NCBI GenBank assembly: GCA_964574525.1 | Contig: CAZNOE010000002.1 | Location: 1-53,269 of the forward strand | Direction of reading: 5' to 3' | Origin: an uncultured Bifidobacteriaceae bacterium | Lineage (GTDB): Bacteria > Verrucomicrobiota > Verrucomicrobiia > Limisphaerales > JADLHS01 | DNA: 53,269 nt | Part shown: piece after piece, positions 1-53,269 of the stretch | Numbering within the stretch: the stretch's first letter is position 1 | How the letters are laid out: each line of letters opens with the position of its first letter | Position numbers and translations under genes: made by a program | The notes under the pieces: generated by a model | Databases searched by the model: none | Told to the model about the DNA's origin: nothing | Seen by the model: the letters and a program-made list of their open reading frames with translations, nothing else

Positions 1-366
1 CAGCACCCAATAGCTCATGTCAGGTTTGGTCGTCGTTCGGAGGGCGTAGGCTTGCGCGCCCAACTCACCAGCAGGTTTGCCGCCTTGGGCTGAAAGTGCG
101 GAAGCGACCGTCTTGTCTGTAGCGACTGCGAGGACGATCTTCTTGCCGGCACCGGCTTTGGCCAGCGCGGCGAGGTCGTGGATTTCGACCGTGTGCTTTC
201 GCTTTTCCAATGCGGCTTTGATGTCGCTGGCCGCAAAGGCGATCTGCGGCGTGGCTGGATCAAAGTAAAGCCGCACGGTCTCCGCCGACGAAAGGGCGGA
301 GAAACCGAGGAGCGCGAAGAGCATCCAGGCGGCGGTGGCGATGCGGGCGAAGGGCAAGGTTTTCAT
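1..366 (-). CDS. 5' part (122 codons; gene runs off the window start) of a secreted member of the expanded glycosidase-like family (paralog 1)
   Basis: ATG at 366-364. Hand translation MKTLPFARIATAAWMLFALLGFSALSSAETVR... ends ...PDMSYWVL at base 1. Ungapped ~89% nt identity to 2256-2621 (N-terminus of the next paralog). Absent from the ORF track because no stop lies inside the window. Confidence 0.8.
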   Translation of the reverse strand, partial: MKTLPFARIATAAWMLFALLGFSALSSAETVRLYFDPATPQIAFAASDIKAALEKRKHTVEIHDLAALAKAGAGKKIVLAVATDKTVASALSAQGGKPAGELGAQAYALRTTTKPDMSYWVL

Positions 367-422
367 TGGCAGTCTCATTTGCGGAAGCCTTCTTCGGTGC
401 CACCGCGCTCACCTCAGTCGCG
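367..422 (-). other. Decayed 3' tail of the 423..2621 gene (in-frame remnant ...GERGGTEEGFRK* behind two stop codons)
   Basis: Reading on in the frame of 423..2621 past its TAA (425-423) gives R D TGA(416-414) G E R G G T E E G F R K TGA(377-375). The tail matches the C-termini of the neighbours (RSGSEKGFRQ*, RSGTEAGFKK*). Confidence 0.55.
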
Positions 423-2621
423 TTATTGAGTTCCCTTGCAATCAGGTATTCCCTTGCCGCCCAAATCGGTGTATTCCCTCAAAACCGGCGCGTCGGCATA
501 CTTCCAGTCGGGAGCAATCGCCAAGTTTCTGAAGGAATCTGGTTTGTATGTCGCTTCCATGGAGCGGCTGTACGACATCCACCAGCAATAGGCCTTGGCC
601 ATTTCTTCGCGAGCCAACTCGGTCTTTTTAGCTTTCTTGTATGTCGCACCGCGGATTTTGTGCGCGTAATACGCGCTGAGATACGCCATCTGTTTGACAT
701 TGTTTATGGCGACTTCCAGGTCGGCATTCCCGCCGCTTTGCATGGTCTTGATCAAAGACAACGCCCGCTTGGCATCCGCCTGCATTTCATCGGCAACTTC
801 GTACGAAGATTTCTTGCCTTTGCATAGTCCCGCCGCCGAATCGGCGATATTGCAAAGAGACGACCCGTTGGCAACATCTTGACCCGCAAAACCACCTTTT
901 GCGCCAGCACCGTCATCAATGGTTCTAAAACCGGTGCATCTGCCCGGATCGCTCCAGCACCCTTCGGGATACCAGTGAAAATCCAACTTCCAATCGTTCA
1001 TGACGAGTTCGGTGACCTTGGGCAATGACCGCGAAGCCAGAGTCCACGCATTAAAAAGGTCTCCGGCTGAAACCGTGGGATAGCGGGTCGCCAGCAAATT
1101 CTTGAATACATCGTCACTCATGGCGGGATTGTAGGAAATCCGCCCCCACAACATTTCCATATACCAGCGCCGCTCGACTTCAAGCTGACCATTCAGGGAT
1201 TCATTTTTAAAAAGGCGGGCACGGCTGGGATTATACCCGTCAATCCCAATATACATGCCAACCACGGATTCCTTGAGCGGGATTCCGTCCATGAAATCGC
1301 GGACGAACTTGGGATCTCCCCAGCTCAAATAGAAGTAATCGTCATTGCGAAAGGTGAGCCACGTTTTCATGCCAAGCTGGTTGACGGTTTTGGGATCCGA
1401 AGACCATTTGGGCGTGGGGGTGGAGTACATGTGCGCCATCGCATATTTCGACGAAAAGTCGAAGGTGGCATTGGTCACGGACTTGATCGGCGCGTAGAAA
1501 GTGTTGACGATCTCTGGTTCAGTTTTAACGCCGCGATGAATCAGGTTGAACTGTCGGGACGGATTTTCCTTTAGATATTCCGTGACCGCCTTTCCGTAGG
1601 CATCCCATGACCACTGCGTGTTTTCCTCCTTGTTGCTGCCCATTCCATCTCCGGTCGTGATGCCAAATCCATCCAGCTCCGGATAGGTCTCCAAAAGTGC
1701 CCTCATGCTTTTGGACGTGTAGTCCATCGTGGTGGAGTTCGTCGGACTTTTTGTCAGGGCAGGATATTGTGTGCTCGCATAATCAACGTAGATGTTCCAG
1801 TTGAAGAGATAGAACTTCATGCCCCGGCTATGCGCATACTTCATCACATCCCGCCAGAACTTCACGCGTTGCTCGTGATTCAGCTCGATGATCGAACCGT
1901 CATATCTCTGGATGTTCGGCAAAGAAGCGTTTGGATAATCCGCCACTTTTACAAGCGCCGGGAAAGGGTGATGAACCCACACTGACAATAAATTGTAGCG
2001 GTTCCGCGCCTGCTGATCGATCAACGTCTTCCAAAACGTCATATCCCAGACATCCGGGATGGCATCCCGCGCCGAATGTGAACTCCATCCGCCGACGTAG
2101 GTGGGGATGCGTTTATCCAGCGGCAGGTTCAGTTTCATGCCCCGATACATCAAGAAGGGTGATTCCTCACTGTCATAGCTGCCACTCAATCCGTTGACAG
2201 AAATATTCTCAGCAATCTGCAATCCGCCATACATCACGCCCGTGGCATCTCCACCCAGCACCCAATAGCTCATGTCAGGTTTGGTCGTCGTTCGGAGGGC
2301 GTAGGCTTGCTCGCCCAAACTGGCCGCGGGTTTGCCGCCTTGGGCTGAAAGCGCGGAAGCGACCGTGTTGTCAGTGGCGACTGCGAGGACGATCTTCTTG
2401 CCAGCACCGGCTTTTGCCAGCGCGGCGAGATTGTGCGTCTCGACGGTGTGCTTTTGCTTTTCCAAGGCGGCTTTGATGTCGCCAGCGGCAAAGGCGATCT
2501 GCGGTGTGTTTGGATCAAAGTAAAGCCCGACGGTTTCCGCCGACGAAAGTGCGGAGAAACCAAGGAGCGCGAAAAGCATCCAAGCGGAAGTGGCGATGCG
2601 GGTGAAGGGCATGGTTTTCAT
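423..2621 (-). CDS. Secreted glycosidase-like family protein, paralog 2 (function unknown)
   Basis: ORF 423..2696 trimmed to ATG 2621 (MKTMPFTRIATSAWMLFALLGFSALSSA signal peptide); the longer ORF would overlap the upstream gene. Family motifs present: GDATGVMYGGLQIAE, YRGMKLNLPLD, RNRYNLLSVW, FNWNIY, GITTGDGMG, KYAMAHMYS, RNDDYFYLSWGDP, LWGRISYNP, YYAHKIRGA. Confidence 0.85.
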   Translation of the reverse strand: MKTMPFTRIATSAWMLFALLGFSALSSAETVGLYFDPNTPQIAFAAGDIKAALEKQKHTVETHNLAALAKAGAGKKIVLAVATDNTVASALSAQGGKPAASLGEQAYALRTTTKPDMSYWVLGGDATGVMYGGLQIAENISVNGLSGSYDSEESPFLMYRGMKLNLPLDKRIPTYVGGWSSHSARDAIPDVWDMTFWKTLIDQQARNRYNLLSVWVHHPFPALVKVADYPNASLPNIQRYDGSIIELNHEQRVKFWRDVMKYAHSRGMKFYLFNWNIYVDYASTQYPALTKSPTNSTTMDYTSKSMRALLETYPELDGFGITTGDGMGSNKEENTQWSWDAYGKAVTEYLKENPSRQFNLIHRGVKTEPEIVNTFYAPIKSVTNATFDFSSKYAMAHMYSTPTPKWSSDPKTVNQLGMKTWLTFRNDDYFYLSWGDPKFVRDFMDGIPLKESVVGMYIGIDGYNPSRARLFKNESLNGQLEVERRWYMEMLWGRISYNPAMSDDVFKNLLATRYPTVSAGDLFNAWTLASRSLPKVTELVMNDWKLDFHWYPEGCWSDPGRCTGFRTIDDGAGAKGGFAGQDVANGSSLCNIADSAAGLCKGKKSSYEVADEMQADAKRALSLIKTMQSGGNADLEVAINNVKQMAYLSAYYAHKIRGATYKKAKKTELAREEMAKAYCWWMSYSRSMEATYKPDSFRNLAIAPDWKYADAPVLREYTDLGGKGIPDCKGTQ

Positions 2622-2629
2622 TTGCAGTC

Positions 2630-4843
2630 TCATTGGCGGAAGCCTTTCTCGGAGCCGGAGCGTTTGCCGTCGTCTTGGAGGCTGCCCGGCTTCCACTGGC
2701 GGGCGATCTCGATGTCGGCAGCGACCTTTTCCGTCAACTCAGTCACATTCACATAGCCGACACGGTTGTAGAGAGCCGGCACATAATGGGCGTCGCGAAT
2801 GGCCGCATATCGCTTCCAGTGAGCATGGGCGTCACCGAGATGGCGCAAAGCCGCCTCGTGTTCGAACTTGTCGCCGTTCACGTCAAACAGCGCCAGCGCA
2901 CAGGCGCCGCGAATCTTGGACGCATAGTAGCGGCCCAGCCAGGCTAGGGCTTCGCAGTCGGTGACGTTTTTCCGGAGTTCGGAGTCTCCCTTGGCCGCTT
3001 CGCGAAGCGGGTCGAGCGCGGCGAAAGTTTCCGCTGCCGCGCCGTCGAGGGCTTCGGCGATTTCGAGCGGTGTGGTTTCCGTCATCTGCTGGCGGGCGGT
3101 GAGGCGAGCGCGCCAGTCGCGAATGCACAGCACCTCCGAGCCCGGCATGGTGATGCCTTCCATGAAATGGCGCACGGTGTAAAAGCCCTTGCTCCTCCGA
3201 TGGCTCAGGCAGGCCTCGGGATACCATTTGAGGTCAATGTCCCCCCAGAAAAAACGCGTGGCCAGCGGCATGACCTGCGACGCACCTTGCAGAGCGCGGA
3301 AGAGATGCGGAGATGAAGCCTTGGGATGGCGGGCGGCGAGGACTTTCTCGAAATGGGAATCCGGCAGCGAGGGATCGTAGGCCAGCCGGCCCCAGAGCAT
3401 GAACGAATACCATTGCTTCTCCATCACCAGCGGGCGCTTGCCGGAATCAGGATTGCGCTCCAGGAAATCGCGGCCCCAGGTATATCCATCCGGCCCCATG
3501 TAAAATCCTGCGATTTTTTCAGCAGGGGGAATGTTGAGGATGTATTCGCGGGCGTAGGCGGGATCGCCGAAGCGGAAAGTGTAGATGTCGTCATTGCGCA
3601 CGGTGAGCCAGGTTTTCAATCCGGGCGCGATATTTTCCAGCAGCGGCTGAATGAATGGCGGTTTCGTGATCGAATACATGTGCGCCACCGAGTATTTGAA
3701 ACTGAAATCAAAAGTTCCCGGGTAGTCTTTGAAGGCGTCGAGGATGTCGCTTTGCGCCGTCCAGTGGAAGCGATGGATCATGTTGAACTTGCGCTTGGGA
3801 TCATCCTTCAACGCATCGCGCACGCCCTCGCCGTAGGTGTCCCACAGCCAGGCTTCCTTGACCTTGGAATCCATGTTATGCGGCATACCCTCGCCGGCGG
3901 TAATGCCCATGCCGGCGAGCAACGGGTAGGTCTTCACCGTCTCGCGCACAGTGGCGCGGAAATACTTTTTCGTGATCTCGTTGCCTAGATCGTCTGTGAT
4001 GCCGTGCTTGCCCTCGGCACCGAAGGTGAAGACGTTCCATGTGAAAATATAGATCTGAATGCCGCGGTCGGCGGCCTGCTGCATGACCCAGCGCCAGAAC
4101 TCAATCTTCTCGTCAATCGTCATGCGCTTCACCACCTCGTGGTTGGCGAGCATTTCCGGCCGAACAAAGCCGACGCCAGAGAAACTGAAGTTATCATCCA
4201 GCTTGGCACGGGTGCGCCAAACGTCGTTGAGTGCGACATCGGGAAACTCAGGAACTTTCACCAGTGATGGGAATGGGTGAAGACTCCAAAGCGAGAGCAC
4301 ATTGTAGCGATGGCGCGCCATGGAATCGAGGTAGTTGATCCAGAAATCCTTTTCCCACACCTCGGGGATGTTTGCTTGGGCGGAATCGGAGGTGTCCGTG
4401 TAGCTTGGCGTGCGCAGGTCGAGCGGGATGTTGAACTTGATGCCGCGTTTCGCGATGTGGGGTTTCTGGTCGGCATCCTTCAGCGCGTCGAGCGTGCCCG
4501 TGCGAATCGCCTCCGCAATGTCCAGCCCGCCATACATCGCGCCGGCCGCATCGGCCCCGCGCACCGTGATGGCGCGACGCCCGCCCTCGTTCTGCACGCG
4601 AATGCCATAGCTCTGCGCAGCGGCGTTGCCGCCCTGTTCAACGGTAATGGAAATTCGCGTCGCCTTTGCGTCATCGCCCAAAGTCATGCCTTTGGCTGCG
4701 GCTTCACGGCGGATTTCCTCGGCTGCAAACTTTCCCGGGCCGGCAGAAGCCGCGTCGAGAGAGAGCGTGAGGGTTTGGGCCGCGAAGGCTGACGCGGACA
4801 GGCCGCACAGCAGCGCGCAAAGTAAGGTGGTGGTCTTTTTCAT
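2630..4843 (-). CDS. Secreted glycosidase-like family protein, paralog 3
   Basis: 737-aa ORF with signal peptide MKKTTTLLCALLCGLSASAFA. Motifs GADAAGAMYGGLDIAEAI, KRGIKFNIPLD, RHRYNVLSLWSLHPFPSLVKV, FTWNVF, GITAGEGMP, KYSVAHMYS, RNDDIYTFRFGDP, FYMGPDGYTWGR, LWGRLAYDP, YYASKIRGA. Confidence 0.9.
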   Translation of the reverse strand: MKKTTTLLCALLCGLSASAFAAQTLTLSLDAASAGPGKFAAEEIRREAAAKGMTLGDDAKATRISITVEQGGNAAAQSYGIRVQNEGGRRAITVRGADAAGAMYGGLDIAEAIRTGTLDALKDADQKPHIAKRGIKFNIPLDLRTPSYTDTSDSAQANIPEVWEKDFWINYLDSMARHRYNVLSLWSLHPFPSLVKVPEFPDVALNDVWRTRAKLDDNFSFSGVGFVRPEMLANHEVVKRMTIDEKIEFWRWVMQQAADRGIQIYIFTWNVFTFGAEGKHGITDDLGNEITKKYFRATVRETVKTYPLLAGMGITAGEGMPHNMDSKVKEAWLWDTYGEGVRDALKDDPKRKFNMIHRFHWTAQSDILDAFKDYPGTFDFSFKYSVAHMYSITKPPFIQPLLENIAPGLKTWLTVRNDDIYTFRFGDPAYAREYILNIPPAEKIAGFYMGPDGYTWGRDFLERNPDSGKRPLVMEKQWYSFMLWGRLAYDPSLPDSHFEKVLAARHPKASSPHLFRALQGASQVMPLATRFFWGDIDLKWYPEACLSHRRSKGFYTVRHFMEGITMPGSEVLCIRDWRARLTARQQMTETTPLEIAEALDGAAAETFAALDPLREAAKGDSELRKNVTDCEALAWLGRYYASKIRGACALALFDVNGDKFEHEAALRHLGDAHAHWKRYAAIRDAHYVPALYNRVGYVNVTELTEKVAADIEIARQWKPGSLQDDGKRSGSEKGFRQ

Positions 4844-4872
4844 AGTGCTGAATAATATACGGGTGTCTCAAC

Positions 4873-7065
4873 TCACTTCTTGAACCCAGCCTCCGTGCCG
4901 GAGCGCTTGATCTGGACTTCATCAATGGAGCCGGGCTTCCAGTCGCGTGCCATCTGCACGTCGGCGGCGACGTCTTCGGTTTGCTTGGGAAGGTCCACCA
5001 AGCCGGCGCGGTTGAAGAGGACGGGCTGAACATATTGGCGAGTGTAGGCGGCGACGTAATTTTTCCAGTGGTCCAGGGCCGCTTCGAGATGCTGCACGGC
5101 GGAAGTCTGTTGTTTGGTGTCGCCTGATTTGTCGAAGAGCGCGAGGTCGCAGGCACCGCGAATCTTCGACGCGTAATAACGCCCGAGATGCGACATGGCT
5201 TCGATGTCGCCGAGTGTGGCGGTGTATTCCTTGGCGCTGGCAGCAGGCGTGATGGTGGCGCCCCGAAGCCCGGGCAACGCTTGAAGCGCCCTAGTGGCGT
5301 TGGCATCCAGAGTCGCGGCGATCTCCAGCGGCGTCACGCCTTGCGGCATCTGCTTTGCCAGCAGGCCCGTGCGCCACTGGATGATGTTTAGCACGCCGGC
5401 CCCGGGCATCGTGCCGCCTTCGACGAAATTGCGCACTGTGTGGAAGCCGTCTCTCCTCCGACAGGCTTCGGGAAACCACTTGACGTCAATATCGCCCCAA
5501 AAGAAACGCGTAATGTAGGGAAACGTCTTTGAAGCATCCGCCCACGCGGCGGTGAGTCGGGCAGTATCAGAGCCAGGGAAACGTGCGGCGGTGAGACGCT
5601 CGAAAGTCGCCGCGGGCAGGTCGGGTTCATAGGCGAGGCGACCCCACAGGGCAAAGGACAGCCATTGTTTTTGCATGACGGTCTGGCGCGGGCCATCGGG
5701 GTTCTTGGTGATGAAATCCCGCCCCCAGTGATAACCGTCGGGGCCCATATAGAAGCCGGCGATCTTGTCCTCGCCCGGGATGGCCTTGATGAAGGCGCGG
5801 GCGTAGTCCACGTCGGCCCAACGGAAGCTGTGAATGTCGTCATTGCGGATCGTAAGCCAACTGCGGAGTTTGGGACTGAGCAAGGGCAGCACCGGCTTGA
5901 TCATGCTGGGGTTGGGCACGGAATACATGTGGGCGATCGCGTATTTGTAACTGAGGTCGAGCGGACACGGAAGTTCAGCAAACTCGGTTTGAATTTCGCT
6001 CAAGCCGGCCATGTGGAAGCGATGAATGAGCCGGAACTTTCGGTCGGGAGTGTCCTTCAAGCCATCCCGAATACCCTCGCCGTAGGTTTGCCAGAGCCAT
6101 TGTTCCTTGGAGACTTCCTTGAATTCGTTTTCCGGCATGACTTCGCCGGCGGTGATGCCCATGCCAGCCAGCAGCGGATAGGTCTTGATGGTCTCCCGCA
6201 CCGCAGCGCGGTAATACTCGATCGTGCGAGGGGCCGTCTTGTCACTCGTGATTCCATCTTTGCCTTCCAGCGGACCAATAAACGCGTTCCAAGTGAACCA
6301 ATAGACGTCCACGCCGCGGTCCTTCGCCATCTGCATGACCTCGCGCAGGAACTGGATTTTCTCATCTATCGTCATCTTCTTCACGACGATGATCTCCTCC
6401 TTGTTCGCGCTGGCAGTGTGCACATCCGCCAAGGCAACACTCGGGAACTCCGGTACCTTCACGATGCTTGGGAAAGGATTCATGCTCCACCACGAGATGA
6501 GGTTGTAGCGATGGCGGGCCATGTCATCAAACTGCTCGCGCCAAAAATCCTTGCTCCACATTTCGGCGACGTTAAGCCGCGCGGAATCCGGCCACTCGCG
6601 CTGGGTGTAGGTGGGCGTGCGCACATCGAGCGGGATGTTGAACTTGATGCCGCGCTGCTTGATGTAAGGCGTGTTGTCAGAGTTCTTCAGCGTGTCGAAC
6701 GTGCCCGTGCGAATTGCCTCCGCGATGTCGAGCCCGCCATACATTGCGCCAGCGGCATCGGCTCCGCGCACCGCGATGACGCGACGCCCGCCCTCGTTCT
6801 GCACGCGAATGCTGTAGCTCTGAGCAACGGCATCGCCGTCCTTTCCGACGGTGATTGCGATGCGGGTCGCGTCAGCGGGCGCTTTCGCGTCGGCGCCGGT
6901 GACACTCATGCCCCGCGCCGCAGCCTCGCGGCGGATTTCCTCGCCGGCAAATTTCCCCGGCCCGGCGGCAGCCGGGTCGAGCGTGAGCAATAGAGTCTGC
7001 GCGGCGAAGGCCGAGCCAGACAAGGCGCAGAACAGCGCGCAGATTAAGAGACTATTCATTTTCAT
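4873..7065 (-). CDS. Secreted glycosidase-like family protein, paralog 4
   Basis: 730-aa ORF with signal peptide MKMNSLLICALFCALSGSAFA. Same motif series as 2630..4843 and clearly its closest relative in the window. Confidence 0.9.
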   Translation of the reverse strand: MKMNSLLICALFCALSGSAFAAQTLLLTLDPAAAGPGKFAGEEIRREAAARGMSVTGADAKAPADATRIAITVGKDGDAVAQSYSIRVQNEGGRRVIAVRGADAAGAMYGGLDIAEAIRTGTFDTLKNSDNTPYIKQRGIKFNIPLDVRTPTYTQREWPDSARLNVAEMWSKDFWREQFDDMARHRYNLISWWSMNPFPSIVKVPEFPSVALADVHTASANKEEIIVVKKMTIDEKIQFLREVMQMAKDRGVDVYWFTWNAFIGPLEGKDGITSDKTAPRTIEYYRAAVRETIKTYPLLAGMGITAGEVMPENEFKEVSKEQWLWQTYGEGIRDGLKDTPDRKFRLIHRFHMAGLSEIQTEFAELPCPLDLSYKYAIAHMYSVPNPSMIKPVLPLLSPKLRSWLTIRNDDIHSFRWADVDYARAFIKAIPGEDKIAGFYMGPDGYHWGRDFITKNPDGPRQTVMQKQWLSFALWGRLAYEPDLPAATFERLTAARFPGSDTARLTAAWADASKTFPYITRFFWGDIDVKWFPEACRRRDGFHTVRNFVEGGTMPGAGVLNIIQWRTGLLAKQMPQGVTPLEIAATLDANATRALQALPGLRGATITPAASAKEYTATLGDIEAMSHLGRYYASKIRGACDLALFDKSGDTKQQTSAVQHLEAALDHWKNYVAAYTRQYVQPVLFNRAGLVDLPKQTEDVAADVQMARDWKPGSIDEVQIKRSGTEAGFKK

Positions 7066-7104
7066 ATATGTTGTGAGGAATGCCGGAGGGCCAATGACAT
7101 GCTC

Positions 7105-8685
7105 TCAATCCAGCGGTTGTTTTTCGAAATCCGATTCTTCCACCCAACCAGCCTTCAATTTCTCGCCCCTCATGTAGCGCTCGTGGAAGTTCCGCTGGCC
7201 GGCGTTGGCGTAAGGGTATTGCTCGAACACCTCGCCCCGTCCGTACATCCTTGGGTCCTCTTGCGCCTTGAGTTCGCTGACCATTTGCTGCTCCAGTTCG
7301 CGCTTGCGATCGGCGAATGACGGGTCAGTGGCCAGGTTGCTCACACAGTCCGGATCCCGCTTCAGGTCGTAAAGTTCTTCCGAGAGACGCTTGCCGAAAC
7401 AGAGCGCCCAATGCGGATCGGCCATGTTCTTGCGGTGGGCGTCTAGGATGAAGGTCTTCGTGGCACCGGCGTCGCAGTTGAGATAGCCGGTTTCGGGGTT
7501 GCCCGCAGGCCAGCGGTTCGTCTCGTAGTTCCGGACGTAAAGCAGGTCGCCCTTGATGATGCCGCGAATCGGGTAGCCCCAATCGTGTGGGCGGCCGACA
7601 TCATGCCGTTCTTTGCCAATCAGGACGTGGTCGCGCGCCGGGTTCAAGGTACCGGTCTTTTCGGAGAACAGTATGTCCGTGAGACTGCGCCCGGCGGCGG
7701 CGGGCATGCCGGTTTGCGCCCATTTCAATCCTGCCAGCTCGATGAAAGTGGGGGCGAGGTCAATGAAACTCACGATGTCGCGCACCTTGCGGCCCGGCTG
7801 CTTCAGCCCGTTCTTCCACATCATCGCCAGCGGGATGTGATTGGACGGTTCGTAGGCCTGGCCTTTGACCCGCGGGAACGGCATGCCGTGATCGGACGTA
7901 ACCACCACCAGGGTGTTGTCGAGCAGGCCGCGCTTCTCCAACTCGGCGAGCATCCGGCCAAGATGCCGGTCGAAATGCTCCACCTCGAAGGCGTAGTCCA
8001 GCATGTCGTTCCGGACCGTTTCGTTATCGGGCCAGCAGGCGGGTACGCGGTCCACATCGGTGGTCTTCTTGCCGCCTTTCGTCACGCCGGAGCCGTACTC
8101 ATAGCCACGATGCGGCTCGAGCGCACCATACCAGAAGCACCACGGCTTGCCCTTGGGAGCGGCGTCCAGGAAGTCGGTGAAGTTCGCGGCGTAGTCGCTC
8201 GGCCCAATCCCGGAGGCGGACGGTTTCGCGGTGCGGGCATTGAACGCCTTGCCAGTCATCTGGCGCGGCTTGCCGACGGTGTTCGTGGCGATGCCGGGCG
8301 CCCAGCCTTTCGTGGTATGACCGGCGAACCAACCCTGCTCGTCGAGCGCCTCGAAGAAGGTTTTGAACTCGGGTGGAAAGTACGGGACGTGGTTCGCCGC
8401 CGCCTTGAGCTGCCACGAGTTGCGACCGGTAAGAATACAGGCCCGGGACGGCGCACACTTGGCATTCGGCGTGTAGGCGTGCGAGAAGAGAATGCCCTGG
8501 TCCGCGACCCGGTCGAACGCCGGCGTTTTGACCCACTTGCAACCGTAAGCGCCAGCGTGGCCATAGCCCCAATCGTCGGCGATGGCAAAGAGGATGTTGA
8601 GACGTGGGTGCTCGCCCGCCCCGACCGTGAGAGATGACCAGGCGAGCGCCCCCAGCAGCAACGACAAAAGTGATTTCGATTTCAT
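7105..8685 (-). CDS. Formylglycine-dependent sulfatase (arylsulfatase-type, S1 family), secreted
   Basis: ORF 7105..8880 trimmed to ATG 8685 ([23 protein letters not shown] signal). Contains [12 protein letters not shown] (C-x-P-x-R formylglycine motif), ADDWGYG near the N-terminus and [11 protein letters not shown]. The start overlaps the upstream stop as ATGA (8682-8685). Confidence 0.9.
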
Positions 8686-10010
8686 CCGAGGGACCAAGGT
8701 TTGCGGTATTCGCGGCCCAGCAGCTTGCTGGCTTCGGTGTCGCCGATAATGACTTCGCGCTGCGCGTCCCATCGGATCTTGCGCCCGGTCCACATGGCGA
8801 TCAAACCGAGGTGGCCGGGCACTGCCGAATGATGCGCCGTCTCGACCGGCGTGATGGTGGGCTTTCGGGACTTCACGCAATCGAGGAAGTTGCGCTGGTG
8901 CCCCGGGGACTCGTAGAGCTTCACCTTGCGCTGCTCGTCCGGCAGTGAAGTCATTTCAGTCCAGGCCTCGTTCGGGGCGCTGAAGGCACCGCGCGTCACA
9001 TGCACCCAGCCGTCCGTGCCGATCCATTTCGTGCCGCCTTTGATGTCGGGATATCCACCCGCAATGACCATTTCGATGTTGTTCGGGTATTTCAGGTTGA
9101 GGCGGTACTTGGTGCAAGTATTCCACACGGCGTCCTTCGGCGGGAATTCGCCAACGCCCTCGATCTCGCTTGGGCCGTTGTCATCGAAACCCAAACCCCA
9201 GTGCGCGATATCCACGTGATGCCCCACCCAGTCGAGCAACTGCCCGCCACCGGTGTTGTAGTTCCAGCGCCAGTTTTTGTGTACCTGGCATTCCCGGTAA
9301 GGCATCACCTGTGACGGCCCGATCCAGGTCTCGTAATCCAGCTCGACCGGTGGCGCGGTGATTTGGTTCTTGTCCTTCGTCTTGGCGAAATCGTTGTGCC
9401 CGGCAGGCAGGCCGACTTCCACCCGCGTGATCTTGCCGATCAATCCATTGCGGACGATTTCCGCCGCCTTGTGAAAGTTTCGCTGCGATCGCTGCCACGA
9501 GCCGGTCTGCCAGATCCGTTGGTTTTGCTGCACGGCCTTCACCATCGCCTGCTGCTCCGCAATGGTCCGGGCGAGCGGCTTTTCGCCAAAGATATCCTTC
9601 TTGTTCCGGGCCGCCTCGACCGCCGCCAGGCAATGCCAGTGATCCGGCGTCGCCATCATCACCGCATCAATGTCCGGGCGGGCACACAAATCGCGATAAT
9701 CGGCATAAGCTTTGCAATCCTGGTTCTTGTAATGGCCGTTGACCTTCTGCACGGCGTTGGACAGATGCGTCCTGTCCACGTCGCAGACCGCCACGACTTG
9801 ACAATCCGTCTCACGCAGAAACGCGCCCAGGTTCGATCCGCCCTGCCAACCGCAGCCGATCATGCCCAAGGTGATGCGATTGGACGGCGCCGGTTTGCCA
9901 GCCTGCCCAAACACGCTGGACGGGAGAATGGTGGGCGCGGCCACCGCCAAGGCAGCGGTGGCGAGAAACTGGCGACGATTGAAGCGAACTGAGTCTGGTT
10001 TTGTTTTCAT
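8682..10010 (-). CDS. Gfo/Idh/MocA-family NAD(P)-dependent oxidoreductase with twin-arginine (Tat) signal
   Basis: N-terminus [26 protein letters not shown] (RRxFL Tat motif). Rossmann motif [11 protein letters not shown], plus ATPDHWH and GEKPLA typical of the family. Confidence 0.85.
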
Positions 10011-10071
10011 ATCTGGTCGGTTCGTTTGCTGGTTGAATCTGTCTTTGTCGGCGCGCCCGGCGAGGCCGGTT

Positions 10072-11055
10072 TCATTGCTTCACACGATAGAACTGCGCGG
10101 GGTTGGTGGTAGGTTGCAAGTAAGGACTGACCGCACCGGAGGCATCGCTCCAAGGACCCAAGACGTTGGTCGCAGTCTGGAGCGTGCCGCCGCCAGCCCA
10201 CTGAAGTTGGATTTGTCCACCCGACTGGATTGAGGACTCTAACGATGTCCGGATCGTGACGGAAACCACCGCCGAAACTCCCGTGGCACCCACATTGTCG
10301 GTGGCCATCGCCGTCAGGTTGTGACGTCCAGCCGGCGCATTGGTCCAAGTGAAACCAAATGTCGGCGCGTTCGTGGACTCGCCGATTTTCGTCGTGCCCG
10401 CGACAAAGTATTCGACCTTCACAACGATTCCGTCCGGATCGCTCGCGTTAGACGCAATCGGAATGTTCGCTCCTCCGACAAACACTGCTTCGGCAACAGG
10501 CTGGGTGATGCTCACGGTGGGACTAATCGGCGCGATGTTGGTTACGCTTAGATTGTCGAAGTAGTAAAACTCGTCATTGGCGGTAACCGAGGTTCGAACG
10601 ACCACCTGGAGGTTCGTTCCTGTAATACCGTTTTGTGTCCAGTTCGTCGCTGGTAGCAGACCAATGACCTGACGCAAGGGTGTTTCCCGACCACCATTGG
10701 TCTTTATGTAAAATCGCACATAGTCAGAGGCATCCAAACCGCCAGCGCCCTGCACTCCGAGTGAGAGGTTCACCGTGCGACCCGAAATATCAATGACACC
10801 CGTCGTGAACACGCCCTCGCCGCCACTACCATTGACTTCCAATCTGTCGCCTGAGACGCGGAAAGTTCCTCCGCGCGTCGCAGTCCAGGAAGCAGGCCAT
10901 GCTTGGCTGGTGGTGCCCGTAGCCAGACCGTTGAAATTAACGATCCAGGGGAGCGGTTCGCCGAACGAGACTCTGTAGTTCGCTATCACGTTCTTGTCTC
11001 CAGCCTGCTGAGTTTTGATCGGAGCGCCATCGGCTGCCCGGCGATCGGGACGCAT
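10072..11055 (-). CDS. Stand-alone CBM-like beta-sandwich + Ig-like domain + shared C-terminal '...FYRVKQ' module; no recognisable signal peptide (possibly a truncated module)
   Basis: 327-aa ORF starting at ATG 11055. ...DEFYYFDNLSVTNI resembles the end of a carbohydrate-binding module. SDPDGIVVKVEYF...WTNAPAGRHNLTAMATDNVGATG is Ig-like. The last ~54 aa are near-identical in pattern to the C-terminus of 11111..14179. The N-terminus MRPDRRAADGAPIKTQQ is not signal-like. Confidence 0.6.
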   Translation of the reverse strand: MRPDRRAADGAPIKTQQAGDKNVIANYRVSFGEPLPWIVNFNGLATGTTSQAWPASWTATRGGTFRVSGDRLEVNGSGGEGVFTTGVIDISGRTVNLSLGVQGAGGLDASDYVRFYIKTNGGRETPLRQVIGLLPATNWTQNGITGTNLQVVVRTSVTANDEFYYFDNLSVTNIAPISPTVSITQPVAEAVFVGGANIPIASNASDPDGIVVKVEYFVAGTTKIGESTNAPTFGFTWTNAPAGRHNLTAMATDNVGATGVSAVVSVTIRTSLESSIQSGGQIQLQWAGGGTLQTATNVLGPWSDASGAVSPYLQPTTNPAQFYRVKQ

Positions 11056-11110
11056 TCGGTGTCTTTTGTGTGCACGTAGAGTTTCGCTGATTTCATCCAG
11101 ACCGCTTGCT

Positions 11111-14100
11111 TCATTGTTTCACGCGAAAGAACTGCGCGGGGTTGGTGGTGGGTTGCAGGCGAGGACTGACTGCACCCGGAACCTCGCTCCAAGGCCCTGA
11201 CACGTTGGTCGTAGTTTGGAGCGTGCCACCCACCCATTCGAGTCTCAGTTGTCCCCCTTGGAGTACCGGCGGCTGAACCCAGCTCGGCGGGGCGGCGACC
11301 TGACCGACCGCCCAACTAACGGCCGCATCGAACAGCTTCAATCCGTCGGCGTTCAACGAGGCAAACGTGTTGTTTTGCAGAAACAGGTGGACACGCTGCG
11401 CGGGAGCGGTGCCAGCAGTCATCGCCGCCCCGGTTTCATAGGCGTAAAGGCAGGGATGACTGCTGCCATCATTCAGGCGGGCGATGGTGATCGGACTGCC
11501 GCCGGGTTCACCCCAGGAAAAATCGCCGGCCACGGTGGCCACCGTTCGAGTCCCGGCAGCCAGACCCGCAGCCAGGGGGTGACCAACGTTGGTGATGATC
11601 AGATTCCTCTGGGAAGCGGTGAAATAGCGGGCGGTGTTCGCGTCGCCGGTGAACCCGTAGTCGTCCTCCAATCCATACTCCCAGTTGATGACCGGCACGG
11701 CGACGTCGCGGAATTTCGTGTTCACCTGCGCGGAACTCACCGTGGCGGAGGTGAGGATCACGGCCTTGCCGGTGGCATCCGCTGTAGAGGCCAGATCGTC
11801 ACTGACGACCTGAACGGTGAACCCGTAGTTCTGGAGCCGGTTGCGGATGGCGGTGTCTGACGCTCCCAGGCTGGCGGCATCGCCCACGACGAGCAGCACG
11901 CTGTTGCTGCCCGGGGTATTAGTGATGACGGTCAGCGGCGCCGGGATGTCGGCGTTTACCCGGGTTTGAATGCCAGCAATGTCCACGACGGTCAGGCCCA
12001 TGCGGGTCAAGACCTGCTGGACATATTGGGTGGACCACAGGGCGGAATACTGACTCCAATGATTGGAGGCGGTAATCAAATGCGTGCGCGCGTTGGCGTG
12101 GTGGTTGGTCAGACCGGTGCTCTGATAGCGATAGAGGTCCACCGCCCCGCGAATTTTCTCCGCGTAATAACGCCCGAGCCAGCCCATCGCATTGATGTCG
12201 CCCAAGGTCAGGCGCAGTTCCTTGTTGGTACCCAGGCTCAAGGCCTGGACGCTCGCCAGGCCGTTGTCCGCGTATTGCTGCAACAGATCGGCGACCTGCT
12301 CGGGATTGAGTCTGCCGTTCGCGGCGTCGCCATTCACGTATTGCTTCACCGACATCAGCAAGGGGCGGTCACCATCCTCGCCCGACTGCATGGGATCCCA
12401 CTGCGGGTCAATAAAGCTCTGCACTGTTTTGAATCCAGAACTCGACCAGCACGCTTCGGGATACCATTGGAAATCCAGCGCGCCCCAGTAGAACCGGGTG
12501 AGCAACGGCAGAATCTTCGAGACGGATGCCCAGCCCTGGAAAAGGTTGCTGCTCGTGACTTCCGGGAATCGCTCACCCACAATCGCCTCGAAGCGGCTGT
12601 TGGGAATTGCCGGATCATAGGCCAGCCGGCCGTAGAGCAAAAAGGAATACCACATCTTCTCGATGACGAGCTGGCGGGGCGACTCGGGTTCCGTACTGAG
12701 GTATTCGCGGCCCCAGGTGTAGCCGTCCGGGCCCATGTAGAATCCGGCGATCTTCGAGAGGGTGGGGAGATTCGTCATATAGGCTCGGGCAAAGTCTGGA
12801 TCGCCCCAGCGCAGATAATACATGTCGTCGTTGCGGACGGTCAGGAAGACTCTCTTCCCGGCCGGGATCGTGTTGAACCAGTTGTTCTGGTAAATGAACT
12901 GCGGCTTTGTGGACGAATGCATGTGCGCCTGGGAATACTTGAAACTGAACGCGAGGGTGGAATCCGGATTGGTGGAACCGGACAGCGGCTGGAAATAGTT
13001 GATGATCTCGTTGAGATCCGCCTGATGCGCGCGATGGACCAGGCGGATGACCCGACCGGGCGCATGGTAAGGACTGGCCGCGTTCTGGGCGTCCGCCATC
13101 GCGTCGGAAACGCCCAAGCCGTAGGTATCCCACGCCCACTGTTCCTCTGCCGCGTTGCTGATCCCGCCCATGTTCTCGCCGGTCGTAATCCCAACGCCCG
13201 CCAGCAGCGGGTAGGTATTGAACAGGGCGCGCACGGATTTCCGGAAATAGTCCTTCGTGGTCACGTTTGAAGGGTCAACGGTGATGCCGTAACCGCTCGG
13301 CTCCGTGCCATAGACGAAGATATTCCAGGTGAACACGTAGAGATGGATGCCGCGATCCTTGGCGTACTGCATCACCCACCGCCAAAACGCGATCTTCTCG
13401 TCCATGGTCATCGTCTTCAACGTCGTCAACGTCCATGACGGATTATACATTCCCGTGCCGGTGCCGGAGGCATCCCACAAGGCTCCCGATTTCTGCTTCA
13501 CATCCGCCAGCGCCACGTTGGGATACTCAGGCACGCGCACGAGCGAGGGAAACGGGTGAAGACTCCACAGCGAAAGCAAATTGTAGCGATGCCGGGCCAT
13601 GTTATCAAGGAAGCCGGTCCAGAAATTGGTTTCCCACATGTTGGCGATGTTGGCCTGCGCGGAACTCGAATCGTCCGAGTAACTGGGGCTGCGCGCGTCC
13701 AGCGGGATGTTGAACTTGATGCCGCGGTTGGCGAGATGCGGATTGGTCTGGCGATTGGTCACGCCGGCCAAGCCGTCTGCCAACTTCACCGCCTCCGCCA
13801 ATTCAAGGCCGCCATACATCGCTCCGGGAGCATCCTGGCCAATGACCCACCAGTTGGTCGCCGCACCGTCCACCACCCGTTGGATCGCGTAACCTTGGTT
13901 GGTAATCCCCGCGATGGTCGGCATGCCCGGCACGCTGGCATCCGAGGTGGTCAGGATGATGCGCACCGATTGCGTGGCCCCGGACGGATCGCTGAGTGGC
14001 AGGTCAGTCACCGAATGGCCGGTCTGCACCAGCGCCGCCTTCAGATCGCCTCCGGCGAAACTGATGGTGCGAACGCCGGAATCATATATCAAGGCAGCGG

Positions 14101-14179
14101 GCGTTTGCGCTTGCGCCACGGTGCTGCCCACGATTCCGGCCAGCAGCACCGCCGTTGCTTTCAACTTGGAGCCAATCAT
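11111..14179 (-). CDS. Secreted glycosidase-like family protein, paralog 5, extended by an unassigned alpha/beta domain (11306-11902) and the C-terminal '...FFRVKQ' module (11114-11305)
   Basis: The ORF-track start at 14197 is TTG; the first ATG is 14179 (MIGSKLKATAVLLAGIVGSTVAQA signal). The first ~740 aa are collinear with 37180..39480 and show high identity by eye. The extra ~280 aa begin at ...SVLLVVGDAASLG. Confidence 0.88.
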   Translation of the reverse strand: MIGSKLKATAVLLAGIVGSTVAQAQTPAALIYDSGVRTISFAGGDLKAALVQTGHSVTDLPLSDPSGATQSVRIILTTSDASVPGMPTIAGITNQGYAIQRVVDGAATNWWVIGQDAPGAMYGGLELAEAVKLADGLAGVTNRQTNPHLANRGIKFNIPLDARSPSYSDDSSSAQANIANMWETNFWTGFLDNMARHRYNLLSLWSLHPFPSLVRVPEYPNVALADVKQKSGALWDASGTGTGMYNPSWTLTTLKTMTMDEKIAFWRWVMQYAKDRGIHLYVFTWNIFVYGTEPSGYGITVDPSNVTTKDYFRKSVRALFNTYPLLAGVGITTGENMGGISNAAEEQWAWDTYGLGVSDAMADAQNAASPYHAPGRVIRLVHRAHQADLNEIINYFQPLSGSTNPDSTLAFSFKYSQAHMHSSTKPQFIYQNNWFNTIPAGKRVFLTVRNDDMYYLRWGDPDFARAYMTNLPTLSKIAGFYMGPDGYTWGREYLSTEPESPRQLVIEKMWYSFLLYGRLAYDPAIPNSRFEAIVGERFPEVTSSNLFQGWASVSKILPLLTRFYWGALDFQWYPEACWSSSGFKTVQSFIDPQWDPMQSGEDGDRPLLMSVKQYVNGDAANGRLNPEQVADLLQQYADNGLASVQALSLGTNKELRLTLGDINAMGWLGRYYAEKIRGAVDLYRYQSTGLTNHHANARTHLITASNHWSQYSALWSTQYVQQVLTRMGLTVVDIAGIQTRVNADIPAPLTVITNTPGSNSVLLVVGDAASLGASDTAIRNRLQNYGFTVQVVSDDLASTADATGKAVILTSATVSSAQVNTKFRDVAVPVINWEYGLEDDYGFTGDANTARYFTASQRNLIITNVGHPLAAGLAAGTRTVATVAGDFSWGEPGGSPITIARLNDGSSHPCLYAYETGAAMTAGTAPAQRVHLFLQNNTFASLNADGLKLFDAAVSWAVGQVAAPPSWVQPPVLQGGQLRLEWVGGTLQTTTNVSGPWSEVPGAVSPRLQPTTNPAQFFRVKQ

Positions 14180-14260
14180 GTGTGCACTTTTCGACAACCG
14201 TATCTCTTGCCCTTCCTTGCATGGCCTCCGTTCGCGCAGAAGGCATCGTCTTATTGCAAA

Positions 14261-14295
14261 CCGGGGCTTCCCGGATGTGTTCCGAAAAGCCCCGG
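14261..14295 (-). terminator. Terminator-like hairpin downstream of 14325..17306
   Basis: 9-bp GC-rich stem, ccggggctt (14261-69) pairing with aagccccgg (14287-95). On the minus strand it lies 30 nt after the stop and is followed by TTTGCAATAA, a weak U-tract. Confidence 0.4.
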
Positions 14296-14324
14296 CGTGA
14301 TTTGAATCCAGTCCCGGACGCTGC

Positions 14325-17306
14325 CTACTGCTTGACCCTGTAGTAGCGCTGCGGGTCAGTCGTGTTCACCGTCTGGGGATTGGCCTGACTGGGAGCGTTG
14401 ACCCATGTCGTGGGCGGCGTAAGATCGGTGGTCGTCACCAGCGTGCCGTCGCCGGTCCAACTAAGGGTCAACTGGCCGGCGCCCGGCCCTTTCGCCCCGG
14501 TGAGTACCGGTGGCAGCAGCCACTCAATCGCAGTGTCGAAGAACTTCATTCCATCGGCGTTTAAGAATGTCGCGCTACTGTTATCCACCAAGCCAAAGAA
14601 GACCTTGCGCGAAGCATGAGTAACCGGCGTGATGCCGCCATTAAAAAGAGTCGAAGTGACCTCGAAGCCGTTCGTCACACCGACCAGCGCTGGATTGGGA
14701 GCATTGGTGAAGTAGCCTGCCATGATCGTCCCAGGAGCGGCAGAACAGCTCATCCCTCCCCCGCCGCCAGTGTGCGTGACAACCACCTGGCCGTTGGCGA
14801 ACCCCGCATGCAGAAAAGCCGGTCCGTTGCTAAGGGCAATATGGGTGGTGCCTCCTACTGCTGGACCAGTACTTCCCGTGGTAAATGCCCAGTCATCCCC
14901 ATTGGCTTGTTCCCAAGTCATGACCGGGACGGTGATGTTACTCAAAATGCAACTCCTCGCCCACGGCGCTACGGTGCCCCCGGCCACGAGGGACGAAACG
15001 ACGATCAGCGCCTTGTTGGTCGTGAGGGGCAGCCCGCTGGTGATGTCGGCAGCGAGAGCCGACTGAGCCACAACTATCACATCGAGCCCGAACTTGGTGG
15101 CCAGCCGGTTGACCAGCGGCACGTCACCACCTGATGCAGGAGACCCAGCGGTGATAAAGAGCGCCTGGCGACCCGACCGGACTGTATATGCCCATTGGCC
15201 GGTGAGTCCGCCGTAATTGATCTCGCAATTCACCGTGCCGGAGAGGGCCGTCGGCGGGGTATAGGTCAACGTGACCTCGTTGCCGTTGGTGACCGCCGTG
15301 GTGGCAACCGTGGCATTGTTCACCTTCAGCACGGGTGTGATGTTGGTGGCGTTGGCCAGCACGACACTAATGGGCGTGAGCGGCGGCACCCCCGACGCAT
15401 CCTTCACGGGTGAGACGCTCTTGACATACGACCGGGTGGGCACGGTCAGCGCCCGGTAGGATTTCACGGCGGTGGCATTCGTGCCATTGATCAGCAAATG
15501 AGCCGCATTGGCTGGATCAAGACTAAACCATTCCAAGTCATCGGCCACGGTGTCCCGGTACAGCCTGTAGATCACCCGGAACGAATAGAGACCATTGGTT
15601 TGCACATACACCGACGTGATCGAATCGGTAGCGTTGCGAACGGCTTCGTTTTTGATCAATTCCTGACGGAATAGGTCACTGGCGTTATTGGGACTGATGG
15701 CCAGTTGGAAGCCGTCGTTGACGTAGACCCCGATCTGCTGGAGGCCCGCAGGCAACTCCAAGAAGGCGACCAGCTCGACCGCAAGTTCACCCGAATTGAT
15801 ATAGCTGGTAAAGGTGTTATCAATGCTGCCCGGCAGGCCGGGGAACAACACGTCTAGCTGGCCGTTGGCCGAGTTAAAGTTACCAGTGTCCGTAACCGCA
15901 GTACCGCTAATGGAATAGTTGACGACATTCGTCTCCGTGAAGGTGCGGGCGCTCCCCGGGCCACCTCCGGCGTCAGCCGGTGTTGTGCCTGGCCATCCCG
16001 CACCAATGATGGGGTCGCCGTTGGTGACCACGGTGTTGAGGTAAGGCAGCCCCGTCCCACCGTCTATCAACAGGCCCTCGATCTGGTTATTGCCGTACAG
16101 GATTGTGGGTGTTCCATTGGCCGCATCTCGGGTTTGGTGAATGCGACCCGCGAACCCCCGCTTGGTGGCATCGCCCGACCCTGCTGGGTAGGCCCAAGTG
16201 GCCGGAATGACCGTGAAGGTCCCGACCGTGAAAGTCCACTGGTTGGACAGCACGTTGCCGAGACTGTCCTGCGCCACCACCCGGTTGGTATGAACCGACA
16301 GGTTGGTTAGCAAGCCCGGCACGGTGTAGGAAACGTAGGTCACGCTTCCGGTCTTGGTGATGGTCGGGGAAACCACGGCACCGTCAAAGTTTAAGGTGAT
16401 CGTGTTGGTGGCCACCGTGGTCGTAGCTCCGTCAGTTAACTGCACCCCCAAGGTCGGTTGCGGGGTTACGCCCGTTTCCCCGGGCACTGGTGACAATTGG
16501 CTGACATACGCCAGAGCGGGTGTCGGTATGGGCAACACCGCGGGCTGATAGGCGGTCAATACGACCCCGCCGCTTGGGCTTGGGTCGTTAATCAAGTTAG
16601 TATAGGTGCCATCCGTCGAGTAAAACTGCAGGCCACCCACTTGGTCACCGCCTTGTCCGAAAACGATGCGAACCGGGTAAACCCCAGCGCTTTGCACGTC
16701 TAAGCTGAAGGTGCTCGGGGCGAATCCCCGTGAACCGTCAAATGCGAAAGGTGAAGCCGCCGCGAGTGAATAGGGATTGTCGCCGGCGCCAATGTAAATC
16801 TTGTAGGCATCACCGCAACCGACCTTCAAAATGTTAGGGCCCGATGGCAAATTGAGATACGTTATGATCTCGTAGGCTATTGTGGTGAAACCAAGGGTGA
16901 AGTTTGTGTCGACGTTAACCCCCGGGAAGGGCAAGGCGGGAGCGGTAAAGTAGAACCAGTCCTGATCACCCTGGGCAGGAAACCCGGGATAATGCGTGTG
17001 GTTCAAATACAGTTCGGACCATAGGCCACCCGTCAGCGGTCCGCTAGTGGCCTGATTGGCCCCAAATCCCCCGGACAACTGCTTTTGAATGTTTGCAAGG
17101 CTGTTTTGATCTCCGGGGGTCCGGGTTGCAAAAATCTGGTGCGCCCGCAGCACCATGCCGGTGCTGGAGGTGTTATACGCGCCCGGCGGTGCCTTGAGGT
17201 CTGGGGTGATTACGGTTTGCGCTGAGACGGACGCCGCAGCGGCGATGGCCAAGACCGACAGCGTCAAATGCGCAGTACGGCGGATTGGTTGGAGGTGGGT
17301 TTTCAT
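14325..17306 (-). CDS. Large secreted modular protein: 2 x (PA14-like lectin-type beta-sandwich + Ig-like domain) + unassigned alpha/beta domain (14517-15167) + C-terminal '...YYRVKQ' module (14328-14516)
   Basis: 993-aa ORF with signal peptide ...LSVLAIAAAASVSAQ. There is an internal two-fold repeat (AYEIITYLNLPSGPNILKVGCGDAYKIYIG / AVELVAFLELPAGLQQIGVYVNDGFQLAIS; GVYPVRIVFGQGGDQVGGLQFYS / GLYSFRVIYRLYRDTVADDLEWFS). The C-terminal 280 aa parallel those of 11111..14179. The PA14-like assignment is by pattern only. Confidence 0.8.
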   Translation of the reverse strand: MKTHLQPIRRTAHLTLSVLAIAAAASVSAQTVITPDLKAPPGAYNTSSTGMVLRAHQIFATRTPGDQNSLANIQKQLSGGFGANQATSGPLTGGLWSELYLNHTHYPGFPAQGDQDWFYFTAPALPFPGVNVDTNFTLGFTTIAYEIITYLNLPSGPNILKVGCGDAYKIYIGAGDNPYSLAAASPFAFDGSRGFAPSTFSLDVQSAGVYPVRIVFGQGGDQVGGLQFYSTDGTYTNLINDPSPSGGVVLTAYQPAVLPIPTPALAYVSQLSPVPGETGVTPQPTLGVQLTDGATTTVATNTITLNFDGAVVSPTITKTGSVTYVSYTVPGLLTNLSVHTNRVVAQDSLGNVLSNQWTFTVGTFTVIPATWAYPAGSGDATKRGFAGRIHQTRDAANGTPTILYGNNQIEGLLIDGGTGLPYLNTVVTNGDPIIGAGWPGTTPADAGGGPGSARTFTETNVVNYSISGTAVTDTGNFNSANGQLDVLFPGLPGSIDNTFTSYINSGELAVELVAFLELPAGLQQIGVYVNDGFQLAISPNNASDLFRQELIKNEAVRNATDSITSVYVQTNGLYSFRVIYRLYRDTVADDLEWFSLDPANAAHLLINGTNATAVKSYRALTVPTRSYVKSVSPVKDASGVPPLTPISVVLANATNITPVLKVNNATVATTAVTNGNEVTLTYTPPTALSGTVNCEINYGGLTGQWAYTVRSGRQALFITAGSPASGGDVPLVNRLATKFGLDVIVVAQSALAADITSGLPLTTNKALIVVSSLVAGGTVAPWARSCILSNITVPVMTWEQANGDDWAFTTGSTGPAVGGTTHIALSNGPAFLHAGFANGQVVVTHTGGGGGMSCSAAPGTIMAGYFTNAPNPALVGVTNGFEVTSTLFNGGITPVTHASRKVFFGLVDNSSATFLNADGMKFFDTAIEWLLPPVLTGAKGPGAGQLTLSWTGDGTLVTTTDLTPPTTWVNAPSQANPQTVNTTDPQRYYRVKQ

Positions 17307-17435
17307 AAGCTTTGCATCCGTGGGATGCTAGGGTCTGCCTGTTGACTTTTATGATGGCGTTCCTGAACTTTCGGCTTTGTTGCTTGGGTTGGTGTTTGAA
17401 TCTGCTTGGGAAAATCTGGGCTGCTGTTCAGCCGG

Positions 17436-18212
17436 CTACAGACGGGGCGAGTACGGGCTGAAGAGCCAGAATGGTACACCCTTCGTACCCTCCGCCTTCA
17501 GTTTCCGGCTCTCCACATGAGTGTCGAAAAACAGAACGTTTACCTGCCCGTTGTGACGTTTCTCGTTCGCGTGCATCATCCGCGCCGAAGACACTGGGTT
17601 GGCCTGATTCAGGATATTGAAGGTGGTGGTTTGCGGGGTCCAAATGTTCCAATTCACATACGATTTACCTTTCGCCCACGTCTCGTTAATCTCGGTAATG
17701 TAACCCACCTCGACCGGCCGGGGAATGCTGGCCAGCTTGTGATAGAGCGTTTCCGGGAAGGACTGGGGCAGGGGTTGGCTCGCCGGGATGTCCAAGTCGT
17801 TGATGATGTAATGCAGCGGCTTGACATCATTAGTAGAAGATCTGACAGCAGGGCATTGGAAGAACTTGTAGCCTGCAAAATAATTATCCAACTTGGTCTC
17901 GTCGGTCGCGTCAGCCCCCTCGAATTGCTTTCCCCCAACATACGGCGCCAGCATGTTCGCCCACATGTTGCCTGTACTGAAGTAGTCGCCAGGAACATAG
18001 TCTTTGTAGTCGTTGGCATAAAGTTGCGCGGCGATGCCATACTGCTTGAGGGTATTGAGGCACTGAATCCTCTGCGCCTTCTCCTTGGCCCTGGCCAACG
18101 CGGGCAGGAGCATGGCGGCGAGGATCGCAATGATGGCGATGACCACAAGCAATTCGATGAGCGTGAAACCGGGCCAGGCGCCCGGCATCGAGGAACGTGA
18201 GTTTCGTTTCAT
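17436..18212 (-). CDS. Prepilin-type N-terminal cleavage/methylation domain protein, DUF1559 / H-X9-DG class (variant H-X9-DT)
   Basis: N-terminus ...PG|[32 protein letters not shown]-terminal [17 protein letters not shown] has the H-X9-DG spacing, with T in place of G. Confidence 0.85.
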
Positions 18213-18244
18213 TGGCTTATTGCGTAGTCAAGTTTGTGTCCTCC

Positions 18245-18439
18245 TCAGATGGTGTCCATGAGTTTTTCCGTTTTTTTCCTGTGATTTTTTGCGCCGTCTC
18301 CCCCGGACAGGCGACTCTTGGCCTTGGCCCAAGCCGGCAACAACATGGCGGGGAGAATCGCGATGATCGCGATAACCGCGAGCAATTCGATCAACGTGAA
18401 CGGACAAGAAGAAACCGAACTTTTCACATTCGTGCTCAT
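18245..18439 (-). pseudogene. Truncated prepilin-type/DUF1559 gene fragment (leader and hydrophobic helix only)
   Basis: 64-aa [45 protein letters not shown]. The nucleotide sequence aligns with the 5' ends of 17436..18212 and 18775..19527 up to AKAKS, followed by 21 unrelated residues and a stop. There is no H-X9-DG domain. Confidence 0.6.
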
Positions 18440-18690
18440 GAACCAGTTGCGCCGCAGGCGACACCACCACAGGATCGCTGCGGCAGACGACCGTTAAACT
18501 TCGACAGCAATGTGCCACAGGGGGGCGAGTTTTGATAGCTGCACAATGATGTAGGATTCCTCGTCTCTCCCATTTGGGGAAGCGAGAGGGACTCGGCGTC
18601 ACCGTTGGCGGGCACATGCTGAGCCGGAAAGGCTGCATGTCGGGCATCGAAGAATGGCCCTGACGTACGGGCGGGGAAGTCGTGATCGGA
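18440..18690 (-). promoter_or_regulatory. Conserved non-coding leader, copy A (upstream of the DUF1559 fragment/gene)
   Basis: Aligns with 19528-19790 along its whole length, with small indels that break every reading frame. Its 23-nt core ttgatagctgcacaatgatgtag (18532-18554) is identical to 19632-19654. A hairpin (18451-57 gccgcag / 18478-84 ctgcggc) lies 12 nt upstream of the ATG. Confidence 0.55.
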
Positions 18691-18774
18691 GTCGCCCAGG
18701 TCGGCCACTAAACGCTGGATGCCATTCGGGTTCATCATCGGATCGGATTTGCACGGTGTGGTGGTTAAGCAGGT

Positions 18775-19527
18775 TTACTGCGCGGAAGACGGATCAAACA
18801 TTCGGGAAGGGACGCCGGTCGGGGTCAACTTCCGGACCTCGGTATGCCCGTCGTAGAATACGAAACTGGTTGCGCCGTCGTGGCGCTTGTCGGTCGCGCG
18901 CATGATGCGAGGATCCGGGTTGGCAGCAGGGATAGGATTGAAGGGATAATCCTGAAACCGGTAGAAATCGTAATGCGTATAGCCTCCGTTCGCGATCTCG
19001 GTGCTGTTCACCTCTGCGATGTAGGCGGTGGCCGTGGGACGCTTGATGGACGGCAACTTGTGGGTGGGCGTGTAACCCGATCCAGTTCGTTCATCCAGCG
19101 AATTCACCACGTAGTGCAAGGCATGCTTGAACTGAGTGTTCGTGCGAAGGGTGGGACATTGGTAGGTGGGAATCTGGGAGAAGAACTGATCCTGTTCCGG
19201 ACGGTTGGGGTTCGTCGGCTGGCCCGAGGTTTCCAGCACCGTCGGCAGCTTCCTGCAGATGTAGGGGGCAAGCATGTTGGCAAAGAGGTACCCGTTTAGC
19301 GACTGATCTCCCGGAACTTGGTCGTTGTTGTCCCCGGCATAAAGGTGCGCCGCTGTCCCCATCTGTTTCAAATTATTGAAGCATTGGACTGTTTGGGCCT
19401 TGCTCTTGGCCTTGGCCAAAGCCGGCAATAGCATGGCGGCGAGAATCGCGATGATGGCGATGACCACGAGCAATTCGATCAACGTGAACGCACGCGAAGC
19501 AACAGAAAGATTCTCTTTCGCTTTCAT
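18775..19527 (-). CDS. Prepilin-type N-terminal cleavage/methylation domain protein, DUF1559 / H-X9-DG class
   Basis: ORF 18775..19731 trimmed to ATG 19527 ([44 protein letters not shown]). C-terminal [17 protein letters not shown] is an exact H-X9-DG motif. The upstream part of the ORF falls in the conserved non-coding leader. Confidence 0.85.
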
Positions 19528-19790
19528 GCTGACAGCCCAGTTTGCACTGCAAGCGACACGTGGACGTACGGACCGCAGCAGTGCATGATCTTCAAGCTTA
19601 CCCAGCACTAATGCCACAAGGGCGGCGGGTATTGATAGCTGCACAATGATGTAGTATCGGCCTGGTCGCGCCCGTTCCGGGAAGCGAGGGGGACTCGGCA
19701 TCACCGCCGGCGGGCACATGCTGGGCGACAAGCCTACAAGCCCGGCATCGAAACACGGCCAGCGGCGTACTCACGGTGAAGTCGTGATGG
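19528..19790 (-). promoter_or_regulatory. Conserved non-coding leader, copy B
   Basis: Homologous to 18440-18690. Core at 19632-19654. The hairpin at the equivalent position uses a different stem sequence (19543-50 tgcactgc / 19578-85 gcagtgca) and lies 16 nt upstream of the ATG. Confidence 0.55.
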
Positions 19791-19813
19791 ACCTCGAACG
19801 CTTTCGGGCCGAA

Positions 19814-20959
19814 TTATTTCCGAAGTTTGCACTTCAAGGCCAGCAGACGGCCGACCTGTTCGGCGCAACGCTCCAACATGCCGGGGCCACGTCGGGGCAG
19901 TTCCGTTTCGGCGACCGATTCTTCCAACGCGGAAAAAAACGCGGCGATGCCCGCCCGGTGGACGTTGCCAGCGTCCGGCCCAAGTGAACCGCAGATGGCA
20001 ATGACCGGGATGCCGAGCTTTTGAGCGACCCGGGCCACACCGGCCGGCGCTTTGCCAAAAATGGTCTGCCCATCGAGGCGGCCTTCGCCAGTAATAACTA
20101 GATCGCAACCAGCCAGCTTGCGTTCGAGGCCGATGGCGTGTGTGACCACATCCACACCCGGGCGCATTCGCGCCTTGAGAATGGCGTCCAGTCCCGCGCC
20201 CAAACCGCCCGCCGCTCCGGCTCCCGGCAAATTCGCGACTTCCACTCCCAAGTCATTTTGAAGGACTGCCGCCAGCCGTTTCAGGCCAGCATCAAGCTGC
20301 TTCACCATCGCCGGGGTGGCGCCCTTTTGCGGGCCGTAAACCCGGGCGGCTCCGCGCGGGCCGCACAAGGGATTATCCACGTCGCACGCCACGGAGATGG
20401 TGGTGTGTTTCAACCGCGCATCAAGCCCGGACACATCAATGCGCGCCAGCCGGACCAGCGCACCGCCACGATCCGGCAGCTCCCGGTTGCGCGCATCAAG
20501 AAATCTGGCGCCGAGAGCGCGAGCCAGCCCCATGCCGCCGTCGTTAGTGGCGCTGCCGCCAATGCCAATGACAATCTCCTGGACGCGGCGGTCCAGTGCA
20601 GCACGAATCAGTTCACCCGTGCCGCGCGAAGTGGTGAGCATCGGATTGCGCTCCGGTGGTTTGAGCAACGCCAGCCCGCTGGCCAGCGCCATTTCGATCA
20701 CGGCCGTCCGGGCGTCGCCAGTCAGGCCGAAGATGGATCGGATTTTGCGACCCAGCGGATCGGTGACGCGGCAGGGCACGGATTTACCACCGGTTGCAGC
20801 CACGATGGCCAGCAGGGTGCCGTCGCCCCCGTCGGCCATGGGAAGCTTGACGATGGAAAGGCCGCGCAACGCCTTGCGAAGGCCGCGCTCAATGCAAGCA
20901 GCGGTCTCGGCAGCGGTGAGACTGCCTTTGAAGGCATTGGGAGCGATGGCGATTCTCAC
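19814..20959 (-). CDS. Glycerate kinase (GlxK/GarK family)
   Basis: Motifs IAIAPNAFKGSLTAAE, IGGSATNDGGMG and VITGEGRLDGQTIFGKAP. Start chosen at GTG 20959 (VRIAIAP...), which gives the usual ~380-aa length. The ORF-track start at 21094 would add 45 non-conserved-looking residues, so the start is uncertain. Confidence 0.85.
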   Translation of the reverse strand: MRIAIAPNAFKGSLTAAETAACIERGLRKALRGLSIVKLPMADGGDGTLLAIVAATGGKSVPCRVTDPLGRKIRSIFGLTGDARTAVIEMALASGLALLKPPERNPMLTTSRGTGELIRAALDRRVQEIVIGIGGSATNDGGMGLARALGARFLDARNRELPDRGGALVRLARIDVSGLDARLKHTTISVACDVDNPLCGPRGAARVYGPQKGATPAMVKQLDAGLKRLAAVLQNDLGVEVANLPGAGAAGGLGAGLDAILKARMRPGVDVVTHAIGLERKLAGCDLVITGEGRLDGQTIFGKAPAGVARVAQKLGIPVIAICGSLGPDAGNVHRAGIAAFFSALEESVAETELPRRGPGMLERCAEQVGRLLALKCKLRK

Positions 20960-21249
20960 AAGCGCATCGTGGCACGGGATTCGGATCCTATTCCAGTTCT
21001 TGTTTTTCCATCTGCGGCGACAGGATATTCGGGCACCCGGACCAGGGGACAAGCCCCACTTGACTGCATGATTGTGCAGGTTTTCAAAGCTCACGCCGCT
21101 GTGTCAACCTCATCACCGCATGGTGACGATCATTCCCTGAGGTCCGTGGGTGCCGGAGTCGTGTGCGGTTCTAAGCGGTCTGTGAGCATGAGTGCGGAAA
21201 AAGTGTTCTTAGCATCTTGTTGCCTGGACGCTGGAGAGTAATCAGAGCG

Positions 21250-22647
21250 ATGAAACTCAAAGCAATAAAACTTTCGATCATGGTGGGCTTGACCCTCTCG
21301 ATCATCTCGCCTGCGATCAGTGCCTCAACCCGCATCCAAGAGTTCGCCCCGAAGCCACCTTTGGGTTTCAACAGCTTCGACAGCTACCGAACGTATTTGT
21401 CCGAAGACAAGGCTCGCGCCCTGATCGACGTGATGGCGGAAAATTATCTGCCCTTCGGGTACGAGTACTTCGTGATGGATGCGGGTTGGGCGAGGAATGT
21501 CGAACTGTATCCCGGGTCCATGTATCCCAGGAAATGCATCGGTGTGGCCATGGATGAATTTGGTCTATTGGAACCCTGCAAGATGTACTTTCCGCACGGG
21601 ATCAAAGCGCTGACCGATTATTCGCATAGGAAAGGATTGAAGTTTGGCGTATGGATTATTCGGGGCATTCCCCGGGAGGCAGTCGAGCGAAATCTTCCGA
21701 TCAAGGGGACTCCCTATTTCGCTCGGGATATCGCGGATACCAACAGCATATGCGTTTGGAATCAGGAGAACTATGGGGTGGACATGACCAAGCCGGGAGC
21801 GCAGGCCTATTACAACGCCCTCATAAACAAATTGGCCAGCTGGGGCATTGATTTCATTAAGGTCGACGACGTGGTTCCCAATCCCGAAGAGATTGTCGCC
21901 ATAGCCAAGGCCATTGAGGAGGGTGGACATAAAATGATTTACAGCTTGTCGCCCGGCGATGTGCATCATCCAACGCACTTACCCTACTACAAGCGGGCGA
22001 ACCTGCTGCGCATCACCCGTGACATCTGGGACGATCCCTTGAGTGTTGAGAAGGGGTTTTATGCTTGGGAACAATTCCAAGGCACGGAACGCCCGGGTTT
22101 CTGGCCGGACCTGGACATGATTCCGTTCGGTCGCCTGGACGTTGTCGCGACCGCCAATATTCCCAATGTTCCTGTAGGTCAGCTGGCCCGTCAGAGCCAG
22201 TTCAATCAAGCTCAGATGAAAACCTTCATTACGCAGCGTGCCCTGGCTGCCTCGCCGTTGATTATCGGAGGCGACTTGCTCACAATGGACGATTTCTCCT
22301 ACCGCCTGCTGACCAATCGAGAGATGCTTGCGTGCAACCAGAACGGCGTGATGGGCATCAAGGTCTATCGGGCCGGGAACATCGATGTCTGGCTCACCCC
22401 GCATGCGACGGATCCTCGCAAGGGCTGGATCGGCATCTTCAACCGCAGCAAGTCGGATCGCAAAGTCACCTTGACCAAGCAGGACTTGGGATTTGTCAAC
22501 TTTGAGGCAAGCTACAACCTCACGCCCGTCCACCGCCCGGTTCAACTGCGGGATGTCTGGTCCGGGGAGACCTTCACCATCGCGGACGATCATACATTCG
22601 ACCTTCCGGCGGAAGACGTGGTGTTCCTGACGTTTGAAATGCAATGA
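21250..22647 (+). CDS. GH27-like alpha-galactosidase-type glycoside hydrolase, secreted
   Basis: ORF trimmed to ATG 21250 (MKLKAIKLSIMVGLTLSIISPAISA signal). Motifs PLGFNSFDSY, YFVMDAGW, GLKFGVWI, IDFIKVDDV, MIYSLSPG, RITRDIWDD and WPDLDMIPFG follow the GH27 motif order. Confidence 0.75.
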   Translation: MKLKAIKLSIMVGLTLSIISPAISASTRIQEFAPKPPLGFNSFDSYRTYLSEDKARALIDVMAENYLPFGYEYFVMDAGWARNVELYPGSMYPRKCIGVAMDEFGLLEPCKMYFPHGIKALTDYSHRKGLKFGVWIIRGIPREAVERNLPIKGTPYFARDIADTNSICVWNQENYGVDMTKPGAQAYYNALINKLASWGIDFIKVDDVVPNPEEIVAIAKAIEEGGHKMIYSLSPGDVHHPTHLPYYKRANLLRITRDIWDDPLSVEKGFYAWEQFQGTERPGFWPDLDMIPFGRLDVVATANIPNVPVGQLARQSQFNQAQMKTFITQRALAASPLIIGGDLLTMDDFSYRLLTNREMLACNQNGVMGIKVYRAGNIDVWLTPHATDPRKGWIGIFNRSKSDRKVTLTKQDLGFVNFEASYNLTPVHRPVQLRDVWSGETFTIADDHTFDLPAEDVVFLTFEMQ

Positions 22648-22760
22648 AGCATATTGCAGGAACCTCGATCCTGGTCAGGCTGCTGCGGCAGTGGCAGACC
22701 CAGTTTTCAACCGCCGTTTATAGCAAATCGGATAACCAAGCTGAGAAAGTAAATCGTGCC

Positions 22761-25700
22761 ATGCAATTCCGGATAGCATTAACTCTCTTCACCACAACCC
22801 TCGGCTTATTCGCTACGCCTGCAGAAGTCCGTGTCTGGGAAACCAACCTCGTCATCCCCACCTACCTTGCCGCCCCGCCGTCGTCGGTGCCGCGCTTCTA
22901 CGAAGGACGCACCTACCAGGGCGCGAAGGCCACGTTCTATCCGTATCCCATTCAGGACGTGCTCACGGACATCAAGACCAACAAGTCCTACAAGGTGCTG
23001 TTCCTGGAGAACGATTACGTTCAGATCTCGGTTATTCCCGAACTGGGCGGGCGCACCTGGTCGGCGACGGACAAGGTCAACGGCTACGACTTCTTCTACC
23101 GCCAGCACGTCGTGAAGCCCGCGCTCATCGGCATGCTCGGCGCGTGGATCAGCGGCGGCGTGGAGTGGAACGTGCCGCATCACCATCGTGCCTCCAGCTT
23201 CATGCCGGTGGACAACACCACCACGAGCAAGACCGACGGCAGCGCTACCATCTGGGTGGGCGAGGGCGAGTTGCGCCACCGGATGAAATGGCTCGTCGGC
23301 CTGACGCTTTATCCGGACCGCAACTACCTGGAACTCTCCTGCAAGGTTATCAACCGAACGCCGTTTGCGTGGCCGATGCTTTTCTGGATCAACCCAGCCG
23401 TGCATGCGAATACGAACTACCAGGTACTCTTCCCGCCCGGCACGGAATGGACCGCCCAGCACAGCAAGCCGGAGTTCGCGAGCTGGCCCATCGCGCGGCA
23501 GATCTACGGCGGCAATGATTACACGCGCGGCGTGGACATCTCGTGGTGGAAGAATCACGACACCCCGAAATCCTTCTTCGCTTGGAACTACGAGGACGAC
23601 TGGTTTGGCGGCTACGATCACGGGCGGCAAGCGGGCGTGATCCACTGGGCGGATCACCACGTTGCGCCGGGCAAGAAGTTCTTCGAGTGGGGCAACGGCC
23701 CGGAAGGCGAGATGTGGACAAAGATTCTCAGCGACGACGACGGCCCGTATCTCGAACTCATGGCCGGGGCATGGTCGGACAACCAGCCGGACTACAGTTG
23801 GATTCAGCCCGGCGCAACGCGCGAGTGGAAGCACTGGTGGTATCCGGTCCGCGAGTTAGGCGGGGTGAAGGCGGCCACGCGCGACGCGGCGGTGAATCTA
23901 GAGGTGACGAACCGCACGGCGAAGATCGCGGTGAATACGACGAAGGAATTCAAAGGCGCGAACGTACGCCTCGTGCTTCGCAGCAACGGACGAGAGTCCG
24001 CTCTATCTTCAACGAGCGCCCTTCTTGACCAGCGCGTGGATCTGAGCCCCGCGAAATCCTTCGCCACCACCGTCGCGTTGGAAGACAAGGTGTCGCCCGA
24101 AGACCTGATGCTGGTCGTAACGGATAAAACGGGTGCAACAGTGATTGCCTACCAGCCGTTACCGGCAAAGGGCACGCCCATGCCCAAGCCCGTCGAGAAG
24201 CCCAAATCGCCGAAGGACTACGCCAGCACCGACGAGCTTTACTTCACCGGCCAGCGCGTCGAGCAGCTCTACAGCCCTTCGTTCGAGGCCGCGCCTTATT
24301 ATGAGGAGATGCTCCGGCGCGATCCCGGCGACTACCGCGCCAACACGGCGATGGGCATCCTGCTCTGCCGACAGTGGCGTTGGGATGAGGCGGCAAAGTT
24401 TCTGAGCAATGCCGTCGCCCGTGCCACGGCAAACTACGTCCAACCCAAGGACGGCGAGGCTTGGTATTATCTCGGTGTGGCGCTAAAGGCCAAGGGCGAT
24501 CTTCTGCAGGCTCGCAATGCCTTTGAGAAGGCGGTGTGGAATCCCGCCTGGCAAGCGCCGGGCCACTACGCGCTTGCCGAAATCGCATGCCAGAATGGCT
24601 TGTTCCAAGCGGCCCGAGATCATGCCGAGCGCGCCTTCCGCTCCGGAGGCAGTGTCAGCGCAGCGGGTTTGTGCGCGGCGATCTGCCGGCGCTTGGGCGA
24701 AACCGAGGCAAGCCTCCGGTGGGCTGATGCGGCCCTTCAGAACGACCCGCTCGACCTGCTCGCACAGGACGTGATCAAACAAACCTCGACCATGACCAAC
24801 CTGCCTGCTCAGGGAGCTCAGGCAGGCGCTCAACTGGACCGACTATTGGAGGGGAAACCCGATTCCTGCCTCGAACTCGCCGCGATTTACCAAAGGGCTG
24901 GACTGTGGGAGGAAGCCCTGCAGGTGATGCAGCATTTCTCGAAAGTGCACTCAGGCATGACGCGCAGCGAAATCCTTCTCGACCACATGGCCTACTACCA
25001 ACGCCGCTCCAAGCCGCTTGATGCGGGGGCCATGGGTTCGGCTGGCGAGCCCGGGGGCTTCCCATTTCAGTGGGAGTCCATCCCCGTTCTCGAAGAAGCG
25101 TTGAAGCACCCTCAGAAGGCGCGGCACGCAGCTTATGACCTCGGCTGTCTCCTTTACGACAACCAGCCGGAGAACGCCATCAAGGCTTGGGAGGAATCAC
25201 GCCGGCGCGATGACAAATTCGCGCTCACGCACCGCAACCTCGGCCTCGCCTATGCGCAGCATGAGAAGAACATTCCCAAAGCCATTGCCAGCCTGGAGCA
25301 GGCCATCGAACTGAACCCGGCCGAGCCGCGGTTCTTCTACGAACTCGACGCGCAATACGAAGCCGCTGGCACACCCGTGGCCAAGCGTCTGGAGATGCTC
25401 ACGAAGCACCACGACACGGTGGCCAAACGCGACGACGCCCTCACGCGCGAGATCGTGTTGCTCACCGCCACGGGTCGGGCCGACCGCGCGCTCGAATTGC
25501 TCCGGGGCCGGCGCTTTCGCAACTGGGAAGGGAGCAGCCAGACTCACAGCGTCTATGTGGACGCCTGCGTCACGCAAGGTCTGACGTTAGCTGCGGATAA
25601 AAAACCTCGCGAAGCGCTCGCCATCTACAAGGCTGCTCTGGAATATCCGGAGAATCTGGAGGTCGGTCGGGCCCGGCGTTCGCCGCGAAACGCACGGGTT

Positions 25701-26153
25701 CAGTTCTTCATCGGCACGGCTCACGAGGCGCTCGGCGACGCGGTCTCAGCCCGAGCCGCCTTCGAACAGGCGGTGAAAGACGCGGCCACAGCCAAAGTCG
25801 CTTCCGAACGGTCGCTGGCAGGACGGATCGATAGCGATTACGAATCCGATTACTTCGGCGCGCGGGCCTTGCAGAACCTCGGTCGCAAGGACGAAGCCAA
25901 ACCCATCTTTAAAGCCTTGGTCAAGATCGGCGAAGAACAGCTTGCGAAAGGCGAAGGCCCGGACTACTTCGCCAAGTTTGGCGAGAAGACGAGCGAGCGG
26001 GTGCGACAGGCCAACGCGCATTACCTCATCGGTTTGGGGCAGCTTGGCTTGGGTGAGAAAAAGAAGGCCAATGCCTCCTTCCAGCAGGCGCTGCAGTTGC
26101 ATCCCGCCCATCTCGGAGCGCGAGAACAATCCCATGCGAGCAATGCGCGATGA
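22761..26153 (+). CDS. DUF5107-type domain protein with long C-terminal TPR region, secreted
   Basis: ORF trimmed to ATG 22761 (MQFRIALTLFTTTLGLFA signal). LFLENDYVQISVIPELGGRTWSATDKVNGYDFFYRQHVVKPALIG...GGVEWNVPHHHR matches my recollection of DUF5107. The TPR-like repeats include e.g. AWYYLGVALKAKGDLLQARNAFEKAV. Confidence 0.65.
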   Translation: MQFRIALTLFTTTLGLFATPAEVRVWETNLVIPTYLAAPPSSVPRFYEGRTYQGAKATFYPYPIQDVLTDIKTNKSYKVLFLENDYVQISVIPELGGRTWSATDKVNGYDFFYRQHVVKPALIGMLGAWISGGVEWNVPHHHRASSFMPVDNTTTSKTDGSATIWVGEGELRHRMKWLVGLTLYPDRNYLELSCKVINRTPFAWPMLFWINPAVHANTNYQVLFPPGTEWTAQHSKPEFASWPIARQIYGGNDYTRGVDISWWKNHDTPKSFFAWNYEDDWFGGYDHGRQAGVIHWADHHVAPGKKFFEWGNGPEGEMWTKILSDDDGPYLELMAGAWSDNQPDYSWIQPGATREWKHWWYPVRELGGVKAATRDAAVNLEVTNRTAKIAVNTTKEFKGANVRLVLRSNGRESALSSTSALLDQRVDLSPAKSFATTVALEDKVSPEDLMLVVTDKTGATVIAYQPLPAKGTPMPKPVEKPKSPKDYASTDELYFTGQRVEQLYSPSFEAAPYYEEMLRRDPGDYRANTAMGILLCRQWRWDEAAKFLSNAVARATANYVQPKDGEAWYYLGVALKAKGDLLQARNAFEKAVWNPAWQAPGHYALAEIACQNGLFQAARDHAERAFRSGGSVSAAGLCAAICRRLGETEASLRWADAALQNDPLDLLAQDVIKQTSTMTNLPAQGAQAGAQLDRLLEGKPDSCLELAAIYQRAGLWEEALQVMQHFSKVHSGMTRSEILLDHMAYYQRRSKPLDAGAMGSAGEPGGFPFQWESIPVLEEALKHPQKARHAAYDLGCLLYDNQPENAIKAWEESRRRDDKFALTHRNLGLAYAQHEKNIPKAIASLEQAIELNPAEPRFFYELDAQYEAAGTPVAKRLEMLTKHHDTVAKRDDALTREIVLLTATGRADRALELLRGRRFRNWEGSSQTHSVYVDACVTQGLTLAADKKPREALAIYKAALEYPENLEVGRARRSPRNARVQFFIGTAHEALGDAVSARAAFEQAVKDAATAKVASERSLAGRIDSDYESDYFGARALQNLGRKDEAKPIFKALVKIGEEQLAKGEGPDYFAKFGEKTSERVRQANAHYLIGLGQLGLGEKKKANASFQQALQLHPAHLGAREQSHASNAR

Positions 26154-26211
26154 TTCCCGGCAACCGGGTCGTCAGCTTGCGGCGCGCGGTTGCCGCTCTT
26201 TATTTGACGCT

Positions 26212-27576
26212 ATGAAAAAGTACTTCCAGTCCGCCATGATTTGTTTGCTCACCTGGCCGCTGCTTGCCGCCGCGCCCGCCGAGAGGACGGCACTGGCTTA
26301 CTGGCCGCAATGGCGCGGCCCGCTGGCTTCCGGTGTCGCGCCGCAAGCCGATCCTCCGCTGACCTGGAGCGAAACCAAAAACGTCCGTTGGAAGGTGAAG
26401 ATCCCGGGCGCCGGCACAGCCACGCCCATCCTCTGGGAAAACAAGCTCTTCATCCTGACCGCCGTCCCGACCGGGCGTAAACTCGATCCAGCAGAGGCCG
26501 CGGCGCGTAAAGCCGCCCTCGCGACGCTCCCCAGCGGCGGGACGCGCGAAGTCTCGCCCAACGTGAATCCGCCCCAGGACTTTTTCCGTTTCATGGTACT
26601 GTGCCTGGACCGGCCAACGGGAAAGACCCTCTGGGAAAAAGTCGCTTGCGAGGAAGCGCCCCATGAAGGGCATCATCGCAACCACGGTTACGCCTCCGCT
26701 TCACCGGTCACGGATGGAGCGCATCTGATCGTGTCGTTTGGCTCGCGCGGCCTTTACTGTTACGACCTGGCCGGCGGCCTGGTATGGAAGAAGGACCCCG
26801 GCAAACTGTTCACGAGAAAATCGTTTGGCGAGGGTTCTTCCCCGGCGTTGCACGGCGACACCGTCGTGCTCGTGCGGGATCACGAGGAAGAGGATGTTCT
26901 GCTGGCCTTCGACAAGAAGGACGGTCGGGAACTGTGGCGCACGCGCCGCGACGAACCGACGTCCTGGAGCACGCCACTGATTGTCGAGCATGGCGGGCGG
27001 GCGCAGGTGCTGGTCGCCTCCTCGAGTGGATTGAGAGGATACGATCTCAAGGACGGGCGCGAACTCTGGTCGGGACCGGCGTTGACGGAAAGCGTGATCC
27101 CCAGCCCGGTGCATGCCAATGGTGTGGTGTTCGCGATGAGCGATTACCAAAAGAAAGTGCTCTATGCGATCCGGCTCGGGAAGACGGGCGCCCTGGCCGG
27201 CACCGATGCCGTGCTGTGGAATTACAGCCGCTATGCGCCGTACGTGTCCTCGCCGCTCGTCGTGGACGATTTGATTTATTTCGGCTCGAACGCCAGTGGA
27301 CGGTTGACGTGCCTGAACGCGCGCACAGGCGAACCGCACTTCGAAGCCGAGAGCATCCCGGGCTTGCAGAACCTCTACGCCTCGCCGGTGGCGGCGAAGG
27401 ATCGCGTGTACGTGCTCAGTCGCGAAGGCGCCTGCGTGGTCCTCAAGCTAGGGCCCAAGCTCGAAGTCTTGGCGACGAACGCGCTCGAAGAGAAAACCGA
27501 CGCTTCGATGGTCCTGGCCGGGAAAGACGTTTTCATCCGCGGGCAGACGCATTTCTACCGCATCGCCGAGAACTAA
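26212..27576 (+). CDS. PQQ-like / BamB-like beta-propeller repeat protein, secreted
   Basis: ORF trimmed to ATG 26212 (MKKYFQSAMICLLTWPLLAA signal). WPQWRGP follows just after the signal. Repeated short beta-strand/W blades (LWEK, LVWKK, ELWRT, ELWSG). Confidence 0.7.
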   Translation: MKKYFQSAMICLLTWPLLAAAPAERTALAYWPQWRGPLASGVAPQADPPLTWSETKNVRWKVKIPGAGTATPILWENKLFILTAVPTGRKLDPAEAAARKAALATLPSGGTREVSPNVNPPQDFFRFMVLCLDRPTGKTLWEKVACEEAPHEGHHRNHGYASASPVTDGAHLIVSFGSRGLYCYDLAGGLVWKKDPGKLFTRKSFGEGSSPALHGDTVVLVRDHEEEDVLLAFDKKDGRELWRTRRDEPTSWSTPLIVEHGGRAQVLVASSSGLRGYDLKDGRELWSGPALTESVIPSPVHANGVVFAMSDYQKKVLYAIRLGKTGALAGTDAVLWNYSRYAPYVSSPLVVDDLIYFGSNASGRLTCLNARTGEPHFEAESIPGLQNLYASPVAAKDRVYVLSREGACVVLKLGPKLEVLATNALEEKTDASMVLAGKDVFIRGQTHFYRIAEN

Positions 27577-27585
27577 CGTCCGGGC

Positions 27586-28578
27586 TCAAAACGCATCGGC
27601 GTCGCGGTAGGCCTGAATGACGGCTTGTTCGCCGGGCTTTCCCGGTTGGGAGTTGCCGTGTTCCATGCCGATGACGAAGTCGCGGTTCTCCCGCTTGCTC
27701 CGGTCGTGGATGTATTTAAAAACACTCCGATAGTTTATCTCGCCCGTGCCCGGCTCCTTGCGACCCGGATTGTCGCCAGCTTGGAAATAGGCGATTTCGT
27801 CCCAGCAGCGCTCGATGTTCGGGATCAAGTTTCCTTCGGTGATTTGCTGGTGATAGATGTCGAACAGCATTTTGCAGGACGGGCTGTTGACCGCCTTGCA
27901 GATGGCGTAGGCCTGCGGGGAGTGGCGCAGGAACACGCCGCCATGGTTGGTTTCCCAATTGAGGGATTCGAGCACCATCGTGAGCTTGTGCGGCTCGAGG
28001 ATTGCGGCGCAGCGTCGTAGCAACTCGATGACATTCGCGGTCTGATAACCTTCCGCAAGCCGCGCGCCGCCGTATTTGTTCCACTTGTCGTTCTGGGCCT
28101 GCTGGTCCACCGACCCGGGCACAACCGTGAACCACTGTGCGCCCACACGTTTCGCAACGTCCACCGCGTCGCGAATCTTTTTCAAAGCCTCCTCGCGCTT
28201 TTCTTCGTTGGTGGTGGCGAACACCGGCTCGTCGAAATTGGCATACGCGACGAACACGCCCATCTTCATGCCCAGGTCGCTAAGGGTCTTGCCGATTTTC
28301 TCCTGCATCTCGGGCGACTGACCGGGCAACCCATTGTCTTCCCAACCCGTGAAACCCTGGTCGGCGGCGAACTTGATCTGGTCAATCACATTGTCACCCG
28401 CGCTGGCCTTGAACATGCCCGGATGCGGCCCGTAGCGGAGTTTGAACTTTGGAGATTGTCCAGCAGCGTTCTGGGCACGCGCGCGAAACGTCGGTCCAAG
28501 GAAGAGGCCGGTGGCGGCGGTGAGAATCGCCGTGCGGGAAATGAAACTGCGGCGGTTCAGTAGATTGGTGTTGTTCAT
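27586..28578 (-). CDS. Hydroxypyruvate-isomerase-like (Hyi/OtnI-type) xylose-isomerase-fold TIM barrel with Tat signal
   Basis: N-terminus MNNTNLLNRRSFISRTAILTAATG (RRxFI Tat motif). QGFTGWEDNG and IAYFQAGDNPGRKEPGTGEINYRSVFKYI closely resemble the Hyi-family C-terminal signature. Confidence 0.8.
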   Translation of the reverse strand: MNNTNLLNRRSFISRTAILTAATGLFLGPTFRARAQNAAGQSPKFKLRYGPHPGMFKASAGDNVIDQIKFAADQGFTGWEDNGLPGQSPEMQEKIGKTLSDLGMKMGVFVAYANFDEPVFATTNEEKREEALKKIRDAVDVAKRVGAQWFTVVPGSVDQQAQNDKWNKYGGARLAEGYQTANVIELLRRCAAILEPHKLTMVLESLNWETNHGGVFLRHSPQAYAICKAVNSPSCKMLFDIYHQQITEGNLIPNIERCWDEIAYFQAGDNPGRKEPGTGEINYRSVFKYIHDRSKRENRDFVIGMEHGNSQPGKPGEQAVIQAYRDADAF

Positions 28579-28599
28579 AGAGCGAGTGTGTTCATTGGG

Positions 28600-30765
28600 T
28601 TAATTGGAGGAAGTGAGCGGCGCTTTGGCGAGTTCAATGTCCTTTTCCACCGCCGGGATGAGCGCGGCCCACGAGAACGGGTCTATCGAGTTGTGAAGCA
28701 CGGGCAGTTGGTTGAACCGTCCGCCCAAGTCGGCGAGCCGTTTCCAATGCGTCAACGCCGTTTCCAGTTCCGTCACCGCGCGCTGCTGTTGTTTCAAATC
28801 CTGCCTGGCCCGGGCTGTAGCCAGCGCCACTCCGGCGCGCAGCTTGGCGGCGAAGTAATCGCTGTAGGCGCACCACGCTTCGAGGTCCGTAAGCTCGCAA
28901 TCCAGTGTGGGCGAAACCGCGCCTTGTCGCCGCACCTTGGCAACCAGTTTCAGGGCGGCCGCGCGGTCACGGTCGAGTTGGCCAGCAAGTTCCAGCGGCG
29001 AAACCGCGCCAGCCGGGACTTGCCCGGTCTTTACGAAGTCGGCGATGTTCACGTAGCGTTTCGTGTCGAGCACCGGATGCTTGATGAACGAATCAATGTC
29101 GAACAGCTTTCGCGGGAGCTTGTCACGGTCAGTCCAGGACGAAAAGCCTTCGGTGTAAAGCGAGCCATCCCACGTGCCCTTGCGAAACGATGCGAAGCGC
29201 AGCGGGACGCGGCTGGCCAGTTTCCACGCAGCGAGCAAATCCTTTCCCGCGCCTTTGCCAAATCGTGCGTCGAACATCGCCTCGAATCGCGCGTCCGGTG
29301 TGGCGGGATCGTAGAGCAGTTGTCCCCAGACTGCATAGAAAAGCCATTGCCGCTGGAAAGCCCATTGCCACGTCTTGTGCGGGCCGTCCTTCGAAATGTA
29401 ATCCAGTGCCGGGATGTAACACTCCGAGCCGATGATGGCGCCGCCGACGTAATCCTTGTCGCTCTGCCGTTGGACGAATTCCCGCACAAAGTCCGGCTGC
29501 CCCCAGCGCAGGATGTAGATGTCCTCATTGCGCATCGTCCAGACCACCTTGTGCCGCGTGGGTGGCGGATTCCAATAGGCATCGGAGAGCGGGCCGCCGT
29601 GAACATGAAACAAATCGGGCGAGGAATGGGCGTGCGACCAGTTGTGTTTGAACTCCACATAGACCGGCCCGGTGATGTTGTTCGAGAGCGACTCGATCTG
29701 GGCGCGCGTGCGACGGTCGTTTTCCACGCTGGTCGTTCCACCTGATCGGGTGTCAGCCGAAAGCGGCGCACGGTAGATGAACTTCGCCGGCCGCTTGGCC
29801 TCGGCGATGCCGGCGAAAAATGTCTGGTCCAGCCAATCGCGCCGCTGATCCGGCGTCATGCCGCCCATGCGTTCGCCCAAGGTGATGCCCAGGCCGGTCA
29901 GGTCAGGATATTCATCCAGCAACTGCGTGATGACTTCCTTGGTGTAACGCACCACCAGATCCCCGGTGAAATCATCCTGCCCGCCGATGTGACTCAAACT
30001 CACGCTCCAGGGGGCGACGTTGTGCGCGCGGGAAAATTCCGGCGAGACGAAGATGTTCCAGTTAAGCAGATAGGTTTCAATGCCGCGTTCCTTCGCCATC
30101 GCGAAGATGCCGCTCCAAAGCTTCTTCCATTCAGCCAGCTCGGCGTCGTTGAACGGGCAGGCCTCCGGAAAGTTCTTGGGCCGGATCATGTAGGTGTAGG
30201 GGTGCAGACTCCAAAGCGAGAGCACGTTGAACCGGTTCTCGGCCATCATGTCGAGGAACGCTTCCCAATACCGGAGGTCCTTGCAGGTCTCCTGGTGTTG
30301 CTCAAGGGCCGGACTCGTTCGATAGGCAGACCACGGCAGGTTGAACTTGATCGCGCGAAAATCGAGCTGCGCCTTGACCGTGCGCTCCTTGATCTTGTTC
30401 CAAGGCGTGCCCATGCGGATTTGCTCCGCCACCTCCAGCACGCCATACATGGCCCCGCGCTCGTCGCCGGCGGTGATCTTCAGTCCACGGCGCGCCTTGA
30501 CCCTTTGAAAGCCGTCCGGGCCAATCGTGGCGAGCGCCGTGGGATCAACGGTGACGGCAATCCCGGGAGTTGGATCGGGCGCAGGATGCGCCGTTCGCCT
30601 CAGAGAATCACCTTGTTGTTGAAGTGCCGCGTCCAGTTTGCCCAGCGCGAAGCGAAGCATCGGAGAATCGGGCGCCGAGACGCTGACTTCGGCAGCTTTC
30701 AACGTTGCTGCGCAGGCCAACAGCGTGGCCGGTAGTAGTGCGAGTCGGATGAGGTTGAATTTCAT
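28600..30765 (-). CDS. Secreted glycosidase-like family protein, paralog 6 (most divergent)
   Basis: ORF 28600..30957 trimmed to ATG 30765 (MKFNLIRLALLPATLLACAATLKA signal). Motifs GDERGAMYGVLEVAEQI, AIKFNLP, NRFNVLSLWSLHP, LNWNIFV, GITLGERMGG, RNEDIYILRWGQP, VWGQLLYDP, AAKLRAG. Confidence 0.85.
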   Translation of the reverse strand: MKFNLIRLALLPATLLACAATLKAAEVSVSAPDSPMLRFALGKLDAALQQQGDSLRRTAHPAPDPTPGIAVTVDPTALATIGPDGFQRVKARRGLKITAGDERGAMYGVLEVAEQIRMGTPWNKIKERTVKAQLDFRAIKFNLPWSAYRTSPALEQHQETCKDLRYWEAFLDMMAENRFNVLSLWSLHPYTYMIRPKNFPEACPFNDAELAEWKKLWSGIFAMAKERGIETYLLNWNIFVSPEFSRAHNVAPWSVSLSHIGGQDDFTGDLVVRYTKEVITQLLDEYPDLTGLGITLGERMGGMTPDQRRDWLDQTFFAGIAEAKRPAKFIYRAPLSADTRSGGTTSVENDRRTRAQIESLSNNITGPVYVEFKHNWSHAHSSPDLFHVHGGPLSDAYWNPPPTRHKVVWTMRNEDIYILRWGQPDFVREFVQRQSDKDYVGGAIIGSECYIPALDYISKDGPHKTWQWAFQRQWLFYAVWGQLLYDPATPDARFEAMFDARFGKGAGKDLLAAWKLASRVPLRFASFRKGTWDGSLYTEGFSSWTDRDKLPRKLFDIDSFIKHPVLDTKRYVNIADFVKTGQVPAGAVSPLELAGQLDRDRAAALKLVAKVRRQGAVSPTLDCELTDLEAWCAYSDYFAAKLRAGVALATARARQDLKQQQRAVTELETALTHWKRLADLGGRFNQLPVLHNSIDPFSWAALIPAVEKDIELAKAPLTSSN

Positions 30766-30775
30766 AGGTGATGGT

Positions 30776-31774
30776 TTACTTCGCATGCGCCGGCTGGAAC
30801 GGCCGCGCCGACGGTTTATCCGCACTCGGAAAATCAGCGGGGATCTTTTGCGTGACCTTGCCCGTGGCCGCCCATTCCGTGCCGCGCAGAAAAGTGGTGA
30901 TGAATCCCACGCCCTCGAACGCCTCCGTGTCATGGCCGAGCGTGGTATGAAAGACACGGCCCTTCTGGTACTCCACCGTCATCAACATCGGCTCGTGGCG
31001 GCCGGCGGCCTTGAGTGCGGGTGAATCGCAGGCCGTCGCGAGGATGGTCAGGTTCTCCGCCGGGCCGCGCAGGTGCGAATAACATTCGTCCTGGGTGTGC
31101 ATCCAAAAATCCGGCAGGCCTTTTGTGATGGGATGCTCATGGTTGCGGATGGTCACGACGAATTCATTCTGTGGCCCGTGTCTGCCCGCCTTGCCCGGAC
31201 TCGTGTCGCGCACGATTTTGCCCTCGTTGTTGTAATACACGAACGGCCCGTCCTTCTCCGTGCGGTCGCCCCAGCCGCCCAAAGCGATCATTTTGTTGAA
31301 CTCGGTCCAGTTGCCCCAACTGTTGTCCGCAGCGTGGACGGAAACAAATCCGCCGCCGCCCGTCACGTATTTTTCAAAGGCCCGCTGCGTTGCCTCCGGC
31401 CAGTCGGCAGCCCGCCAACCGAAGTTGCTGATGACGACCGCGTATTTGGCGAAGTCTGGTTTGAAATTCGGATCGGGCTGCGGCTCTTTCACCATTTCAG
31501 ACTCACCCGCGCCGGCCAGCGGCAGAAACGCCTTCTCGCGCTCGGCGCTCCAGATGAATTTCGTGCGCGCCACGTCCACCGTGAACAACCCCGTGGCTTC
31601 GAGGTATTGCTTCATCATCACCGTGGACTTCGGCCAGACCTGGTGGTTGTTCTGACCGTCAACGATCAGGGCTTTCAATTTATCCGCCGCGTGCAGGGCC
31701 GGGGTCAAGCCCAGCAGCAGCACGATGGCTGTGGTGCGGAAAAGAGTTTTTCCGGAGTTAACTGGCTTGTTCAT
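30776..31774 (-). CDS. ThuA-domain protein (trehalose-utilisation-like), secreted
   Basis: Signal peptide ...IVLLLGLTPALHA, then KALIVDGQNNHQVWPKST, typical of PVC-type ThuA-domain proteins. The start ATG overlaps the upstream stop (ATGA, 31771-31774). Confidence 0.75.
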   Translation of the reverse strand: MNKPVNSGKTLFRTTAIVLLLGLTPALHAADKLKALIVDGQNNHQVWPKSTVMMKQYLEATGLFTVDVARTKFIWSAEREKAFLPLAGAGESEMVKEPQPDPNFKPDFAKYAVVISNFGWRAADWPEATQRAFEKYVTGGGGFVSVHAADNSWGNWTEFNKMIALGGWGDRTEKDGPFVYYNNEGKIVRDTSPGKAGRHGPQNEFVVTIRNHEHPITKGLPDFWMHTQDECYSHLRGPAENLTILATACDSPALKAAGRHEPMLMTVEYQKGRVFHTTLGHDTEAFEGVGFITTFLRGTEWAATGKVTQKIPADFPSADKPSARPFQPAHAK

Positions 31775-32550
31775 GGTTTTGATTGTTTGGGTCGGTCAAA
31801 CTTTCCCGGCGCAGCCGGCGCACGGCGCGGCGGCAATTCCATCGGCAGCGCGTAACGCTCCGGATGCCCGGTGATGAAGCGGATGTTCTTCAAACGGATG
31901 GCGCTCTGTGCAGCCTTGGGGTTGTTGCCGAGGGAGTGAATCTTGAAGGCGATGCGGCCCTTCCGATATTTTTCATCCACCAGATGGCAGGTCGGCACAC
32001 CGTTGACCCAGACCTTGATCGTCGCACCGATGCACTCGATGCGGAAACGCGCCCACTCGCCGAGCTTGAACGCGGCGCGGCCACGCTCGTTGTCCGCCAG
32101 ATCGTGCAGCCACTTCCAGGAATCGCCGAAGTCATCGAAGACGCCGCCAGTCCAGGCGCGCGGAGTGTTGTCAATTTTGACCTGATACGCGTTGAGCCGC
32201 ACCTTCGCGTCGGCGGAGGCATCCACGCAACGCAGCAAAATGCCGCTGTTGAAGCCGGGATCGTCCTTCACATCGAGTTCCAGGATGAAATCGTCGTATT
32301 CGCGCTCCGAGGCGACGAACGTGTGCTCAATCGTGTTGCTCCGTTGCCGCAGCACCATCGCGCCGTCCTCGACCACGACGGGCGCGGGATTGGTCAGGGC
32401 GACAATCTTCCAGCCGGTCAAGTCCCGCCCGTTGAAGAGCGACACCCAGGGCTCAGCGGCAGCCTTCGGCTCAGCCGCGTCCAGACACAATGCCGAAGCC
32501 AACGATGCCAAGATCAAGGGTTGAGCGAATCCCAGCGACCGACGTTTCAC
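31771..32550 (-). CDS. DUF1080 (Pfam name: 3-keto-disaccharide hydrolase) domain protein, secreted
   Basis: Motifs WVSLFNGRDLTGWK ... GRIAFKIH...IRLKNIRF. The ORF-track start at 32652 is TTG and overlaps the upstream gene. I chose GTG 32550 (VKRRSLGFAQPLILASLASALCLDA signal); GTG 32565/32580 are alternatives. Confidence 0.75.
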   Translation of the reverse strand: MKRRSLGFAQPLILASLASALCLDAAEPKAAAEPWVSLFNGRDLTGWKIVALTNPAPVVVEDGAMVLRQRSNTIEHTFVASEREYDDFILELDVKDDPGFNSGILLRCVDASADAKVRLNAYQVKIDNTPRAWTGGVFDDFGDSWKWLHDLADNERGRAAFKLGEWARFRIECIGATIKVWVNGVPTCHLVDEKYRKGRIAFKIHSLGNNPKAAQSAIRLKNIRFITGHPERYALPMELPPRRAPAAPGKFDRPKQSKP

Positions 32551-32597
32551 TTGAATTGTTCGCACAAGTTGATCTTCCACATTCAAACCATGAGCCG

Positions 32598-34850
32598 TCA
32601 GCCCTTCTCGGCGATGGCGATGTCGAGTTGCGGCCCTGAATCGTCGAACCAATCAAACGTTTTCTGGCCGGAGATAAACAGCTTGTTTGTGTAGCTGGCA
32701 TCCAATTCCTTGGCGTAATTGCGCCAAGCGGTCAGGGCGTTCTTCAGGTGGGCGACAGCGTCTTTTTGGTGCTGGCTCACGCCTGTCTTGCGGAATAAAC
32801 CGAGTGCCACCGCTCCGCGAATCTTGGCGGCGTAATACTGCCCGAGCCGAGCTTGCGTCCGGATGTCGCCGAGAGTCTCGCGGAGTTCCACATTTCCGCC
32901 ATTACTCACACCGGAAATCGTTGTCAGCGCTTTTTCGGCCAGCTCGTCCAGTTGGGTTGCCACCTGCAAGGGAGTGGTCCCCGAGGTCTTCTTCTGGGAA
33001 ACAAAATCAGGAATGCCGATGATTCCCGAGCCTTCCATGCCGCCCCATCGTTCATCCAGGAAAATATTTACGGTATGGAAACCCTGAATGCTCTTGTCCA
33101 ACAGGTTGCCTCTGCATCCTTCGACCCACCACATAAAGTCCCACGGGACGTACCGAGTTCTGTTCACAAGCGGTATGATTTGGGAGGCAGACTGCCAGGA
33201 ATCATATAGAGCGGTGGCGTCCGAAAGCTGGAAGCGATGTTTGATGAGTCCTTTGAGCAATTCGGGAGAGGTCTCGGGATCGTATCCGAGCCTTCCCCAC
33301 AAGAGGAAGGAATACCAGTGCTTGTCGTTTTCCAACTGCCGGGGCGAAGTGGGATTCTTGCTCGCGCTTTCCCTGCCCCAGCAAAATCTGTCTGAACCCC
33401 AGACGTAGCCCGCAGTCCTGCCGTCGCCGGGAAAGTTCAAGACTGCCTGCTTCACATACTCCGGGTCGCCCCAGCGCACGAGGAAGATGTCGTCATTCCG
33501 GAGATTCCACCAAGTCTTCATTCCGGCTGGCGTCACATCCAGCACATCCTTTTTCGCAAAAGGCGGATTCGGCGCAGAGTAAAGGCGCGCTTTCGAGTAT
33601 TTGTATTCCAAGTCAAAGCCATCGGGTAGTTTATTGAAACGATTGCCGATATACTTGAAATCCGTCAGCCAGTAGCGGTGGACGAACCCGATCTTGCGGT
33701 CGGGATTCATCTTCTTGTAGTCGAGGATGCCTTCGCCATAAACATCCCAGCACCATTGCTCCTTGAAGTCGTGATCTTTGTTCTTGTCGCCAAAATTTTC
33801 TCCGGGGCACATGCCCAAGCCGGCCAACTTCGGGTAAGTGAGAAAAAGCTGCGTGACGGCTTTGCGGATATAATCCTTGGTGATCGCGTTGGTCGGGCTG
33901 TCCGTCAAACCATACTTCGTGTCTTCGCTGCCATACACATGGATGTTCCAGACATACCACCAAACCTCGATTCCCCGGTCTTGCGCGTAGGCCATGACCT
34001 TTTGCCAGAAAATTATTTTTTCGGCATGGGTCATTTTCTTGATCAGTTCCCCACGCTTGTCATAGACATCATCCAAGGCCACATCCTCGTAGCCGGGCAC
34101 TTTGACCAGGGTAGGAAAAGGATGCCGGTTCCAAAGACTGAGAACGTTGTAACGCTGCTTGGTTATGGTATCGAGATACTCCTTCCAGAAGTTCAAATCC
34201 CACACGTGTTTGAAGTTTTCCCGACCGGATGTTCCATTGTCATCGAAACTAGGCTGTCGTTTATCAAGCGGTATGTTGAATTTAATTCCCCGCTTCGCGA
34301 TGTAAGGCTTGTGGTCGCCATTAGCGACGTCTGCGATTGAGCCGGCAGACGCAATCTCGCCGATGTCTATGCCGCCATACATCGCGCCGACGCGATCACC
34401 GCCGATGGCCCAAAAACCCTTCTTGCCGCCGTTATAGGTCTTCCTGAGAGCGTAGGTTTCCTCGCCCATAGTGCCGGGTTTTTGGCCGCCGCGGGTCTCC
34501 AACAGTCGCAGCACAGGTTGAGAGGTGTTCTTGGCGATAACCACATAACACGTATCCGGCGCAGCGGGCATTTCAGCGAATGTTTTCAGAGTAGCCGGAT
34601 TGTGGCCGATCGAGCTGAGGGTCTTCTGAAGCTCCCGGGCGGAGAATTCAATGGAGGGTTCCGTGTTGTCATAATAGACCACAACGGCTTCGCGCGAAAT
34701 CCTGGTCGGAACGGCTGCCTTTTTCTCCCCCGGAGTCGGTGTCGTGGTTGCACTGATATTGGCAGCGGCAGCCGTTGTGTTTGCTCCTGCCATTCCTCCT
34801 GCTATCAAGAGTAGCAGAAATGCCTGCAGTAGTCTGTTTGTCGTTTTCAT
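32598..34850 (-). CDS. Secreted glycosidase-like family protein, paralog 7
   Basis: 750-aa ORF with signal peptide MKTTNRLLQAFLLLLIAGGMAGA. Motifs GGDRVGAMYGGIDIGE, KRGIKFNIPLD, KQRYNVLSLWNRHPFPTLVKV, YVWNIHVYG, CPGENFG, RNDDIFLVRWGDP, LWGRLGYDP, YYAAKIRGA. Confidence 0.88.
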   Translation of the reverse strand: MKTTNRLLQAFLLLLIAGGMAGANTTAAAANISATTTPTPGEKKAAVPTRISREAVVVYYDNTEPSIEFSARELQKTLSSIGHNPATLKTFAEMPAAPDTCYVVIAKNTSQPVLRLLETRGGQKPGTMGEETYALRKTYNGGKKGFWAIGGDRVGAMYGGIDIGEIASAGSIADVANGDHKPYIAKRGIKFNIPLDKRQPSFDDNGTSGRENFKHVWDLNFWKEYLDTITKQRYNVLSLWNRHPFPTLVKVPGYEDVALDDVYDKRGELIKKMTHAEKIIFWQKVMAYAQDRGIEVWWYVWNIHVYGSEDTKYGLTDSPTNAITKDYIRKAVTQLFLTYPKLAGLGMCPGENFGDKNKDHDFKEQWCWDVYGEGILDYKKMNPDRKIGFVHRYWLTDFKYIGNRFNKLPDGFDLEYKYSKARLYSAPNPPFAKKDVLDVTPAGMKTWWNLRNDDIFLVRWGDPEYVKQAVLNFPGDGRTAGYVWGSDRFCWGRESASKNPTSPRQLENDKHWYSFLLWGRLGYDPETSPELLKGLIKHRFQLSDATALYDSWQSASQIIPLVNRTRYVPWDFMWWVEGCRGNLLDKSIQGFHTVNIFLDERWGGMEGSGIIGIPDFVSQKKTSGTTPLQVATQLDELAEKALTTISGVSNGGNVELRETLGDIRTQARLGQYYAAKIRGAVALGLFRKTGVSQHQKDAVAHLKNALTAWRNYAKELDASYTNKLFISGQKTFDWFDDSGPQLDIAIAEKG

Positions 34851-34928
34851 ATTGTTAGCAGTGAATCAAGCGTCTCTCTCTGGTCGGGCGAAGACTTTTT
34901 TTGCTTGAGCCCCCGGGGTTGGGCGATG

Positions 34929-34969
34929 AAAAAAGCGGGGCTTGCCGGCTTGTCGCTGGAAAGCCCCGC
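34929..34969 (-). terminator. Intrinsic-terminator-like hairpin with U-tract between 35201..36475 and 32598..34850
   Basis: Minus strand reads GCGGGGCTT-(17 nt)-AAGCCCCGC followed by TTTTTT (plus-strand A-run 34929-34934; stems 34935-43 / 34961-69). It lies 79 nt upstream of the ATG at 34850. Confidence 0.55.
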
Positions 34970-35139
34970 CAACCCAACCCATACCCACAGTCCCAAATCT
35001 CCACAACACGCGCACTGTTGGCACTCGTGCAGGAATCGCTGCACATCACTAGGCGTCTCCGTCCAGAACCGGGCGACCACGGCGTCGGCCACACCCGTAG
35101 ACCGCGACAGCAAACAATCGTCAAGACGCGGCAGGTCAA

Positions 35140-35182
35140 GTACCACAGCGGCGCTGGTCTTGACACCTGCACAATGATGTAG
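35140..35182 (-). promoter_or_regulatory. Third copy (core only) of the conserved leader motif
   Basis: ttgacacctgcacaatgatgtag (35160-35182) matches the 18532-18554 / 19632-19654 core at 21/23 positions. The flanking ccacag-N11 is also shared. It lies 19 nt past the stop of 35201..36475 and ~310 nt upstream of ATG 34850. Confidence 0.45.
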
Positions 35183-35200
35183 CCAAAAGGGCTTTAGATT

Positions 35201-36475
35201 TTACGCTTTGCGTTCACTCTTTTGATACGTGGCGGCTTTCAACCACTCCGGATTGACCTTTACGCCCCAGCCCGGGCCGGCTTCGAAGCTCGCCCGGCCG
35301 TCCTTCACAAACGGGCTCGGGCCAAAAAGCTGGGTTGCCTGCTGGTTCACGCCGCCAGGTTCGATGCTCCATTCCATCATCGGGCCGGCGTTTGGCAGGG
35401 CGGCAAAGAGGTGCAGCGTGAACAGCGTGACCATTGAATGATTCGCCGAGTGTGGCACAACGGTTTTGCCCGCGAGTCCCGCCAGCAATCCCACCCGCCA
35501 GGTGCGCGTGATGCCACCGAGGTAAAGCACGTCCGGCTGCACGATGTCCACGGCGTTCATCCGAATCATGCGCCGCCATTGCGCGAGGTCGTTGTCCTGC
35601 TCGCCGCCCGCGACCTGGATTTTCAATGCACCGGCGACTTCCGCCGTCCATTCCAGCTCCCAATACGGACACGGCTCTTCGTAGTGGTTGTAGCCCTGAT
35701 CTTCCAGGATGCGGCCGATGGCGATGGCGCGCGGCGGGGTGAAGCCGCTGTTGGCGTCGGCCTTGAGTGCGACGGCGTCGCCGAGCGCCTTGCGCACCGT
35801 GGGAATGATTTTTTCACTGCGACCCGGCGCGGCGTCCAAGTCATGGCCATTTTCCTTGGCGACGCGGATTTTGAATCCGCGAAAACCCTCAGTGTCGCGC
35901 AGTTTCACCAGTCGTGCGGCTTCGTCCTCCGGCGAAATCGTCCGGCTCATGCTCGAACCATAGGCGGGCAGCGGACGCACCTTGCCGCCGAGCAATTCCG
36001 CGACGGGTTTCTGTTTGATCCGGCCATAAAGATCCCAGATGGCGGTGTCCACGCCGCCAATCGCGCGGCAGACGAACGACCAGGGGAACTTGTGGTTGGC
36101 GTCAATGCAGTGATCCACAATAGCGTCAATGTCCGCCGGGTCTTTGCCCAGCACCAGCGGCGCGATCTTGCGGTGGAGCGTCAGCACGCTGATCTCAGTT
36201 TCATAGGTGGCAATCTGGCCGTAGCCTTCCTGACCGTCAGCAGTCGTCACGCGCACGATGGCGAACATGCCTTGGTTGAACGTCTCGATCTTCTGGATGA
36301 TGCGGCCCGGTTCGATGACGCGAAACTCGGTGTAATCGTCAGGTCGCCCGTGGTAGGAGTAACTGCGCTTGACGGGCACGGCAACAGACTCCGCCGCCGA
36401 ACCGATTCCTGGCAATCCAATGGCCGCGCCCGAAGTGAGCACGGTCGCATTCTTCAAGAATTCCCGGCGTTGCAT
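35201..36475 (-). CDS. Enolase-superfamily enzyme (mandelate racemase/muconate lactonizing enzyme family, acid-sugar-dehydratase-like) with Tat signal
   Basis: The ORF-track start 36481 is TTG; the first ATG is 36475, giving MQRREFLKNATVLTSGAAIGLPGIGSA (near-consensus RREFLK Tat motif). Metal-ligand and catalytic motif order FKIRVA, KADANSGF, YEEP, AGGEQD, IVQPDV, VPHS. Confidence 0.85.
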   Translation of the reverse strand: MQRREFLKNATVLTSGAAIGLPGIGSAAESVAVPVKRSYSYHGRPDDYTEFRVIEPGRIIQKIETFNQGMFAIVRVTTADGQEGYGQIATYETEISVLTLHRKIAPLVLGKDPADIDAIVDHCIDANHKFPWSFVCRAIGGVDTAIWDLYGRIKQKPVAELLGGKVRPLPAYGSSMSRTISPEDEAARLVKLRDTEGFRGFKIRVAKENGHDLDAAPGRSEKIIPTVRKALGDAVALKADANSGFTPPRAIAIGRILEDQGYNHYEEPCPYWELEWTAEVAGALKIQVAGGEQDNDLAQWRRMIRMNAVDIVQPDVLYLGGITRTWRVGLLAGLAGKTVVPHSANHSMVTLFTLHLFAALPNAGPMMEWSIEPGGVNQQATQLFGPSPFVKDGRASFEAGPGWGVKVNPEWLKAATYQKSERKA

Positions 36476-36536
36476 ATTCAATCCTAGATTTGCTTAAGGT
36501 TGCATTCGATTCAGGTGCGGTAAGCCAATGACCGAC

Positions 36537-37151
36537 TCATTGGCCTAGCGGCCTCAACTTAATATTGCGAAACTTGACCATCCCTTGCCCCTGGAACTGT
36601 TGCAATCCGATCGGCCCGAACTTCTCACGATCATCGTGTGTATCCACAACCACGCGACCATCGAACCGCACCACCAAATGATTGCCCTGCGCGGTGATGT
36701 GGTAGCTGTTCCAGCGGCCAGCCGAGCGGATGTCGCCCTGCCGCAGAGCGATTTCGTTGATGCTGCCGGTCGGCCATTTCAAGTGCGCGTCGTAGATGTT
36801 CACTTCATACGCATTGGTTGCGGAGATTGGACCACTGATCGGACAACGCAGGAACACGCCGCTGTTTGCCACCGCGTCCACCCAGAAATCCACTTTCAAC
36901 TCGAAGTTGTCATAGCTCTTCGCCGTGCAGAGAAAGCCCGGGCCAGTGCCAGCGCGATACACGATGGCCCCGTCCACCACGTCCCAACGCGCCTGGTCGC
37001 GCGGCGTCCAGCCGGCCAGGCTTTCGCCGTCAAACAACGGCACCCAGCCGGCCTGTTTTTCGACGGGTGTGAGTTGGTTCAACTTCAGATCGGTCGTGGC
37101 GCAACCCGCGAGCAACCCCAGCGCACAGAGCGAGAGATATTTGAGGTTCAC
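36537..37151 (-). CDS. DUF1080 domain lipoprotein
   Basis: GTG start at 37151. Lipobox (M)NLKYLSLCALGLLAGC. Motifs WVPLFDGESLAGWTP ... GPIGLQQFQGQGMVKFRNIKLRPL. Confidence 0.75.
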   Translation of the reverse strand: MNLKYLSLCALGLLAGCATTDLKLNQLTPVEKQAGWVPLFDGESLAGWTPRDQARWDVVDGAIVYRAGTGPGFLCTAKSYDNFELKVDFWVDAVANSGVFLRCPISGPISATNAYEVNIYDAHLKWPTGSINEIALRQGDIRSAGRWNSYHITAQGNHLVVRFDGRVVVDTHDDREKFGPIGLQQFQGQGMVKFRNIKLRPLGQ

Positions 37152-37179
37152 GATTGAAGAGTGGATGTCTGGTCGTGGT

Positions 37180-39480
37180 TCATGGTGATTTCGCCGGGCG
37201 ATTCGTGCTGGTGATTTCCGCTGGAATGTCCGTGTCCACCTGGGCTTGGATGCCCGCGATGTCCACGGCCGTCAGTCCCATGCGCGTGAGCACTTGCTTG
37301 ACGTATTGCGAGGACCATTGCACGGCGTATTGCTTCCAAAAATTCGAGGCCGCAATGAGATGTTTCCGTGCCTGGGCATGATGGGTGGCTTCACCGCCGG
37401 TTTCATATCGGTAGAGCGCCACCGCACCGCGAATTTTTGCCGCGTAATAATTTCCGAGCGCCGCCATCGCCTTGATGTCGCCCAACGTCTGGCGCAGTTC
37501 CTTGTTTGTTCCCGCGTCGAGTCCGGCGATGCTGCCTAGTCCGCGCTCGGCGAACTGTTGCAGTTGATCCGCCACCTGTTCGGGAGTCATGGGCCCGTCA
37601 GGTTTCGCGCCGTCCACAAAATCCTTCACCGACATCAGCAACGGTCGGTCGCCGTCAGCGCCTGCTGGCATCGGACGCCAGCGGGGCTTGATGAAATTCT
37701 GCACGCTCTCAAATCCCGCGCTGCTCCAGCAGGCCTCGGGATACCATTGGAAATCGAGCGCGCCCCAGTAGAACCGCGTGACCAGCGGAATGATTTTGGA
37801 AACCGACGCCCAACCGGAAAAAAGTTTCTCCGCAGAAACCGTGGGGAAACGTTCGCCTATAATCGCCTCAAAGCGGCTGTTGGGAATCGTCGGATCGTAG
37901 GCGAGCCGCCCATAGAGCAGGAAGTAATACCACATCTTCTCGATGACCAGTTGCCGCGGCGCATCCGGCTCGGTGCTCAAGTATTCGCGCCCCCAGGTGT
38001 AGCCGTCCGGGCCGATATAGATGCCCGCGATTTTCGACAGGTCCGGCAGGTTGGCGAGATAAGCCCGCGCAAAATCGGGATCGCCCCAGCGCAGGTAATA
38101 CATGTCGTCGTTCCGCACGGTGAGGAGGATTTTGCTCCCGGCGGGGATGTTCTGGAACCAGTCCCTGCGGTGGATGAACAGCGGCTTGGTGGAAGAATGC
38201 ATGTGTGCCTGGGAATACTTGAAACTGAACAACAGGCTCGATTCTGCATTCGTGCGCCCGGGCAACGCCGAGAAAACATCAATGATCTGCTTGAGATCCG
38301 CCTCATGCGCGCGATGGATGAGGGTGATCTTGCGGTCCGGCACGTTGAAGGGGCTGGCGGGATTTTTCGCGTCAGCCATCGCATCGGAAACGCCCAGTCC
38401 GTAGGTGTCCCACGCCCATTGTTCTTTCTGTTCGTCGTTGCTGCCCCCCATGTTCTCACCGGTGGTCAGCCCCACGCCCGCCAGCAATGGATAGGTGTTG
38501 CACAGGGCGCGGACGGATTTCCGGAAATAATCCCTCGTGATCGCGTTGGTGGGCGAGTCCGTGATGCCGTAACCGCTGGACTCCGTGCCATACACAAAAA
38601 TGTTCCACGTCATGACGTAACATTCGATGCCGCGATCCTTGGCGTATTGCATGACCCAGCGCCAGAAAGCGATCTTTTCCTCGATGGTCATCTTTTTTAG
38701 GGTCGTCAGTTCCCAGGAGGGATCATACATTTTCATGCCCCTGAGGGTGGCATCCCACATCGGCCCGGCTCTCCGCTTCACATCCGCGAGCGCCACGTTG
38801 GGATACTCCGGCACGCGCACCATCGAGGGGAACGGATGCAGGCTCCAAAGCGAAAGCAGATTGTAGCGATGCCGCGCCATCTCATCCAACATCCCGGCCC
38901 AGAAGTTGGTTTCCCACATATTGGCAATGTTGGCCTGCGCGGAGTCTGAATCATCCGAGTAACTCGGTGTGCGCGCGTCCAGCGGGATGTTGAACTTAAT
39001 GCCGCGTTTCTCCAGATACGGATTGGTCTGGCGGTTCGTCACGCTGCCCAGGCCATTGGCCAGTTGCAGGGATTCGGCGAGTTCCAACCCGCCATACATT
39101 GCGCCTGCCGCGTCATTGCCAATGACCCACCAGTTCGTCGCCGCGCCGCTGGCGACGAACTGGATGGCGTAGCCCTCGCGCAAAATTCCCTTCGTCGAGG
39201 GTTGACCGGGCAGCTTGGCGTCCTCGGTGGTGAGGATGATACGGACGGTTTGCTTCGCCTGCGCCGGATCGCCGGGCGGCAACACCGTCACCGTATAACC
39301 GTTTGCCGTCAGCGCCGTCTTCACATCGCTTGCGCCAAAGGCAATCGGACCGACCTTCGCATCATACATCAGGGCAGCGGGCGTTTGCGCGCGGGCCAGA
39401 GTGACAGCCACCACGGCAGCAAACAGGACTGCTGCCAATCCTGCGCTGAATGATTTAATGCGTTTTGACTTTCTGATCAT
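37180..39480 (-). CDS. Secreted glycosidase-like family protein, paralog 8 (closest to 11111..14179 but lacking its C-terminal extension)
   Basis: 766-aa ORF with signal ...AAVLFAAVVAVTLARA. Motifs GNDAAGAMYGGLELAESL, KRGIKFNIPLDARTPSYSDDSDSAQANIANMWETNFW, RNDDMYYLRWGDPDFARAY, etc. Confidence 0.9.
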   Translation of the reverse strand: MIRKSKRIKSFSAGLAAVLFAAVVAVTLARAQTPAALMYDAKVGPIAFGASDVKTALTANGYTVTVLPPGDPAQAKQTVRIILTTEDAKLPGQPSTKGILREGYAIQFVASGAATNWWVIGNDAAGAMYGGLELAESLQLANGLGSVTNRQTNPYLEKRGIKFNIPLDARTPSYSDDSDSAQANIANMWETNFWAGMLDEMARHRYNLLSLWSLHPFPSMVRVPEYPNVALADVKRRAGPMWDATLRGMKMYDPSWELTTLKKMTIEEKIAFWRWVMQYAKDRGIECYVMTWNIFVYGTESSGYGITDSPTNAITRDYFRKSVRALCNTYPLLAGVGLTTGENMGGSNDEQKEQWAWDTYGLGVSDAMADAKNPASPFNVPDRKITLIHRAHEADLKQIIDVFSALPGRTNAESSLLFSFKYSQAHMHSSTKPLFIHRRDWFQNIPAGSKILLTVRNDDMYYLRWGDPDFARAYLANLPDLSKIAGIYIGPDGYTWGREYLSTEPDAPRQLVIEKMWYYFLLYGRLAYDPTIPNSRFEAIIGERFPTVSAEKLFSGWASVSKIIPLVTRFYWGALDFQWYPEACWSSAGFESVQNFIKPRWRPMPAGADGDRPLLMSVKDFVDGAKPDGPMTPEQVADQLQQFAERGLGSIAGLDAGTNKELRQTLGDIKAMAALGNYYAAKIRGAVALYRYETGGEATHHAQARKHLIAASNFWKQYAVQWSSQYVKQVLTRMGLTAVDIAGIQAQVDTDIPAEITSTNRPAKSP

Positions 39481-39482
39481 AT

Positions 39483-40814
39483 TTATTGAGCCGTAGAAAT
39501 GGTTACTTTGTGAGCAAGCGAATTATACCCTGTGGCGTCTTCCCAAACATCTTTGTTCGCCAAGCGAATCGAATACTCCGGTCGGTTACGGAGGCTGGTT
39601 GCCGGATCAGGGAGGTTCAAATAAACGGCATACACTCCTTCAGGGGTGGAAGCCGGGATAAGCGCCGCCACTTCCACGGCAACGGATGAATCGGTCATGC
39701 ACCAGCGCCGAGGGTCATTGGTGAGCTTGACGATGATTTCGTTTTTGGTCGCAGTATTCCGGAAAACCAGTTCGCAGTCGCGTTTGTTGTAAATTTTACC
39801 CCAGCCCACATTCATGAGGTTGATGGTTCCGGAGAATTTACTTCCGGCTTTGACGGCATCCGGCAGTTGGGCGCTGGTCATCGTTATCCGGTAGCCGAGG
39901 CCCTTCGCGATCGTGTCGTAGCACCCCGCGTTTCTCCACCCTTGGATCACACCTTTATGAAAGGTGCTGTTAATGGTATCCCAGTGCATTCGCTTCAGGT
40001 CGGCCATGGCCTTTTCACACTCCGAATAGGAGGATACGCCACAAGATTCGCCGCCTTGGGGAACATACCGGTTATCCTGACTCAAATAGGTCTTCTGCCA
40101 CTCGATCGATTGCGCGCCCTGATACGTTCCTCGGTCGCCCACGTCATAGCCGATACAGTCATTATGGCTGCCGGTGCGGGCTTGATAGGATTCATTGAAG
40201 GCCGAATCCGGCCCGAGCGGAACATCACCGAAAATATCGCGCTTATGAAAGTTGTATCTCATTGCCACCATGCGACCAGGCACGGCATCGAGAAGTTTGA
40301 ACAGAACCGCTTTGCGGCTCTCCGTGTTACTGATGCTGTTTGTCTCTTTGCAACTCCAGAAGTGCCATTCACCCCACCGGCCGATCAAGCCGGCTTCGAT
40401 GAACGCAATAATGTCCGAATTCGTTCGCAGAACCGGAGTGAGCTGTTCGATGTGCTTGAGAATCCGCTCCAGCGGCGGAGTTTTGCATGCGCCGAAATTG
40501 TAAGCAAAACGCGGAATCAGTTTTGCACCTTCCCGGCGTAAGACCGCAGCATCGCTATTGATTCCGTCAAAAACCGACTGGGGAAGCACATCGGTGTCGC
40601 AATACGGCTCCAGGATGTAGTACTTGCGAGCCAGCGTTATCCCCTCCTTTCGCGCGGCCCGCAAGGCCTCGGCGGAAACGCTGGTGATGTAAAATCCCCT
40701 TTCCGGATTGGGAAAATTCGAGGAATCCTCCTGATAGGTGAGCGTGGCAGCACTTGCGATGGCGGTTGTCGCGAGCAGTATGCACAAGCCGACCGAGAAT
40801 TCATTGAATCGCAT
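39483..40814 (-). CDS. DUF4874/DUF4832-type protein (glycosidase-like TIM barrel + beta-sandwich), secreted
   Basis: ORF trimmed to ATG 40814 (MRFNEFSVGLCILLATTAIASA signal). NPERGFY near the N-terminus, GRWGEWHFW, LGYRI; assigned from memory of these DUFs. Confidence 0.6.
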   Translation of the reverse strand: MRFNEFSVGLCILLATTAIASAATLTYQEDSSNFPNPERGFYITSVSAEALRAARKEGITLARKYYILEPYCDTDVLPQSVFDGINSDAAVLRREGAKLIPRFAYNFGACKTPPLERILKHIEQLTPVLRTNSDIIAFIEAGLIGRWGEWHFWSCKETNSISNTESRKAVLFKLLDAVPGRMVAMRYNFHKRDIFGDVPLGPDSAFNESYQARTGSHNDCIGYDVGDRGTYQGAQSIEWQKTYLSQDNRYVPQGGESCGVSSYSECEKAMADLKRMHWDTINSTFHKGVIQGWRNAGCYDTIAKGLGYRITMTSAQLPDAVKAGSKFSGTINLMNVGWGKIYNKRDCELVFRNTATKNEIIVKLTNDPRRWCMTDSSVAVEVAALIPASTPEGVYAVYLNLPDPATSLRNRPEYSIRLANKDVWEDATGYNSLAHKVTISTAQ

Positions 40815-40840
40815 GAACACTCCCTGGTTTGTCAAAGGGT

Positions 40841-41932
40841 TCACGCGCCCAGATCCCAGCGCCGGAAATAGAGTCCCTGGCGGACAATGGGCAGGGTGCG
40901 TTCCTCCAAAGCCTGCATCTGCTCCCGGCTCAAGGGGACAAAGTTCGCCGCGAATTTCACGTCTTCTTCGAGCTGCGCGACGTTGTCCACGCCCACGATG
41001 TTGGTGCTGACCGGCAGGGAAGAATTGTAGGCGAACGACTCGGCCATGGTGATCGTGCCGGGCTTGGTCGTGCGCATGCGCTCCGGCTGCTGCTCCAACG
41101 GATCGGGCTTCCAGGTGGAGAGCATGCGCCCGCGCGTGGCGACCTTCATGCCGATGATGCCCATCTGCTTTTCCAAGGCGGTCGGCAGCAGGTGGTCAAT
41201 GAAACTGAGGTAATGCCGGTCCGCCGCGTTCACCGCCATCAGGATGCAATCCAGTTCGGCGCGTTGAATCATTTCGCGCAGCACCTTCGGCTCGAAATGG
41301 CCGGTCACACCGATGAAGCGGACCAACCCCTCGGACTTGGCCTTCTGAAACGCCTTCAACGCACCATCGGGCGCAAGCAACCGGTCCACGTCCGCCATCT
41401 TCTGCAGATTGTGAATCTGCCAGAGATCAAGATGGTCGGTGTGCATTCGCTTGAAGCTGGTGTCCAGGTGCGCCATCGCGCCGTCGTAGTCGCGCTTCCC
41501 GGTCTTCGAGGCGAGAAACACCTCGCGCCGCCGGTCACGCACCACCAGGCCGACGTGCTCCTCGCTCGCGCCGTCGCCGTAGACGTTGCTGGTGTCGAAA
41601 TAGTTCACGCCCAGATCCAGCGCCCGGTTCATGATCTCAACCGACAACTTCTCATTCCCCTTGATCTCAATGGCGGCCTGGCAGCCGAGGCTGAAGATGC
41701 CCACGCGGAAACCGGTCTTGCCGAGATTGCGCATCGGCATGGCGGCGGCGGTGCGCGGATTGAAAGGCAAGGGGCGTTGGTTACCCGTCGGAGCGACCGC
41801 TGCGCCCGCCGGCTCCTGCGCGCTGGCGGTTGCGGCCCGGCTGGCGGCAATCGCCATCGAAGCGGCGAGCGTCGTGCCGAGAAATTCCCGGCGACTCCAG
41901 GTTTTGTTGGAAATGTCGTCTGGTGTTTTCAT
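40841..41932 (-). CDS. Aldo/keto reductase with Tat signal
   Basis: ORF trimmed to ATG 41932, giving MKTPDDISNKTWSRREFLGTTLAASMAIAASRA (RREFL Tat motif). AKR motifs LGKTGFRVGIFSLG, GVNYFDTSNVYGDGASEEHVG, LASKTG, FIGVTGH. Confidence 0.8.
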   Translation of the reverse strand: MKTPDDISNKTWSRREFLGTTLAASMAIAASRAATASAQEPAGAAVAPTGNQRPLPFNPRTAAAMPMRNLGKTGFRVGIFSLGCQAAIEIKGNEKLSVEIMNRALDLGVNYFDTSNVYGDGASEEHVGLVVRDRRREVFLASKTGKRDYDGAMAHLDTSFKRMHTDHLDLWQIHNLQKMADVDRLLAPDGALKAFQKAKSEGLVRFIGVTGHFEPKVLREMIQRAELDCILMAVNAADRHYLSFIDHLLPTALEKQMGIIGMKVATRGRMLSTWKPDPLEQQPERMRTTKPGTITMAESFAYNSSLPVSTNIVGVDNVAQLEEDVKFAANFVPLSREQMQALEERTLPIVRQGLYFRRWDLGA

Positions 41933-41985
41933 GGTGGTATTTTGATTTGGCTGGCCGTGGATTTGATTTATTTGGTAACCGAACT

Positions 41986-42777
41986 TCATGGCGGATTGGA
42001 ACGCGGGGCGGAAGGCTTTGACTCCGAAGCGCTTCCTTGATCCAGTTCGCGCACAAAAATGTCTTTGAACCGGATGCGCAGCTGATCCTTCATGTGCAAT
42101 TGCAGTGCGAAATGACCGGTGCGTCCGACGTTCTTTTCGCGGTGCGCCGCGTTGTCCAAGATGCCCGTGCCGTCCCAATCCGCACAGACCACGCCGTTGA
42201 CGACGGTTTTGATGTGCGTTCCCCGGGCGATGATTTTCAGGTCATTCCAGCCGTTGCCATCGTCCCAAAACTTGAACACATGGCCGGCGGGCTTGAACTC
42301 AGCGTCAATCTTCGAGTCCGGCAGGCTCGGCGAAACCCAGCGCTGCTCGCCGCGTGTCTCATCGTAGATGAGGCCAGTGCGCCACGCCTGATTCGCGGGC
42401 GGATGGATGTCCACCTGCGGCCCATTCATCCAGCCGTTCTTGTCGTTGGTGTCGTAACGGCTACGAAACTGGATCCCGCTGTTGCCGGGCGAATTGGTGT
42501 GAGCCTGAAACTTCAACTTGAGTTCAAAATCGCCATACTCTTTTTCGCTGACGAGCCAGCAATAGTCGTGGTCCGGCCGACCAAGCGAATCGCACAGGAC
42601 CGTGCCAGCGTTAACCTGCCAGAAGTATTTGCTCTGATCCCCCGGTTGGCATTGGACGGTCCAGCCGGAAAGATCCTTCCCATTGAACAGGGAGATCCAT
42701 CCGCTTTCAGCGCCGACACAGGTGGCAACTGCGACCTTTGCCAGTGACAGCACGAATAGGACTCTGTTTATTTTCAT
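41986..42777 (-). CDS. DUF1080 domain protein, secreted
   Basis: Signal MKINRVLFVLSLAKVAVATCVGA. Motifs WISLFNGKDLSGWTV ... GHFALQLHMKDQLRIRFKDIFVREL. Confidence 0.75.
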   Translation of the reverse strand: MKINRVLFVLSLAKVAVATCVGAESGWISLFNGKDLSGWTVQCQPGDQSKYFWQVNAGTVLCDSLGRPDHDYCWLVSEKEYGDFELKLKFQAHTNSPGNSGIQFRSRYDTNDKNGWMNGPQVDIHPPANQAWRTGLIYDETRGEQRWVSPSLPDSKIDAEFKPAGHVFKFWDDGNGWNDLKIIARGTHIKTVVNGVVCADWDGTGILDNAAHREKNVGRTGHFALQLHMKDQLRIRFKDIFVRELDQGSASESKPSAPRSNPP

Positions 42778-42835
42778 TGTTCAACGATTCGGACATCCTC
42801 CGGCGGCTGATGATTTGGCAAATTCCAACAGACTT

Positions 42836-44704
42836 TCAGAGCACCAGAACCACCCAGTCCTGGTCGGCATCCGTGGGCGGTTGCCCCAAAGACACGACGC
42901 TGCCGCCTTTCACGGACTTCACCGAGCCGTCAGCGAGCTTGCCGCCGGTGCGCGGGTTGAACCACTGCACTTTGAAGTTGCCGCTCGCGCCGGTTAAATC
43001 GAGCTCGGTCGTCCCGCCGTCACGCAAGAAGACGAGGTACAGTTCACCGGACTTCGCGAAGCAGTACTTCGAGTTGTCGTTCTTCGGGTTGCCGACGAGG
43101 GCGTTGGCGTTCTTCATCTCCCAGAACGGAATCTGGTTCGCCGGGAAAAACTCCAGCGCAATACGGCAGTAATCCCAGCTCTTGTCGCGGCTGCGGTAAT
43201 CCTGACAGTCGAGATCGCTCTGCGGCAGTTTGTAACCGAAGTAATACTCCACTCCCCAGCCGCCGGCCAGCAGCGTGCCCCAGAGACAGCTCTTCCGGAC
43301 GTCGTGCATCGTGTACGGCTTTTCGGCTTGGATGCCTTCGCCGCTGTGACCTTGGTAGCCGGGGTCGGGCGGCACCCCCATGTCGGCGGGATTCTGCTCG
43401 TCGTTGGCGACGGCCCACGGCTTGCCGGCAGTGTCGGATTTGTTCAGCCACTCCAGCGTCTTCTGATGCGCGGCACTCCAACTGTACTGGATGGAAACGC
43501 CGGTGTATTTCGACTTCGGACCGAGGAGGTCGTCGAACGCCATTCCGTTGTGGATGACGACGTGGTGATGATACGGGTCGTTCTGGTAGAAATACTCCGC
43601 CATCGCCAACCGCTGAGGCGTGAGCTGTGGCGGGGTCGGCGGCTTCTCCTGCCACGGGCCGATCTCCTCGCCCATGTTCCAGTTCAAAGCAAGGTGATGG
43701 CCGAACCGCGCGATCAACTCGCGGTAGTACAGCTTCCGCTGCGGGCCGGTTTCGCCGCCGTCGAGCAGTCCCTGATTCTCCGCCTCCTGCGTTTTGAAGT
43801 GCAGGAACAATCCGAGCTTCTGCGCGTGCGCCAGCACGATCTCCCACTGCTCCAGGCGCGAGACGTCCAGATGCGCGTAATCGGTGTAGGACACGTAGGG
43901 GAACACGTTCTGATCGTCGCCAATAATGTTCATGGTGAGAAACGACACGGCGTTCGCGCCCTTGCCCGCGAGGTAATTCACCGCGCCGACGATGCCCTTG
44001 CCCTTGCCGTTCTGCCACGTCGGGTCACCCGGTTTCCAATCCTGCACGTGCGGTTTCCAATCTTTCACGAGATTGTCCTTGTGACCGTCCTTGGCGAAAT
44101 CACCGTCGAAGTCTCGGTAGGCGAGGAAATTCTCCGGGGCGTCCGCACCGGCCTTGAGGAAATACTCTTTCGTGCCGGCGAATTGCAGGTAATGCCCGCC
44201 CACGTAGGTCAACCGGCCCTTCGCGCGAAAGTCGCGCCCAGTCTTGTCGGTGGGCGTGATGTTGAAGCTGCCACTGACGGTGTCACAGCCGGCGACGGCT
44301 GTGCCCTTCGTGCTCTCGTCCACCGCCACGTTCTTGCCCTTGATGAACGACACCTTGTAAGTCCACTTGCCCGTCCTGTCGGGCGAGAGATGCGCACGCC
44401 ACTTGTTGCCGGACGCGGCTGAAGTTTCGGCCGCGTTGCCATCGGCGGCGAAGTAGCCCGGCACTTTGTAGCTGGGCGAACCGGATTCGTGGGTGAAGGT
44501 CACGTCCATCCGGTAATCGGTGAACGGATTTGACTCGTTGTCCGTCTCGGTTGCCTGCGGGCCCTCGAGCGTCAGGGTGACCTTGTGCCACTGTTTGAGT
44601 TCGCCCGAGATGGCCGGCGCGGCAGCACGGACGGCAAGGCTACCGAGCAGCGAACTGGCAAGAAGGAGGCGTAGGAACGTGAGTGAGGCGTGTGTTGTCT
44701 TCAT
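42836..44704 (-). CDS. DUF5060-domain protein with GH5-like (clan GH-A-like) catalytic-type domain, secreted
   Basis: ORF trimmed to ATG 44704 (MKTTHASLTFLRLLLASSLLGSLAVRA signal). ISGELKQWHKVTLTLEGP...NPFTDYRMDVTFTHESGSPSYKVPGYFAADG matches my recollection of DUF5060. LALNWNMGEE resembles a clan GH-A beta-4 motif. Confidence 0.65.
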   Translation of the reverse strand: MKTTHASLTFLRLLLASSLLGSLAVRAAAPAISGELKQWHKVTLTLEGPQATETDNESNPFTDYRMDVTFTHESGSPSYKVPGYFAADGNAAETSAASGNKWRAHLSPDRTGKWTYKVSFIKGKNVAVDESTKGTAVAGCDTVSGSFNITPTDKTGRDFRAKGRLTYVGGHYLQFAGTKEYFLKAGADAPENFLAYRDFDGDFAKDGHKDNLVKDWKPHVQDWKPGDPTWQNGKGKGIVGAVNYLAGKGANAVSFLTMNIIGDDQNVFPYVSYTDYAHLDVSRLEQWEIVLAHAQKLGLFLHFKTQEAENQGLLDGGETGPQRKLYYRELIARFGHHLALNWNMGEEIGPWQEKPPTPPQLTPQRLAMAEYFYQNDPYHHHVVIHNGMAFDDLLGPKSKYTGVSIQYSWSAAHQKTLEWLNKSDTAGKPWAVANDEQNPADMGVPPDPGYQGHSGEGIQAEKPYTMHDVRKSCLWGTLLAGGWGVEYYFGYKLPQSDLDCQDYRSRDKSWDYCRIALEFFPANQIPFWEMKNANALVGNPKNDNSKYCFAKSGELYLVFLRDGGTTELDLTGASGNFKVQWFNPRTGGKLADGSVKSVKGGSVVSLGQPPTDADQDWVVLVL

Positions 44705-44739
44705 GTTCAATGAGGTTTTGCGGGCCTTGACGAAGGCGA

Positions 44740-46737
44740 TTAGCGGCGAATCACGACGAGCCAATCCTGCGCCGCGTCGGCGGGCGGTGGGCCCAACACC
44801 ACCTTGCCGCCGGCCTTGACGGACTTCGGAGAAGCGTCCGCCAGCGGACCACCGGAGCGCGGGTTGAACCACTGGACCGTGAAGCTGCCGCTGGCGCCGG
44901 ACATATCCAACTCGGTGGTGCCGCCGTTGGGCAAATACACCAGGTAAAGCTCACCCTCCTTGGCGAGACAGTACTTCGAGTTGTCGTCCTTCGCGTTCCC
45001 GATGAGCGCGTCGGCGCTTTTCATCTCCCAAAACGGAATCTTGTTGGCCGGGAAGAACTCCAGCGCGACGCGGGCGTAATTCCAGTTCTTGTCGCGGCTG
45101 CGCCAGTCTTCGCAGACGAGGTCGTTCTCGGGCAGTTGATAGCCGAAGTAGTATTCCACGCCCGCGCCACCCGCCATGAGATTGCCCCAAAGGGTGGCCT
45201 TGCGAATGTCATCCAGCGTGTAGCCGCGTGTCTCGGCCGACGAAGGCTCCTGCTTCTTGCCATCCTTCTTGGCATTGCCTTCCGGAGTTGGGCGGGCTCG
45301 TGCAACGCCGTCGAAACCTTGGTAACCGGGATCAGGCGGCACACCAAGGCTGGCCGGGCCTTGTTCGTCGTTGGCCACGACCCAGGCCTTGCCGGCGTCG
45401 TCAGAGGCCGTCACCCACTTAAGCGTGCGCTGGTGAACCTGTTGCCATCCATTTTGCAGTGACGCTCCGGTGAGCTGCGACTTGTCGCCCAGCAACGGCG
45501 TATAGACCTTGTCCTGCTGGGGCGGGAACGTGTGGATCACGACGTGGTGTTGATACGGATCGTTCGCGCGGATGTAGTTGATCATGTCGTTGACCTCTTC
45601 CGTGCTTTGCGTGTTCTCCTCGCCGATGTTCCAGTTCAACGCCAACTCGTGCGCGTAACGGGCAATCAACTCGCGGCAGTAGAGCTTGCGCTGCGGACCG
45701 AGCTTGCCGCCGTCGAGCGACTCGGGCACGAGGCCAGGTTCAGCCTTGTCGCCACGGCGGTCGTCGTCAATTTCCTGCTCCTGCAACTTGAAGTGGAGGT
45801 AAAGCCCCTTGGCTGTCGCGTGGTCGAACACCACGCCCCATTGATCCAGCTTCGAGCAATCCCAATGCAGCTTGTCGTTGCGACTGACGAACGGCCACAC
45901 GTTGTTGCCGTCTCCCCCGGCGTTGTAAGTTAGGAAGCTGAACGCATTCACGCCCTTGCCCGCGAGATAATTCAGCGCGCCGATCAGTCCCTTGCCCTTG
46001 CCGCCCTTCCACGTCGGGTCGCCCGCGCGCCAGTCCTGCACATGGGCTGCCCACGTCTTGAGCGGCACGTTCTTCTTGAGGGCGATGGTGTTGTCAAAGT
46101 CGGCATACGCCAGCAACGTCTCCGGTGCGTCCGCCCCCGCCTTGAGGAAATACTCCTTCGTGCCGGCAAACTGGAGATGATGTTTGCCGACGTATTGCAG
46201 CAACCCCTTGCCGCGAAAATCACGCCCGGTCTTGTCGGTCTTCGCGATCTTGAAGCTGCCACTCACGCCGTGGAACGGCTTCACCGCCGCGCCCCCGCCA
46301 TCGAGCGCCGCGTGTTTGCCGCGCGTGAACGACACGGAATACTTCCACGTGCCCGCCTTGTCCGGCGCGAGGTGCGCGCGCCATTTCGTGCCGGACTCGG
46401 CAGAGGTGTTGGCGGCATCGCCGTCGGCGGCGAAGTAGCCCGGCACTTTGTAACTCGGCGACCCCGACTCGTGCGTGAACGTCACCGTCAGATTGCAGTC
46501 CGTGAAGGGATTCGGATCGTTGTCCAGTTCGTGCGCATACGGCCCGTCGAGCGTCAGCGTGACCTTGTACCACTCCTTCAACTCACCGGAGATTTCCACC
46601 GCACCCTTGCCGTCAGCCTTGCGCGGCAACACGAGGCCTGGCGAGGCAATGGGCACGGAGGCGTCGGCCGCTTGCGCGGAAAATCCCGTTGCCAACAACA
46701 CAACGGCCAGCAGGTTTGTGAGTGTGATTCGTTTCAT
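44740..46737 (-). CDS. DUF5060-domain protein with GH5-like domain, secreted (tandem paralog)
   Basis: ORF trimmed to ATG 46737 (MKRITLTNLLAVVLLATGFSAQA signal). Collinear with 42836..44704 (ISGELKEWYKVTLTLDGP..., LALNWNIGEE). Carries an extra charged segment ARARPTPEGNAKKDGKKQEPSSAETRG. Confidence 0.65.
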   Translation of the reverse strand: MKRITLTNLLAVVLLATGFSAQAADASVPIASPGLVLPRKADGKGAVEISGELKEWYKVTLTLDGPYAHELDNDPNPFTDCNLTVTFTHESGSPSYKVPGYFAADGDAANTSAESGTKWRAHLAPDKAGTWKYSVSFTRGKHAALDGGGAAVKPFHGVSGSFKIAKTDKTGRDFRGKGLLQYVGKHHLQFAGTKEYFLKAGADAPETLLAYADFDNTIALKKNVPLKTWAAHVQDWRAGDPTWKGGKGKGLIGALNYLAGKGVNAFSFLTYNAGGDGNNVWPFVSRNDKLHWDCSKLDQWGVVFDHATAKGLYLHFKLQEQEIDDDRRGDKAEPGLVPESLDGGKLGPQRKLYCRELIARYAHELALNWNIGEENTQSTEEVNDMINYIRANDPYQHHVVIHTFPPQQDKVYTPLLGDKSQLTGASLQNGWQQVHQRTLKWVTASDDAGKAWVVANDEQGPASLGVPPDPGYQGFDGVARARPTPEGNAKKDGKKQEPSSAETRGYTLDDIRKATLWGNLMAGGAGVEYYFGYQLPENDLVCEDWRSRDKNWNYARVALEFFPANKIPFWEMKSADALIGNAKDDNSKYCLAKEGELYLVYLPNGGTTELDMSGASGSFTVQWFNPRSGGPLADASPKSVKAGGKVVLGPPPADAAQDWLVVIRR

Positions 46738-46741
46738 AAGA

Positions 46742-48196
46742 TCAAGGATTGAATTTGTTGACCGCCTCGGCGAGCGCGTGCGGCCCGCCGACGTTTCCGG
46801 GAAACACCACATACGGCAGCCCAGGAAATTTTGTCTCCGCGCCGAGTTCCCACACGGGAATCCCCGGCAAAATCTGGCCGAGCACCATCGCGCGCTTCAC
46901 ACCCAAGCCGCGCGTTGCTAGATCGCTGGAAGTGATACCGCCCTTCGCGATGAGGTAACGTGGCTTGGCCTCGATACCGCGCAGCAATTCCATCAGCGCT
47001 TCGGAAACCTGATTGCCAATCGCGAGGCTCGCCTCCGCGCCGTTGCCGGTGACGAGCGTGCGGCTGGTGAACACCACCACGTCGCGCCCGGCGCGGATTC
47101 CGGCGTTGGCCTGCTCAACAGCACGGCGCAAAACCGTCGTGCGCTGGGTCGCGTCCAAAATGTTTTTCACGCAAATCTCCACGCGCTCCACGTCACTCTT
47201 CGCCAGCAACGACTCCAGTTGCGCCGTCGTCTTCGGCACATACGAGCCGACGATGGTCAAACCGCCCCTCACCCCGTCCCTCTCCCCATCGGATGGGGAG
47301 AGGGTGGCCGCAGGCCGGGTGAGGGGTTTCCACAACGCTCTCGGCGCAAGCCCCAGCCGCGCGGCCACAAAACTTGCCGCCGTGCGATACATCAGGCGGC
47401 TGCTCGCGTTCTCCGCCTGCAACGCCGCCCACGCCAGCACTTCCAAATCGCGCGGCGCGGCGGCGTTTGCGATGCAAACCTCGCCATCGCGCAACGACAG
47501 CAGTTTCGCTTTCACTGCGTCCGGTCCGGCGACGCGCAAATCGTCGAGCGAAATGCTTTTCACTTCCACCGCCTTCACCCCGCCGCCGGTCTTTTCCTCC
47601 ACCCACGCGCGCAGATTCGAGTTGCGATAGCCAAACGCAGCGTCCCGGGCAAACGGCGTCTCCGCTGCCGGAACGAGTTCTTCGCCCTCGGCGACGTAGT
47701 GAACATCATTCACCGTGTAGCGCCCGCCCGCTTCGAAATACGGCACGAGCAACACCGGCGGCGTCTGCGTCCCGCCGCCCACAAGCGTCCGGCCCAGCGC
47801 ATCCGTCTCCGCCGGAAAATGCCCGCGCAACGTCGAATCGCTGCGGCTCACGACGACAAAATCATTTCGCCCCGGCGACCGCATCGCCGCCACGGTCAGG
47901 TTGCGCGCGATCTCCTGATTGATCCGCACCGCCTCCGCCGCCGGAAACGCGCGCGTGTTCGTCAGCAGATAAAAGCACGGCAAGTCATTTGCGAATTCGC
48001 GCGCGAGTTCCTCCGGCTTCCAAGTCGTCAACACCGGCACGCCATACACCGTCTGTGTGCCGGTGGGATCGTCATCCAGCACCACGACCTTGCGACGCGA
48101 CTTCGCCACGCCTTCCCGGATACGCGGCAACAAATCTTCCGCCCACGGCGCGGGCAGCGTCGCGAACAACGCGGATTTGTTGATCGGTGAAATCAT
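46742..48196 (-). CDS. Four-carbon acid-sugar kinase family protein (DUF1537; OtnK/DtnK/LtnK-type)
   Basis: N-terminal VVVLDDDPTGTQTV and C-terminal LIAKGGITSSD are the signatures I associate with this family. 484 aa including a palindrome-encoded insert (see repeat 47265-47326). Confidence 0.8.
   Translation of the reverse strand: MISPINKSALFATLPAPWAEDLLPRIREGVAKSRRKVVVLDDDPTGTQTVYGVPVLTTWKPEELAREFANDLPCFYLLTNTRAFPAAEAVRINQEIARNLTVAAMRSPGRNDFVVVSRSDSTLRGHFPAETDALGRTLVGGGTQTPPVLLVPYFEAGGRYTVNDVHYVAEGEELVPAAETPFARDAAFGYRNSNLRAWVEEKTGGGVKAVEVKSISLDDLRVAGPDAVKAKLLSLRDGEVCIANAAAPRDLEVLAWAALQAENASSRLMYRTAASFVAARLGLAPRALWKPLTRPAATLSPSDGERDGVRGGLTIVGSYVPKTTAQLESLLAKSDVERVEICVKNILDATQRTTVLRRAVEQANAGIRAGRDVVVFTSRTLVTGNGAEASLAIGNQVSEALMELLRGIEAKPRYLIAKGGITSSDLATRGLGVKRAMVLGQILPGIPVWELGAETKFPGLPYVVFPGNVGGPHALAEAVNKFNP
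47265..47326. repeat. 62-bp nested palindromic (REP/MITE-like) element lying in frame inside the kinase CDS
   Basis: Outer 10-bp stem cccctcaccc (47265-74) / gggtgagggg (47317-26). Inner perfect 12-bp stem ccctctccccat (47278-89) / atggggagaggg (47293-304) with a 3-nt loop. It encodes ...LTRPAATLSPSDGERDGVRG... in the gene frame. Confidence 0.7.
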
Positions 48197-48197
48197 G

Positions 48198-48587
48198 TCA
48201 CTTGCCCGTCAGCTCCACCTGCACGCCCTGCGTCGCAGTCTTGTCGAGGAACAACGCGCGTTTTCCCTGCGTGCCCTGATGCGGATTCGGCGCGGTCGGG
48301 ACGGGCGAGTTTTTCTGCGCCTCGCCCACATCCTCCACCTTGAGGCAGAAGTGATGCAGCCCAGGCCCGTTCTTTGCGAGCCACGCCTGCAACGGATGAT
48401 CCGGCGTGAGCGGTTGCACGAGCTGCAACTGCGTGTTGCCGAGATCAAGGTGCGTCAGGCGCACCGTGCTGCCGTTCACGTCCTCCGTGTAAAGCAACTT
48501 AAAGCCGAACGTGTCGCGCCAAAGTTTCAGCGCTGCCTCCGTGTCCGGCACAGCGAGGGCGAGATGGTCTAGTCCTTGATGGTTCAT
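48198..48587 (-). CDS. VOC-superfamily protein (glyoxalase / methylmalonyl-CoA-epimerase-like)
   Basis: 129 aa. Motifs LDHLALAVPDTEAALKLW, LQLVQPL, GPGLHHFCLKVEDV, GVQVELT follow the epimerase-type VOC pattern. Confidence 0.75.
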   Translation of the reverse strand: MNHQGLDHLALAVPDTEAALKLWRDTFGFKLLYTEDVNGSTVRLTHLDLGNTQLQLVQPLTPDHPLQAWLAKNGPGLHHFCLKVEDVGEAQKNSPVPTAPNPHQGTQGKRALFLDKTATQGVQVELTGK

Positions 48588-49618
48588 AGGGGTTTCACGT
48601 CAACCGGCGAACGCGTTTCCGCAGATTGGTAAACTGCTTCCTGCACCGTCAGCGTTTTCAAATACTCCTCGCCGCTCGTTTCAAACGGCTGCCCATCCAG
48701 CATCCGGTCCACAAAATGGCGCTGCGTGAAATAGCAGCAGTCGCCGCAGAAATTCACGTCGGCGCGTTGGTAGGGAAGTTCGATCTCCTTTTCTCCCAGC
48801 CGTTGCAGCGTGAGGCGGGAATCCGTTGCGAGCCGGATGCTGCCCGCGTCGCCTTCAACCAGCATTTCACCGAATGTGTAACGGGGATTGGCAGCAGTGG
48901 TTTCGTTGTAGCGGTTGGCGTCCCATTCGGCGAGCGCGCCGCCTGCGAATTCAAATACGATCAACGCTCGATCTTCGCCCTTGATCACCGGATTCAGCCG
49001 GCGATGCCAGGCCGTGACACGCGCGATTTCGCCTGCGAGGTAACGGTAGGTATCAATGAAGTGAACGCCGTTTTCAAAGACGAGCAGGCGCGGGTAGTCG
49101 CGAAAATACGGCTGTCGCGGGATGTAGGCGTTTGCACCCCAGCCGTCTCCCATGCGGGAGCGGAACGCCATCGAGTGAACTCGTCCGATGGCCCGCGCTT
49201 CAAGAAGACGTTTGATTTCCCGATACCACGGTTGAAAACGAAAATTCTCATGCACCATGAAGCGCACCTTCGCCGCCGCCGCGTCCGCGACAATGGTTTT
49301 CGCCTCCTCAAACGTCGGCGCGAGCGCCTTCTGACAAATGATGTGGACACCGCGGCGCGAAGCTTCGGCGCAAATCGCCTGATGCGAGGGCGGCGGCGTG
49401 ATGACGTCCACGAAGTCCGGCTTCTCTACATCGAACATGTCGCGGTAATCCGCGTAGCATTTATGGAGTCCAAACTTCCTGGTGATTTCGGCGGCCTTGG
49501 TCTGGTCGCGATTGCTGAAGGCGACGATTTCAACCTCGGGAATCCGCTGCCACGCCTCGTATTGGAAGTGGCTGAAGTAGCCCGCGCCGATGCACACGCC
49601 TTTAAGTTTCTTGGTCAT
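48584..49618 (-). CDS. Gfo/Idh/MocA-family oxidoreductase (cytoplasmic, no signal)
   Basis: ORF trimmed to ATG 49618 (MTKKLKGVCIGAGYFSHFQYEAW...). Rossmann-type N-terminus, DVITPPPSH. ATGA overlaps at both ends (48584-87, 49615-18). Confidence 0.75.
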   Translation of the reverse strand: MTKKLKGVCIGAGYFSHFQYEAWQRIPEVEIVAFSNRDQTKAAEITRKFGLHKCYADYRDMFDVEKPDFVDVITPPPSHQAICAEASRRGVHIICQKALAPTFEEAKTIVADAAAAKVRFMVHENFRFQPWYREIKRLLEARAIGRVHSMAFRSRMGDGWGANAYIPRQPYFRDYPRLLVFENGVHFIDTYRYLAGEIARVTAWHRRLNPVIKGEDRALIVFEFAGGALAEWDANRYNETTAANPRYTFGEMLVEGDAGSIRLATDSRLTLQRLGEKEIELPYQRADVNFCGDCCYFTQRHFVDRMLDGQPFETSGEEYLKTLTVQEAVYQSAETRSPVDVKPL

Positions 49619-50868
49619 GCTTGAATCTTTCGTCCCGGCCGCGCGAGCAGCCAGCAAATTATCGCCACGCCGCTCAACGCCGCCGCCGTGTAGAAGAAAG
49701 CCTCGTTGCCTCTCGACGATTCCGGCAGATACGCGAACGCCAGCGCCGTGATCGCCGAGCCGAGGTTGCCCGCCATGTTCATCGTGCCGCTGACTGCACC
49801 GGCGTGTTTGCCGCCGATATCTATGCAGAACGACCACGACGGACTTAGCGTCATGTCCGCGCCGAAGATGGCGATCGTCAGCCAGAACACCGCGCCCGCC
49901 GCCGTGGCCTGATGCAGACTCATCACCATGCCCAGCGCGGCGAGGAGAAATCCGGCGATGGCGGGAAGTTTCCGCGAGAGCGAAACTTGGCCGCGCTTGT
50001 AGAGAAAATCCACGAGCCAGCCGGAGAAAATATTTCCCACCGCGCCGCCGAGCAGCGGAAGCATCGCGTAGAACCCGGCGTCCACGGCGGTGAGATTGTA
50101 TTTCGTCTTCACGTAGGGATAGAGCCAGGTGAGGCTGAAGAAGAAGGTGAAGTTGCTGCCGAAGTATTGAACCATCATCAGCCAGAGATTGCCGGACGCG
50201 AACATTCTGCCCACGCGCAACGGCTCGGGCTTCGCGCTGTTCGCGCTGCCGTCCTGGCGGTTGGCGAGGATGAAGTCGAGTTCCGTTTTGGAAATGGTTT
50301 TGTGCTGCGTGGGATCATCGCGAAACCACAGCCACCAGAACGCCGCCCACGCAAAGCCGGTGAGCATCAGCACGAGGAACGCCTTGTGCCAGCCGACCTG
50401 ATGGATGAGCCACGCCACGCCGGGCATCGCCAGCGCCGCGCCGATGCGCGAGCCGGAGAAGTTGATGCCTTTGACGAGGCCGCGCTCCTTCACCGGAATC
50501 CACGAATACACCACGCGCGCCATGCCGGGAAACGCGCCCGCCTCGCCCGCGCCGAACAGAAAACGGATGACGAGCAGGCTCACGAAATTCCAAGCCGCCG
50601 CCGTCAGCCCGGTGAACACCGACCATGCCGTGACAACTGCCGTCAGGACAAAACGTCCGCCGAAGCGATCCGCCATCGCCCCGCCGGGGGTTTGAAACAG
50701 CGCGTAGCCGAACGCGAATGACGCCAGAACCCACGACCATTGCTCCTTGCTCAAGCCGAGATCTGCGGTGATGGCGTCCTTCGCCGTGGAGATACAAGCG
50801 CGGTCCACATACAGCAACACCGAGAGCAGGAACGTGCAGGTGATGAGCAGGTGGCGGCGCGCGATCAT
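49615..50868 (-). CDS. MFS transporter, anion:cation symporter (ACS)-like, acid-sugar/tartrate-transporter type
   Basis: 417 aa and multi-pass hydrophobic. LYVDRACISTAKDAITADLGLSKEQWSWVLASFAFGYALFQTPGGAMADRFGGR matches the ACS-family N-terminal signature. Confidence 0.8.
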   Translation of the reverse strand: MIARRHLLITCTFLLSVLLYVDRACISTAKDAITADLGLSKEQWSWVLASFAFGYALFQTPGGAMADRFGGRFVLTAVVTAWSVFTGLTAAAWNFVSLLVIRFLFGAGEAGAFPGMARVVYSWIPVKERGLVKGINFSGSRIGAALAMPGVAWLIHQVGWHKAFLVLMLTGFAWAAFWWLWFRDDPTQHKTISKTELDFILANRQDGSANSAKPEPLRVGRMFASGNLWLMMVQYFGSNFTFFFSLTWLYPYVKTKYNLTAVDAGFYAMLPLLGGAVGNIFSGWLVDFLYKRGQVSLSRKLPAIAGFLLAALGMVMSLHQATAAGAVFWLTIAIFGADMTLSPSWSFCIDIGGKHAGAVSGTMNMAGNLGSAITALAFAYLPESSRGNEAFFYTAAALSGVAIICWLLARPGRKIQA

Positions 50869-51536
50869 GCCAGCAGCCGCGCGAGTTCTTCCGCGGAATC
50901 ACCGCCCTCGACGGCGAACGCGCGACACGGACAGCCATCGCCACTCGCGATTTTCAGCGGCAGCGCGGCGAAGAAAACTTTTGGGCCAGTGAGTTGATCC
51001 AGATTGCAGAGTCCCTCCACAATCGTCACGCCGCCGCCGAGCAGGATTTTATGGATGCACGTCACCTCGGGCAGATTGGTCACGTCGGCGATGGAGGGCG
51101 GTTCGACACCGAGCAGCTTCACTTTGCTCGTCACGCACCAATTCGCCAGCGCGTCGCTGATGCGCGGCAGGCCGTCGCGGTAGATCGCCGGGTTGTCCAC
51201 CTGCTTGCTCCAGTCCGTGCGGAGCAAAACACTGTCGCCGGGTTGAAGTTGTCTTGCCACGTCGCCGAGACTGGCAATTTCGATCAACGCTTTCGGGGCG
51301 ATGCCGGCGAGGTTCACTAGCCAGGCGCGGCCCATGCAGCGCTGCGGCGTGTGCTGGTCAATCGTCTCCGGCCCGGCTTCGAAATGAACCTGCGCGTCCA
51401 TGTGCGTGCCGGCGTGCGAGTAGAGCGAGAGCGTGCTGGCGTTCCAGCCTTCCTTGGCCACCGAGAACTTGGGCGTGATCTCCACCCCGCGCATCCCCGG
51501 CTTGAGCGGCATCGTCAGATCAACGATGCGGTTCAT
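50865..51536 (-). CDS. Cyclase-family protein (kynurenine-formamidase-like metal hydrolase fold)
   Basis: 223 aa. HAGTHMDAQVHF (HxGTHxDxPxH-like motif). ATGA overlaps at both ends. Confidence 0.7.
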   Translation of the reverse strand: MNRIVDLTMPLKPGMRGVEITPKFSVAKEGWNASTLSLYSHAGTHMDAQVHFEAGPETIDQHTPQRCMGRAWLVNLAGIAPKALIEIASLGDVARQLQPGDSVLLRTDWSKQVDNPAIYRDGLPRISDALANWCVTSKVKLLGVEPPSIADVTNLPEVTCIHKILLGGGVTIVEGLCNLDQLTGPKVFFAALPLKIASGDGCPCRAFAVEGGDSAEELARLLA

Positions 51537-52678
51537 GTTGTGGACGCAAGTTGGGCGACGACGAGATCTCCCATCGCGCCGGTGGACAATTTACCTCGGA
51601 GATCAGGAGTGCGGTTCTCCGGCGAAGCCAGAACCTTGCCGACTGCCTGACGGATCATTTCCCCGCCGCGTGTGAGTTCCGGATGTTTGAGCCAGTCCAG
51701 CATCATGGCCACAGATAGAATCATGGCCACCGGATTGGCAATGCCTTTCCCCGCGATGTCCGGCGCCGACCCATGGGACGGTTGAAAGACGGCATGTTGG
51801 TCGCCGATGTCGGCCGACGGCGCCATGCCCATGCCGCCGACCAGGCCGGCCGCGAGATCGGAGAGGATGTCGCCGAACATGTTCTCCGTGACCATCACGT
51901 CGAAGCTGTCCGGCCGGCGCAAGAGGAATAGCGACGCGGCATCCACATAAACGCGCTCGGTTTCCACCTCGGGAAACTCGCGGGCGATTTCGTCAAAGAC
52001 CCGGCGGAAAAAAACCATGGAAGGCAGGACGTTGGCTTTGTCCACCAGTGTTACTTTGCGGCGGCGGGTGCGGGCAAGTTCGAAGGCGGAACGGAATAAA
52101 CGCTCCGAACCGTGGCGGGAGATGCGGAGCGTGTCGCAGTACTCCGTGTCCGATCCGTTGGTGGTCGAGAGCCGCGCGGAGAAAAGTCCTTCGGTGCTCT
52201 CGCGCACGATGACCAGATCAATGCCGTCGCCATTGAGGTGCTTCAGCGGCGAGTCGTTGGCATGGTAGAGCTTGATGGGCCGGATGCCGGAATACAGGTC
52301 GAGTTGCTCACGCAAATCAATCTGCGGCGTGAGTTCCTTGCCATCCGGCCAGCGGACATGGGGTAGTCCCATGGCCGACAGTAACACGGCATCCGCGGCG
52401 CGACAGGCGGCATAAGTGGATTCCGGCAGCGGATTTCCCGAACGGAGAAACTCGGCCGCGCCCGCGGCGGCTTCCTGCAATTGGAAGCGGACGCCGGCCA
52501 ATTGCCGCTCGACCGCGCGCAACACCTTCACGCCTTCCGCCATGACCTCCGGGCCAATCCCATCACCGGGCAACACCGCGATGTTCCAAGTGCTCAGCGC
52601 GGTCCCGAAAACATTCCCGGCCGCAAGATCCCCCGTTTTGGTGGGGTGATCTGCGGTTGGCATATTTATTACATTCAT
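51533..52678 (-). CDS. Isocitrate/isopropylmalate-dehydrogenase-family beta-decarboxylating dehydrogenase (tartrate / D-malate dehydrogenase-like)
   Basis: Motifs [48 protein letters not shown]. An alternative ATG lies at 52663. Confidence 0.85.
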
Positions 52679-52705
52679 CCTCGTCCTTCAAAACTCTGCC
52701 GCGAC

Positions 52706-52732
52706 TCCGCCCGCCGCGAATCGGCGGGCGGA
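52706..52732 (-). terminator. Strong hairpin downstream of the 52789.. gene (terminator-like, poor U-tract)
   Basis: 11-bp stem tccgcccgccg (52706-16) / cggcgggcgga (52722-32) with a 5-nt loop. On the minus strand a TTTT run follows only ~12 nt later. Confidence 0.4.
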
Positions 52733-52788
52733 CTTATACAGTCCCATTTCCATTTGTGACCCGGTGGTCCGGCAATACCGGCTTCCCC

Positions 52789-53269
52789 TCAGGGCACTTC
52801 CACCGCAAAGAACCGCTGCGGCACAACCGGCGTCAGCGACACGGCGTTGCTGTAGGTGCCGGTGAGGGAGAACGTGTTGGTCGCGATCCGCGTCCAACTG
52901 GCCAGCGGCAGCGCCACGTTCGTTGAAGCGAGCAGCCGATAGGTGGCGCCCGCCAAACCGCCCGTGCCTTGCAAAATGAAGTTCGGGCCCGAGATGTTCG
53001 CCGAGGTGGTCACCGGCGGTATGGGCGTGCCGGTTACGGCAATCGTGCCCGCTGAATTCAGCGCGCTGGTGTCCCAACTCAAGCCCGGCCAAAGCGGCGG
53101 GAAGGTGCCGGGTGTAATCGAACCGCCCAGGCCTCCAGTGAACAGCGTGAAGGTGTTGCCGCTCTTGAGGGTGAGCGCGCCGACGTTCGTCACGGTGAGC
53201 GTGGCGAGTTCCGCGATGGATTGCTGTTCGATGACGTGCTTGCTCGCGGCCTCATCGATGAGGTCGATG
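52789..53269 (-). CDS. C-terminal part (gene continues beyond window end) of a large secreted repeat protein ending in a '...RFFAVEVP' beta-module
   Basis: The frame is open from 53268 down to the stop at 52789; the track's start at 53193 is only an internal GTG. ...LWPGLSWDTSALNSAGTIAVTG... and ATYRLLASTNVALPLASWTRIA...QRFFAVEVP resemble the C-terminal modules of PVC surface proteins. Confidence 0.6.
   Translation of the reverse strand, partial: IDLIDEAASKHVIEQQSIAELATLTVTNVGALTLKSGNTFTLFTGGLGGSITPGTFPPLWPGLSWDTSALNSAGTIAVTGTPIPPVTTSANISGPNFILQGTGGLAGATYRLLASTNVALPLASWTRIATNTFSLTGTYSNAVSLTPVVPQRFFAVEVP

Follow-up and report, generated by a model that had tools for sequence, protein, structure and literature searches.

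A conserved operon coding for a DUF1537 kinase and a dehydrogenase-family enzyme without the catalytic tyrosine, putatively involved in catabolism of an acidic sugar

Results

Organization of the operon

The window, that is, the whole stretch of 53,269 nucleotides analysed here, carries six minus-strand genes between positions 46742 and 52678, and the gene order given in a preliminary description of this DNA was confirmed by both open reading frames and domain calls. In the direction of transcription, these genes encode an isocitrate/isopropylmalate-dehydrogenase-family (IsoDH-like) enzyme of 381 aa (51533–52678; PF00180, Iso_dh, 342 bits), a cyclase-family metal-dependent hydrolase of 223 aa (50865–51536; PF04199, 85 bits), an MFS transporter of the anion:cation symporter (ACS) type of 417 aa (49615–50868; MFS_1, 192 bits), a Gfo/Idh/MocA NAD(P)-dependent oxidoreductase of 344 aa (48584–49618; Pfam), a methylmalonyl-CoA-epimerase (MMCE)-like VOC-superfamily protein of 129 aa (48198–48587; Glyoxalase_4, 59 bits), and a DUF1537 acid-sugar kinase of 484 aa (46742–48196; SBD_N, 179 bits, and NBD_C, 139 bits). 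As described before, the junctions read directly from the sequence are ATGA overlaps in four cases (IsoDH/cyclase, cyclase/MFS, MFS/Gfo and Gfo/VOC) and a 1-nt gap between the VOC and kinase genes. The kinase stop codon is followed after only 4 nt by the ATG of the first of two DUF5060 genes. The operon structure and its translational coupling are confirmed.

Both DUF5060 genes, also on the minus strand, encode secreted glycoside-hydrolase-like proteins. Protein 'a' (44740–46737; 665 aa), of the (beta/alpha)8 type, carries DUF5060 and Collagen_bind_2 domains, and its paralogue 'b' (42836–44704; 622 aa; Pfam) is about 60% identical to it. The match of 'a' to the Apiosidase family PF13204 was weak (19.8 bits; cutoff 26.5), and its AlphaFold model (pLDDT 84) matched the folds of GH5 mannanase, BVU_0362 and GH140 apiosidases at 13–15% identity. 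The predicted link to GH140 is weak, the score being under the Pfam cutoff and the GH5 mannanase fold fitting the model equally well.

Upstream of the operon lies an intergenic region of 110 nt (52679–52788) with a GC-rich hairpin that probably terminates transcription of the upstream gene. The operon promoter must be located within the same region; no sigma-70-like site was detected there by consensus scan, and no part of the region is repeated elsewhere in the window.

The DUF1537 kinase and its clade

The kinase carries the motifs VLDDDPTGTQT and AKGGITSSD. Its assignment to DtnK, 3-OtnK or OiaK was rejected, as its scores of 50, 40 and 24 bits are far under the respective NCBIfam cutoffs of 450, 350 and 700 bits; it belongs to none of the DUF1537 groups named in the preliminary description. 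Single-sequence search of PDB with the kinase gave no match, and the best match by profile search was only at E = 1e-6. By sequence comparison, the kinase belongs to the same clade as the 2-oxo-tetronate kinase (2-OtnK) of the three-step threonate pathway, which by inferred orthology would be its closest relative with known function. Its identity to the Arthrobacter kinase encoded in a kinase-LtnD-GntP-F_bP_aldolase cluster is 37.8% over 93% of length, and to the kinases of racemase-kinase-aldolase clusters in Rhodococcus and Deinococcus 44–47%; a very long branch lies between the window kinase and PdxA-coupled kinases. The StoSoilB13 kinase was taken as the orthologue of 2-OtnK from Arthrobacter sp. 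ZBG10 on the basis of genus and cluster content, and the Arthrobacter cluster agrees with the published description (PMC12540250, PMC12994016). Other kinases of the clade were found next to class II aldolase, LtnD- or DenD-like dehydrogenases, racemase-like proteins and OtnI-like isomerases; the order VOC-kinase-aldolase was observed at one Anaerolineaceae locus, and in Desulfobacterales a PanB-like enzyme adjoins kinases of this clade. The three-step threonate/erythronate route, whose kinase clade includes the window kinase, had not been considered in the preliminary description.

Elsewhere in the genome, contig C10 carries a DUF1537 paralogue coupled to PdxA, and on contig C1066 an OiaK-like kinase lies beside a RuBisCO-like protein, so that the window kinase is a third, separate paralogue; the case envisaged beforehand, a canonical kinase with its partner genes at another site, thereby loses its ground. 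Contig C1246 encodes an ApsD-like Gfo enzyme nearer to the rhizobial one than the operon enzyme is (40% against 35%), and contig C82 an ApnO-like protein (48.5%). PdxA2 and OtnC are missing from the operon, as had been noted. No 2-OtnC-type aldolase was found in or near the operon, and in this genome, which is 82% complete, class II aldolase was found only on contig C891, where it looks like a housekeeping gene.

The IsoDH-like enzyme and its partner proteins

The IsoDH-like enzyme scored 314–323 bits for isopropylmalate dehydrogenase (IPMDH) and homoisocitrate dehydrogenase (HICDH) against 260 bits for tartrate dehydrogenase, and stayed under every NCBIfam equivalog cutoff. A second lineage, which takes this place in the operon in other phyla, reached 466–468 bits for tartrate dehydrogenase (TIGR02089; cutoff 470.4). 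The earlier designation as tartrate-dehydrogenase-like therefore holds for this second lineage only, the window enzyme being nearer to IPMDH and HICDH by score. Its sequence VRESTEGLF aligns with VRELTGGLY of the IPMDH structures 3U1H and 1VLC, and Phe166 replaces the catalytic Tyr, which is Tyr139 in Thermus IPMDH and Tyr160 in E. coli isocitrate dehydrogenase (ICDH). Phe was found at this position in all 13 operon orthologues examined, and the change from Tyr to Phe arose independently in both lineages; LeuB of the same genome (contig C435) retains Tyr. The IsoDH-like enzyme retains the catalytic Lys together with the Arg triad for carboxylate binding and the three Asp that bind the metal, which favours a dicarboxylate substrate.

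The cyclase protein carries the motif H41-x3-H45-x-D47-x3-H51 and is distant kin of kynurenine formamidase and isatin hydrolase structures. Its gene adjoins the IsoDH-like gene at every locus having both. We infer that it acts as a lactonase; no cyclase-family lactonase was documented in the literature searched. The transporter matched best, among NCBIfam models, the D-galactonate transporter subfamily TIGR00893 (248 bits, cutoff 395). For the Gfo enzyme, the best PDB match was 5UHW, an oxidoreductase of Agrobacterium radiobacter (160 bits, 31% identity, TM 0.88), and its identity to the product of the Gfo gene in rhizobial oiaX/OiaK/ApnO D-apiose clusters is 34–35%. By this likeness, it resembles ApsD, the dehydrogenase of those clusters, one of which also encodes a protein with DUF5060 and Apiosidase domains. 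The VOC protein scored 92 bits for TIGR03081 (cutoff 115) and matched MMCE structures at E = 1e-15.

Conservation of the gene set

At least two partner genes were found at 25 of the 83 loci with the orthologous kinase subfamily, each from a different species, and all five partners at nine. This repeated association with orthologous kinases at 25 loci means that the arrangement is not due to chance. Carriers of the module belong to Verrucomicrobiota, Planctomycetota, Rhodothermales and Bacteroidota, including the cultured Chondrinema litorale, marine Rhodopirellula, Sedimentisphaerales and a red-alga isolate. Across phyla the module keeps its gene set while the gene order varies; the VOC protein is an accessory member, absent from the Planctomycetota/Bacteroidota variant. 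DUF5060 glycosidases stand alongside the module at 14 loci, which bears out the suggested link to the adjacent secreted enzymes. The glycerate kinase at 19814–20959, once considered to take the end product, co-occurs with the module at none of the 83 loci, and this role is not supported. An F_bP_aldolase partner was found at none of the complete, five-partner loci.

Discussion

A putative pathway for an acidic branched sugar

Our tentative interpretation is that the module serves for catabolism of an acidic sugar whose reducing end is free, probably apiose-like (branched and carboxylated), released from a glycan by the DUF5060 glycosidases. As the best reading, we propose a scheme leading from an acidic branched sugar to a lactone, a diacid and a 2-oxo acid, followed by phosphorylation. 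The sugar, freed by the co-transcribed secreted glycosidases, would be imported in anionic form by the ACS-type transporter and oxidized at C1 to a lactone by the ApsD-like Gfo enzyme. Opening of the lactone by the cyclase-family hydrolase would yield a 2-hydroxy dicarboxylic acid equivalent to a C-substituted tartrate or malate. The IsoDH-like enzyme would oxidize the 2-hydroxyl and probably remove the branch carboxyl, giving a 2-oxo-3,4-dihydroxy acid or the corresponding enediol; without Tyr as general acid, the usual protonation of carbon 3 would not take place. Where present, the MMCE-like VOC protein may epimerize or tautomerize this intermediate. The 2-OtnK-like kinase would then phosphorylate the terminal hydroxyl to a product resembling 2-oxo-tetronate 4-phosphate, from which an enzyme of the F_bP_aldolase type, with its gene outside the operon, could produce triose phosphate.

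This interpretation is consistent with the cross-phylum conservation, the kinase clade, the likeness of the Gfo enzyme, the retained Arg, Lys and Asp residues and the anion-symporter type of transporter, and also with the second lineage close to tartrate dehydrogenase and the Tyr-to-Phe change in both lineages. Against it, a non-decarboxylating dehydrogenase would be a simpler account of the Tyr loss. To our knowledge, no natural sugar fits every proposed step. Aceric acid, a 5-deoxy sugar from land plants, fits as far as oxidation by the IsoDH-like enzyme, but offers the kinase no primary hydroxyl; a land-plant sugar also fits poorly with carriers such as marine Rhodopirellula, Sedimentisphaerales and the red-alga isolate. 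The failure to find a 2-OtnC-type aldolase gene in or near the operon, the weak GH140 link of the glycosidase and the absence of a documented cyclase-family lactonase from the literature searched likewise count against the interpretation.

Alternative explanations

It is rather unlikely that the operon represents a fifth route for D-apiose itself, in which the DUF5060 enzymes would be apiosidases, the Gfo enzyme a D-apiose 1-dehydrogenase and the cyclase protein a replacement for apionolactonase. The IsoDH-like enzyme would then oxidize C2 of D-apionate without decarboxylation, the 2-OtnK-like kinase act on 2-oxo-apionate, and the VOC protein or another enzyme bring about the rearrangement or remove the hydroxymethyl group. 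Since carbon 3 of apionate is quaternary, the Tyr proton donor would not be needed, and Tyr-to-Phe would be a natural change without decarboxylation and C3 protonation. Homology to the Gfo enzyme of the rhizobial apiose clusters, the DUF5060–Apiosidase protein encoded in one of them, and the GH140-like fold matches point in the same direction, as does the PanB-like enzyme adjoining same-clade kinases in Desulfobacterales, the classical PanB substrate being a 2-oxo acid with a quaternary C3 carrying a hydroxymethyl group. However, canonical apiose enzymes are already encoded elsewhere in the genome (C1246, C82 and C1066), the transporter is of anion type whereas apiose is neutral, and all three carboxylate-binding Arg are retained, yet apionate has one carboxylate. 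Furthermore, the core module includes no enzyme able to rearrange a quaternary C3 intermediate, and half of the variants have no VOC protein.

A variant route for L-threonate or D-erythronate is likewise doubtful. The IsoDH-like enzyme would serve in place of LtnD or DenD, simply oxidizing C2 to form 2-oxo-tetronate, the VOC protein would replace the Asp/Glu-racemase-like partner, the kinase would be a true 2-OtnK with 2-OtnC encoded elsewhere, and the Gfo and cyclase proteins would convert a tetrose or tetronolactone into the acid. Such a route accords with the position of other clade kinases in LtnD/DenD-kinase-F_bP_aldolase clusters, where the racemase-like gene immediately precedes the kinase gene, which is the place of the VOC gene here, and with the VOC-kinase-aldolase order in Anaerolineaceae; Tyr-to-Phe suits a non-decarboxylating dehydrogenase, and an ACS transporter suits tetronate uptake. 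It leaves unexplained, however, the conserved link to secreted glycosidases and, if the acid itself is imported, the sugar 1-dehydrogenase and hydrolase as core members. Tetroses are not known as glycan constituents, an intact dicarboxylate site is odd for a monocarboxylate, and the complete loci are without an F_bP_aldolase partner. The view of the preliminary description appears highly improbable, namely that an aldonic acid is first phosphorylated by a kinase working like DtnK and DenK, and that the IDH-fold enzyme, in place of PdxA2, then turns the phospho-acid into a ketose phosphate by oxidative decarboxylation. PdxA and IsoDH have the same fold and each catalyses beta-hydroxyacid oxidative decarboxylation, and the operon carries no PdxA2, but this role as a simple PdxA2 stand-in found no specific support. 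The kinase belongs to the 2-OtnK-like clade, very far from DtnK and DenK, and the site retained in the IsoDH-like enzyme, with its metal ligands and Arg, is one for a 2-hydroxy carboxylate and not for a phosphate. A PdxA2-like decarboxylation would still require the proton donor lost with Tyr, and a PdxA-coupled DUF1537 pair is encoded elsewhere in the genome, on C10.

Comparison with known systems

DUF1537 kinases also take part in acid-sugar catabolism in the four-step tetronate pathways and the kinase-PdxA2 pathways for D-threonate and D-erythronate, both reportedly described by Zhang and co-workers (2016, PNAS 113:E4161). The window kinase, in contrast, fails all three curated models, OtnI, OtnC and PdxA2 are absent, and the PdxA-coupled paralogue is separate. 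With the tartrate dehydrogenase/decarboxylase of TIGR02089, IPMDH, ICDH and HICDH, the IsoDH-like enzyme shares the fold, the Arg triad, Lys and the Asp metal ligands, but it differs from these beta-decarboxylating dehydrogenases in having Phe for the catalytic Tyr in every operon member and in missing all curated cutoffs.

The oxidative D-apiose pathways, which according to PMC13753588 comprise ApsD, ApnL, ApnO, OiaK and the RuBisCO-like OiaC/OiaX/OiaT (Carter et al. 2018, Nat Chem Biol 14:696), resemble the proposed scheme in the order sugar, lactone, acid, oxo-acid and phosphorylation by a DUF1537 kinase, in the Gfo homologue and in the association with DUF5060/apiosidase-like glycosidases. 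Unlike them, the operon is without ApnO, OiaK and RuBisCO-like protein, which are encoded elsewhere in the genome, its transporter is of anion type, and an IsoDH-family enzyme takes the place of ApnO. The three-step L-threonate/D-erythronate route reported for Arthrobacter sp. ZBG10 by Guo et al. (2024, BBRC 695:149440) consists, according to PMC12994016 and PMC12540250, of LtnD, 2-OtnK and a 2-OtnC carrying an F_bP_aldolase domain. The operon has neither LtnD nor an F_bP_aldolase-type 2-OtnC, and instead includes IsoDH-family, cyclase-family, Gfo/Idh/MocA and VOC proteins together with secreted glycosidases; given 38% identity, the substrate of its kinase may differ from that of 2-OtnK. The two systems nevertheless employ kinases from the same DUF1537 clade, and phosphorylation of a 2-oxo acid sugar is probably common to both.

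Organization of the operon

Domain analysis of the six-ORF set on the minus strand between 46742 and 52678 agreed with the preliminary description, and direct reading of the sequence bore out its junctions, four ATGA overlaps and one 1-nt gap. From the upstream end, the genes encode an isocitrate/isopropylmalate-dehydrogenase-family protein (IsoDH; 51533-52678; PF00180, 342 bits), a cyclase-family hydrolase (50865-51536), an MFS transporter closest to the anion:cation symporter (ACS)/D-galactonate subfamily (49615-50868), a Gfo/Idh/MocA oxidoreductase (Gfo; 48584-49618; assigned by Pfam), a VOC protein (48198-48587), and a DUF1537 kinase (46742-48196). As read directly from the sequence, the kinase stop codon and the ATG of the next gene are only 4 nt apart; this is the first of two minus-strand genes for secreted, DUF5060 glycoside-hydrolase-like paralogues ('a', 44740-46737; 'b', 42836-44704). 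The first operon gene is preceded by a 110-nt intergenic region carrying a GC-rich hairpin. A consensus promoter scan of this region detected no sigma-70 site, and a search of it for repeats common to the rest of the window gave none. Another contig of the same genome, C895, carries at 659-2872 an Asp/Glu-racemase-like gene; the gene after it encodes an MFS paralogue with 58% identity to the operon transporter and is cut off by the contig end.

Distribution of the module among bacteria

Window genes were searched for in the flanks of 83 loci from different species, each encoding a kinase of the window subfamily. At least two of the five partner genes were present in 25 loci and all five in nine, seven of which also carry a DUF5060 glycosidase gene; the latter was detected in 14 of the 83 overall. 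When all flanking ORFs were clustered without supervision, Gfo, cyclase, IsoDH, DUF5060, and MFS genes were the commonest neighbours. Carriers belong to Verrucomicrobiota, Planctomycetota (Sedimentisphaerales, Pirellulales, Thermogutta, and Rhodopirellula europaea 6C), Rhodothermales, and Bacteroidota, and the same pattern was observed in two further loci obtained by exact protein look-up. One cultured carrier is Chondrinema litorale WSW3-B12, a red-alga isolate, in which the cluster is located on a plasmid (NZ_CP111045, 68271-75581) in the order GH115_C-like gene, IsoDH, weakly apiosidase-like protein, cyclase, kinase, MFS, and Gfo, with a LacI-type regulator gene adjoining it on the opposite strand. 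The Planctomycetota/Bacteroidota variant has the order IsoDH-cyclase-kinase-MFS-Gfo without the VOC gene, and VOC is therefore accessory. The core of the module is the transporter, Gfo, the cyclase, the IsoDH-like enzyme, and the kinase. A glycerate kinase had been suggested beforehand as a partner in the pathway; it co-occurs with the module in none of the 83 loci, and the suggestion was withdrawn.

The DUF1537 kinase and its relatives

The kinase consists of the N-terminal sugar-binding domain SBD_N (PF07005, 178.6 bits) followed by the C-terminal nucleotide-binding domain NBD_C (PF17042, 138.5 bits), the arrangement that defines the DUF1537, or four-carbon acid sugar kinase, family. The motifs DDDPTGTQ and AKGGITSSD are invariant in 12 clade members. 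A palindromic in-frame stretch noticed earlier at 47265-47326 of the window corresponds to a length-variable linker between the two domains; the orthologues range from 465 to 523 aa. A single-sequence phmmer search of the PDB matched no DUF1537 structure, and a profile of 12 kinase relatives reached only E = 1e-6, to 4XFM.

Scores of the kinase stayed below the NCBIfam equivalog cutoffs for the DUF1537 groups DtnK (49.7 vs 450), 3-OtnK (40.4 vs 350), and OiaK (24.3 vs 700). The genome (7.3 Mb, 82% complete) contains two other DUF1537 genes. One, on contig C10 (8655-10857), encodes a DtnK-like kinase (118 bits) and directly adjoins a PdxA gene, as in the canonical pairing of kinase and PdxA2; near this pair there is also a gene resembling those of iron-type alcohol dehydrogenases. 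The other, on contig C1066, is OiaK-like (377 bits over the truncated gene) and adjoins a gene for a RuBisCO-like protein. The preliminary description had left room for a canonical kinase with its partners elsewhere in the genome, and for the DUF1537 groups named there this was not the case. The three-step 2-OtnK route had not been considered, and it is in the presumed clade of 2-OtnK that the window kinase falls.

In the three-step threonate/erythronate pathway, LtnD makes 2-oxo-tetronate, the DUF1537 kinase 2-OtnK phosphorylates it, and 2-OtnC, an F_bP_aldolase-domain protein, turns the 2-OtnK product into DHAP (Guo et al. 2024; passages in PMC12994016 and PMC12540250). By tblastn of the window kinase against plasmids, an Arthrobacter locus was detected that encodes a kinase, an LtnD-like dehydrogenase, a GntP permease, and an F_bP_aldolase protein. 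The kinase of Arthrobacter sp. StoSoilB13 is 37.8% identical to the window kinase over 93% and falls in the same clade; in this comparison, for which there is no curated threshold, StoSoilB13 stands for the characterised 2-OtnK of Arthrobacter sp. ZBG10, with orthology taken from genus and cluster content. The best 120 homologue clusters of the StoSoilB13 kinase are all at least 85% identical, and the named ones among them belong to Arthrobacter, Paenarthrobacter, and other Micrococcaceae, except two records flagged as contaminated or unclassified. Rhodococcus and Deinococcus loci show the arrangement oxidoreductase, Asp/Glu-racemase-like protein, kinase, and class II aldolase, with kinases 44-47% identical. 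In a tree rooted with PdxA-coupled kinases, the Arthrobacter, Rhodococcus, and Deinococcus kinases and the 83-locus subfamily formed one clade on a very long stem. Its Bacteroidota members neighbour genes for class II aldolase, GntP, and a DenD-like dehydrogenase; LtnD-like or D-2-hydroxyacid dehydrogenases, and a split transketolase with an OtnI-like TIM-barrel isomerase, were found beside others. From clade placement and cluster contexts, we infer that 2-OtnK, with orthology judged by genus and cluster content, is the closest characterised relative of the window kinase.

Desulfobacterales members of the clade have a PanB-like enzyme and TctABC transporters as neighbours. In four of these loci (L047, L050, L054, and L064), the PanB-like gene lies directly downstream of the kinase gene and an OtnI-like TIM-barrel gene upstream; L047 and L050 carry TctA-type transporter genes, and L050 also TctC, an IsoDH of the Phe type described below, and a Gfo homologue. 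PanB-family enzymes are ketopantoate hydroxymethyltransferases; their chemistry, by which a 2-oxo acid whose C3 is quaternary gains or loses a hydroxymethyl group, would by analogy suit branched sugar acids. In two Caldilineaceae-type loci (L002 and L025), an enolase gene is located directly upstream of the clade kinase. This neighbour prompted the idea of a glycerate-kinase function for the DUF1537 protein, which was dropped because the class II aldolase and LtnD contexts, together with the 2-OtnK literature, account better for the clade.

A dehydrogenase without the catalytic Tyr

PF00180 and alignment to IPMDH structures identified in the IsoDH protein the Iso_dh fold, the Arg triad, the catalytic Lys, and the three Asp metal ligands, with the conserved motifs DLR, GIRP, VRE, DKANV, YVDA, and GDILSD. 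The catalytic Tyr is absent: Phe166 aligns to the Tyr of 3U1H and 1VLC, at the position where Thermus IPMDH (Tyr139) and E. coli ICDH (Tyr160) have their catalytic general acid. All 13 operon orthologues examined have Phe at this site. Among the nearest 150 representatives (50% clustering), Tyr was observed in 114 and Phe in 25, the latter being the clade around the window IsoDH. The true LeuB of the genome (contig C435; 495 bits vs cutoff 393) keeps the Tyr. The window enzyme scored below the curated equivalog cutoffs (LeuB, TTC, AksF, and ICDH; best 323 vs 540, 315 vs 353, and 260 vs 470). The IsoDH-like member comprises over 120 clusters sharing at least 66% identity, and the named ones are entered in source databases as 3-isopropylmalate dehydrogenase or under the generic family, never as a sugar-acid enzyme.

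Two different IsoDH lineages occupy the operon slot. The window type comes nearest to the models for LeuB and for homoisocitrate dehydrogenase (AksF). The second lineage, seen in Chondrinema, Sedimentisphaerales, and Rhodothermales, shares only 33-39% identity with it and reaches 466-468 bits against the tartrate dehydrogenase model (cutoff 470.4). In a FastTree phylogeny with a midpoint root, the two Phe clades fall in separate parts of the family, each surrounded by Tyr-bearing sequences (support 0.96-1.0), indicating that the change from Tyr to Phe arose twice in this tree, each time in the lineage recruited to the operon. Within the limits of such a tree, this pattern suggests that C3 protonation by that Tyr is not part of the reaction, or even has to be prevented. 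In addition, where IPMDH has Leu and ICDH has Ser/Asn, the window enzyme is polar (Thr-Pro-Gln), which suggests, by analogy, a substrate with a polar C3 substituent.

The cyclase-family, VOC, and DUF5060 proteins

The cyclase-family protein (PF04199, 85.3 bits) carries the His-x3-His-x-Asp-x3-His metal motif, read from the translation as HAGTHMDAQVH at residues 41-51. It is distantly similar to kynurenine formamidase and isatin hydrolase and missed the arylformamidase equivalog cutoff (62 vs 223); from its position in the pathway logic, it is a putative lactonase. The VOC protein is methylmalonyl-CoA-epimerase-like, and its gene lies directly upstream of the kinase gene, the place held in other clusters by the Asp/Glu-racemase-like gene. 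This shared position suggests an epimerase or tautomerase role for VOC.

Signal peptides were recognized by inspection in both DUF5060 'a' and 'b'. When the structural model of 'a' (pLDDT 84) was compared with solved folds, it matched BVU_0362, GH140 apiosidases, and a GH5 mannanase, with sequence identities of 13-15%, which indicates a clan GH-A glycosidase; a single-sequence PDB search with a DUF5060 protein gave no matches. Membership in GH140 was ruled out by the sub-cutoff score of the Apiosidase domain PF13204 (19.8 bits vs 26.5) and by the higher rank of the GH5 mannanase fold; the GH140 structures aligned to 'a' with TM 0.49 (query) and 0.70-0.75 (target). Beyond the window, at 58731-63227 of contig C2, an ORF that reaches past the contig end and spans at least 1498 aa includes a further, third paralogue of the DUF5060 type, which shares 43-48% identity with the window pair.

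The Gfo enzyme and apiose catabolism

The best solved relative of Gfo is 5UHW, an oxidoreductase of Agrobacterium radiobacter (160 bits, 31% identity, TM 0.88); sibling entries of 5UHW may contain D-apionate or tartrate, which we did not count as evidence. On two Rhizobium plasmids, a D-apiose cluster includes a Gfo gene whose product is 34-35% identical to the operon Gfo, along with annotated oiaX and genes for a DUF1537 kinase, TIM, RpiB, a PGDH_C protein of the ApnO type, DhaKL, and an ABC transporter; in one of the two there is, in addition, a DUF5060 protein whose Apiosidase domain is unambiguous (74 bits). This similarity makes "ApsD-like" a lead, not proof, for the operon Gfo, and closer homologues (40-42%) are found in Roseobacters and Aminobacter in different clusters. 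The DUF5060 protein in question (Rhizobium bangladeshense plasmid p1, 16810-18330; PF13204 plus DUF5605) looks cytoplasmic and is encoded at the edge of the annotated apiose cluster, beside an ABC transporter; it is a candidate intracellular apiosidase.

Canonical apiose pathway genes are scattered over short contigs outside the window. An ApsD-like Gfo on C1246 (453-1463) is 40% identical to the rhizobial enzyme, closer than the operon Gfo (35%); C82 (1974-13971) carries an ApnO-like gene, 48.5% identical to its rhizobial counterpart, and a homologue of a 615-aa protein of the rhizobial cluster; and on C1066 (331-2222) the RuBisCO-like and OiaK-like genes adjoin each other. Judged by these homologues, the canonical apiose route probably exists separately in this organism. 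The possibility that ApnO is a PdxA-family member was ruled out, its fold being KARI/6PGDH-like.

Discussion

A scheme using all core parts of the module can be proposed, each step of which we infer; we consider it plausible, if somewhat short of probable. An anionic reducing sugar would be released outside the cell and then taken up by the ACS-type transporter. Gfo would oxidize the sugar at C1, and the cyclase-family hydrolase would open the lactone to a 2-hydroxy dicarboxylate. The IsoDH/tartrate-dehydrogenase-like enzyme would then oxidize this, probably removing the branch carboxyl as well, which would leave a 2-oxo-3,4-dihydroxy acid or its enediol; VOC might optionally epimerise the product. 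The 2-OtnK-like kinase would phosphorylate the 2-oxo acid product, and an aldolase-type enzyme encoded outside the operon would carry out the final step. For the steps from import to IsoDH oxidation, a 3-C-carboxy, apiose-like sugar would fit well by analogy: after C1 oxidation it becomes a C-substituted tartrate, to which a near-tartrate dehydrogenase would be suited. Aceric acid, the known example of such a sugar, fits imperfectly. It is a 5-deoxy sugar and thus offers the kinase no primary hydroxyl, and it is of land-plant origin, whereas several carriers are marine.

Other readings connect the same proteins differently. An alternative apiose route, to which the rhizobial Gfo similarity points, seems unlikely; the canonical genes lie on other contigs. 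A tetronate variant, in which the IsoDH-like enzyme would act as a plain 2-dehydrogenase ahead of the kinase, agrees with the presumed 2-OtnK clade placement and is about equally unlikely; LtnD and an F_bP_aldolase-type 2-OtnC were found in neither the operon nor any of the nine complete loci, and the only class II aldolase found in the 82% complete genome is encoded on C891 beside an amino-acid permease. The idea of the preliminary description that the dehydrogenase replaces PdxA2 next to a DUF1537 kinase is improbable; the genome has its own canonical kinase-PdxA pair on C10. A bolder reading, which we hold to be rather doubtful, is an undescribed catabolic route for a branch-carboxylated, apiose-like sugar (aceric acid or an unknown algal or bacterial sugar), in which the Tyr-less IsoDH/tartrate-dehydrogenase-type enzyme removes the branch carboxyl and frees an enediol or a 2-oxo acid. 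If this route for a branch-carboxylated sugar is true, the cyclase family would gain its first sugar lactonase, the 2-OtnK-like kinase would channel the product to triose phosphate, and the DUF5060 enzymes would represent a new glycoside hydrolase specificity.

DUF1537 kinases are markers of acid-sugar catabolic routes, few of which, to our knowledge, have been solved so far. Planctomycetota and Verrucomicrobiota carry the module in abundance; it is linked to secreted glycosidases and probably acts on a sugar for which no bacterial catabolism is yet known. It joins three enzyme families in roles hitherto undescribed for them, and the independent change from Tyr to Phe in two dehydrogenase lineages raises a clear mechanistic question. 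Since cultured carriers exist (C. litorale WSW3-B12 and R. europaea 6C), direct testing is possible.

The literature that could be searched held no description of the enzyme set, the tie to glycosidases, or the Tyr-less dehydrogenases; it gave nothing relevant on DUF5060, four-carbon acid sugar kinase, PF04199 lactonase, or 5UHW, nor on aceric acid catabolism or apiose with ApsD. Compared with the three-step 2-OtnK pathway, the operon is devoid of both LtnD and 2-OtnC. It differs from the oxidative D-apiose pathway by the lack of ApnO, OiaK, and the RuBisCO-like decarboxylase or transcarboxylase, homologues of which are encoded on C82 and C1066. The known type to which it belongs in common with these systems is oxidative acid-sugar catabolism with a DUF1537 kinase.
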